The translations under genes were made by a program, and so were the position numbers. Below, piece by piece: positions 1-64,000 of a stretch of DNA of 64,000 nt. The stretch is from Laetmonice hystrix (lineage: Eukaryota). The DNA lies in contig OZ249448.1 of assembly GCA_965235115.1 (NCBI GenBank), forward strand, positions 682,001 through 746,000. Direction: 5' to 3'. The notes under the pieces were generated by a model, which was given only the letters and a program-made list of their open reading frames with translations, ran no database searches and had not been told where the DNA came from. Position 1 is the stretch's first letter; each line of letters begins with the position of its first letter.

Positions 1-3000
1 TGACCTTGAAATTACTAAAAGTATATTTGAGCAATCGTGCAATATTTTTACAGGCAGAGTACATTTACCCCTTGACTTTATTTTACTTTCTAGTGACGAC
101 TCCTGGTGGTAAGATAGCTTTAGTAATTAATCTTGAGCATTTAGAAATAGGCAGAATTAATACCCTCCAATACACACGATGATTCTCAGCTTTCCTCTGT
201 TAACTTAGATCACACCTGAAAGTTGTACTTTTCAAAATGTATAACTTTTCCATACATCCATGTATCAATAGCAGTCTATGGGCTCAGAACTGTGTATTTC
301 TGAAAAGGAGATGGAAGAAACTTTAAATGACATAGCTTAAACTATTACGACGTCTGAACCTTACAGCCCACATATTCTGCAATAGCAAGAAAAGGGCGAT
401 CCTTATGGAAAAGCCCTTGTGTTATGAAAGGGAAATGCAAAATGTTCATGCCTAGCAAATGCTTAAAGTTTAATGCTACTCAGTTGTTATCAAATGGTCG
501 CCTTGGACGCTAGCGATATGCTGTATTTCATACAGGATGTCAGGACCCATTCACCGCTACAGAGAATAAGCATGCCAATGGCGGCAAAGCCAATACCGCC
601 AGAACCATGGCTGACTGTAGGACAGCATGTCTGACTTCTGCAGAGCGATGCTATGGATTTGACTTTCAAGCAGGGTTTAGTGGGGCAACATTGTGCTGGC
701 TGTTTTCCAGTGCCAAAGCAAATGAGCTGGTGGATTTGGCTGGAACAACACATTATGAACGTCGTTTTGTGTGTGGTGGATCAGGTTCAGGTGGTGAGCA
801 CAAGGATTCTTTGCCTACCATGCTATGGTAGAACATATCAAGAGAGCTAAACTAGAACTTTCGCTCTAGGCTGTAATTGCTAAAACTATGACTTATGGCA
901 GAGAATGGCCCTCTGACAGTTCTTATGCTTGAAAACATGTCAGGTCATTTCTATGGATATTTGTTGAGCAATCATGGTACGGTCTGGAGATGGTAACCCA
1001 ACATACCACAATCCAGGAACCAAAAGCGATGAATCATGAACACCTGTCCTGGAATCATTTCATTAGAAGCTTGCCTTAAGATGTACGTTTTGCCATGGTG
1101 GCATTGACATTCTACCTGACCTTTACCCAGGCTGCATTGTCAAATTGGCTATCATTCTACTAAACGCTTGAGCTCCTCTTCCTGAAAGCTTTGCACTTTA
1201 ATTTCTATTTCTAGCTGAGCTCAGGTAAGCAGGAATTCAGCCAATGCCAACAGAAGGAAGTGGATTTTAAGTGACAGAGCTGAAAGGATATATCATGGCA
1301 TCTTTGTCAGCTCTTAGGGATCGCTTCTTCAGCACAGCCTCTGAAATAACGTTATATATAAACGTATTGCCATTAATCTAGTTGCATCTGATGAGCACAT
1401 CCTCAACTCTCTTTACATACAAACATGCTCTGGAGGATCTAAAGCTGATAAAGTACTACTGGTAGCGAAAAATAAGGAGTATACTGGTTCGACAGTACAC
1501 GTGATATCAGACAGAATTGAACATTATATTTTAGATATCATTTCCCTTCAAGTGAATCTGCATTAATATATTTGCAACTTCAAGTGTGCAGAGTGTTGTT
1601 TCATACTACTTTCAAGTCATAATGAAACCAAGTCTCTTTTCTGAGGTAGGCTGCGAGAATAACTTCGATGAGACGGCAAGAACGCATTCAGATGGTGGTG
1701 TGTTAAAATCAGATGCCACAACAGTGTCCGCATGCAGAACTGCCTGCATATCAGCAAATCCCACATGTTATGGATATGACATTGTAAGGAGTGGCACCAC
1801 TATTCAATGTTGGCTGAATTCGAATAAAGATGCATTGAATAACCTAAAACCCATGGATACTGCCACAAACTACAAGAGAAAATGTGCAGGCCAAACTGGA
1901 GGTAAGAGGTTTTTGCCATAAAACATGGAAATGTCGTACCTACTCTATTCAGCATTGGAACACTGAAGCACATCTAGGGACATGTATCCTGTCTTGGCAC
2001 GGGTGACCTTGAAATTACTAAAAGTATATTTGAGCAATCGTGCAATATTTTTACAGGCAGAGTACATTTACCCCTTGACTTTATTTTACTTTCTAGTGAC
2101 GACTCCTGGTGGTAAGATAGCTTTAGTAATTAATCTTGAGCATTTAGAAATAGGCAGAATTAATACCCTCCAATACACACGATGATTCTCAGCTTTCCTC
2201 TGTTAACTTAGATCACACCTGAAAGTTGTACTTTCCAAAATGTATAACTTTTCCATACATCCATGTATCAATAGCAGTCTATGGGCTCAGAACTGTGTAT
2301 TTCTGAAAAGGAGATGGAAGAAACTTTAAATGACATAGTTTAAACTATTACGACGTCTGAACCTTACAGCCCACATATTCTGCAATAGCAAGAAAAGGGC
2401 GATCCTTATGGAAAAGCCCTTGTGTTATGAAAGGGAAATCCAAAATGTTCATGCCTAGCAAATGCTTAAAGTTTAATGCTACTCAGTTGTTATCAAATGG
2501 TCGCCTTGGACGCTAGCGATATGCTGTATTTCATACAGGATGTCAGGACCCATTCACCGCTACAGAGAATAAGCATGCCAATGGCGGCAAAGCCAATACC
2601 GCCAGAACCATGGCTGACTGTAGGACAGCATGTCTGACTTCTGCAGAGCGATGTTATGGATTTGACTTTCAAGCAGGGTTTAGTGGGGCAACATTGTGCT
2701 GGCTGTTTTCCAGTGCCAAAGCAAATGAGCTGGTGGACTTGGCTGGAACAACACATTATGAACGTCGTTTTGTGTGTGGTGGATCAGGTTCAGGTGGTGA
2801 GCACAAGGATTCTTTGCCTACCATGCTATGGTAGAACATATCAAGAGAGCTAAACTAGAACTTTCGCTCTAGGCTGTCATTGCTAAAACTATGACTTATG
2901 GCAGAAAATGGCCCTCTGACAGTTCTTATGCTTGAAAACATATCAGGGCAATTCTATGGATATTTGTTGTGCAATCATGGTACTGTCTGTAGATGGTAGC

Positions 3001-6000
3001 CCAACATACCACAATCCAGGAACCAAAAGCGATGAATCATGAACACCTGTCCTGGAATCATTTCATTAGAAGCTTGCCTTAAGATGTACGTTTTGCCATG
3101 GTGGCATTGACATTCTACCTGACCTTTACCCCAGGCTGCATTGTCAAATTGGCTATCATTCTACTAAACGCTTGAGCTCCTCTTCCTGAAAGCTTTGCAC
3201 TTTAATTTCTATTTCTAGCTGAGCTCAGGTTAGCAGGAATTCAGCCAATGCCAACAGAAGGAAGTGGATTTTAAGTGACAGAGCTGAAAAGGATATATCA
3301 TGGCATCTTTGTCAGCTCTTAGTAATCGCTTCTTCAGCACAGCCTCTGAAATAACGTTATATATAAACGTATTGCCATTAATCTAGTTGCATCTGATGAG
3401 CACATCCTCAATTCTCTTTACATACAGACATGCTCTGCAGGATCTAAAGGTGATAAAGTACTACTGGTAGCGAAAAATAAGGAGTATACTGGTTCGACAG
3501 TACACGTGATATAAGGCAGAATTGAACATTATATTTCAGATATCATTTCCCTTCAAGTGAATCTGCATTAATATATTTGCAACTTCAAGTGTGCAGAGTG
3601 TTGTTTCATACTACTTTCAAGTCATAATGAAACCAAGTCTCTTTTCTGAGCTAGGCTGCGAGAATAACTTCGATGAGACGGCAAGAACGCATTCAGATGG
3701 TGGTGTGTTAAAATCAGATGCCACAACGGTGTCCGCATGCAGAACTGCCTGCATATCAGCAAATCCAACATGTTATGGATATGACATTGTAAGGAGTGGC
3801 ACCACTATTCAATGTTGGCTGAATTCGAATAAAGATGCATTGAATAACCTAAAACCCATGGATACTGCCACAAACTACAAGAGAAAATGTGCAGGCCAAA
3901 CTGGAGGTAAGAGGTTTTTGCCATAAAACATGGAAATGTCGTACCTACTCTATTCAGCATTGCAACACTGAAGGATATCTAGGGACATGTATCCTGTCTT
4001 GGCACAGGTGACCTTGAAATTACTAAAAGCATATTTGAGCAATCGTGCAATATTTGTACAGGCAGAGTACATTTACCTCTTGACTTTATTTTACTTTCTA
4101 GTGACGACTCCTGGTGGTAAGATAGCTTTAGTAATTAATCTTTAGCATTTAGAAATAGGCAGAATTAATACCCTCCAATACACACGATGATTCTCAACTT
4201 TCCTCTGTTAACTTAGATCCCACCCCAAAGTTGTACTTTCCAAAATGTATAACTATTCCATACATCCATTTATCAATAGCAGTCCATGGGCTCAGAACTG
4301 TGTATTTCTGAAAAGGAGATAGAAGAAACTTTAAATGACATAGTTTAAACTATTACGACGTCTGAACCTTACAGCCCACATATTCTGCAATAGCAAGAAA
4401 AGAGCGATCCTTATGGAAAAGCCCTTGTGTTATGAAAGGGAAATGCAAAATGTTCATGCCACGCAAATGCTTAAAGTTTAATGCTACTCAGTTGTTATCA
4501 AATGGTCGCCTTGAACGCTAGCGATATGCTGTATTTCATACAGGATGTCAGGACCCATTCACCGCTACAGAGAATAAGCATGCCAATGGCGGCAAAGCCA
4601 ATACCGCCAGAACCATGGCTGACTGTAGGACAGCATGTCTGACTTCTGCAGAGCGATGCTATGGATTTGACTTTCAAGCAGGGTTTAGTGGGGCAACATT
4701 GTGCTGGCTGTTTTCCAGTGCCAAAGCAAATGAGCTGGTGGACTTGGCTGGAACAACACATTATGAACGTCGTTTTGTGTGTGGTGGATCAGGTTCAGGT
4801 GGTGAGCACAAGGATTCTTTGCCTACCATGCTATGGTAGAACATATCAAAAGAGCTAAACTAGAACTTTCGCTCTAGGCTGTAATTGCTAAAACTATGAC
4901 TTATGGCAGAGAATGGCCCTCTGACAGTTCTTATGCTTGAAAACATGTCAGGGCAATTCTATGGATATTTGTTGAGCAATCATGGTACTGTCTAACCCAA
5001 CATACCACAATCCAGGAACCAAAAGCGATGAATCATGAACACCTGTCCTGGAATCATTTCAGTAGAAGCTTGCCTTAAGATATACGTTTTGCCATGATGG
5101 CATTGACATTCTACCTGACCTTTACCCCAGGCTGCATTGTCAAATTGGCTATCATTCTACTAAACGCTTGAGCTCCTCTTCCTGAAAGCTTTGCACTTTA
5201 ATTTCTATTGCTAGCTGAGCTCAGGTTAGCAGGAATTCAGCCAATGCCAACAGAAGGAAGTGGATTTTAAGTTACAGAGCTGAAAAGGATATATCATGGC
5301 ATCTTTGTCAGCTGTTAGGGATCGCTTCTTCAGCACAGCCTCTTAAATAACGTTATATATAAACGTATTGCCATTAATCTGGTTGCATCTGATGAGCACA
5401 TCCTCAACTCTTTTTACATACAAACATGCTCTGGAGGATCTAAAGCTGATAAAGTACTACTGGTAGCGAAAAATAAGTAGTATACTGGTTCGACAGTACA
5501 CGTGATATAAGGCAGCATTGACCATTATATTTCAGATATCATTTCCCTTCAAGTGAATCTGCATTAATATATTTGCAACTTCAAGTGTGCAGAGTGTTGT
5601 TTCATACTACTTTCAAGTCATAATGAAACCAAGTCTCTTTTCTGAGCTAGGCTGCGAGAATAACTTCGATGAGACAGCAAGAACGCATTCAGATGGTGGT
5701 GTGTTAAAATCAGATGCCACAACAGTGTCCGCATGCAGAACTGCCTGCATATCAGCAAATCCAACATGTTATGGATATGACATTGTAAGGAGTGGCACCA
5801 CTATTCAATGTTGGCTGAATTCGAATAAAGATGCATTGAATAACCTAAAACCCATGGATACTGCCACAAACTACAAGAGAAAATGTGCAGGCCAAACTGG
5901 AGGTAAGAGGTTTTTGCCATAAAACATGGAAATGTCGTATCTACTCTATTCAGCATTGCAACACTGAAGGATATCTAGGGACATGTATCCTGTCTTGGCA

Positions 6001-9000
6001 CAGGTGACGTTGAAATTACTAAAAGCATATTTGAGCAATCGTGCAATATTTTTACAGGCAGAGTACATTTACCTCTTGACTTTATTTTACTTTCTAGTGA
6101 CGACTCCTGGTGGTAAGATAGCTTTAGTAATTAATCTTGAGCATTTAGAAATAGGCAGAATTAATACCCTCCAATACACACGATGATTCTCAGCTTTCCT
6201 CTGTTAACTTAGATCACACCTGAAAGTTGTACTTTCCAAAATGTATAACTATTCCATACATCCATGTATCAATAGCAGTCCATGGGCTCAGAACTGTGTA
6301 TTTCTGAAAAGGAGATAGAAGAAACTTTAAATGACATAGTTTAAACTATTACGACGTCTGAACCTTACAGCCCACATATTCTGCAATAGCAAGAAAAGGG
6401 CGATCCTTATGGAAAAGCCCTTGTGTTATGAAAGGGAAATGCAAAATGTTTATGCCTAGCAAATGCTTAAAATTTAATGCTACTCAGTTGTTATCAAATG
6501 GTCGCCTTGGACGCTAGCGATATGCTGTATTTCATACAGGATGTCAGGATCCATTCACCGCTACAGAGAATAAGCATGCCAATGGCGGCAAAGCCAATAC
6601 CGCCAGAACCATGGCTGACTGTAGGACAGCATGTCTGACTGCTGCAGAGCGATGCTATGGATTTGACTTTCAAGCAGGGTTTAGTGGGGCAACATTGTGC
6701 TGGCTGTTTTCCAGTGCCAAAGCAAATGAGCTGGTGGACTTGGCTGGAACAACACATTATGAACGTCGTTTTGTGTGTGGTGGATCAAGTTCAGGTGGTG
6801 AGCACAAGGATTCTTTGCCTACCATGCTATGGTAGAACATATCAAGAGAGCTAAACTAGAACTTTCGTCTCTAGGCTGTAATTGCTAAAACTATGACTTA
6901 TGGCAGAGAATGGCCCTCTGACAGTTCTTATGCTTGAAAACATGTCAGGGCAATTCTATGGATATTTGTTGTGCAATCATGGTACTGTCTAACCCAACAT
7001 ACCACAATCCAGGAACCAAAAGCGATGAATCATGAACACCTGTCCTGGAATCATTTCAGTAGAAGCTTGCCTTAAGATGTACGTTTTGCCATGGTGGCAT
7101 TGACATTCTACCTGACCTTTACCCCAGGCTGCATTGTCAAATTGGCTATCATTCTACTAAACGCTTGAGCTCCTCTTCCTGAAAGCTTTGCACTTTAATT
7201 TCTATTGCTAGCTGAGCTCAGGTTAGCAGGAATTCAGCCAATGCCAACAGAAGGAAGTGGATTTTAAGTGACAGAGCTGAAAAGGATATATCATGGCATC
7301 TTTGTCAGCTCTTAGGGATCGCTTCTTCAGCACAGCCTCTTAAATAACGTTATATATAAACGTATTGCGATTATTCTAGTTGCATCTGATGAGCACATCC
7401 TCAATTCTCTTTACATACAAACATGCTCTGCAGGATCTAAAGGTGATAAAGTACTACTGGTAGCGAAAAATAAGGAGTATACTGGTTCGACAGTACACGT
7501 GATATAAGGCAGAATTGAACATTATATTTCAGATATCATTTCCCTTCAAGTGAATCTGCATTAATATATTTGCAACTTCAAGTGTGCAGAGTGTTGTTTC
7601 ATACTACTTTCAAGTCATAATGAAACCAAGTCTCTTTTCTGAGCTAGGCTGCGAGAATAACTTCGATGAGACGGCAAGAACGCATTCAGATGGTGGTGTG
7701 TTAAAATCAGATGCCACAACAGTGTCCGCATGCAGAACTGCCTGCATATCAGCAAATCCAACATGTTATGGATATGACATTGTAAGGAGTGGCACCACTA
7801 TTCAATGTTGGCTGAATTCGAATAAAGATGCATTGAATAACCTAAAACCCATGGATACTGCCACAAACTACAAGAGAAAATGTGCAGGCCAAACTGGAGG
7901 TAAGAGGTTTTTGCCATAAAACATGGAAATGTCGTACCTACTCTATTCAGCATTGCAACACTGAAGGATATCTAGGGACATGTATCCTGTCTTGGCACAG
8001 GTGACCTTGAAATTACTAAAAGTATATTTGAGCAATCGTGCAATATTTTTACAGGCAGAGTACATTTACCTTTTGACTTTATTTTACTTTCTAGTGACGA
8101 CTCCTGGTGGTAAGATAGCTTTAGTAATTAATCTTGAGCATTTAGAAATAGGCAGAATTAATACCCTCCAATACACACGATGATTCTCAACTTTCCTCTG
8201 TTAACTTAGATCACACCTGAAAGTTGTACTTTTCAAAATGTATAACTTTTCCATACATCATTGTATCAATAGCAGTGTGTGGGCTCAGAACTGTGTATTT
8301 CTGAAAAGGAGATGGAAGAAACTTTAAATGACATAGCTTAAACTATTACGACGTCTGAACCTTACAGCCCACATATTCTGCAATAGCAAGAAAAGGGCGA
8401 TCCTTATGGAAAAGCCCTTGTGTTATGAAAGGGAAATGCAAAATGTTCATGCCTAGCAAATGCTTAAAGTTTAATGCTACTCAGTTGTTATCAAATGGTC
8501 GCCTTGGACGCTAGCGATATGCTGTATTTCATACAGGATGTCAGGATCCATTCACCGCTACAGAGAATAAGCATGCCAATGGCGGCAAAGCCAATACCGC
8601 CAGAACCATGGCTGACTGTAGGACAGCATGTCTGACTTCTGCAGAGCGATGCTATGGATTTGACTTTCAAGCAGGGTTTAGTGGGGCAACATTGTGCTGG
8701 CTGTTTTCCAGTGCCAAAGCAAATGAGCTGGTGGACTTGGCTGGAACAACACATTATGAACGTCGTTTTGTGTGTGGTGGATCAGGTTCAGGTGGTGAGC
8801 ACAAGGATTCTTTGCCTACCATGCTATGGTAGAACATATCAAGAGAGCTAAACTAGAACTTTCGTCTCTAGGCTGTAATTGCTAAAACTATGACTTATGG
8901 CAGAGAATGGCCCTCTGACAGTTCTTATGCTTCAAAACATGTCAGGGCAATTCTATGGATATTTGTTGAGCAATCATGGTACTGTCTAACCCAACATACC

Positions 9001-12000
9001 ACAATCCAGGAACCAAAAGCGATGAATCATGAACACCTGTCCTGAAATCATTTCATTAGAAGCTTGCCTTAAGATGTACGTTTTGCCATGGTGGCATTGA
9101 CATTCTACCTGACCTTTACCCAGGCTGAATTGTCAAATTGGCTATCATTCTACTAAACGCTTGAGCTCCTCTTCCTGAAAGCTTTGCACTTTAATTTCTA
9201 TTGCTAGCTGAGCTCAGGTTATCAGGAATTCAGCCAATGCCAACAGAAGGAAGTGGATTTTAAGTGACAGAGCTGAAAAGGATATATCATGGCATCTTTG
9301 TCAGCTCTTAGGGATCGCTTCTTCAGCACAGCCTCTGAAATAACGTTATATATAAACGTATTGCGATTAATCTAGTTGCATCTGATGAGCACATCCTCAA
9401 TTCTCTTTACATACAAACATGCTCTGGGGGATCTAAAGCTGATAAAGTACTACTGGTAGCGAAAAATAAGGAGTATACTGGTTCGACAGTAAACGTGATA
9501 TAAAGCAGAATTGAACATTATATTTCCGATATCATTTCCCTTCAAGTGAATATGCATTAATATATTTGCAACTTCAAGTGTGGAGAGTGTTGTTTCATAC
9601 TACTTTCAAGTCATAATGAAACCAAGTCTCTTTTCTGAGCTAGGCTGCGAGAATAACTTCGATGAGACGGCAAGAACGCATTCAGATGGTGGTGTGTTAA
9701 AATCAGATGCCACAACAGTGTCCGCATGCAGAACTGCCTGCATATCAGCAAATCCAACATGTTATGGATATGACATTGTAAGGAGTGGCACCACTATTCA
9801 ATGTTGGCTGAATTCGAATAAAGATGCATTGAATAACCTAAAACCCATGGATACTGCCACAAACTACAAGAGAAAATGTGCAGGCCAAACTGGAGGTAAG
9901 AGGTTTTTGCCATAAAACATGGAAATGTCGTACCTACTCTATTCAGCATTGCAACACTGAAGGATATCTAGGGACATGTATCCTGTCTTGGCACAGGTGA
10001 CGTTGAAATTACTAAAAGCATATTTGAGCAATCGTGCAATATTTTTACAGGCAGAGTACATTTACCTCTTGACTTTATTTTACTTTCTAGTGACGACTCC
10101 TGGTGGTAAGATAGCTTTAGTAATTAATCTTGAGCATTTAGAAATAGGCAGAATTAATACCCTCCAATACACACGATGATTCTCAACTTTCCTCTGTTAA
10201 CTTAGATCACACCTGAAAGTTGTACTTTTCAAAATGTATAACTTTTCCATACATCATTGTATCAATAGCAGTCTGTGGGCTCAGAACTGTGTATTTCTGA
10301 AAAGGAGATGGAAGAAACTTTAAATGACATAGCTTAAACTATTACGACGTCTGAACCTTACAGCCCACATATTCTGCAATAGCAAGAAAAGGGCGATCCT
10401 TATGGAAAAGCCCTTGTGTTATGAAAGGGAAATGCAAAATGTTTATGCCTAGCAAATGCTTAAAGTTTAATGCTACTCAGTTGTTATCAAATGGTCGCCT
10501 TGGACGCTAGCGATATGCTGTATTTCATACAGGATGTCAGGATCCATTCACCGCTACAGAGAATAAGCATGCCAATGGCGGCAAAGCCAATACCGCCAGA
10601 ACCATGGCTGACTGTAGGACAGCATGTCTGACTTCTGCAGAGCGATGCTATGGATTTGACTTTCAAGCAGGGTTTAGTGGGGCAACATTGTGCTGGCTGT
10701 TTTCCAGTGCCAAAGCAAATGAGCTGGTGGACTTGGCTGGAACAACACATTATGAACGTCGTTTTGTGTGTGGTGGATCAAGTTCAGGTGGTGAGCACAA
10801 GGATTCTTTGCCTACCATGCTATGGTAGAACATATCAAAAGAGCTAAACTAGAACTTTCGCTCTAGGCTGTAATTGCTAAAACTATGACTTATGGCAGAG
10901 AATGGCCCTCTGACAGTTCTTATGCTTGAAAACATGTCAGGGCAATTCTATGGATATTTGTTGAGCAATCATGGTACTGTCTAACCCAACATACCACAAT
11001 CCAGGAACCAAAAGCGATGAATCATGAACACCTGTCCTGGAATCATTTCAGTAGAAGCTTGCCTTAAGATGTACGTTTTGCCATGGTGGCATTGACATTC
11101 TACCTGACCTTTACCCCAGGCTGCATTGTCAAATTGGCTATCATTCTACTAAACGCTTGAGCTCCTCTTCTTGAAAGCTTTGCACTTTAATTTCTATTGC
11201 TAGCTGAGCTCAGGTTAGCAGGAATTCAGCCAATGCCAACAGAAGGAAGTGGATTTTAAGTGACAGAGCTGAAAAGGATATATCATGGCATCTTTGTCAG
11301 CTCTTAGGGATCGCTTCTTCAGCACAGCCTCTTAAATAACGTTATATATAAACGTATTGCGATTATTCTAGTTGCATCTGATGAGCACATCCTCAATTCT
11401 CTTTACATACAAACATGCTCTGCAGGATCTAAAGGTGATAAAGTACTACTGGTAGCGAAAAATAAGGAGTATACTGGTTCGACAGTAAACGTGATATAAG
11501 GCAGAATTGAACATTATATTTCCGATATCATTTCCCTTCAAGTGAATATGCATTAATATATTTGCAACTTCAAGTGTGCAGAGTGTTGTTTCATACTACT
11601 TTCAAGTCATAATGAAACCAAGTCTCTTTTCTGAGCTAGGCTGCGAGAATAACTTCGATGAGACGGCAAGAACGCATTCAGATGGTGGTGTGTTAAAATC
11701 AGATGCCACAACAGTGTCCGCATGCAGAACTGCCTGCATATCAGCAAATCCAACATGTTATGGATATGACATTGTAAGGAGTGGCACCACTATTCAATGT
11801 TGGCTGAATTCGAATAAAGATGCATTGAATAACCTAAAACCCATGGATACTGCCACAAACTACAAGAGAAAATGTGCAGGCCAAACTGGAGGTAAGAGGT
11901 TTTTGCCATAAAACATGGAAATGTCGTACCTACTCTATTCAGCATTGCAACACTGAAGCACATCTAGGGACATGTATCCTGTCTTGGCACGGGTGACCTT

Positions 12001-15000
12001 GAAATTACTAAAAGTATATTTGAGCAATCGTGCAATATTTTTACAGGCAGAGTACATTTACCTCTTGACTTTATTTTACTTTCTAGTGACGACTCCTGGT
12101 GGTAAGATAGCTTTAGTAATTAATCTTGAGCATTTAGAAATAGGCAGAATTAATACCCTCCAATACACACGATGATTCTCAACTTTCCTCTGTTAACTTA
12201 GATCACACCTGAAAGTTGTACTTTTCAAAATGTATAACTTTTCCATACATCCATGTATGAATAGCAGTCTATGGGCTCAGAACTGTGTATTTCTGAAAAG
12301 GAGATGGAAGAAACTTTAAATGACATAGTTTAAACTATTACGACGTCTGAACCTTACAGCCCACATATTCTGCAATAGCAAGAAAAGGGCGATCCTTATG
12401 GAAAAGCCCTTGTGTTATGAAAGGGAAATGCAAAATGTTCATGCCTAGCAAATGCTTAAAGTTTAATGCTACTCAGTTGTTATCAAATGGTCGCCTTGGA
12501 CGCTAGCGATATGCTGTATTTCATACAGGATGTCAGGATCCATTCACCGCTACAGAGAATAAGCATGCCAATGGCGGCAAAGCCAATACCGCCAGAACCA
12601 TGGCTGACTGTAGGACAGCATGTCTGACTTCTGCAGAGCGATGCTATGGATTTGACTTTCAAGCAGGGTTTAGTGGGGCAACATTGTGCTGGCTGTTTTC
12701 CAGTGCCAAAGCAAATGAGCTGGTGGACTTGGCTGGAACAACACATTATGAACGTCGTTTTGTGTGTGGTGGATCAGGTTCAGGTGGTGAGCACAAGGAT
12801 TCTTTGCCTACCATGCTATGGTAGAACATATCAAGAGAGCTAAACTAGAACTTTCGTCTCTAGGCTGTAATTGCTAAAACTATGACTTATGGCAGAGAAT
12901 GGCCCTCTGACAGTTCTTATGCTTCAAAACATGTCAGGGCAATTCTATGGATATTTGTTGAGCAATCATGGTACTGTCTAACCCAACATACCACAATCCA
13001 GGAACCAAAAGCGATGAATCATGAACACCTGTCCTGGAATCATTTCAGTAGAAGCTTGCCTTAAGATGTACGTTTTGCCATGGTGGCATTGACATTCTAC
13101 CTGACCTTTACCCCAGGCTGCATTGTCAAATTGGCTATCATTCTACTAAACGCTTGAACTCCTCTTCTTGAAAGCTTTGCACTTTAATTTCTATTGCTAG
13201 CTGAGCTCAGGTTAGCAGGAATTCAGCCAATGCCAACAGAAGGAAGTGGATTTTAAGTGACAGAGCTGAAAAGGATATATCATGGCATCTTTGTCAGCTC
13301 TTAGGGATCGCTTCTTCAGCACAGCCTCTTAAATAACGTTATATATAAACGTATTGCGATTATTCTAGTTGCATCTGATGAGCACATCCTCAATTCTCTT
13401 TACATACAAACATGCTCTGCAGGATCTAAAGCTGATAAAGTACTACTGGTAGCGAAAAATAAGGAGTATACTGGTTCGACAGTAAACGTGATATAAGGCA
13501 GAATTGAACATTATATTTCCGATATCATTTCCCTTCAAGTGAATATGCATTAATATATTTGCAACTTCAAGTGTGCAGAGTGTTGTTTCATACTACTTTC
13601 AAGTCATAATGAAACCAAGTCTCTTTTCTGAGCTAGGCTGCGAGAATAACTTCGATGAGACGGCAAGAACGCATTCAGATGGTGGTGTGTTAAAATCAGA
13701 TGCCACAACAGTGTCCGCATGCAGAACTGCCTGCATATCAGCAAATCCAACATGTTATGGATATGACATTGTAAGGAGTGGCACCACTATTCAATGTTGG
13801 CTGAATTCGAATAAAGATGCATTGAATAACCTAAAACCCATGGATACTGCCACAAACTACAAGAGAAAATGTGCAGGCCAAACTGGAGGTAAGAGGTTTT
13901 TGCCATAAAACATGGAAATGTCGTACCTACTCTATTCAGCATTGCAACACTGAAGCACATCTAGGGACATGTATCCTGTCTTGGCACGGGTGACCTTGAA
14001 ATTACTAAAAGTATATTTGAGCAATCGTGCAATATTTTTACAGGCAGAGTACATTTACCTCTTGACTTTATTTTACTTTCTAGTGACGACTCCTGGTGGT
14101 AAGATAGCTTTAGTAATTAATCTTGAGCATTTAGAAATAGGCAGAATTAATACCCTCCAATACACACGATGATTCTCAACTTTCCTCTGTTAACTTAGAT
14201 CACACCTGAAAGTTGTACTTTTCAAAATGTATAACTTTTCCATACATCCATGTATGAATAGCAGTCTATGGGCTCAGAACTGTGTATTTCTGAAAAGGAG
14301 ATGGAAGAAACTTTAAATGACATAGTTTAAACTATTACGACGTCTGAACCTTACAGCCCACATATTCTGCAATAGCAAGAAAAGGGCGATCCTTATGGAA
14401 AAGCCCTTGTGTTATGAAAGGGAAATGCAAAATGTTCATGCCTAGCAAATGCTTAAAGTTTAATGCTACTCAGTTGTTATCAAATGGTCGCCTTGGACGC
14501 TAGCGATATGCTGTATTTCATACAGGATGTCAGGATCCATTCACCGCTACAGAGAATAAGCATGCCAATGGCGGCAAAGCCAATACCGCCAGAACCATGG
14601 CTGACTGTAGGACAGCATGTCTGACTTCTGCAGAGCGATGCTATGGATTTGACTTTCAAGCAGGGTTTAGTGGGGCAACATTGTGCTGGCTGTTTTCCAG
14701 TGCCAAAGCAAATGAGCTGGTGGACTTGGCTGGAACAACACATTATGAACGTCGTTTTGTGTGTGGTGGATCAGGTTCAGGTGGTGAGCACAAGGATTCT
14801 TTGCCTACCATGCTATGGTAGAACATATCAAGAGAGCTAAACTAGAACTTTCGTCTCTAGGCTGTAATTGCTAAAACTATGACTTATGGCAGAGAATGGC
14901 CCTCTGACAGTTCTTATGCTTCAAAACATGTCAGGGCAATTCTATGGATATTTGTTGAGCAATCATGGTACTGTCTAACCCAACATACCACAATCCAGGA

Positions 15001-17889
15001 ACCAAAAGCGATGAATCATGAACACCTGTCCTGAAATCATTTCATTAGAAGCTTGCCTTAAGATGTACGTTTTGCCATGGTGGCATTGACATTCTACCTG
15101 ACCTTTACCCAGGCTGAATTGTCAAATTGGCTATCATTCTACTAAACGCTTGAGCTCCTCTTCCTGAAAGCTTTGCACTTTAATTTCTATTGCTAGCTGA
15201 GCTCAGGTTATCAGGAATTCAGCCAATGCCAACAGAAGGAAGTGGATTTTAAGTGACAGAGCTGAAAAGGATATATCATGGCATCTTTGTCAGCTCTTAG
15301 GGATCGCTTCTTCAGCACAGCCTCTGAAATAACGTTATATATAAACGTATTGCGATTAATCTAGTTGCATCTGATGAGCACATCCTCAATTCTCTTTACA
15401 TACAAACATGCTCTGGGGGATCTAAAGCTGATAAAGTACTACTGGTAGCGAAAAATAAGGAGTATACTGGTTCGACAGTAAACGTGATATAAGGCAGAAT
15501 TGAACATTATATTTCCGATATCATTTCCCTTCAAGTGAATATGCATTAATATATTTGCAACTTCAAGTGTGCAGAGTGTTGTTTCATACTACTTTCAAGT
15601 CATAATGAAACCAAGTCTCTTTTCTGAGCTAGGCTGCGAGAATAACTTCGATGAGACGGCAAGAACGCATTCAGATGGTGGTGTGTTAAAATCAGATGCC
15701 ACAACAGTGTCCGCATGCAGAACTGCCTGCATATCAGCAAATCCCACATGTTATGGATATGACATTGTAAGGAGTGGCACCACTATTCAATGTTGGCTGA
15801 ATTCGAATAAAGATGCATTGAATAACCTAAAACCCATGGATACTGCCACAAACTACAAGAGAAAATGTGCAGGCCAAACTGGAGGTAAGAGGTTTTTGCC
15901 ATAAAACATGGAAATGTCGTACCTACTCTATTCAGCATTGCAACACTGAAGCACATCTAGGGACATGTATCCTGTCTTGGCACGGGTGACCTTGAAATTA
16001 CTAAAAGTATATTTGAGCAATCGTGCAATATTTTTACAGGCAGAGTACATTTACCTCTTGACTTTATTTTACTTTCTAGTGACGACTCCTGGTGGTAAGA
16101 TAGCTTTAGTAATTAATCTTGAGCATTTAGAAATAGGCAGAATTAATACCCTCCAATACACACGATGATTCTCAACTTTCCTCTGTTAACTTAGATCACA
16201 CCTGAAAGTTGTACTTTTCAAAATGTATAACTTTTCCATACATCCATGTATGAATAGCAGTCTATGGGCTCAGAACTGTGTATTTCTGAAAAGGAGATGG
16301 AACAAACTTTAAATGACATAGTTAAAACTATTACGACGTCTGAACCTTACAGCCCACATATTCTGCAATAGCAAGAAAAGGGCGATCCTTATGGAAAAGC
16401 CCTTGTGTTATGAAAGGGAAATGCAAAATGTTCATGCCTAGCAAATGCTTAAAGTTTAATGCTACTCAGTTGTTATCAAATGGTCGCCTTGGACGCTAGC
16501 GATATGCTGTATTTCATACAGGATGTCAGGATCCATTCACCGCTACAGAGAATAAGCATGCCAATGGCGGCAAAGCCAATACCGCCAGAACCATGGCTGA
16601 CTGTAGGACAGCATGTCTGACTTCTGCAGAGCGATGCTATGGATTTGACTTTCAAGCAGGGTTTAGTGGGGCAACATTGTGCTGGCTGTTTTCCAGTGCC
16701 AAAGCAAATGAGCTGGTGGACTTGGCTGGAACAACACATTATGAACGTCGTTTTGTGTGTGGTGGATCAGGTTCAGGTGGTGAGCACAAGGATTCTTTGC
16801 CTACCATGCTATGGTAGAACATATCAAGAGAGCTAAACTAGAACTTTCGCTCTAGGCTGTAATTGCTAAAACTATGACTTATGGCAGAGAATGGCCCTCT
16901 GTCAGTTCTTATGCTTGAAAACATGTCAGGTCATTTCTATGGATATTTGTTGTGCAATCATGGTACTGTCTGGAGATGGTAACCCAACATACCACAATCC
17001 AGGAACCAAAAGCGATGAATCATGAACACCTGTCCTGGAATCATTTCATTAGAAGCTTGCCTTAAGATGTACGTTTTGCCATGGTGGCATTGACATTCTA
17101 CCTGACCTTTACCCCAGGCTGCATTGTCAAATTGGCTATCATTCTACTAAACGCTTGAGCTCCTCTTCCTGAAAGCTTTGCACTTTAATTTCTATTTCTA
17201 GCTGAGCACAGGTTAGCAGGAATTCAGCCAATGCCAACAGAAGGAAGTGGATTTTAAGTGACAGAGCTGAAAAGGATATATCATGGCATCTTTGTCAGCT
17301 CTTAGGGATCGCTTCTTCAGCACAGCCTCTGAAATAACGTTATATATAAACGTATTGCCATTAATCTAGTTGCATCTGATGAGCACATCCTCAACTCTCT
17401 TTACATACAAACATGCTGTGGAGGATCTAAAACTGATAAAGTACTACTGGTAGCGAAAAATAAGGAGTATACTGGTTCGACAGTACACGTGATATAAGGC
17501 AGAATTGAACATTATATTTTAGATATCATTTCCCTTCAAGTGAATCTGCATTAATATATTTGCAACTTCAAGTGTGCAGAGTGTTGTTTCATACTACTTT
17601 CAAGTCATAATGAAACCAAGTCTCTTTTCTGAGCTAGGCTGCGAGAATAACTTCGATGAGACGGCAAGAACGCATTCAGATGGTGGTGTGTTAAAATCAG
17701 ATGCCACAACAGTGTCCGCATGCAGAACTGCCTGCATATCAGCAAATCCCACATGTTATGGATATGACATTGTAAGGAGTGGCACCACTATTCAATGTTG
17801 GCTGAATTCGAATAAAGATGCATTGAATAACCTAAAACCCATGGATACTGCCACAAACTACAAGAGAAGATGTACAGGCCAAACTGGAG
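1..17889 (+). repeat. Tandem array of ~2.0-kb exon-bearing units, subfamily I (9 units, period 1993-2005 bp)
   Basis: The ORF track recurs at about 2-kb offsets (607, 2610, 4615, 6611, 8608, 10604, 12600, 14597, 16593). Introns and exons are near-identical between units by eye. Confidence 0.97.
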
Positions 17890-20800
17890 GTAAGAGGCTT
17901 TTGCTATAAAGCATGAAAATGTCATACCTACTCTACTCAGAGTTGCGTCACTGAAAGATATTTGGGGAAATATATCCTGCCTTGACACGGCTGTCCTGGA
18001 AATTATTAAAAGTGTATTTGGACAATGGTGCAATATTTTCAAAAGCAAAGTACACTTACCTGTTTACTTTATTTGACTTTCTAGCCACGACTCCTGGTGG
18101 TAAGATATCTTTAGTACTTATTCTTGACCATTAAGAAATAGGCAGAATTAATACTCTTCAATACTGTTAACTTGGATCACACCTAGAAGTTGGAACATCC
18201 CAAATTGTAACTATTGCATGTATTCTTGAACCAATAGGGTCCATTGATTAAGAACTGTATATTCTTGAAAAAGAGACTGAAGAAACTGTAATTGACATAT
18301 TGTAAACTTTTACAATGTTTGAACCTCATGGTCAACGTATTCCGCAAAAGCATGAAAAAGGTGCACTCCTGCAAAAGCCCTTATGCTATGAAATGCAAGT
18401 TCAAATCTTTCATGCATAACGAAGTGCTTAAAGTTTAATGGTGCTGAGATACTATCAAACGACAGCATAATGTATCACGTTTAACAATAGGGATATACTG
18501 TATTCTATACAGGATGTCAGGATCCATTCACGGCCACAGAGAATCGGAATGCCAATGGTGGGAACCCCAATATAGCCAGAACCATGGCTGACTGTAGGAC
18601 AGCATGTCTGACTTCAGGAGAGCGATGCTATGGTTTTGACTTCCAAGCAGGGGTTAGTGGCGGAACATCGTGCTGGCTGTTTTCTAGTGCCAAAGCTAAT
18701 GAGCTGCTGAACAGGCCTGGAGTGACACATTATGAACGTCGTTTCGTGTGTGGTGGATCAGGTTCAGGCGGTGAGCACGGCAGTTCGCTGCCTACCATGT
18801 TATAGTAGAATTATGTCAAGAGAGCTAAGCTAGACCTTTCACTGTAGGCTCTAATCGCTAAAGCTGCAGCCCATGGCAGAGAATTAACCGTTGAAAATTC
18901 TGGATTATTGAAAACATCTCGGTTCATTTGTCTGAATGATTTGTTGTGAAATCATAGTACATAAATGTACTGTCTGCAGATAGTAACGCAATATAACACA
19001 ATCCCGGAACCAAAAGCTATTAATAACCCACACCTCTCCTGTAATCATTTCTTTAAAGGACTGCCTTAAGATGTATGCTTTGCAAAGTTAGAATTGACAT
19101 TATACCTGATCTTTCACCCAGGATTCATTGTCAATGCATTAGAAATTAGTTGCAGAGAATTAAGATAAAGGAAATATTGGCTATCATTCTATTAATAGCT
19201 TGAGCTGCTCTTTCTGAAAGCTTGGCCTTTAATTTCTATTATTAGCTCAGGTAAGGTTGGTAAAAATTCAGCCAATGCCAAAGGAAGACAGTACATTTTA
19301 ATAGTCGTCGTTTCAAAAGGATTCAACAACTCATAGCATCTTTGTCAGCTCTTATGGATCGCTTCTTCAGCATGTCCTCTGAAATAATGTAATATAAACG
19401 TATTGCCATTAATCTCGTTGCATCTGATGAGCACACCCTCATTTCTTTTACATCCAAACATGCTTCGGAGGATCTAAAGCTGATAAAGTACTACTGGTAG
19501 TGAAAGGAGTATAATGGTTCGACACGACACATGATTTAAGGCAACATTAATATTTCAGATATGTTTTTCCTTCAAGTGAATCTGCATGAATATATTTGCT
19601 ACTTCAAGTGTGCAGAGTATCGTTTGATACTTCTTTCAAGTCATAATGAAACCAAGTCTCTTTTCTGAGCTAGGCTGTGAGAATAACTTCGATGAGACGG
19701 CAAGAACGCATTCAGATGGTGGTGTGTTAAAATCAGATGCCACAACCGTGTCCGCATGCAGAACTGCCTGCATATCAGCAAATCCCACATGTTATGGATA
19801 TGACATTGTAAGGAGTGGCACCACTATCCAATGTTGGCTGAATTCGAATAAAGATGCATTGAATAACCTAAAACCCATGGATACTGCCACAAACTACAAG
19901 AGAAGATGTACAGGCCAAACTGGAGGTAAGAGGCTTTTGCTATAAAGCATGAAAATGTCATACCTACTCTACTCAGAGTTGCGTCACTGAAAGATATTTG
20001 GGGAAATATATCCTGCCTTGATACGGCTGTCCTGGAAATTATTAAAAGTGTATTTGGACAATGGTGCAATATTTTCAAAAGCAAAGTACACTTACCTGTT
20101 TACTTTATTTGACTTTCTAGCCACGACTCCTGGTGGTAAGATATCTTTAGTAATTATTCTTGACCATTTAGAAATAGGCAGAATTAATACTCTTCAATAC
20201 TGTTAACTTGGATCACACCTAGAAGTTGGTACATCCCAAATTGTAACTATTGCATCTAATATTCTTGAACCAATAGGGTCCATTGATTAAGAACTGTATA
20301 TTCTTGAAAAAGAGACTGAAGAAACTGTAATTGACATATTGTAAACTTTTACAATGTTTGAAGCTCATGGTCAACGTATTCCGCAAAAGCATGAAAAAAG
20401 GTGCACTCCTGCAAAAGCCCTTATGCTATGAAATGCAAGTTCAAATCTTTCATGCATAACAAAGTGCTTAACGTTTAATGGTGCTGAGATACTATCAAAC
20501 GACAGCATAATGTATCACGTTTAACAATAGGGATATACTGTATTCTATACAGGATGTCAGGATCCATTCACGGCCACAGAGAATCGGAATGCCAATGGTG
20601 GGAACCCCAATACAGCCAGAACCATGGCTGACTGTAGGACAGCATGTCTGACTTCAGGAGAGCGATGCTATGGTTTTGACTTCCAAGCAGGGGTTAGTGG
20701 GGGAACATCGTGCTGGCTGTTTTCTAGTGCCAAAGCTAATGAGCTGCTGAACAGGCCTGGAGTGACACATTATGAACGTCGTTTCGTGTGTGGTGGATCA

Positions 20801-23800
20801 GGTTCAGGCGGTGAGCACGGCAGTTCTCTGCCTACCATGTTATAGTAGAATTACGTCAAGAGAGCTAAGCTAGACCTTTCACTGTAGGCTCTAATCGCTA
20901 AATCTGCAGCCCATGGCAGAGAATTAACCGTTGAAAATTCTGGATTATTGAAAACATCTCGGTTCATTTGTCTGAATGATTTGTTGTGAAATCATAGTAC
21001 ATAAATGTACTGTCTGCAGATAGTAACGCAATATAACACAATCCCGGAACCAAAAGCTATTAATAACCCACACCTCTCCTGTAATCATTTCTTTAAAGGA
21101 CTGCCTTAAGATGTATGCTTTGCAAAGTTAGAATTGACATTATACCTGATCTTTCACCCAGGATTCATTGTCAATGCATTAGAAATTAGTTGCAGAGAAT
21201 TAAGATAAAGGAAATATTGGCTATCATTCTATTAATAGCTTGAGCTGCTCTTTCTGAAAGCTTGGCCTTTAATTTCTATTATTAGCTCAGGTAAGGTTGG
21301 TAAAAATTCAGCCAATGCCAAAGGAAGACAGTACATTTTAATAGTCGTCGTTTCAAAAGGATTCAACAACTCATAGCATCTTTGTCAGCTCTTATGGATC
21401 GCTTCTTCAGCATGTCCTCTGAAATAATGTAATATAAACGTATTGCCATTAATCTCGTTGCATCTGATGAGCACACCCTCATTTCTTTTACATCCAAACA
21501 TGCTTCGGAGGATCTAAAGCTGATAAAGTACTACTGGTAGTGAAAGGAGTATAATGGTTCGACACGACACATGATTTAAGGCAACATTAATATTTCAGAT
21601 ATGTTTTTCCTTCAAGTGAATCTGCATGAATATATTTGCTACTTCAAGTGTGCAGAGTGTCGTTTGATACTTCTTTCAAGTCATAATGAAACCAAGTCTC
21701 TTTTCTGAGCTAGGCTGTGAGAATAACTTCGATGAGACGGCAAGAACGCATTCAGATGGTGGTGTGTTAAAATCAGATGCCACAACCGTGTCCGCATGCA
21801 GAACTGCCTGCATATCAGCAAATCCCACATGTTATGGATATGACATTGTAAGGAGTGGCACCACTATCCAATGTTGGCTGAATTCGAATAAAGATGCATT
21901 GAATAACCTAAAACCCATGGATACTGCCACAAACTACAAGAGAAGATGTACAGGCCAAACTGGAGGTAAGAGGCTTTTGCTATAAAGCATGAAAATGTCA
22001 TACCTACTCTACTCAGAGTTGCGTCACTGAAAGATATTTGGGGAAATATATCCTGCCTTGACACGGCTGTCCTGGAAATTATTAAAAGTGTATTTGGACA
22101 ATGGTGCAATATTTTCAAAAGCAAAGTACACTTACCTGTTTACTTTATTTGACTTTCTAGCCACGACTCCTGGTGGTAAGATATCTTTAGTAATTATTCT
22201 TGACCATTTAGAAATAGGCAGAATTAATACTCTTCAATACTGTTAACTTGGATCACACCTAGAAGTTGGTACATCCCAAATTGTAACTATTGCATCTAAT
22301 ATTCTTGAACCAATAGGGTCCATTGATTAAGAACTGTATATTCTTGAAAAAGAGACTGAAGAAACTGTAATTGACATATTGTAAACTTTTACAATGTTTG
22401 AAGCTCATGGTCAACGTATTCCGCAAAAGCATGAAAAAAGGTGCACTCCTGCAAAAGCCCTTATGCTATGAAATGCAAGTTCAAATCTTTCATGCATAAC
22501 AAAGTGCTTAACGTTTAATGGTGCTAAGATACTATCAAACGACAGCATAATGTATCACGTTTAACAATAGGGATATACTGTATTCTATACAGGATGTCAG
22601 GATCCATTCACGGCCACAGAGAATCGGAATGCCAATGGTGGGAACCCCAATACAGCCAGAACCATGGCTGACTGTAGGACAGCATGTCTGACTTCAGGAG
22701 AGCGATGCTATGGTTTTGACTTCCAAGCAGGGGTTAGTGGGGGAACATCGTGCTGGCTGTTTTCTAGTGCCAAAGCTAATGAGCTGCTGAACAGGCCTGG
22801 AGTGACACATTATGAACGTCGTTTCGTGTGTGGTGGATCAGGTTCAGGCGGTGAGCACGGCAGTTCTCTGCCTACCATGTTATAGTAGAATTACGTCAAG
22901 AGAGCTAAGCTAGACCTTTCACTGTAGGCTCTAATCGCTAAATCTGCAGTCCATGGCAGAGAATTAACCGTTGAAAATTCTGGATTATTGAAAACATCTC
23001 GGTTCATTTGTCTGAATGATTTGTTGTGAAATCATAGTACATAAATGTACTGTCTGCAGATAGTAACGCAATATAACACAATCCCGGAACCAAAAGCTAT
23101 TAATAACCCACACCTCTCCTGTAATCATTTCTTTAAAGGACTGCCTTAAGATGTATGCTTTGCAAAGTTAGAATTGACATTATACCTGATCTTTCACCCA
23201 GGATTCATTGTCAATGCATTAGAAATTAGTTGCAGAGAATTAAGATAAAGGAAATATTGGCTATCATTCTATTAATAGCTTGAGCTGCTCTTTCTGAAAG
23301 CTTGGCCTTTAATTTCTATTATTAGCTCAGGTAAGGTTGGTAAAAATTCAGCCAATGCCAAAGGAAGACAGTACATTTTAATAGTCGTCGTTTCAAAAGG
23401 ATTCAACAACTCATAGCATCTTTGTCAGCTCTTATGGATCGCTTCTTCAGCATGTCCTCTGAAATAATGTAATATAAACGTATTGCCATTAAATCTCGTT
23501 GCATCTGATGAGCACACCCTCATTTTTTTTACATCCAAACATGCTTCGGAGGATCTAAAGCTGATAAAGTACTACTGGTAGTGAAAGGAGTATAATGTTT
23601 CGACACGACACGTGATTTAAGGCAACATTAATATTTCAGATATGTTTTTCCTTCAAGTGAATCTGCATGAATATATTTGCTACTTCAAGTGTGCAGAGTG
23701 TCGTTTGATACTTCTTTCAAGTCATAATGAAACCAACTCTCTTTTCTGATCTAGGATGTGACAATAACTTCGATGAGACAGCAAGAACGCATTCAGATGG

Positions 23801-26800
23801 TGGTGTGTTAAAATCAGATGCCACAACGGTGTCCGCATGCAGAACTGCCTGCATATCAGCAAATCCCACATGTTATGGATATGACATTGTAAGGAGTGGC
23901 ACCACTATTCAATGTTGGCTGAATTCGAATAAAGATGCATTGAATAACCTAAAACCCATGGATACTGCCACAAACTACAAGAGAAGATGTACAGGCCAAA
24001 CTAGAGGTAAGAGGCTTTTGCTAGAAAGCGTGGAAATGTTGTACACCTAGTCTACTGAGGGTGGCATCACTGAAAGATATCTGGAGAAATATATCCTGTC
24101 TTGACACTGGTGACCTGGAAATTACTAAAAGTGCACTTGGGCAATCGTGCAATATTTTCAGAAGCAAAGTACATTTACCTGTTTACTTATTTTACTTTCT
24201 AGCCACGACTCCTGGTGGTAAGATATCTTTAGTAATTATTCTTGAGCATTTAGAAATAGGCTGAATTAATACTCTTCAATACTTTGCTCTGTTACTTTGG
24301 ATCACACCTAGATGTTCGTAGATCCCAGAGTGTAACTATTGCATGTATTTATGAATCAATTGAGGTCCATTGACTCAGAACTCTATTTGGTTGCCACAAT
24401 GGCGCTCAAATCACCCAGGGTTTCTGAATAGCAGGAAGTGATGTCAAATGTCAGAGGGAATCCCGAATGGTCCGCTATGTTAAGCCAGTTGCTGGCAGAA
24501 AAACGCCAAATGGAAGGTAGTGATTAAACATTGCCAACATGTCTATGCTTGATGCAAAATATCTTGTTGGAGGATTCGGATGTACCATCGATGTTTGCGT
24601 CCATGTTTTCAATGGCTATTTTTCTAGCAGACGCTTTTCTCCCACTATCTTTATATTATTTCAACAAGCGACAGAAAAGAGACGTTTTTATTTCTGTGTG
24701 TGTGTCTCCTTCACTGAAGGAATGTTAGAAACAATTAAAAAAACGTGTCTAGTCTTGAAAGACGCAATGTATAGCGATGTGGTTACTCTTTAAGATGTCG
24801 CTTTGCCAAGGTAGCTTTGAAGTTGTAGCAGATCTTTGCCCCAGGCTTCATTGTTGATGCAATAGAAATTAGTTTCAAAAAAATAATATTGAAGAAAATA
24901 TTGGCTAACATTCTAATAAAAACTTAAAGCGATATGCAAGAATCCATCTACCTTATACCTGCTTCCCATATGCCTTATACTATAAAGAATAACATCAGCA
25001 ATAAATGCAGGTCAATAGGTTTCACATAAACGAGAATGCCAACCGTAAACTACGAGTACCCTACCTCTAGCCGAGAATTGAATTAGGCGCCATAGTACAT
25101 CACAATATCACATGGGAGATTGATTCAGCCAATCAAAAATAGTCAGATCACCCGGAAGTGTGACGTCACCAGAGCCGTGAACTTCGACCAGCTGTCAGGA
25201 TCGGATGAGGATACAAGGAAGTCAGAGTCTAGGCTGAGACTGCGAGTAAGATTATCCGTGTCATAGTAGGAGAACGATCAGCAGGCCTAACTATACCACT
25301 GACTTGGTGCTGATCCTTCGTGAAGGTGCCTGGGTGTGCTGCCAGCACTGTGCAGAACGGTAGCCCGACGCTTGCACGCCATGTCCCCGGCCGTAGTCTG
25401 TCACTAGTGTCAGACTCCATCCATGTCCCAACCAGTGTACATTTCATTCTCCAGTTGACAATTCTCCATATAAATAATAGTTTTTAGCCATCATTTCATG
25501 CCTTGGAGGGTATAAATTGCGACGAATTTCTGTTCGTTTAAGCGCCCAGTAAGAGATTTTTCACTATGTTGTCGATCGACCAAATTGGCATGTCTGGCCC
25601 CGTCACAGTACAGTGCACTCCCGTTGGGAGCATGGGCGAGTGCTGCCCGTTGTCGTTGACTTGACCACCTGACTCGGGGTGAGTGGGACATGGAGTCTTG
25701 TAATCGACTTGGGCCGAGATAACTGTGGTCCGAAGTCACCATGGGCCGAGTTCACCAGTACCCATCATTGTACATAGTGTCAGTGAAGATGGTTGACCAA
25801 CACGGTGTTGGGAAATGGGGTTGGCTCCAGCGACGCCATTTTCATAAGGTCTCACAGCAGTGACTGCAGAAAGATGGAGGCAGTTGGCATACGGTCAACT
25901 GTCAGTTTCGATCGGGGATTACTTAGCACACAGACTTTGTGGGAATTAGATGGTGGCAGGTAAAAGGCACTATACCATGGTTATCCATGGGCCCTATCGC
26001 TTGTGGAGGTTTCAGATCGCTTTAAGCTTGATTGAAAAATTTTATATGTTATTTATTCATCTGTGCGATTCATTTTCTGTTGTAGTGACGACTCCTGGTG
26101 GTAAGAGAGTATTCACTATATTTCATCATTATTAATAAAAAATAATGAGGAAGTAAATAAACTACCGAAAAGAGACAGTGATGCCTAAGATTTGCATTCA
26201 TGCCTTTTGCTGAAGGCAGAAATGGCGAAATTTAAGATCTATGTATTCTGTATTCCATTTTGACCTGGACTATTTTTGTATTCGTTCTAAGCCGAAATTG
26301 GAATTAAAATACATGTAATACTTTCATGCATCCCAATTTCCACTCTTCCATTCATTCCTCCATTTTTGCACATTATTGAACAGAATATTGAAAATTGAGA
26401 AAATTGAGTTAAAATACTTTCAGAAGATCCATGATATAGGGCCAAAGTATATGGAAACGCAATAAGAAGACACAGTTCCACAGAAACCCATGTTTCATTA
26501 AGGGGAAATTTGCAAATGACATTCTTTGCGCAGCTTTACAATTTTAGTGGTCATGTGGTTGAATGAACTAATTCAACGTTCTTTTTCCTCTTATACAGGA
26601 TGTCAGGATCCTTTCACAGACACACAAAATAAGCATGCGAGAGATGGTAGAACTATCAACTCAAATAGCCTGAATGAGTGTATGACAGCCTGTCGGACTT
26701 CAGGCCAGCGATGCTATGGTTTTGATTTTCAACAAACCGGACCCGAAGGTCAAAGGTGTTGGTTGTTCTTCAGTGGCAAGGCTAATGAGTTGCTGGACTT

Positions 26801-29218
26801 GCCTGGAGTGACACATTACGAGCGTCGGTTCGTGTGTGATGGATCAGGTTCAGGCCGTAAGTAATATTTTTTGGTCATGTAACTCTAATAGTGTACCTGA
26901 TCTAAAATTGAATCTGTTGGACAATAGGGGCAAAGGAGAAGAGTCGTAGACATAATAATACTGTCTGGAATAAAAGGTCCTACTTCAAAATTAAAGAGGT
27001 ATAATTTTACCATCCAGAGTGTCAGAATACCTTCCAACAGACAGCAAGAATGCATACAGAAGGAGGCGTGTTAAGATCAGATGCCACAACAGTGTCCTCA
27101 TGCGATAGTGCCTGCATATCAGCAAATCCAACATGTTATGGTTACGACATTGTAAGGACTGGCAACACTATTATTCAATGTTGGTTGAATACCAACCAAA
27201 ATGCATTCAATAACCTGAAACCAATGGAAACTGCCACAAACTACAAGAGGAACTGTGCTGGTGGTAAGCTTGGCTTAATTTCTCCATTAATACCTACGAG
27301 ACGTCAATTAGGCTAGGCCTAAATGTTTCCCTTTAAATTTCGACCAATGGTTTGATTATGCCATGGAGAAATATAAACTGGTATTAGGGTAAAAAGGTTA
27401 ATCTTACAATGATATAAGAATGTTTTGTTATTTAGACATAAATACCAGTGGTTCTGGCATATATGTCCGTCCTACAGGATATACCCTTTTCCCTGCAACA
27501 AAGTGTAACTTATACCCATATTTATTGATCGTTGCAGGAAGTTGTCTTGATTCATTCGCAAAGAGACCGAACCGTAACACTCCTGGTGGTCAGGAGAATA
27601 ATGCCAACTCCGTTGAAGCCTGTATGGGGGCCTGCCGATCAACCCCGACTTGTTATGGCTTTGATTTCAATACCAGGAATCAGCCACCCAGGATGTGTTA
27701 CCTGCACTTCCTGAGCAGTGCGCTTGATAATACACAGGTTCTTAATGGAGTTGATAGCTACAAACGGAACTTCGAGTGCAACACTATCGGCAGGGCAGAT
27801 TCTGGAGGTAGGCAGGCCTTCTACAGTGGCGTATCCAAGAGGTTTCCAAGTGTCCCAGAACCCTCCCCCTTAAAAACATTTAATATATTAAGGACATTTT
27901 GGTAAAAAAGGGGGTGTAAAATGCATTATTTTAACCAAAGGAAACCTTCATATTTCCACACAAGATGTCCCGGGATTGCATTATTTGATGTCTTTTTTGC
28001 CAGAGAACCATGTCCTATAATGGCCATCTTTGAAGTACCTAAACTTTGGAAATCCCAATTAAAAAATTTCTGGATACGCCACTGTTCTATTATAAAGTGT
28101 TGTACAACTCCGTACTCCATGGCGTGAATAGCGCCCTGAGACAACCCCCCCCCCCCTCCCCCAAATGGTTGTGACATCAGAGTTTACATAGGCTTATAGT
28201 ACATGGGCAGCCCCAGATCCGAAACCTCCTGGGAAAGACATTCACAGTTACAGGTCCACTTATAGACTAATGGCCCTCCCCTTCCTGTTTGCGGCGCCTA
28301 TTATGTGCAAAATACTCACAGTTATTTTTTACACGAGTTGCATTGTAGTCTCTATATGGGCTAGTGGACTCCTACATTTTTTGACGGACTCCTAAATTTG
28401 GCAACTTGAGAGTCCTGCTGTCTCCTAAAAAGCCGAGGTCAATACGAGATATAATTACCTTTCACCCTTATAGCTACACCTATACATGATATATATCAAT
28501 ATGATGACCATACACTAGCTCGTAGGCCTATGGAGGAAAATGAAATATAATTGGACTCCGATGTATGCAGAATTTACATTTTGAACCAGCCCGCCAATGG
28601 TAATATCCTAGCCAGTATCATCTGCTGATACTCTCTCCACAGGGGCGGCGGATACTGATAGACACAGCATGCAAAAATAATGGAAATACGTTCTTACACA
28701 TCTCCTAAACCCTGCCCAATGCATGTATTACAGTAAATTGTTATCATTGCTATTTCAGTTTGTGGTGGATTCCTTAACCTGAGGGCACGCAATAAAGAGG
28801 GTATTTCCAATGACGAATGCAACGATCTATGCAAGCAAGACAAGTCTTGCCTTATGTTTAAGTGGGAGAACAAGCGAACAATTACAGGACAATTATGTTG
28901 TCTCTACTACGATCCCTCAACAACGTCAGCAAGTGAGTATTCGTTTTTAGTGACTAAATGAGCGAGTGTCACTGAGGGAGTAAAAGTACATCAGAATGAA
29001 GAGGTAACCAGTTTTCTTCTTATCCTATCTGGATCGTTTCACCTTTGGGTGTGTGGGTGTGAGGGCGGGGAGGGGGGCAATCAAAGGATTTGGGGTGTAG
29101 GCCTAACTTGGGGGGGGGGGTGTAACTGATTTCGTTTTAGGGGCGTCTATAGTCTATAGGCCTAACTTTCATTTAAAATACACTACGCACCTTTCATTCA
29201 GCACCCACGACACCATAG
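94..29218 (+). CDS. Giant multi-PAN/Apple-domain protein (5'-incomplete; >=2,430 aa in window; 27 complete six-Cys PAN-type domains + 1 degenerate)
   Basis: All exons are bounded by AG/GT and join in frame at phase 1. Micro-exons (15 nt): 94-108, 2097-2111, 4102-4116, 6098-6112, 8095-8109, 10091-10105, 12087-12101, 14084-14098, 16080-16094, 18085-18099, 20121-20135, 22161-22175, 24203-24217, 26086-26100. Exon A (258 nt): 536-793, 2539-2796, 4544-4801, 6540-6797, 8537-8794, 10533-10790, 12529-12786, 14526-14783, 16522-16779, 18513-18770, 20553-20810, 22593-22850. Exon B (252 nt): 1650-1901, 3655-3906, 5651-5902, 7648-7899, 9644-9895, 11640-11891, 13637-13888, 15633-15884, 17638-17889, 19674-19925, 21714-21965, 23755-24006. 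Terminal exons: 26599-26856, 27018-27263, 27538-27807, 28759-28932, 29202-29218. Each domain reads Cxxx F ... CxxxC-x5/6-CYG(F/Y)D ... CWL ... YxRxxC/YxRxC, the six-Cys PAN/Apple pattern. Confidence 0.88.
17890..24390 (+). repeat. Tandem array of ~2.04-kb units, subfamily II (3 units plus the start of a fourth)
   Basis: Period is 2040 bp (ORFs at 18584, 20624, 22664). Introns and exon A clearly diverge from subfamily I, and the micro-exon reads ATTPG instead of VTTPG. Confidence 0.95.
26599..26856 (+). CDS. Divergent terminal PAN exon (A-type)
   Basis: ttatacag|GATGT...TCAGGCC|gtaagt, 258 nt. Reads CQDPFTDTQNKHARDG...CMTACRTSGQRCYGFDF...CWLF...HYERRFVC. Confidence 0.9.
27018..27263 (+). CDS. 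Divergent terminal PAN exon (B-type)
   Basis: catccag|AGTGT...GCTGGTG|gtaagc, 246 nt. Reads CQNTFQQTARMHTEGG...CDSACISANPTCYGYD...CWL...NYKRNC. Confidence 0.9.
27538..27807 (+). CDS. Unique PAN exon (C-type)
   Basis: gttgcag|GAAGT...TCTGGAG|gtagg, 270 nt. Reads SCLDSFAKRPNRNTPGG...CMGACRSTPTCYGFDF...CYLHF...SYKRNFEC. Confidence 0.88.
27824..28084. mobile_element. MITE, 261 bp, 14-bp perfect TIR, 5-bp TSD
   Basis: CAGTGGCGTATCCA ... TGGATACGCCACTG, flanked by TTCTA/TTCTA; non-coding interior. Confidence 0.85.
28759..28932 (+). CDS. Degenerate/truncated PAN-like exon (D-type)
   Basis: tatttcag|TTTGT...GCAA|gtgagt, 174 nt. Reads VCGGFLNLRARNKEGISNDECNDLCKQDKSCLMFKWENKRTITGQLCCLYYDPSTTSA; it lacks the terminal YxRxC. 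Confidence 0.75.
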
Positions 29219-29533
29219 TGGAGAACACGAAGACGGAAAGGGCCTTAACTGCTGCTGCTACTGAAGTCTTCTCCGATGTGGGACAAAAACGTGAGCGGCA
29301 AGCTTCAATCCTTAGTGTAAGGAAGGCCGTTCACAAGAAGAACGTGCGAGTACGAAGTATGCTGCAGCACCACCGCGGTTCCTACGGATAGCAAACAAAT
29401 CACAAATATCATACTCATAACCAACATAATTCACACACGTGCCATAAGTGCAAATGTAAATGACAGTTTTCAGACGGATATGTAACTTAAATGTGGAAAA
29501 TGTAGATAAATTTAGTGACCTCTGAACGTGAAC

Positions 29534-29563
29534 AATAAATGGATGGCAATGCCTGGGAATAAA
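29534..29563 (+). promoter_or_regulatory. Candidate polyadenylation signals of the PAN gene (AATAAA x2)
   Basis: AATAAA at 29534-29539 and 29558-29563, about 0.3 kb after the predicted stop. Confidence 0.5.
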
Positions 29564-31114
29564 ATGATCACGGGATCAGTGCACGCCATAGCTACGCGGG
29601 GAGGACTCTATAAGTTACTTTGGTTATGTATAATTATAAAGGCAAGCTCCTAAAATAATGTAATTACTGAGAACCACTGATTGGGCCTAAAATATACATG
29701 ATGCAACAAAACGATAAAGATAACATCAAATAAACATATTTCATATAGATTTGTGTGTTTATCGTAGTATACCTAGCCCCAGTCTTGAATGTGCCTAAAC
29801 GGTATAAGTTCATGCAGAGTCTCAAAGATTATGTATCTTTTCCGGAAGGGGGGGAGGCAAAATGCTGGATCTCACCCGGCTTTACTGATGTATTCAAGGA
29901 CCCTCCGGAACTCTAGCCTAGGTGTCATTTTGAGCCGCAACCTTTGCGGGCTTCCTGAATGAGAACTGTCCCTTTGTTGGCGACGTGCACCCTAACATCC
30001 TCTATAATATTAAGCGTTAAGTATATGCCTATAATACCTGAAACCGACTCCAGGGGCAGATCTAGGGTTTATATTCGGGGGGGGGGGGGGGTCCAGCATA
30101 AAAAGGGCAAACAGAGCTATATTCAGGAGGGAGGGGCCCTGCATAAAAAGGGCACATCAAGAAACAGCAATCTTATCACGAAAACGGGGGCATTGAAAGT
30201 CACTTGTCACATTCGGGGAAAATATATCGCAAATTCATTAATTACATGTATCGTTAAGAAACACAAAACTACCATCAAGATCTTTTTTATTATTTTGTTT
30301 TTACTTTTCATACAAATACTTCTAAAAACAGGTTCGGTCACATGGCGTTAAAAACTGGACGGAATGAATTGGTACAGGTATTCAAGTAATTGTACTTAAG
30401 TTGCCTTTCTTATGTACATATTTACATGGGTATACTAGTTGATACCTTGAGCCGCACAGGCTAACATACAAATAATTGTGAATAACAATATGAAAAGGAA
30501 TATAAAAAAAGTACCGTCCAAGAACCTCGACATCCCAGGTGTAAATATAAATAAATGTCGTCACATATTCTTCATGGATTCTACCACTTGAGATTGCTTG
30601 CCTGAATCGCATCCTCACAGCTCGCATTATTCCATAATTTTACGACCACTAATCACTGAATTGCATGGAAAATGGTACAACCGATAAAACTTGATGAATC
30701 TAACGTGTAATGTAACCAATTGGGCCAAGTATATCGAAGGCCAGTCCCCAGTCTGGCCCATGCGTGAACTCAGCCATCCCGACAGCTTGGACGGTACAGT
30801 TCTGTTTCACACCACCCTTGGCTCCAAATTTCTTTGTAATATGTGGAACTTGCAAGGGTCGAGTCGCTAACAAGATCCTTATCAAGATCACCACCCTGAG
30901 GTAGCAGATCTCACACCGTAACACAGGCCCACACTGTCCTTGCCAACATTAACATGTTTAGACGCTGATGGCACCTTCTCAGGGTCAGAAAGAGACGAAT
31001 GCTTCAAAGCGCTGTCCACCTCCCCACAAATTTCAGAAGAAGTCATCCCAACCCGTTGAAGTGCAAAGCGACTGGCCTACAAGATCTACCGAACGAAAAC
31101 ATCCGGCAACTTTC

Positions 31115-31228
31115 TCAGTCTTCATCTTCTTCAGGGGCAGACTCTTTCAGTTTCAGTTCAAAGCATAAACAGTTGATGTTTTCACACTCAGGTATCTGGC
31201 ATTGGCAAGCGCAGTTGAAGTTTCCACA
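31115..31228 (-). CDS. Alternative terminal exon b of the Cys-rich TM gene (paralogous Cys block + short acidic tail)
   Basis: ttttttccag| acceptor, 114 nt. Reads CGNFNCACQCQIPECENINCLCFELKLKESAPEEDED*. Confidence 0.78.
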   Translation of the reverse strand, partial: CGNFNCACQCQIPECENINCLCFELKLKESAPEEDED

Positions 31229-34200
31229 CTGGAAAAAAATAAGTACATCGAGTTATACATTCGTCACCACAATACCTACATAAACGAATCCTCTTAAAAC
31301 TTTGTGGAAAACTCTTTTTTTTAACTCTCACAAGATCTTTTTCCGATTCAAAAATTCTATCTGAATAGGACTTAATTTTAACAAAAGGATTCTTGGAGAA
31401 TTTAATAAATTAATGGAATTTGGAGTATGGAAGCCTTACTATTGACTTAAAATGGGACATGCCCTCGACATGCCCTTAACCAGTGATTGAATGTAATCTC
31501 GAAACCGTAATTGCATACTGAAAGGTGAACATGCAGGTTTGTCTCTATTACCGGGCTACTACGTAACGCAAACTCCAAACAAAATGATCAGAAAAAAACG
31601 AGCTACACGGCATACAATTGAAAATAATATACTTTCGGACTTTTTCATGCAACGTCCAATCAAATGAAACGCAAAAACCTCTACTTCACCACGGCAAATA
31701 CCCTGGCATTAACTATAAAACCTACGGACTATTATTGCATGATCTATGGTACAGTATTTCGCTTCAAATGAAACATAAACTACAATAAACCAGTAAAGTC
31801 CTTTGTAGATTCAACGCAACTAAGCAAATAATCTGAAAATAAAAACAAAGAAACGTCTGCAAAGTAACATTGAACATTATGGGTGATACTTTACATAGAG
31901 GCATTCCAGTGCCAGTGCTGTTCAATTCTACTTTGCTCAAAATGGACTAAAAGCTCTTATCGTTGGGTTTCTGAATTCTGTCGTGTTTGGACTATTTATT
32001 GAAATACACGATTTGCTTGGAATCATGCATGACTGTGTGTGAGGTACAAAAATCCGAATCTGGCATTTGGAGTTACGAGAAACGGTGAGCACGAGCAAGC
32101 AGTGCGAGTGTTGCAGGATACAGAACCATCACAAACTCAACTACATCCATGCTTCATGCAGACTATCACCAACGTTTATCTAAAACCAGAACTTTCCATA
32201 CGATGACATTTACTTGCGAGGGCAGATTTTGTCGTGAAAATCAGGGGTTAACTTCAGTATGGAGCAGCGGCAGCTACAGACGATCCAGTAGTTTGTGGAG
32301 GACCTGGCAGGGGACCCTGAGCTGTGAACATGGCTGATGCATCTTGGTATGCCACAGCCCCACCTGGTGGGGGAATAGGGAGATTACGAGGACCCCCTGT
32401 GCCTTCGTTTAACTGCCCGAGGTGCGGGGGAGGATAGTACCCTGCTGGAGCAGGTCCCCCAAAAGCAGGATTGTATCCGGGGGGATATGAGTTTGGGTAT
32501 CCTGGATAAGGTTCCGTTGGGACAGGGGGATGTTGGGCAGCACCCCCCTTCAGAGAAATCTCAAAGCAGCAGCAGTTGACGGTCTCACATTCCGGAGTGT
32601 TGCACTGACATTGGCAGTCACAACACGCCTAGATAGGAACAAAATAGAAACACAGAGGTTTCAGTGGTTTTCATTCAGGGATACATGTATCAACGGAATA
32701 GTTTACAATTCAGTAGTGAAACGTGATTGATAATTTTGCTGATTCCTGAATAGAAACTTCACGGTTATAACCACACATTTATGTACATTTGATGCTGCCA
32801 AAGGTCAAGAACAAATTATACATTCATGCTGGCAGCTTAAAAATGAAATTCACCGGGACAACTAACATTTCAATCCTAATTGGTGTTATGATCGACCCGA
32901 GAAAAATGTAATCCTTTCTCATTTAGTTTTAATTGGTAAATCATGCCTACAACAGCTTATTAAGTTCTAGGCCTGTTAACATTCCAAAATTTATATTCCC
33001 TGTCTCTAAGAGCTGCAGTTATTGATACATGACTATAATATTTCTATTTTAATAATCCCCTTAAAGTGCTACCAACATCACATAGGCACCTTTACTGATC
33101 TGTTCGCCTAAGAGCTCGACCTCGGCCCCATTAAATTTAAAGCTATTACTTCATTTAGGGTAATACAGAACCACATGGAATTTGGTCATATTCTTGAATG
33201 ACAGGCGGTGATGACTTGTGATACACCAGCTGTGGGTAGACGGGAGGAGGGGGGCAGGTCAGAGCTTTAATGAGGCTGAGGTCGAGCTCTTCTTAGAGCG
33301 AACAAACTACAGATAGATCACTGTGAGTTGTAGATGGGCCCGGTTTTTCTGATAAATTCTCTCAGAAAGTAACATTTGTAAAAAAAATGCTCAAAGACTT
33401 AAAAGTAAAAAAGAAATTGAAAAAGGACAAAATCCAATACTGTGAACAGTAAATACAAAAGGAACACAAACTTGAAACTGCCTATTACGGTTCTACTCAC
33501 ACTCACAGTGGCACATTTTGCTTTGTGACAAGCTGTGTCGCAACAGTCCTGTCCTTCACAACTACAACAGCTTTCTGGCTGGACGGCTAGAACTCCGCCA
33601 GTACATGGCAAACAACTACATTGTCTTTCTGATACAGGGTCTTCATGATTCCAACAAGAACTGCCTTCAAAACACATCGGGCACCTTCTTGAATCTTGGT
33701 CCTGAACTGATCTCAGACAAGACATCCATTCCCAACTGTTCTGCTGGCAGTCCATACAATTCTGTTCACCAATCAATCGAAATCATTGCCGTTTCACGTT
33801 CTAAGCAATGGCAATAGTATTTCTGACTTAGCGTGTGAATTCTACAGAGCCAAATGTTATGTAACAAGGGGTCCGTGTCCTTCATGTGTAACATGTGTAA
33901 GTGTAAAGTCCACAAAAAAAACTTTGCTAATAAAATGTCTGTGTGTAATACACCATTGAAGGTACTTACTCCTATATGAGACGGTCCTTCCTACCTTCTT
34001 TAGAAAGCAGGTAGGAAGGTATTGTGTAAAACTACACAATACCCCCCGTCATTACAATAACTAATTTCTTTCGGATCTTTTGCAACCATTGATCAAATGC
34101 TTCAGAGTCCATACCTACATGAACTGTTCATAATCTACGCTGTGGGAAAGGAAGGGTGATACCAAACAACTCTTCAAGTTCATAAAAAAAAAAATCTGTG

Positions 34201-36503
34201 GCAGAATATTTCATCGCTCTCCAATCATGGCAGACGATATAAAATGAAATTGTCTCATAAACAATATAAACGGCACACAAGTATCTTTCTTCTTAGAAAA
34301 GTTAATGAGCTGTGCCACATAAGTTGTACTTGAAACTCAATTTGTGACAATCTTAATAACATTTCATTTTCTTTACAGTAGTTTTCGTGACCAAAAGGTA
34401 GAACAAGCTACCACCCTATGATTCTACACAAATGTTCTGTTATTTTGATACTTTGGAGTTGACCAAAGTCTCCTAACAACATATCAGACGACATCAACAG
34501 ATGTGAGTGATAAATCAAGTAATTTGTTTTTCAGGATTACAAAGATTTGATTATTTTGAATACTTACATCACACAGTGGCTCCTTGCTGCCACAACATCC
34601 ACCATCAGGGCCAACACAGCACTGACACATGATGATGTCTGCACAGTCCATTTGCTGTCAACAATTAAACAGTTTCATATGTCACACAAATACATGTATG
34701 AAAAAAAAATATCATCATTAAAAGCAGAGGTACACAGGGTACCAAGCCTACCTGTAGACTTTGTACTTTAAAAAGTACTTTGTCTCCATGATGTGTATGT
34801 AATGACATCTTTACTTCCTAACACAAATATCAATAAGGCTGGCCTTAAAAAATTGTTCTAAAGAATTTTCTGGGAAAACTGAAAAAAAAAAATTGAAAAT
34901 GGAAGACGTCTAAAAAAATAATTTCCAACCGCAATGTTTCGAGTCATACGGCCAGATTCTTCGGAACAAGCACTTTTTTTAAGGTCAGCCTAAAACTGAC
35001 TGTTGGGTGCATGAAGATTGAGGTTAAAGAATGATTTAAATCCACCCTGCTCACCCGTCGTGCAGGACAGATGGAATCAAGACAGGCCTCTATGTTAGGC
35101 GATCTGCAGCAGTTGGCACTCTCGGCACATGACACACAACATTCACAACACTGCAGTTCTCCTTCCTTGCCGCACCAAGCACAATTCTCGACACAGATTC
35201 CACGTTGCTGTAAAGTGATCATTTGTAGAGATTAAAACCATAGAATACACAAACTTTATTTGATAAAGTAATGTAAAAAAAAAAGAGGTTCCAGCATGAG
35301 ATCATAATATCACAACATGAACCGGTGTAGTACCAGCGGCAGATTCGAGGGGAGGGGGGAGGGATAACACATTTATCAGATGACAGGCCTAATAAAAACT
35401 TCTGCAGGGCGGCACTTTAACCTTTTTAGTTTATTCCTGGGCAGTTAAAATCGTGGGCACATACCTGCACAACCCCACCCCCCCTCCCAGCGCCAACCTA
35501 GATCCGCCCCAGAGCCCATTGAGCCTGGGATGGCTTAATAATGCTAACTGGTATGTTTTATTATCAAAGACTTTTGCCATATTACTGGGAGATGGACACA
35601 GAGGACAGACTTTCTGGACTTACAAGAAGAACTTGTCGGATGATGATTAGGATGAACATGAGGACCACATAGCCACCGATTGCGATACAGAGTATTGCTG
35701 CGAGAGGAAGGCCTGCTTCACCACTTGGAGTCGGAACTGTGGCTGGGCTCTGTATGGGAATATAAATAATATAGACCCTTTATCTTTGGATCGAGGTAGC
35801 CATTTCATTTCAGAAATACACATGCATACAACAGCTCGCTATTTATAGGCCTCCACCTAGGCTACGGTTGGAGTGTACCGCTGCCGGAATGTACCCCAAG
35901 TCGGAATGAACCGGGGGTTAGTCAGAATGTACCACCCCATGGGTCGCCGCCGCGGTGCTACTGTACTGGTCACACACACTGTACTAACCCTAACCCTAAC
36001 CATATGGGCAGGCGGTCGAAATGGTCCGGCCCTGCAAGCCAGTAGCGTACCCGGGGGGGGGGGGGGGGGGGGGGGGTGCTTTGGGTGCTCAAGCATCCCT
36101 CTCAATTTGCCCAATTTTTTTTTTTTTTTGGTGCGCTTGTTGCCCACAGCCCCCCCTCACAATTTGCAGCGCCTACGACGTTGGTTATTTCCAGCACCCC
36201 CCTGGGTCCAGTTTCTGGGTACGCCACTGCAAGACATACTGTCTTACACTTTGTTCCACTTGTTAGGCCTACAAGTACAACTTCAAATACAAGTTAGGCC
36301 TAACGTTACAACTTACAATTTACATTACAAGTCCGGCAACCCCCTTCTTTAGTACTTTACCTTGCCAGTGCGTGGCAGTGCTTCTGACCATGTTCTGACT
36401 GAGGCCAACAAGTTAGGCCTACCTACAACTTACAAGTTCTTACAGTTGTGTATAACAGTTGTGCAGTCGCACACTACTCGTATAATATACTTACATCTGC
36501 CAT
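31115..36503 (-). CDS. Uncharacterised single-pass membrane protein with Cys-rich cytoplasmic region and two alternative terminal exons
   Basis: Minus-strand exons, all phase 0: 36495-36503 (MAD, in-frame stop 6 nt upstream, gtaagt donor); 35624-35749 (SPATVPTPSGEAGLPLAAILCIAIGGYVVLMFILIIIRQVLL, hydrophobic helix); 35055-35207; 34568-34654; 33507-33578 (or -33761); then either 32254-32628 or 31115-31228. Splice sites are canonical, and about 35 of ~126 residues after the TM helix are Cys. Confidence 0.82.
32254..32628 (-). CDS. Alternative terminal exon a of the Cys-rich TM gene (Cys block + Pro/Tyr/Gly-rich tail with PPGY)
   Basis: ttcctatctag| acceptor, 375 nt open to TGA. Reads ACCDCQCQCNTPECETVNCCCFEISLKGGAAQHPPVPTEPYPGYPNSYPPGY...VAAAAPY*. 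AATAAA on the - strand at 31995-32000. Confidence 0.8.
   Translation of the reverse strand, partial: ACCDCQCQCNTPECETVNCCCFEISLKGGAAQHPPVPTEPYPGYPNSYPPGYNPAFGGPAPAGYYPPPHLGQLNEGTGGPRNLPIPPPGGAVAYQDASAMFTAQGPLPGPPQTTGSSVAAAAPY
33101..33304. repeat. Imperfect inverted repeat (hairpin or degenerate MITE) in an intron of the Cys-rich gene
   Basis: AAGAGCTCGACCTCGGCCCCATTAAA (33110-33135) matches the reverse complement of 33266-33291 with 2 mismatches. Weaker similarity extends outward (TGTTCGC..TAAG). Confidence 0.7.
36040..36229. mobile_element. MITE, 190 bp, same terminal type as 27824-28084
   Basis: CAGTAGCGTACCC ... GGGTACGCCACTG (1 mismatch); flanks CAAGC/CAAGA (4 of 5 match); internal poly-G and poly-T tracts. 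Confidence 0.7.
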
Positions 36504-37346
36504 CCTTTATAATTTACTTTCGTTTTTAGGCGCTGACGACGCCTCGGGCACGCACTGACTGAAGCTGCATGTCTCAACAGATCGGCCGTCCCAACCATCC
36601 GCTCTGAACGCGTCCCGCCGTCAGAACTTTGGCCGGTGTCAGACTGCCTCCGTATCTGAAGGGCTGGAGATTAATTATTGAAACATCTCTTTCGTCTCCT
36701 GGTGAATTCAGCATCAAAGATACAGTAACGGTGACTCGAGATACGGCGTTGTGTTGCCACACAAATGGTTACACCTATTGTCGCTCAACGGGCAGTTGAG
36801 TCGGAGCGAGTGAGTCCTTCCTCTGTGACGGAAGTGGCATAATGTTAGCAGTAGCGTACATAATACTATAGAGCTTCTTAAGCAGTCTGCTTAGAAAAAA
36901 AGGACAAACCGCAAACAAAAGTTCTCCAATTAATCAATTATTTACTTCAGAAACATCCTGCCAGGTAATGCCACCCTGTGACATCCGTCCCTACTTTATT
37001 AGCCAGTAGTAACGTTAGGCCATGTGTACCTGTCACTAGTGTCAGTCACTGTCAGATCTGTCAGTGTCAGTGCAAAATTAATATTGAAATGATATTAAAT
37101 AGATCTTTTGCGGTTCCTTTGAGTATGCTTCACAAAAGCGTGTATTGTTACCACCTAATCATAAGAGCCAGAGGAGAAAAACTTTTGATTTTTCCTTTTT
37201 CTGTTTAATCATAAGTTGTTACACTGCTGTGCCCGTTCTCATGCCGCTGCTTGATGCTTTGGTGAAGGGTTGCATCCTGTTGACCTTTGACCTTTCATCG
37301 TAAAGCAGCTGGGCGTGTACCAGAAAGAGTAAGGTAGGAGAGAAGG
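36504..37346. promoter_or_regulatory. Putative bidirectional promoter between the Cys-rich TM gene and PXMP2
   Basis: The two start codons are divergent and 843 bp apart. The interval is CpG-richer than its surroundings and has an ETS-type CGGAAGT at 36829-36835. Confidence 0.5.
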
Positions 37347-39070
37347 ATGAGCCTAAGCAAACCGCCAAGAAGGGAATCGTTTCCCAAGAGGCTGTCGAAG
37401 GAGTATATAAGATGTCTGAGGGAGAGACCCGTTCTTACTAAAGGATGCACAAGGTAATGTGGCAGTACTCTACCAAGGTAAAAAGGTGGCAGTAGCAGTA
37501 GGCAGGGCCTGGCCTAGGTTAGTAGGTAGAGGCCTAGCTAGTACTGCCCTAGTTCCGCGACCTCTGACCCTACCCCTGGGCCTGGCTCCGCCACTGTACT
37601 GGACATAGATAGACCTAGCTAGGCAGTAGGAGCTAGGATCTATGGCACAAAAGTAGCCTATCAGCAGACTTTAAATGTCCCATGGCATTAGTACAATGTA
37701 CCAAGGTACTGGCAAATATATAACAGGGATTTACATTAGGTAGTAGTGATTCTGCCGGCGTATGGAATAGATGGGTCCTGTTACTGCAATATTGGATAAT
37801 GTCCGAATAAACGGCAGAATATTTTAATAGCGGATTATCTAATTAGATTGTTAGTGCCCCAACCCAAACATATATCAATTGTTTTGAGTCAAGTAATGAG
37901 TCAAACTAATTTAATTCTTTATTCTGCCGTCTGATGGCAGAATAACGACTGCATAATCATTCATTTTGTTTCAGTGCATTCACCGGAGCTCTAGCTAGTA
38001 TCATATCACAGGTGATCACAGAGAAAGGCACTGTTCTGCAAAGAATAAGGTGGAGAAGTGTGGCAGCATATGCAGGTGTTGGGTAAGAACTGCATTAACA
38101 TTCTTTGTCATAGTATTAGTAGTACATGTATCAATTTCTTTAAATACTTAACTTGAATCTAAAATTTACTGTACAAATAAATTCTATTTTAAGTTAATGA
38201 ACTGGTGTTATAAATGACAGATATAATTTATGTAATAACCTGTTTTTGTTCCAGGGTGGTTTTTATTGGTCCGTCTGTGCATTACTTCCATGCATGGCTA
38301 GACAGAGTGGTTCCGCAAGGAACCAGCAACATGGCGCTCAAACGACTCCTGCTGGACCGAATTCTCTTTTCTCCAAACTTCCTGGTCATTTACCTCTACC
38401 TACTGGCAGTCTTTGAGGTGTGCATTAAATAAATCTGTTTTTTTTTGTGTGGTTATAGAACAGAAAATTCCTGAATTTGATAAGCAGCTCGTACTATGAG
38501 GATATGAAACGAGTGGTGTGTGTTTACAGGGGCTGGGTCACCGCGGAGGTGTACAGAGACTAAAGATGGCGTATGTACCTGCACTACTGATGAACCTGAA
38601 AGTGTGGACCGTACTGCAGTACGTCAATGTGAAGTACATTCCTCAACAGGTCAGTCCCACCAAGATTTGTCATTCAAACTACCCTGTATTCTACATTTGG
38701 TGAGACTAAGGACAGATGCATAAGGCAAGACAATTCTTTGAACTGAACCATAAATTTTAATTTTTGTTTTCAGCTAAATTGTAAAGTCATCTTGAAATTA
38801 ATTTAAATATTCTTAAAAAAAAAGATACTCGACTGCCTTGTACGTAAACTAATTTTACTTTCAATACCAAAGGCCTTTGCAGACAGCTTCTTGTTTGTAT
38901 GAGTAGATTCCTTGTTAATAGTAGGAAAAGGTCCCCCCAAAGAAAATCCCCAAATATACCGTTTTCCCAAACAGATGTGCTTATTGTTGCAGTATCGTGC
39001 CCCATTCATGAGCTTCATGGCTCTATTCTGGACCATCTATATTGCAACACGCCAAAAGACTGGAACGTGA
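37347..39070 (+). CDS. PXMP2: Peroxisomal membrane protein 2 (Mpv17/PMP22 family), 191 aa, 5 exons
   Basis: Exons 37347-37453, 37975-38082, 38255-38417, 38530-38649, 38993-39070 (576 nt, frame-consistent). Family motifs: YxxxLxxRPVLTK, GPSVHYFHAWLD, KRLLLDRILFSP, MNLKVWTVLQYVNVKYIP, YRAPF...FWTIY. Confidence 0.9.
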
Positions 39071-40080
39071 TTCATTGTTGACTCAACTTACAGTGAACAT
39101 TGGAAACTTCTACAGTTGTTGTTGTTTTAGTGCATGACATTTTACATATTAGCTACTTGCCCACGATATTTTCATGAAATGTAATTATACATAAGATGTT
39201 TCCATTTGAAGAGTTTCCAAAAGGGGAACATTCTAGTTTAGACTGAAATGAAGAATGTATAAAAGAAAAGGAACAATTCACTTTACCCATTTGTTTAGGT
39301 CTGTCACAACTCTATGTACTGTACAATTGATGTACGTTGTATTTTCAAATTTTAACTTTTTTTGGAAGAAAATCGCATGCGTTGTGAAATTTCCCAAAAC
39401 AGAGCTTATTGGGATATCATGGCATATATGTGAATTCTATTAGACATGTACAAATCTCAATGTCCACTTTTGCCACCTGTCTGTAAGGTCTCTGCTGACT
39501 TACAGTATGACCAGTTATATCTCGTCCATGTTTAGCCTTTATGAGATTTTCGACAGAGTAGTAAGTTTCCACTTGTTTTTCTCTTCCGTTTGAAATTTGA
39601 ATTTTTGCTTTTGAGATGGGTAGATCCCAAAATGCTTATTGTGGTACTGGTATAACTATTAAGTGCAGTTCGTACATCAAAACTTGATAGAGAAAATTGA
39701 ATGTTAAAGCTGTGATATCTCATGTAGAAATCCATTTAACTGGCATTGTCTCGTACAGACAGCATATATTAGGACATTTATGCCAATGGCTGTCAATACA
39801 AATTCAATGGCCGTTGATATAAATCCATGCAGATCTTGTAATTGGAAAATTGAACACCTGATATTATGTGAACAAACAAAAAAAGTCTTGTTGGACAGTC
39901 CCAGAGAAACATGACAAAAAGGGGATCCATCAGGGAAATAGAAAAAATGGGGGCTTCCAGGCCCCCTGCCACCAATCAGCTAGTGAAAAAACAAGTGTAG
40001 GCCTTGTGACTGAAGAATAGCTTGATGAAGAGACGGCCCTTAGTGAGATTTACAAATATTGTAGAAAACAAAACTAAAAA

Positions 40081-40742
40081 TAGACTAGATGAGGAACAAG
40101 TCAGTGGTTGAGGGTACATACCATTACGGTACTTAGGTCATTTTAAACCAGACTAGATGAGGAACAAGTCAGCGGTCAAAGTATACCATTACGGTACTTG
40201 GGTAATTTTAAACCAGACTAGATGAGGAACAAGTCAGCGGTTGAGGGTATACCATTACGGTACTTGGATCATTTTAAACCAGACTAGATGAGGAACAAGT
40301 CAGAGGTTGAGGGTATACCATTACGGTACATTTGTACTTGGGTCATTTTAAACCAGACTAGATGAGGAACAAGTCAGCGGTTGAGGGTATACCATTACGG
40401 TACTTGGATCATTTTAAACCAGACTAGATGAGGAACAAGTCAGCGGTTGAGGGTATACCATTACGGTACTTGGGCCATTTTAAACCAGACTAGATGAGGA
40501 ACAAGTCAGAGGTTGAGGGTATACCATTACGCTACTTGGGTCATTTTAAACCAGACTAGATGAGGAACAAGTCAGCGGTTGAGGGTATACCATTACAGTA
40601 CTTGGGTCATTTTAAACCAGACTAGATGAGGAACCAGTCGGCGGTTGAGGGTATACCATTACGGTACTTGGGTCATTTTAAACCAGACTAGATGAGGAAC
40701 AAGTCAGAGGTTGAGGGTATACCATTATTACTTGGGTCATTT
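40081..40742. repeat. Minisatellite, 66-bp unit, ~10 copies, between the convergent PXMP2 and FKBP6 3' ends
   Basis: Unit AAACCAGACTAGATGAGGAACAAGTCAGCGGTTGAGGGTATACCATTACGGTACTTGGGTCATTTT; offsets 40416, 40482, 40548, 40614, 40680. Confidence 0.95.
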
Positions 40743-40878
40743 TGATTCAATCTTACTCAAGATCGTAAAGTATATTTTGACAGACTTGGCCTCATATGGC
40801 ACAGAACTGTCTATTGGCACAAAGACTTACCCCAAACTGGATATGAAAGAATTGGTATAACAGCGTACATGTGCATAA

Positions 40879-41038
40879 AGGCCGGTTTATAGTCCGTCGG
40901 CCGATCGTCGGCCGACCATCGCTGAACATTTATAGTCCAGCGATTCGGCCGTCGACCGACTGATCGCTGGGAGTTAAGCCTGCGTAAACTTTGACCTGAC
41001 GTCGAGCGATGGTCGGCCTATGGACTATAAACCGGCCT
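40879..41038. mobile_element. MITE, 160 bp, PIF/Harbinger (Tourist)-like
   Basis: Perfect 17-bp TIR AGGCCGGTTTATAGTCC / GGACTATAAACCGGCCT, flanked by TAA and TTA; internally palindromic. Confidence 0.8.
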
Positions 41039-42016
41039 TTATTTCGATTATCAAGGCGAATCCAGTATCAAGAGAAATCTGAAAATTAACAGAAATTTCC
41101 TGTGTGTAATCATCCCTTTGTCAAATAGACAACAGTCATCATGTTATACAAAAACTATTTTTTTATTGTACGTTTATAAAGTTCAGTCAGAAAAAGAAAT
41201 AAACATGAAAATTTAACCGCATGTGTTGGTTTATACACACCCAGAGTCCCAAACAATGTGAAAACTGTCTTAAATGGCAAACTTTCTCTTCCACTACTCA
41301 GCCTCAATTTAAACTAATACTATATTTAAACTAATCATTTATAGCACCAGTTTAATTACTTCCTTGAAAGGTACACAACGGTTATCAGCAATCCCGTGCT
41401 AGGTTTTTTGCAGTATGTGTTTGCTGATCTCGTCTGGCTAATGGTAGTTTGTTTGCCTTACATTCACAACTGGAATTCTCTCAACAAAATGAAAACTTTC
41501 CAGAGCAAAAATGTTACTTGACAATACTTTTTGCCTCTCCCTTCCAGGAGAGTCAAATTTCAAGAGATTCCCCATTCTACTACGTGGACAAGTTATGAAT
41601 TACATGTAAGTGTAACTTATCCACATAACACCAATAAAATAACTTTTCTCAATGAACCATAAAAACAAAACAAACTTCCATTACAATCACTCACATTTGT
41701 ACCACTTGTACAAATGATTACTGTATGTATAAAATAAGCCAAATTACAAGGTTTTTACTGCTGGTACTTTGTGCTAGCTGCTTCATTACCAATCATCTAC
41801 TGTTGAACCAATACGTCCTGGCAACGATCCTCCTGTCGTCAAGCCTGGCCTGGCCCTGCCTAGCCATTTTGTCTTAATATAACATGATGCCTAATAAAAG
41901 ATTTTAAAAAATCTATTTCTAAATGCATGACATACGTACAGCAGCACCCATTAAAAAAGAGATGGTTTCGAGTATGTGGTCTATCCTGGCAAGTTGTTCA
42001 CATGTATTGGAAAACT

Positions 42017-45000
42017 TCAAGATGGCTCCTTGGGTGCCTTGGTCTTGGAAAACCGATAGTGAAGGTTGCTGCCCTGAATATAAAAGAAAACCAAAAGTTT
42101 AACCAATGACCTATCTATGCTTATGCAAATTTTTTAACAATATAAATAAATTTTTCATCAGTGTGTATTTTCACGCTAATCCATGATCAAATCAAAATGA
42201 CTGAACATGATGTATACTTTAGTTTATAATAGTAATTATTATCAATATTTTGATGCACAAATACATAATCATGTAGTATCTTTTGACTTTGGTAGGATGA
42301 TCTTCAGAGACTAAATAAATGGTGTCTTAAATTTGACCCACCTCTCCGACCTCTTCCACTCCTAACCCCATGTCATCAGCGGTCTCAACCAAACAATGGA
42401 TCTCCCCGAGAGAATAGCGTGCAGACTGGAACGGCAGGACGCTGGCTGCTGGATTGTCTAGAAATGCTCTGAGGTAGAAAATGACATTCCACTTGTTATG
42501 CCAGGAGAAGTAATTTGGATCTGGTGAGAGGATCTGCCAGAACCAGTCCCTAGTTAATGGAAATTAGTTATTTTAATTTCTGAGTAAATATGACAAAGGT
42601 ACAAAAAAAAGTGTTGCTTTCCCTTAGCGGTGGTCAGCATCAGCAGAACTTACTGGAGTTGTGCGCGAACCACTTCCTTGAATTCCTCCGATACTTGAGA
42701 TAGCTTGTCGACAGACTCCTGTTGGATTGTTTTGGGAATATTGTCTTTCTGACCGGCTTCGTCACCTTCAAGATCACATCAAACAATCTTCATCTATAGG
42801 TCTGCACTCTATAAGCAAATGGTTCAAAAGTATCGATTACATCAGCCCCCCCCCCCCCCCCCACCCCGACCCTGATTGTTAATTTTAGGGAGATACCTCC
42901 TACTAAATAAATATTTGTAATAATAACTTGTGACTATCATACTCTGGCGCTGATCCAGCACTGCATTAAGGGGGGGGGGGGGGGCACCCTTGAGTGCCAA
43001 AGGTGAACATGTCCAAGGTGAAAAATTTTTGAATTTAGAAGGCCAAAAAATGTTATTTCCCAGCGTCTGGACATAGAATGCCAAGCCTACCAATAATTTT
43101 TGTCACTTTTGGGCCCCCCCCCCATTGGATCCACATCTAAAAAAAGAACTCCGTGATCTTACCAACACTGAGGTTTTTAAACATGCGTTGATATGTATCC
43201 TTCTCAATCTGCTTGAACTGCTTCAGCTTCCTGTATTAAATATACAGAATTTCTTGTTAAACTTGCGAGTGTGTTAACTACAGAAATTGAGCTTAACGGC
43301 TAAGACAACAGGTTTGAAAATTGAGCCATCCAAAAATACTCCATACTTGGAAGTATTTTGTTTCTCAAACTGCCTTAAATTACGAACGTGTCCAGCTCCT
43401 CCAGTGCCTTGCTAATCTCCTGCGGATTGGCTCCGAGTTGTTGGGCCCGTTTGAACGCCACCTCTGCCCGGCTAAACTCCCCTTGCATACGTAAGCCCTT
43501 CAATTCAAGTAAACATTCTCTGATCAAGCCTGCCTGATATCGACAACATCAGCACTAACTTAAGAGTAACTGAGTTTGTCACTGGACTAATTCAGACAAC
43601 ACTCACCTTGCCCTTCAAGTACCATGCCTTGGGGGTCGTGGAGTTTATGTCGAGGGCACGGTTGGCGAAATAGATGACGCGGCCAGCCTCTCCCAAACGG
43701 TCGGCACAGAGGGCTGCGTTAGTGTACACTGTGAACATGGTTTTCTTCTGCAACTGCTCTGCCTCGGCATCGGCCAGGTGACACTCCTCCAGTATGTCTA
43801 TGGCCTGGCAACAGTACGTACCATCTAACTTGTAAGTTACAATGGTCATAACTCACACCATACATTATAGCTTTATGTCGTTGATATTACTACGATCTCT
43901 ATCAGTGGCCAACAGTACGTCCCATCTAACTTGTAAGTTACAACGGTCATAACTCACACCATACATTATAGCTTTATGTCGTTGATATTACTATGATCTC
44001 TATCAGTGGCCAACAGTACGTACCATCTAACTTGTAAGTTACAACGGTCATAACTCACACATTATAGCTTTATGTCGTTGATATTACTACGATCTCTAGC
44101 AGTGGCCAACAGTACGTACCATCTAACTTGTAAGTTACAACGGTCATAACTCACATACATTATAGCTTTATGTCGTTGATATTACTACCATCTCTATCAG
44201 TGGCCAACAGTACGTACCATCTAACTTGTAAGTTACAACGGTCATAACTCACACCATACATTATAGCTTTATGTCGTTGATATTACTACGATCTCTATCA
44301 GTGGCCAACAGTACGTACCATCTAACTTGTAAGTTACAACGGTCATAACTCACACCATACATTATAGCTTTATGTCGTTGATATTACTACGATCTCTATC
44401 AGTGGCCAACAGTACGTACCATCTAACTTGTAAGTTACAACGGTCATAACTCACACCATACATTATAGCTTTATGTCGTTGATATTACTACGATCTCTAG
44501 CAGTGGCCAACAGTACGTACCATCTAACTTGTAAGTTACAACGGTCATAACTCACACCATACATTATAGCTTTATGTCGTTGATATTACTACGATCTCTA
44601 TCAGTGGCCAACAGTACGTACCATCTAACTTGTAAGTTACAACGGTCATAACTCACACATTATAGCTTTATGTCGTTGATATTACTACGATCTCTAGCAG
44701 TGGCCAACAGTACGTACCATCTAACTTGTAAGTTACAACGGTCATAACTCACATACATTATAGCTTTATGTCGTTGATATTACTACGATCTCTATCAGTG
44801 GCCAACAGTACGTACCATCTAACTTGTAAGTTACAACAGTCATAACTCACACCATACATTATAGCTTTATGTCGTTGATATTACTACGATCTCTATCAGT
44901 GGCCAACAGTACGTACCATCTAACTTGTAAGTTACAACGGTCATAACTCACACCATACATTATAGCTTTATGTCGTTGATATTACTACGATCTCTATCAG

Positions 45001-48000
45001 TGGCCAACAGTACGTACCATCTAACTTGTAAGTTACAATGGTCATACCTCACACCATACATTATAGCTTTATGTCGTTGATATTACTACCATCTCTATCA
45101 GTGGCCAACAGTACGTACCATCTAACTTGTAAGTTACAATGGTCATAACTCACACCATACATTATAGCTTTATGTCGTTGATATTACTACGATCTCTATC
45201 AGTGGCCAACAGTACGTACCATCTAACTTGTAAGTTACAACGGTCATAACTCACATACATTATAGCTTTATGTCGTTGATATTACTACGATCTCTAGCAG
45301 TGGCCAACAGTACGTACCATCTAACTTGTAAGTTACAACGGTCATAACTCACACCATACATTATAGCTTTATGTCGTTGATATTACTACGATCTCTATCA
45401 GTGGCCAACAGTACATACCATCTAACTTGTAAGTTACAACGGTCATAACTCACACATTATAGCTTTATGTCGTTGATATTACTACGATCTCTAGCAGTGG
45501 CCAACAGTACGTACCATCTAACTTGTAAGTTACAACGGTCATAACTCACACCATACATTATAGCTTTATGTCGTTGATATTACTACGATCTCTATCAGTG
45601 GCCAACAGTACGTACCATCTAACTTGTAAGTTACAACGGTCATAACTCACACCATACATTATAGCTTTATGTCGTTGATATTACTACGATCTCTAGCAGT
45701 GGCCAACAGTACGTACCATCTAACTTGTAAGTTACAACGGTCATAACTCACACCATACATTATAGCTTTATGTCGTTGATATTACTACGATCTCTATCAG
45801 TGGCCAACAGTACGTACCATCTAACTTGTAAGTTACAACGGTCATAACTCACACCATACATTATAGCTTTATGTCGTTGATATTACTACGATCTCTATCA
45901 GTGGCCAACAGTACGTACCATCTAACTTGTAAGTTACAACGGTCATAACTCACACCATACATTATAGCTTTATGTCGTTGATATTACTACCATCTCTATC
46001 AGGGATCTGTTGATGACAGTACACTTACCCTCCTGTACTTCTGCATCGCTCTACGGTAAATTTTGTTTTTGAAGAACTCATTGGCCTCCTGTCAAACAAA
46101 GGCAATGCCATTTTGTCAGTTCAAATGTGCCCAGTCCCAAAGGTCATTTTAATGATAAGGTATGAGGACCGAGATAAGGAGTTTTCCTTCAAAAATGTCT
46201 TCCTTTTTATTTCGAATGCAAACTTGAATTTAACATTATCTCCCAGACAATAATCTCAAAAAGGTAAAAAAAAACCTTATATTTTATATTATATTGACTT
46301 AGATCCTTACCGTCTTCTCCACGTTTACCACCTTGATGATGAGAGACATTGGGGCTTGCTTCCGTTCTTCCTATGCAAGAATCAAAAACTCATCTCATCA
46401 ATGCCAATTGAAAACTCTCTAAGTGCAGTCTTAACTTGTTACTTCTGATGGTCATGTTGTCATAATGGCTTTTTTTGTAAAGATCACTGTTTGCATCCTC
46501 TTAAAAAACTTTTAATATGACGTGGAATTCTAGCGTACAAAACATTTCATGTTTGGTTCCCAAAAAATTAAATGTTCCACTATTAGTAGATTTGCATCGT
46601 GAGAAAAAAAAGCTCAATCCTATGTTCAGTTCTTACCCTTGAAAGGTTGTAATAATCCGCTAATTCTGTACGATCTGAGAAACTTTCCAGCTCTATCCGG
46701 AACAACACTGCAGAAAAGATACAGTTGGACATGTTCAATCATTCCCTGACCCCTCTGTACAGAAGAAAAATAAATTATTACTTAATAAAAATATCACGCC
46801 AGCTTGGAGTTCGCTCCGTCATGCCTGACTGATTTACTATTGATATAGCCTTTAAATTAAGACAGTCTTCAAAGCTTGTAAAATGACGTCCATAAACTTT
46901 GGAAATTTGTCTTACCTACAGCCTTGGGTGGGATTCGAGGAGGGCAGCCAAGTTCACCGTAGAAATACTCAGGTTGGATTAGAAACATAGAAGTTTCCTT
47001 CTTCTTCATGGAGGCGACAGCTATGTCAAGACCTGGCACCAACTGGCCTGTTGAAAAAACAAAACAAAATCAGATTCGTCACATTACGTCAACGTAACTA
47101 TCTCACCACAGTATGAGGAAATTTCAGAAAACACAATGCAAACATGTACAAAAACATGACTTGAATAACCTGTACTCACCATCGCCTAGTCTGAAAGCGC
47201 GGGGGTGATTATTGCGCTGTAGGTAGGAGGAGTCAAATGGTTCGTCTGCATATTCCAGCCTGCCACTGTAGTGTACTACAACCAAATGATGAGTCACATT
47301 TACTTTCATCAAAGCTTGACACCCAGACAAGCATCAATAAGACACATGCATGCACAACAGATAATTTCAACAGACTATTTCAAGGGATTTCAACACAATG
47401 GATAATTTCAACAGACTATTTCAAGGGATTTCAACACACAATGGATAATTTCAACAGACTATTTCTAGGGATTTCAACACACAATGGATAATTTCAACAG
47501 ATTATTTTAAGGGATTTCAACACACAATGGATAATTTCAACAGATTATTTCAAGGGATTTCAACACACAATGGATAATTTCAACAGATGGTACACGCCAT
47601 GTACATGCAGATTTTCTCGCAACATGTGCTTGACAAGCAGTACATGCGCGGTGCATGTGCGGCATGTGGTATTTCGGAGCCTGTGGACTACAGCATCCCT
47701 ATATCTTGTCAGAACCAAAAACTCATGTTGTACTCACCACGAACCAGTGATCCTGGGGGTACAACACCCCCTATCCCATGTTGAAGAATCTGCTTCTTCA
47801 CGCCCCCATCAGGGGTGATGTCCACCATTGTCTTTGCGATTCGCTGGAAGGGCGACAAGTCCTCGTCATCCTCATCCTCTTCATCGTAATCCTGTGCAGC
47901 CATGTTCATCTCACTGACGACATGGTCTGGCTCCGAGCATGTTCCCATAGCTTGTGGTTCTGGTGGGGGGTCACCTGTAATGACAAGTACCGGTACAATT

Positions 48001-50728
48001 CATTGCATAGTTTCATATCACGGGGAACACAGTTTAACATATCGGGTGATGAACCGATGAATTTCATTGGCTGTTTAAGTCAATGCCAGGTCAACTATGT
48101 CAACAACCAGCCATTAGACGATTACTTCATAGCAACAAAAGGCAACTGAAATGTTATTTTATTAGATTTCTCCATTTCTGTGGGTATACATTAATTGATT
48201 TATGTGGTTTATTGATTTATGTGGTTTAAGGCCTTATCTCACAACCCATGTCTTCATTTTGGACTCATTGAACTAAGAGAAAACTGTGAATGGAGAATAA
48301 TATTCGTTTTGATAGAAGTTTCCATTAGTAATTAATATTGTGTGCAATAACCTGTACTCTGCCCATTCAGCAGTCTTACAGCATATTGTGTGCAATGACC
48401 TGTACTCTCTGCCCATTCTGCAGTCTTACAGCATATTGTGTGCAATAACCTGTACTCTCTGCCCATTCTGCAGTCTTACAGCATATTGTGTGCAATGACC
48501 TGTACTCTGCCCATTCTGCAGTCTTACAGCATATTGTGTGCAATAACCTGTACTCTCTGCCCATTCTGCAGTCTTACAGCATATTGTGTGCAATAACCTG
48601 TACTCTCTGCCCATTCTGCAGTCTTACAGCATATTGTGTGCAATAACCTGTACTCTCTGCCCATTCTGCAGTCTTACAGCATATTGTGTGCAATGACCTG
48701 TACTCTGCCCATTCTGCAGTCTTACAGCATATTGTGTGCAATAACCTGTACTCTCTGCCCATTCTGCAGTCTTACAGCATATTGTGTGCAATAACCTGTA
48801 CTCTCTGCCCATTCTGCAGTCTTACCGTATATTGTGTGCAATAACCTGTACTCTCTGCCCATTCTGCAGTCTTACAGCATATTGTGTGCAATAACCTGTA
48901 CTCTCTGCCCATTCTGCAGTCTTACAGCATATTGTGTGCAATAACCTGTACTCTCTGCCCATTCTGCAGTCTTACAGCATATTGTGTGCAGTAACCTGTA
49001 CTCTCTGCCCATTCTGCAGTCTTACAGCATATTGTGTGCAGTAACCTGTACTCTCTGCCCATTCTGCAGTCTTACCGTATATTTGTGCATGTATTTAATC
49101 CTTCCTCTGCAAACTTTGTTAGCCTTCATCCAAGTATCATCAGGTTTATAATACATTACCAAACCTGTAAATTATTTACAAACCTGATCTCTCCTGGACT
49201 TCAAACATGGTTCCCTTCCCCAGATCTCTCAAATCGATTCCTTCATTGAGCTGGACTCCGGGGACATCTTCATTCTCATCTGGTTCAAGGCAGCACTATA
49301 AACAGAATACAGGCATCTAATTTTTTTATGGTATTTAATTTAATTTAATTTAATAGGTGCATAGAATGTGCTTTCTGGGCCTGATGAGAGTAACAACTAT
49401 AGAAATAACATGGCAAACAATAAAATGCAAGCCATTTTTGGTGAAAAATCCCATCCTATATTATGGGATTTACAGCCAATGACAATGTTAAGAGGAAGTC
49501 CATTCTCCTGGAGACCACAGCCAATGTTGTGCCGTGTTTAGTTTCAATCTCGGGTCAAATAATTCAACACTTCTAATCAGACTTATAGTGGAGCTATGAC
49601 TGGAGATTTGGTCTGGGAAGTAATATTTGATCAGACTCTATTAGAAATATTATTATTTTACTATTCTTCCACCAGAACGTATCCCACCACAATCAATCTG
49701 AAATAAGCCTGATATTATTTTTTATTTCTGAGGTTTTATTATTATATTTGAACAAACCTCATAGTTTGCAGATGAGTCCTTGTCCTCCAATACCTCCATG
49801 GTGTTCTGAAGTTAAAGAAATCTCAGCATCAATTCACTTTACAACGGATTGCCCACATCAACGTCATCAAGTGGTGATTGAAAACAAGTTTTTAACCAAT
49901 GTTGACGTCCATCCCAGTACTGGGACAGTTGCCAGACGTGAGTGCCATGCGTTATGTGTGCTCTGCTCTGTGCTACAATGACTTGGCTGGGCCGCCGCGG
50001 GATTTCCTTCCCGGACCCTGTACCCGTACCTGTTAACATGTGTTAACAGGAGGAGGCGTGCCGCCATTTACTCCTAGTTTTAGAACATATTCAGCCTTCA
50101 AATTAGGCCGTGGTCCAAGACAACCTCATTTTTTTGGTCTGGAACAGCAGGCCGATGGCTCAAGCATTCTGGTACAATTCTGGACAACCAGAAATTCCTG
50201 CGGACAAGCAAGGTTCCATAGGTTATTCAGCGGACAACCCCACCAAAAATCCTTAAATTGAACGCTGATGAACCTGTGTATGTGGCAAGTTTGGTAACAA
50301 TTTTGTAGTGCAGTTTATGAGAAACTGCAAGTTTAAAATGAGCCTATGGCTGAGTAAGTGGCCGGGTTGCCAGGACACCATGGTGGTGGCCTTCCCTCCC
50401 GCAGGGACGTCCCCTCTGCCCTGCTCCCGACCCTGGCGCCGCCTCCCACTAGTCCTCCTCCCCGGCCCGTCGGCCCACTCCACCGGGCCAAGCCAGGCCC
50501 TACACGCCACCCAGACCATCCTCAGCTCCGCGGGGCCACCCTTGGCTCCACGGCCACGCCGCCCACCCTCTCCCAATGCTCGCCAGTCGTTTCGGCCGCC
50601 TGTATATTCTGTAGTGACCAGCTTTGCCACGGGTCGCCGCCGCGGTAGCATTTAATTATTGGCAACGCATCATAACATTCAGTGATTCTCCAATACTTTC
50701 GAATACTCACCTGGGTAGTGGTGTCCAT
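42017..50728 (-). CDS. FKBP6: FKBP6/shutdown-type FKBP-TPR co-chaperone, ~485 aa, 14 exons
   Basis: Exons: 50711-50728, 49184-49295, 47738-47974, 47180-47275, 46916-47047, 46637-46707, 46311-46370, 46029-46088, 43607-43804, 43388-43497, 43163-43230, 42654-42765, 42342-42468, 42017-42073 (1458 nt, frame-consistent). FKBP domain: VHYSGRLEYADEPFDSSY...YGELGCPPRIPPKAVVLFRIEL. TPRs: EANEFFK...KAWYLKGK. C-terminal TYQRMF as in FKBP6. Confidence 0.88.
43807..46002. repeat. Intronic minisatellite in FKBP6, 101-bp unit (96-101 variants), ~22 copies
   Basis: Unit GGCCAACAGTACGTACCATCTAACTTGTAAGTTACAACGGTCATAACTCACACCATACATTATAGCTTTATGTCGTTGATATTACTACGATCTCTATCAGT; it fills almost the whole intron. Confidence 0.97.
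47359..47587. repeat. Intronic minisatellite in FKBP6, 43-bp unit, ~5.5 copies
   Basis: GGATAATTTCAACAGACTATTTCAAGGGATTTCAACACACAAT at 47400, 47443, 47486, 47529, 47572. Confidence 0.92.
48338..49080. repeat. Intronic minisatellite in FKBP6, 48-50-bp unit, ~15 copies
   Basis: Unit TGCAATAACCTGTACTCTCTGCCCATTCTGCAGTCTTACAGCATATTGTG; it accounts for the repetitive MGREYRLLHTICC ORFs. Confidence 0.95.
50340..50650. promoter_or_regulatory. GC/CpG-rich patch in FKBP6 intron 1, next to the start exon
   Basis: Abrupt GC- and CpG-rich segment in AT-rich surroundings, about 60-370 bp from the first coding exon. It may instead be a degenerate insertion (GGGTTGCCA...TGGCAAC ends). Confidence 0.4.
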
Positions 50729-53700
50729 GTTTGGTGTTACAGACACCGTGCCTTCTAGATGATCGTTTTCAGTCGTCTGTTTCCAAACGTCCACGCTTTC
50801 TGGCGGATGTAGCGCGTACAGAAAATGGTAAAATAACAGCGAGTAGTAACCTGAATGTCATTATCGGCCGACAGGTGGCGTCCAGGTGCCCACTGTGGCA
50901 TGCCGGCAGTCTATGGCCTGGGCTGGAAAGAAAATGTGTACCGGTTGCACTATTAAAATGCACGAGAGGAAACCTTGTCTTGTTCAGGGTGTGTACTCCG
51001 TGACTTTAACTCCCTTTTTTTAAAGACTTCTCCCAAAATGAAATGAAATACATGTATGTAAATACCCTTTGAACTGGGTCGGGCTGTACAGGCCTTTCAA
51101 TAAGTTCTGCTACATGGACGACAGACAGGAGATGCTTTTAACTAGTTTATTTCCAAGTATACATCATTAGAGTATAAGAATGAAAGGAAAGAACCATATA
51201 AAACTCCACGCCTTCAAGACACGCCTTCGCTGGCAATCATTCTAAGACAGCTGCTATAGTAGACCTACAGTGGGTAGTGCATCTCGATTCCTAGCACTAA
51301 CTCTTCATAATTTAGACATTTCAAAGATTGGAGTAATTCACACTTATAATGCTCTACTCAATCTCTACTCAACAGCTATTATAGTTATGTTATCGTACTC
51401 TATCTGCCAATTTATACATGTGGCATATTTTGCACCTTCTCTAACATTTTAAGCATGTAAGTCTTCACAATTCTTTATCCAAGATACCAAGTCACAGTTG
51501 TTAATGTCAATTGTTTGCCAGATGGTCTCAACTCTGGCCACTTGATGGCGTTTATCCTCAACTAAAAAGGTCATGCAGAACAGCAGATACACTGTCAGTC
51601 ATTCAATTCACACTCTATAATAACTCTAATTAACAAAATATAATTCTGGCAAAGGATTGCAAACTGCCTGAAGTTATAGTTTCCATCTCATTGACGGCAA
51701 GCTCAACCCCTATAACCATGTCTGCAATGAAACCGAACACAAGTACAACAGCTTCAGTTAAAATATTTGTGATACCTACATTTATTATCATTTATTCCAC
51801 ATTATATTGTCTTGGTATGAATTATTAGATGCTAAAGAACAGTCAGCAACTACCACATACATTTCTCGGTTGGAAACCCACAACTTCAACAATTGATTTT
51901 CTTTGGTTATAATCTCTAGATACACGGTACAGGTGGCACGAACTGGGACTTTTGGGCGGGGGAGTGGCGGCCACCGATTTGGTACCAATTAGATTTGTAG
52001 ACAGACAGCGACTGGTAAGCCTGAGGAAGCTTAAACAGATACCGTAGTTATAGAGACACTCGTCTGGCGAATCTTCAGACTCCCGTGCCACTTAGTGGTA
52101 CGCTAAGAGCAACTATACACTGATTCACTCGCTAGCTCTACGACTACGAGCTTACAAGACAAATGCTAGCAAGTTTTGCCGAGCAAGGCCTGGACACACA
52201 CACAAATATATCGTAAGACCGCAGGACGGGCAGAGAGTATAAGTTATAACACACAATGTTACTAATGAGGAATTCTACAAAAAGGCACGTTCTCCAGTTT
52301 ACACCTCGACAGAGTCAAGTCCTCCAAACTCAGCTTTCTCATCTAACTATATTCTTTGCAAAATTTGATTTGCTCTTTTCCTTTTTTTACTTAAATTTTG
52401 ATTTTAAAATTAACATCATTGGGCAAGGGTGGAAACTCGCAGTATGTTACAATAAAACCAAACTATTCCATATTAGTGTCGGTACACTATTATCTGTATT
52501 CTTTATAATTATACCAGAGACTCAAGGTCAAAACTGTAACTGTTGGAGTTGTCGTACTCAATCGAGGCAAAACCAACGGAGTAAGAACTTCTGTCATATA
52601 TGAAATACTAATAGTCTCTGTTCAACAAGAACTGGGACTGTTGAGAAAACATGTTTAATGTGTACACACCACAGGGACTGGGAGCAACGAGATTCGTTAC
52701 TGGGAGTCAAGAGTCCAAAGATGACCGCTGTACCCCTACATGATTTAAAGAAGGCTTGGGTTCTTAACTTTGTAAACCTTTTAACATTCCGCCGAGGGAA
52801 TATAAATTCAAGCATTGTTTCGCGGGGTCGTTTAAAGTCACCAAGATCAGCGACACTATTATCCGGGACCTCTGTGTCCAAGGTGTGAGTAGTCGATGAC
52901 CTCAAACGATCCCCTACGGAGTTGTCAGTTACAACTACACAACTAAATATATACAATGTACAACCTGAGAGACAGAAACGTTTGTATTTTTTTTTTATTT
53001 TTCCCCTACAGAGCCTACTGGTTGTAGTAATACCACACGGTGGGTTATTGATAAGAGGTTTAAACATGCGTTTTCATCAAATAAAAATCACCGATTTAAC
53101 CCTTCTACATGACTTCCGTAAAATCAAAAAGCTACGTAAAAATATTCCCAAAATAACTTCTACTACTCCGAAGTTATCTCGGGTGTCTGGGTACATCTGG
53201 AAATAGTTGTTAACACTCATACAAAACGAACCATTTATTTTAAAAAGCCGTGATTTCCCTTACTGAATACTGAAAATGCCTTATCATGGTATACATTATA
53301 GGAAAATTCTACAAAATAAAATAAAAAGATCTCACTAAACTTTCATCCCTTACCTGGGAAAATGCTGATAGAAGGAATGAGTATCTGAGTACGCTGCATA
53401 CAATTCAAAACTCACATATTGGGAGTCTAGAAGTTGCCAGTTATACATGGTAAGTACAATGCTAAGGTTAACATTGGATCTCTCTTACTGAACATAACCC
53501 ATATCATGTCCAGGTTCAGGGAAGAGTTACTATAACGTATAGTCAGTGGATTTTCCATAGTACGCCAGGAAGTTTACTGTCTGGATCTGAAAGAACGCAA
53601 AAGCGCTTTGCATCTCTTTTCCTTTTTTTTTCTTTTCGGTACAGAAACTGACAGGGAGGGGTCTGCCATTCTTGCAAGTTAAATATTACACCTTTGAAAG

Positions 53701-55901
53701 ATAAAAATAAGACAAATTTCATTCGTAGCATTACGAGTGGTTTGCAGCGAGTAGAAATATGACTTGAGAGCCCTGAGTAAGGTACAATAGCAAATATTCT
53801 TACTGTGACATCATAACGAATCAGATCAATTATGAAGTCTGTCATCCATACAATAACTCACCTTTGTCATTTTTAACGCTTTAAAAACCAAAAACCAAAT
53901 GAGTAAATGATCTTTCTTTACCAGCGTTTTTACTTCGACTTTTTAATTTTTCTAATTCTCGAGTGTTAATTCTGAATATTGATAAATCACATTCGTCACT
54001 GATATTAAATCTAGACTTGTCCGAATACTGGTAAGAACATAACGACCATATTCGCAAAGCAAGTTTTACCGACTCCTCCAATGATCTTCTCAAACTATGA
54101 ATTTCAGTCATCCGTATCGACAGACAATTTATGAGACGAAAATAGTCCTGATTTAACACCTGGGTTTGGCAATCTGGCTTCATTTTACCACTTTAAAAAA
54201 TAACCAAGCATACGGATAAAACTGCTTTGTGCACATGGCCTTCCGTATTTATTGACGTACAGTGGGCTATTGAATAAAAAAAAGACTAGCCTCGAGGGAA
54301 AATATATTCTAAACTCGAGAATTTGCAGCATTTATTTGGGTCCTTTCCCAAACTCATTTACGTGTTCCATTTACTCTGACTAGTACCTTTCACTAGCATT
54401 CGCTTCTTGGCAACTTTTATACTTAAAAATAAGATAAACGGAACTCGATTCAGCTGCTGCTAGAGTTCATTTTGTCTCCTTGTTACAAACAGGAGTTTGT
54501 AAAGATGAAAGAATGAAACGAACTGGCAACAACCTGTTACACTGACTGAAACAAGCCACACATACACATGAAAACACATTCTCACAGAAAGTCAAACATA
54601 TCCAATTGTTCGGCCACATTATTGTAATAACACATCCTAGTTTTCACACTAGCATGGACTGCTAACATAATAGAAGCTTCTGTTTTTTTCCCACTGGTAT
54701 ACAAAAAGTGAATATACATTCTATTTGAAACTTTTCTGCATCACTTCAAGGTCGGATCCATTCAACCTTCAAACGCTTACGTTCGCACGGATTGCGGTGC
54801 TGTTTTTGGTACTTGATGCCAGGCTGCTCCCGAGCACAAGGCTACGTGAGGTCTCAAGTTGAACCTCCTTCCTCCGTGAAATGTCACTGGTGTTGGAGGA
54901 GAGCCTTGTGGAGTGAAGCAGGCCTGGAGTTAGCAGTCATCATGTGGTTTTTATATCTCGGTGATATGATGGCACCGAAAGGCTTCAAGTACGTTCTCTC
55001 CTGAAGGTGGTAATTTCTACCCTTAATTAGGGGTTGGTTTTGGAGGGTTGCTATCACTAACCTGACTGTGGCCCGGAGGGAGTAAACTCGTGGAGCGGGT
55101 GGAGGGGGGAGGAGAGGTCGGGTGAGTAATCAAGCCTTAACACATCAACACACCGATATCTGAAGAATATAAAAATGTTTGATGTCGCATCTCCGGTCTT
55201 GACGGTTACCTTAGAATACCACCTGTCGTTGCTTTCGTACAATAACAGCCTGGCTATCGCTACTATCATCTCGGCTGTTGTAGTCTTACTCATGCTGGCA
55301 GCCTCATCTGAGTAGGGCACAGTAACAACCCTCCCGTCAAGCCATATTTTGGTGTATTTCAACCAAACAATATTGTTGGTAGCATTAAGCACTTACGCTA
55401 CAGACAACGGGTGTTTGACCCATATATACAAGCTTCACCAGAGGGTTGACCTGTGCCTTGGTGTCAGAGAGACATTGGTTCGAGATGTTAGGGTCCTTTC
55501 TTATTGTCATTCTCCGTTAACTGCCCTCATAGTTAAATCAGGCCGTTCTTACGGTACTTCCGTCCTGGGGTCAGAAACTCTTCGTCATATTGACACGACT
55601 TAGGAATCAGTGACTATACTTGGATAATGGTCTGTTAAGCATCAATGTCTTCGCTTGATGGAACGTTCTGATTCCAAGTTAGCATGGAATTTGCACAGAG
55701 ATAGAGAGGATGACACAAATAGTAGGCCAGCCTTGACTTGCTCTTGTTTTCATAATAACAGTAATGCTGCACAGCTATGATTATCTCGTAATCTGGGATA
55801 GGGTACGACAGATTTCGTCTGACGCATCACTCGGTCTGGTTCTCCACGCATGGTGTCGCATCTTGACGTACATCTTGATCCGTGACGACGACGACGGCGG
55901 C

Positions 55902-58900
55902 TTACTGCGCTCCAGGTATTTTCTGCATAACCTAGTCGGGCACAAAAAGATCATAACACGTCAACTCCATGGCACATTCACCAAGATTTTTTAAAATGTC
56001 TATTGCTCCAAAACATGAAGCATGCTCTTTAGCCTAAATTAAATTTAAAAAAAAAGTATATCCCATTAAATTAATTATTATCCAACCTTTACTCAGCTTT
56101 TCCACCTCTGTTGCTAGGGTACCTTTCTCTAGTTTTGCCCAGGAAGAACAAAGTTTTACTCGTCCACTTCCATGTTCTACCGATCAGCTACACGGTACCA
56201 CATTCCTCCTCTGATTTCACAACGGACATTCTATGAACTCGCTTCTAATCACACAACTTTTTCAAATACTACGTGCCACTTCCCGAAGTCTTCTCTCATT
56301 CTTCTCCAAATCCATTGCGACATCGATAAGATTAATTTTGGGCTTACATAAATTATCAGAGGTAGAATATGGTCTCCTCAATCTACTTCAAATCAGAAAG
56401 AATTAAAAAGTTACCAGGTGGGGTAGATTTGAAGGCCAAGCGTTTTCAGCCAAGCATGAAGACAGTGTTAGTCAAAATGATCAAGCAATTACAGTCGACG
56501 GTCAGAAACAAAGCATCAAACACAATGTGGGCAGAGCAGTTGGTTAGCGGAGGTTTGATATCATCTAATTATCTCCACCCTGGAGAAGAACTCCCATTCA
56601 TGGCCACATTAATCTAAATCACAACTTTTCACTTGTTATGCAGTTATGCACACATATTTTTTCACGTTTAAAATAATTATTTCAATTAGGCATGTTACTG
56701 TGTGGACCGTGACATGTTATTTTTTTAGAACAAAACAATAAAGAACTGTCCAGAAGTACAAGTTGCAATATTTATAAAAAAAATACCCTATTCAGAAGAC
56801 CCCAAGATAACTCTGTACCCTACTACACTATTGCCATCCTATTCACCACTTCACTGACCAGAACCAAAAAATCCTTCAAACACTACTTTTGACACTTCTA
56901 ACGTTTTCCTATCGTAAAAAAAGATAAAAATATGAGTACCAAAACCACAATTCTACAACACAGCCTAAGAAATGTTTAAATATGTCTTATTTTGTCAAAA
57001 CAATACAAACATACAAACAGTATTTTTTTGGGGTACTTTATGGGATGACCACACAATGACCACATACAGTACTTGTAAGTCAATTGGAATTTATAAATTG
57101 AAAAATAATTAAGTGGCATCGTAATAAATTGGTGGGAGATTTCTTGAACAGGCGGACCCATACAAAACCTCCCACCCCCGATTTTTACCTAACTGGGGCC
57201 AGCCCAATCACAAGGCGCCAAGATTTTTTTGACGGCTCCAGTTTTAAAGAGTTTGCAGAATTAGGAGTTCTTCACTACGTCACGGTTGAGATTTGGGCAG
57301 AATACAGTAACGTCAAGCAAGCCTGAAGCAGTGTGCAAAGCGACATCTTGATAAAGATTTAACCCCCCCCCCCCCGGGCGGTGATGACCCCCTGACCCCA
57401 CGTGACCCAGTTGTATGGCCCTCCAAATTCTCTGTTCCCTCACAGTGTCACTAGCAAGGTTCTACTGTGCCCATTATTAGACAGATCATGCAAGCTCAAA
57501 AGGTTTGTTCGCTTCTAACACATGCCAAGCAGTCTTGTACAGACACCATGATGGTCTACAGTGGCTATGGCAGGAAAATAAAAAGTTGTTTTTATAATCA
57601 GCGATTGAAAATAAAATATACAAACATATACTTAAAGTAAAACAACACACGGATAGCCTCCTGCGTGATTATATAACAGCAAGGTTTTTAAATGATCGGA
57701 ACATAGCAGACCCACCCCAATGAGACAAGGTCTTTGATTGGTGCTTCTGACCCCTCACTTCATCACGAGTCAGTCTTCACATTATCTGTGACTGACTGCG
57801 AATCACTTGATTCAGCCATTCAGCCTGCAGATCTACTGTCTCTCTCTCATATACTGGAGTATTTTGTTAGATCTCATGTCGAGTTGTAGCAGACTTTTGT
57901 CATATTCTCTCTCCATCTCGTGTCCTCTTGTCAAAAGGAAGTGTTCCGTAGGACCACAATCGCGATACCACTATATCATACCTGCCAACATTTGGAAAAC
58001 CAGAAATCTGAACACTACCCGTGATGGGTCCAGGGGGCCGCCCGGCGGGGTACAGGGGGCAGAGCCCCCATGAGCCCCTGGGTTTTGGGCATTTTTAAAG
58101 CTAAGGAAAGGCTGTTTTGAACCTTAAAAGTTGACATTATTTGATATATATATTGCGATCTGAAAATTTGAGTGTTCCAATTTTTTTCTATCTGGAAACA
58201 TGAAAATCGGAACAATTCCGATTAAATCGGAACGGTTGGCAGGTATGCTATATGACTGGAGGTGATTGAAATTGGCAAAAACCCCGAAAAAAATGACTAT
58301 CAGACAGACTGCAGGCTGACGGTACCAACACAATAACTGAATATCTAAGACACTGAAACCTGGTCTAAGGACTAAAGAACTACATCCCGTGGACATCTTT
58401 AAGGAGCAAGCAGTACGGATTCACTTGCCTTCAACATGTCAGGCATCTAGGTTGGAAGGAGGAAAAAGAACGAAGAAAGACAAGTTGGATGAATCCACCT
58501 CCCTCTCAACCATATCGGTCAACCAATCACAATACAACATCGGCACGGACATGGAATCTCCGGCTTCTTGTCAATCTAACCGATTATTGATGCCGACTTT
58601 AGGTCCTTGTAGTGGTGAGGCTGGCCTCAAAACTAAAAAAGGTCCAAGAATCAAACAAGACCCCCTCGTCCCCCTCCAAGGACCTGTAATATTTACCAAC
58701 AATCATAATTTTCTATCTCTCATTCTTTTTATCTCGTAGTGGCTCTGTCACAAACCCTAATTCTAGTAATTTTGAGACAACATTACAGCACTCTCTACTA
58801 AAATTAAAGTCCCTGCCAATATCAAATTAACAAAATATCCAAATGCTGCTTTTAGACAACTTCTCTGCACCGACTTGAAAAATCCTTCCACACTTAACCG

Positions 58901-61900
58901 CGCAAAAACAGAAAGACGGCTTGATAATCGCAACAGACCTGGGATTTCACTGAAGACCGAATGCAGGGCATGTTATGCTAAGCTGTTATTCAAAATTATA
59001 GAACTTCTTGTGAAGCAACAGTCATGCCAGAGCTCACACTGCATTAGTTTGAGGGAGAAAAGAAGAATGGCGACAAAATGCAGATAAGACTACAATTAGT
59101 ACACTACCAGGACATCCCAATCGCTTTACAATGTCACCTTGTCTTATCTATTGTAAATCATTTAGGTTTACGTGAATTACAATGCTGAGAACAAAGCTCC
59201 TAGCTAACTGCTGCATCACTGTTAATCCCAGACCTAAAGCCAGACTGCAGCTCCGAGATGATATCTAGGACTTTTTCTCCCCTCCCCTTCCCCCCTCCTG
59301 AAAAAAAATCTTTTCCTGTCGCTAAACCCACCAGCCTGTACCTGACGACACACTCGGTAAAAAGGGGTTTTTAAGCCAACCAGAAATATGTTACCCAGAA
59401 GATAGTCTTCTTTGAATTAATCGCGAAACAATAATCTCGGAAAATTTCCCCCGGCTCATTTTCACTGGTGATTGACAAGTCAAGGCCACTGCAGTCTGGT
59501 GAACAGCCACTCGTGGCGTGTGTGACACACAATTCAGTTTGCTTCACATTGACACTCACTTTGCATACACTTTGCAACTTCACCTAATATCATCGTTACC
59601 GTGGCAACGGTCAGTCTTACCTTGGAGAGGTCAACACCGGTCAGTGCTTGGACAGCTGGTGGTAAGTTTGTCACCAGTCGGCTCACCTCAGACGTGGTGC
59701 GATCGTCACCCAGTAATACGATCGATTCTGTCTTAGCCAATGGAGCAGAGACCTCTGCAGCAATCTAAAACAACAAACGTTCATCACAACTTGTTGAAAA
59801 AGCTCAGCAGCTGTCGACTTTTTTAAAAACTCTTTTTTCATATTAAGCTGAGGGGTGGCATTTAGAACCGACCGGTCGACCGAGGCGACTGAATTCCAGC
59901 TCGGGCGACTAGACATTCACAGAACACATGCCCGGTTGGCGAGTAGAATATTCTGGGAATAGGCCTACTTATCGGGTCTGACTGGGGCTAATTTATTGCA
60001 AAACAGACCTGGGCATCTAACGTTTCCATCATGTGGTCTAGTAATTTTCATCCAGGCTAGTCGATTTTTTTAATTTACTAGCCCAGCTAAACTAAACTTG
60101 GATTGGAAGCAACAGTTGTGTCCTGTAGTATCCCCGTGAAACCTCATACTGACTTTGTATTCCTTCACTTTGACACACTCCACTAGAAATTCGACACGTA
60201 CCTTTGGCAGGGTCTCCAGGACCAAACTCAACATGGCAGCCTCTCCATACTGCTTGTAGGCATTGGCCTTCAGTCTCATCCGCTCGGCGTCAGCCTTACC
60301 AACAGCCTCGATGGCACCGGCATCGGCTGCACCGATCAGACGGATACGCTCGCCCTCGGCACGCGCACCCTCTACCGTCACTGTCCTGTTTGAATCAAGA
60401 CACCAGCAATGAGTTCATGTTATGTCAACAATTTAATGTGTTATTCTGGCATGCCACTGCTGAAATAACCTTGCATATTGGTCACAAAATTTGATAATCT
60501 GGAAGGAAGTGTTTCAGATTGGAAAATTTCCACATAAGAGACAAAATAATTTTAAGCCCTGGAAGCGCAATTTAGGAGCAAGTGGATCCCTGCTGCTCCC
60601 CACATCATGGCAACACTTCTCATCACATAAAACAATAACATTCATGATTATTATCATTAAAACATTATTATTCAGACTAGAAGTGATTTGAAAAATGTCA
60701 GTTATAGTGGGAAGAACCACTGACCTTTGACCCTCAGCAATGACCTCGACCTTGTAGGCCTCTGCCTCCGCTGGTAGTTTAATTGTTCCCTTCAGTTCCT
60801 TCTCCTTACGTAGGATTTCCTTTTCTTCAATGTCGATCTGTTTCCTACGCTCCACGATGTCTATCTGAATCTCTTCACTACGGATGCTCTGCTTCACCTT
60901 GGCTGCTTGAAGCTCATACGCGAGCTCGGCTTCGGCTTTCTGTGGTAATAATATCACATAGGTTACATAATGAATGAGCTCAAATCTATCACTTAGTCTA
61001 GTACCTTGGAATGGAGACTTAGACTTTGGGGCCCACTGCTGATGACCAGACTTATCCATTAACAAATCCGACCTCGCTGAAAACTCGCTGAAATTCTCCC
61101 AGACTCATTCACAAATAAAGGCCTCACTTATCGGAATGTTCTAGCTCCGGCAGACTCAAACAAAACCTACCCTGGCGTTGACCTCCATGTCAAAGTTGGC
61201 TTTCTGCATTTGATACTGACGTGCCGAGTCAGCGATTTTACTGTCTGCTTCATACTTGGCATCCATTCGAAGTTTTTCACACTCTGCTTCCTACAGACAA
61301 CATAAAAATGACAGTTGCAATCATGTCATGTCCCTGACAAACATCAACAGAACATATTTGTAATATTTGATTGAACACTACAAGTAATAATCTCTTCCAC
61401 TCACTCGAATTCCAGCATCCCTGTTGGCCTCCGCGACACCAATATCAGCATCCCTCTTCACGTTAGCTGTTTGTGCACGGCCGAGAGACTGGAGGTATTC
61501 CACATTGTCGTAGACGTCCTTGATGGTGAAGGAAAGCACCTCGATCCCCATACGTCCGACATCGGGTGCAGCCACCTCCCGCACCAGCTGAGCAAACTGG
61601 TCGCGGTCCTGGTAGATCGCTTCCACACTCAGTGTGCCTGCACACAAAACAATGTCAGTTTTTTTCATATTGATACATCCGTGAATATCCCTATCTCAAG
61701 GACACAAAAAAGAATTTAGTTAAGGCCACACTTTATTTATTGTTTGGTTTACGGGCCCGCCAACATGGGAAAATCCAAAAGTAGAAAAAAAAATTAGAAA
61801 TTGGCCCTCCAGTATGGTTCAATGTTGGGATTGATTTGTCAGGCAGGTTGCTTACCTAGGATGGCACGGAGATGGCCCTCCAGTATGTTGGGATTGATTT

Positions 61901-63521
61901 GTCAGGCGGGTTGCTTACCTAGGATGGCACGGAGATGGCCCTCCAGTATGTTTCAATGTTGGGATTGATTTGTCAGGCGGGTTGCTTACCTAGGATGGCA
62001 CGGAGATGGCCCTCCAGTATGTTTCAATGTTGGGATTGATTTGTCAGGCGGGTTGCTTACCTAGGATGGCACGGAGATGGCCCTCCAGTATGTTGGGATT
62101 GATTTGTCAGGCGGGTTGCTTACCTAGGATGGCACGGAGATGGCCCTCTAGTATGTTTCAATGTTGGGATTGATTTGTCAGGCGGGTTGCTTACCTAGGA
62201 TGGCACGGAGATGGCCCTCCAGTGTGTTTCAATGTTGGGATTGATTTGTCAGGCGGGTTGCTTACCTAGGATGGCACGGAGATGGCCTTCCAGTATGTTT
62301 CAATGTTGGGATTGATTTGTCAGGCGGGTTGCTTACCTAGGATGGCACGGAGATGGCCCTCCAGTATGTTTCAATGTTGGGATTGATTTGTCAGGCGGGT
62401 TGCTTACCTAGGATGGCACGGAGATGGCCCTCCAGTATGTTTCAATGTTGGGATTGATTTGTCAGGCGGGTTGCTTACCTAGGATGGCACGGAGATGGCC
62501 CTCCAGTGTGTTTCAATGTTGGGATTGATTTGTCAGGCGGGTTGCTTACCTAGGATGGCACGGAGATGGCCCTCCAGTGTGTTTCAATGTTAGGATTGAT
62601 TTGTCAGGCAGGTTGCTTACCTAGAATGGCACGGAGATGGCCCTCCAGTGTGTTTCAATGTTGGGATTGATTTGTCAGGCGGGTTGCTTACCTAGGATGG
62701 CACGGAGATGGCCCTCCAGTATGTTGGGATTGATTTGTCAGGCGGGTTGCTTACCTAGGATGGCACGGAGATGGCCCTCCAGTGTGTTTCAATGTTGGGA
62801 TTGATTTGTCAGGCGGGTTGCTTACCTAGGATGGCACGGAGATGGCCCTTCAGTGTGTTTCAATGTTGGGATTGATTTGTCAGGCGGGTTGCTTACCTAA
62901 GATGGCACAGAGATGGCCCTTCAGTATGTTGGGATTGATTTGTCAGGCGGGTTGCTTACCTAGGATGGCACGGAGATGGCCCTCCAGTGTGTTTCAATGT
63001 TGGGATTGATTTGTCTGGCGGGTTGCTTACCTAAGATGGCACGGAGATGGCCCTCCAGTATGTTGGGATTGATTTGTCAGGCAGGTTGCTTACCTAGGAT
63101 GGCACGGAGATGGCCCTCCAGTATGTTTCAATGTTGGGATTGATTTGTCAGGCAGGTTGCTTACCTAGGATGGCACGGAGATGGCCCTCCAGTATGTTTC
63201 AATGTTGGGATTGATTTGTCAGGCAGGTTGCTTACCTAGGATGGCACGGAGATGGCCCTCCAGTGTGTTTCAATGTTGGGATTGATTTGTCAGGCGGGTT
63301 GCTTACCTAGGATGGCACGGAGATGGCCCTCCAGTGTCTGCAGGATGACCTGTTCTATGTGGTTGACAGATTTCCCAAGGAACTGCTCGCAGGCTGTGTT
63401 GAGCAGTTCGGGCTCCGTCATCACTTTACACTGGGCCACCCCGGTCACTGTCAGCGGCACACCCTCCGACGTCTCCACGTGTTCACACAGAGGGTTTAAC
63501 GTCATCACCTCCAGTGAGATC
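55902..63521 (-). CDS. FLOT2: Flotillin-2 (reggie-1), 5'-incomplete, 7 coding exons in window
   Basis: Exons: 63307-63521, 61405-61637, 61171-61290, 60725-60939, 60202-60385, 59621-59764, 55902-55931. Sequence ISLEVMTLNPLCEHVETSEGVPLTVTGVAQCK...AAPDVGRMGIEVLSFTIKDVYD...KAEAELAYELQAAK...LPPAVQALTGVDLSK|VMQKIPGAQ* matches FLOT2 rather than FLOT1. The first ~45 codons lie beyond 64000. Confidence 0.93.
57977..58247. mobile_element. MITE, 271 bp, 13-bp perfect TIR, 6-bp TSD, in the last FLOT2 intron
   Basis: CATACCTGCCAAC ... GTTGGCAGGTATG, flanked by CTATAT/CTATAT. Confidence 0.85.
61803..63337 (-). repeat. Tandem repeat (71-bp and 63-bp units, 22 copies) of the FLOT2 exon 3' end plus 5' splice site
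   Basis: Each unit reads on the - strand ACTGGAGGGCCATCTCCGTGCCATCCTAG|GTAAGCAACCCGCCTGACAAATCAATCCCAACA(TTGAAACA). 22 GCTTACCT sites counted, the first (by transcription) being the real donor. Confidence 0.97.
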
Positions 63522-63669
63522 CTGTAACAGACAAATATACCTAGTCAGAGTCTGGTAATCAATATGCCATAATCTTATCTTACACTACAGTATCCCCCTG
63601 ACCCTTCATCATATTTTGATTTGGAGTGAACAGCAGTGGTATAAAAGCTCTGCATGTTCTTAGGTTATG

Positions 63670-64000
63670 TGGGTGTCTCAGGGTAACTACAAAAAATTCC
63701 CTGTATTTTCCCTGTGTTTTCCCTGTCCCACAATATATTTTCCCTAGCTTGTGCACTCCACAATGGGGGCCACTTATGAGCGATTGTGCACTCAATCAAA
63801 TCCCTCTTCTTTCCCCTTCAAATAAACCTCAATATTCAACAATGCTACCTTTTCACCAAATTTTGTTCTTTTGCCTAATTTTTATCCTTGGCTGTCAATC
63901 CCCCCCCCCCCCAAGTTTTCCCTGTGTTTTGCAGATTTTTCCAAATTCCCTGTGTTTTAACGGCAGGGATTTTTAAAAAATCATTTTTCCTGTTTTCCCT
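63670..64000. mobile_element. Probable non-autonomous DNA-transposon fragment (TTCCCTGT subterminal-type repeats)
   Basis: Clustered TTCCCTGT(G/A)TTT motifs at about 63700-63727 and 63918-64000; termini not resolved, window ends. Confidence 0.35.

What the first reader, a model, noticed from the sequence alone, without database searches (positions are those of the whole stretch)
31115..32628. Duplicated, mutually exclusive terminal exons switch a PPxY tail for an acidic tail
Exon a (CDCQCQCNTPECETVNCCCFEISLK) and exon b (FNCACQCQIPECENINCLCFELKLK) begin with the same Cys motif, both have strong phase-0 acceptors, and both end in a stop. Exon a continues into ~97 Pro/Tyr/Gly-rich residues containing PPGY, whereas b ends in ESAPEEDED. 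An AATAAA lies between them (31995-32000, - strand). Established: PPxY motifs bind WW domains such as those of Nedd4-family ligases. Inference: alternative splicing/polyadenylation toggles whether this membrane protein recruits a WW-domain ligase while the Cys core is retained.
Basis: partly seen in the sequence, partly recalled or inferred. Interest (0 to 1): 0.7.

Follow-up and report, generated by a model that had tools for sequence, protein, structure and literature searches.

The report
Stop-bearing exon spliced onto its duplicate
A worm-like animal's gene for a cysteine-packed membrane protein has two related copies of its last coding exon; RNA shows the first copy (proline/tyrosine-rich tail, own stop) spliced onto the second, so they are consecutive exons arranged as in human KRAS 4A/4B, and the acidic tail would need the first copy to be skipped, which is not yet seen.

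Summary
Exon a (32628-32254) and exon b (31228-31115) share a Cys motif: 15/27 residues, and exon b's only other match in the 627-Mb genome (E 6e-4). Both are open and both follow AG acceptors in phase 0.

The proposed mechanism does not hold. In the one RNA data set, exon a has a GTAAAT donor 40 nt after its stop. It is spliced across a 985-nt intron (32213-31229) onto exon b in a single contig. That contig, if colinear, ends at about 30272, just after AATAAA 30291-30286. No RNA covers the AATAAA at 31995-32000, which is intronic. The observed mRNA therefore encodes a 334-aa protein with a Pro/Gly/Tyr tail, and exon b is 3'UTR.

Exon b can be translated only if the 415-nt exon a is skipped. 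That keeps the frame and gives 247 aa ending in ESAPEEDED. No such junction was seen. However, divergence between the copies is codon-periodic, which fits a model with one neutral copy poorly (P <= 0.017). Exon b has therefore probably been coding for most of its history.

This is the KRAS exon 4A/4B layout, in a gene with no detectable homologues. WW-ligase recruitment through the single PPGY is untested.

The parts
36495..36660 (-). Exon 1: 5'UTR plus ATG GCA GAT (ATG at 36503-36501), donor gtaagt
   Evidence: RNA contig 27 of X4; sequence
35624..35749 (-). Exon 2 (126 nt): short N-terminal stretch and the single hydrophobic segment LPLAAILCIAIGGYVVLMFILIII followed by R
   Evidence: RNA contig 27; translation
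35055..35207 (-). Exon 3 (153 nt), Cys-rich
   Evidence: RNA junctions
34568..34654 (-). Exon 4 (87 nt), Cys-rich
   Evidence: RNA junctions 34654/35055 and 33761/34568
33507..33761 (-). Exon 5 (255 nt), Cys-rich; donor ACT|gtgagt, phase 0
   Evidence: RNA junction to 32628
32214..32628 (-). Cys motif 32628-32548, Pro/Gly/Tyr tail, stop TGA 32256-32254, then 40 nt of UTR and donor CAA|gtaaat
   Evidence: X4 contig 25 covers 32628-32214 and continues into 31228
31229..32213 (-). Intron 6 (985 nt, GT..AG), placed after the stop codon. It contains the AATAAA at 32000-31995. At least 12 heterozygous SNPs and a 10-nt indel are listed here
   Evidence: Joint 31228/32214 'skips 985, CT..AC' and zero X4 depth in bins 31391-32178
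30272..31228 (-). The b reading frame 31228-31115 is 3'UTR in the observed mRNA. AATAAA at 30291-30286; inferred RNA end about 30272
   Evidence: X4 contig 25 (1372 nt) has 415 + 429 nt laid and 528 nt beyond 30800

Best explanation
This is a seven-exon, minus-strand gene (ATG 36503). It encodes a lineage-restricted single-pass membrane protein whose 192-residue region after the membrane segment holds 44 cysteines.

The C-terminal Cys motif exists twice through an old tandem exon duplication.

Shown: the mRNA present in the one RNA data set includes both exons. It encodes a 334-aa protein with a Pro/Gly/Tyr-rich tail containing one PPGY, and exon b is 3'UTR there.

Inferred: skipping exon 6 joins exon 5 to exon 7 in frame. 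That would give a 247-aa protein with the second Cys motif and the acidic tail ESAPEEDED. This is the arrangement of KRAS exons 4A and 4B (a stop-bearing cassette exon ahead of a homologous constitutive last exon), not a pair of terminal exons chosen by polyadenylation. Because the stop lies only 40 nt before the last junction, the included form would escape junction-dependent mRNA decay by the 50-55 nt rule known from mammals. Whether that rule applies in this animal is not established.
For: RNA structure. X4 contig 27 runs 36660-36495 | 35749-35624 | 35207-35055 | 34654-34568 | 33761-33507 | 32628 onward. X4 contig 25 runs 32628-32214 | 31228-30800 and then 528 nt further. All junctions are GT..AG.

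No RNA depth lies between 31391 and 32178. The inferred end at about 30272 follows AATAAA 30291-30286.

Exon 6 is 415 nt. Exon 5 ends and exon 7 begins in phase 0, so the skipped form is an open 247-aa frame.

In the exon 6-exon 7 mRNA the b frame has a stop 9 codons before the junction and no ATG, so skipping is the only route to translating b.

Constraint on b. Differences between the copies by codon position are 7/8/17. Of 15 conserved codons, 8 differ synonymously. A model in which one copy has been neutral since the duplication gives a joint P <= 0.017 at any divergence. A model in which both copies are constrained gives 0.25-0.75.

The known parallel is stated in PMC5945503.
Against: No exon 5 to exon 7 junction was seen. 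X4 contigs pass the exon 5 donor and the exon 7 acceptor without a branch, so the skipped form is rare or absent in that sample. Contigs drop rare variants, four joints were not displayed, and only one sample was available.

The constraint test rests on 27 codons and assumes equal rates in both copies.

No orthologue could be found to check conservation of b.

A second, more abundant X4 contig enters exon 6 unspliced from 32707. Part of the exon 6-exon 7 RNA may therefore not come from the full-length mRNA.
Confidence: 0.6

Rival explanations
1. Exon b is a relic. It was the ancestral last coding exon (or was alternatively used for a long time) but is now only 3'UTR. The gene makes one protein, the 334-aa form with the Pro/Gly/Tyr tail.
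For: The only RNA evidence shows exon 6 included, with no branch at the exon 5 donor or the exon 7 acceptor. No variant data single out b: 0 listed SNPs in 114 nt is uninformative, since about 1.4 would be expected at the intron rate.
Against: The intact 37-codon frame, in phase with exon 5; 6 of 9 Cys kept; third-position-biased divergence. A copy that has been neutral since the duplication fits poorly (P <= 0.017). Loss of use would have to be recent.
Confidence: 0.3
2. One reading: exon a and exon b are mutually exclusive terminal exons. Exon a ends at a poly(A) site after AATAAA 31995-32000, and exon b is reached by splicing from 33507 to 31228.
For: The AATAAA is present 214-219 nt after the exon 6 donor. 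That donor (CAA|gtaaat) is the only one in the gene without G at +5, so it could sometimes be bypassed.
Against: Exon a and exon b lie in one RNA contig joined by a canonical intron. The RNA run has zero depth from 31391 to 32178. Ending at 31975 would not alter the protein relative to the spliced form.
Confidence: 0.07
3. Chance resemblance between two Cys-rich stretches, or exon b belongs to another gene.
For: The gene is 13% Cys overall, which inflates the similarity of short motifs.
Against: Exon b's only other match in the genome is exon a (E 6.2e-4). Non-Cys residues are shared as well (P-E-C-E, N-C, C-F-E, L-K). Exon b is physically joined to exon a in RNA.
Confidence: 0.03

Closest known systems
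KRAS exons 4A/4B (human and other jawed vertebrates)
   Same: Two homologous exons in tandem encode alternative C-termini. The upstream one carries its own stop; when it is included, the downstream one is present in the mRNA but untranslated. Skipping the upstream exon makes the downstream exon coding (PMC5945503; origin by exon duplication is discussed in PMC9882654).
   Different: Here only the included form has been seen. The protein is an unrelated, homologue-less membrane protein. The copies share only a 27-residue Cys motif, and the tails differ greatly in length (97 versus 9 residues).
Alternative last exons with separate poly(A) sites (for example Cdc42 E6/E7 as described in PMC6411841)
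   Same: Alternative C-terminal peptides from alternative 3' exons.
   Different: That class needs each exon to end its own transcript. Here exon a is spliced onward and shows no RNA 3' end of its own.
Classical mutually exclusive exon pairs from tandem duplication (internal exons of equal length)
   Same: Origin by tandem exon duplication, and retained splice phase.
   Different: The exons differ in length (415 nt versus a terminal exon), they co-occur in one mRNA, and reading is ended by a stop codon rather than by exclusion.
PPxY-bearing membrane adaptors of Nedd4-family ligases (NDFIP, PMEPA1, Commissureless; from my own knowledge)
   Same: A membrane protein with a cytoplasmic Pro-rich tail that contains a PPxY (PPGY).
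   Different: There is only one motif, embedded in a Pro/Gly/Tyr low-complexity tail where one could arise by composition alone. There is no sequence homology, and neither binding nor conservation data exist.

Membership tests
Mutually exclusive alternative terminal exons (ALE with alternative polyadenylation) | The two exons never occur in the same mature mRNA | tested here: not met
   X4 contig 25 joins 32628-32214 to 31228-30800
Mutually exclusive alternative terminal exons (ALE with alternative polyadenylation) | The upstream exon ends at its own poly(A) site | tested here: not met
   AATAAA 31995-32000 exists, but the RNA run has zero depth in bins 31391-32178 and exon a uses a donor at 32214|32213. 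One sample only
KRAS 4A/4B-type stop-bearing cassette exon plus homologous last exon | The two exons are homologous tandem duplicates | tested here: met
   E 6.2e-4 genome-wide, 15/27 aa
KRAS 4A/4B-type stop-bearing cassette exon plus homologous last exon | The upstream exon has an in-frame stop and is spliced to the downstream exon, which is then 3'UTR | tested here: met
   Stop at 32256-32254, donor 40 nt later, joint to 31228
KRAS 4A/4B-type stop-bearing cassette exon plus homologous last exon | Skipping the upstream exon leaves the downstream exon in frame | tested here: met
   Exon 5 ends in phase 0 and exon 7 starts in phase 0; open 247-aa product
KRAS 4A/4B-type stop-bearing cassette exon plus homologous last exon | The skipped isoform is actually produced | tested here: inconclusive
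   No 33507-to-31228 joint among those listed. Contigs show presence only; one sample; four joints not displayed
KRAS 4A/4B-type stop-bearing cassette exon plus homologous last exon | Both copies are kept by selection on the protein | tested here: inconclusive
   Codon-periodic divergence. One copy neutral: P <= 0.017. Both constrained: 0.25-0.75. No orthologues were available to confirm
PPxY adaptor for WW-domain (Nedd4-family) ligases | PPxY or LPxY motif on the cytoplasmic side | tested here: met
   One PPGY at residues 259-262. Topology is inferred from the Arg after the hydrophobic segment
PPxY adaptor for WW-domain (Nedd4-family) ligases | The motif binds a WW domain, or is conserved in orthologues | not testable with these tools
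   No orthologues found. No WW partner sequence was available to the complex tool
I-mfa/MDFI Cys-rich domain (a resemblance recalled from memory) | Match to the Pfam model | tested here: not met
   Exon-by-exon hmmscan at E <= 10 gave no family. The spliced whole protein could not be submitted

The most novel reading that the evidence does not exclude
A lineage-restricted membrane protein with a 44-cysteine (metal-binding or heavily palmitoylated) cytoplasmic domain uses a KRAS-4A/4B-like exon choice, evolved independently. The choice would switch between a PPxY/Tyr-Pro-rich tail that recruits WW-domain ligases (or ALG-2-type partners) and a short acidic tail, so that splicing sets the protein's turnover or sorting.
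Probability: 0.2. Interest if true: 0.5.

Novelty: new member of a known kind. Interest (0 to 1): 0.3.

Why it matters
The finding corrects the gene model. The apparent pair of alternative terminal exons is one stop-bearing penultimate exon followed by the true last exon. An annotator would otherwise either split the gene or call exon b coding in the wrong isoform.

It also adds an invertebrate example, in an orphan gene, of the duplicated-exon layout best known from KRAS 4A/4B. In this layout the downstream copy is coding or UTR depending on a single skipping decision. If the skipped form exists, the gene offers a simple natural test of what a Pro/Tyr tail does for a Cys-rich membrane protein. 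By itself the finding is not surprising to a splicing specialist.

Tried and rejected
- **Homologue searches, all blank.** phmmer of exon 5 against 1.84 billion representatives gave only two spurious repeat proteins. Word-indexed searches with exon 6 and exon 3 found nothing, though they are limited to proteins of similar length. Also blank: Pfam exon by exon, the ESM Atlas features search and PDB sequences.
- **Own genome.** The gene is single-copy; the only other hit is an EGF-repeat gene and is spurious.
- **Rfam.** No family at the locus.
- **RNA runs.** None is on record as RNA, but one of the four runs from the same sample behaved as RNA.
- **Whole spliced proteins.** I did not submit them to any search or fold, because that would have meant typing a long sequence.
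- **Routes to translating b without skipping.** An independent ORF in the exon 6-exon 7 mRNA is ruled out (no ATG, and a stop 9 codons upstream). Readthrough of the TGA meets a TAA two codons later. I saw no plausible phase-0 donor inside exon 6 by eye.
- **Gene conversion.** It does not fit the synonymous differences.

Full report
**1. What is in the sequence**

On the minus strand, 32628-32254 translates to ACCDCQCQCNTPECETVNCCCFEISLK. This is followed by 97 residues rich in Pro (24), Gly (16), Ala (14) and Tyr (8), with one PPGY, and then a TGA stop. The stretch 31228-31115 translates to CGNFNCACQCQIPECENINCLCFELKLKESAPEEDED and a stop. Both follow a pyrimidine tract and AG, and AATAAA lies at 31995-32000 on the minus strand.

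Offset by one codon, the two motifs share 15 of 27 residues and 49 of 81 bases. A six-frame search of the whole 627-Mb assembly with exon b returned only exon b and exon a (E 6.2e-4). The DNA flanks do not align.

**2. The gene**

Upstream exons were read from the sequence and confirmed by RNA.

| Exon | Coordinates | Note |
|---|---|---|
| 1 | 36660-36495 | ATG at 36503 |
| 2 | 35749-35624 | one hydrophobic segment, LPLAAILCIAIGGYVVLMFILIII, followed by Arg |
| 3 | 35207-35055 | Cys-rich |
| 4 | 34654-34568 | Cys-rich |
| 5 | 33761-33507 | Cys-rich |

All of these are in phase 0 with GT..AG introns. The 192 residues after the membrane segment contain 44 Cys. An earlier scan note on the same stretch (s1-330617) reads it the same way. 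The cytoplasmic orientation is an inference from the positive-inside rule.

**3. RNA evidence**

No run is on record as RNA, but four runs from one sample hold the locus. Three of them behave as DNA, with contigs colinear with the genome. The fourth, X4, has contigs that skip exactly the predicted introns, so it is RNA.

- Contig 27 (817 nt) links exons 1-2-3-4-5 and the first 29 nt of exon a.
- Contig 25 (1372 nt, depth 98) covers 32628-32214 and then jumps to 31228-30800. The listed joint is 'from 31228 to 32214, skips 985, CT..AC', which on the minus strand is CAA|gtaaat...ccag|TGT.
- Contig 25 continues 528 nt beyond 30800. If colinear, it ends at about 30272, just after AATAAA 30291-30286.

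So exon a is a penultimate exon. Its stop lies 40 nt upstream of a 3'UTR intron, and exon b opens the true last exon. In this mRNA exon b is untranslated, and the product is 334 aa.

**4.

The proposed mechanism fails, however: the exons are not mutually exclusive and no alternative poly(A) use is seen. Ending at the intronic AATAAA would leave the protein unchanged, because the stop precedes the donor.

Exon b can be read only if exon 6 is skipped:

- In the exon 6-exon 7 mRNA its frame has a stop 9 codons before the junction and no ATG.
- The TGA is followed two codons later by TAA.

Skipping the 415-nt exon joins two phase-0 boundaries and gives an open 247-aa product ending in ESAPEEDED.

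**5. Is exon b still a coding exon?**

Against: X4 contigs run through the exon 5 donor and the exon 7 acceptor without branching, so the skipped form is rare or absent in that sample. Contigs drop rare variants, and four joints were not displayed.

For:

- Differences between the copies fall 7/8/17 on codon positions 1/2/3.
- Of 15 codons with the same residue, 8 differ synonymously, which is about saturation for mostly two-fold sites.
- Six of exon a's nine Cys are kept.
- In simulations where one copy evolves neutrally since the duplication and the other is perfectly constrained, the joint probability of at least 15 identities, no stop and at least 8 synonymous differences never exceeds 0.017 at any divergence.
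- With both copies constrained (omega 0.1-0.2, 0.5-1.2 substitutions per site per lineage; the slowest corner, omega 0.2 at 1.2, gives 0.045) the probability is 0.25-0.75.

This is a 27-codon test that assumes equal rates. I read it as good but not decisive evidence that exon b was translated for most of its history.

Heterozygous variants from the DNA runs do not settle the matter. Twelve SNPs and one indel are listed in the 985-nt intron. None is listed in either coding copy, but for the 114 nt of b alone that is uninformative. Across the gene, 3 of the 40 listed variants are coding (2 synonymous, 1 Lys>Thr).

**6. Identity of the protein**

No homologue was found. The searches were:

- exon 5 by phmmer against 1.84 billion representatives;
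- exons 6 and 3 by the word-indexed search;
- Pfam exon by exon;
- the ESM Atlas;
- PDB sequences.

The gene is single-copy in its own genome. Earlier notes on this genome call it an annelid; I did not test that. The resemblance of the motif's end to the I-mfa domain is from memory and is not supported by Pfam. The tail has one strict PPxY. It also contains YP-rich runs (PYPGYPNSYPPGY) of a kind found in many Pro/Gly/Tyr low-complexity regions. WW-domain binding is therefore possible but is not implied by the sequence.

**7. Comparison with known systems**

The layout matches KRAS exons 4A and 4B. PMC5945503 states that 4A and 4B are not mutually exclusive in the mature mRNA, because 4B is present in both isoforms and is untranslated when the stop-bearing 4A is included. 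PMC9882654 discusses the origin of 4A by exon duplication.

The 40-nt distance from the stop to the last junction is below the 50-55 nt threshold for junction-dependent decay in mammals. That threshold is established knowledge for mammals; its application to this animal is an inference.

**8. Verdict**

The mechanism is corrected to a stop-bearing penultimate exon spliced onto its own duplicate.

- The exon structure is well supported, with about 0.9 confidence.
- A skipped, acidic-tail isoform is plausible, at about 0.55-0.6, but unseen.
- The relic reading stands at about 0.3.
- Ligase recruitment is speculative.

This is a new member of a known kind and of modest interest.

Noticed in passing
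window 32599-32707 (minus strand): RNA contig 26 of X4 (109 nt, depth 53) enters exon a unspliced from the intron and stops abruptly at 32707. The spliced exon 5-exon 6 contig has depth 31.6, and X4 has no depth at 32770-32966. Possibly an internal transcription start giving an exon 6-exon 7 RNA without exons 1-5, or partial pre-mRNA. That RNA would have no long ORF in the exon a frame.
   Followed up: partly
window 1-24000: AATAAA hits recur every 1997-2040 nt on both strands and base composition is flat, indicating a tandem array of about 2-kb units, roughly 12 copies. Each unit holds a 111-aa ORF (for example 1586-1921, plus strand) with a Cys pattern reminiscent of a PAN/apple module. No Rfam family was found.
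   Followed up: partly
window 33100-33345 (intron 5) and 36119-36315 (intron 1): Very high-copy elements, with word depth up to about 1.5e5 in the DNA runs. The first has 26-nt terminal inverted repeats (33110-33135 / 33266-33291, 92% complementary) and many variant joints, and looks like a MITE.
   Followed up: no
window 31446 and 31485-32154: The individual is heterozygous here: a 10-nt insertion (TTAAATTAAG) and at least 12 SNPs in the 985-nt intron between the two exon copies, against none listed in either coding copy.
   Followed up: partly
window ~35985-36005 (minus strand): A short interstitial run of telomere-type repeats (ggttagggttagggttag) lies next to long poly-C and poly-A tracts in intron 1.
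   Followed up: no
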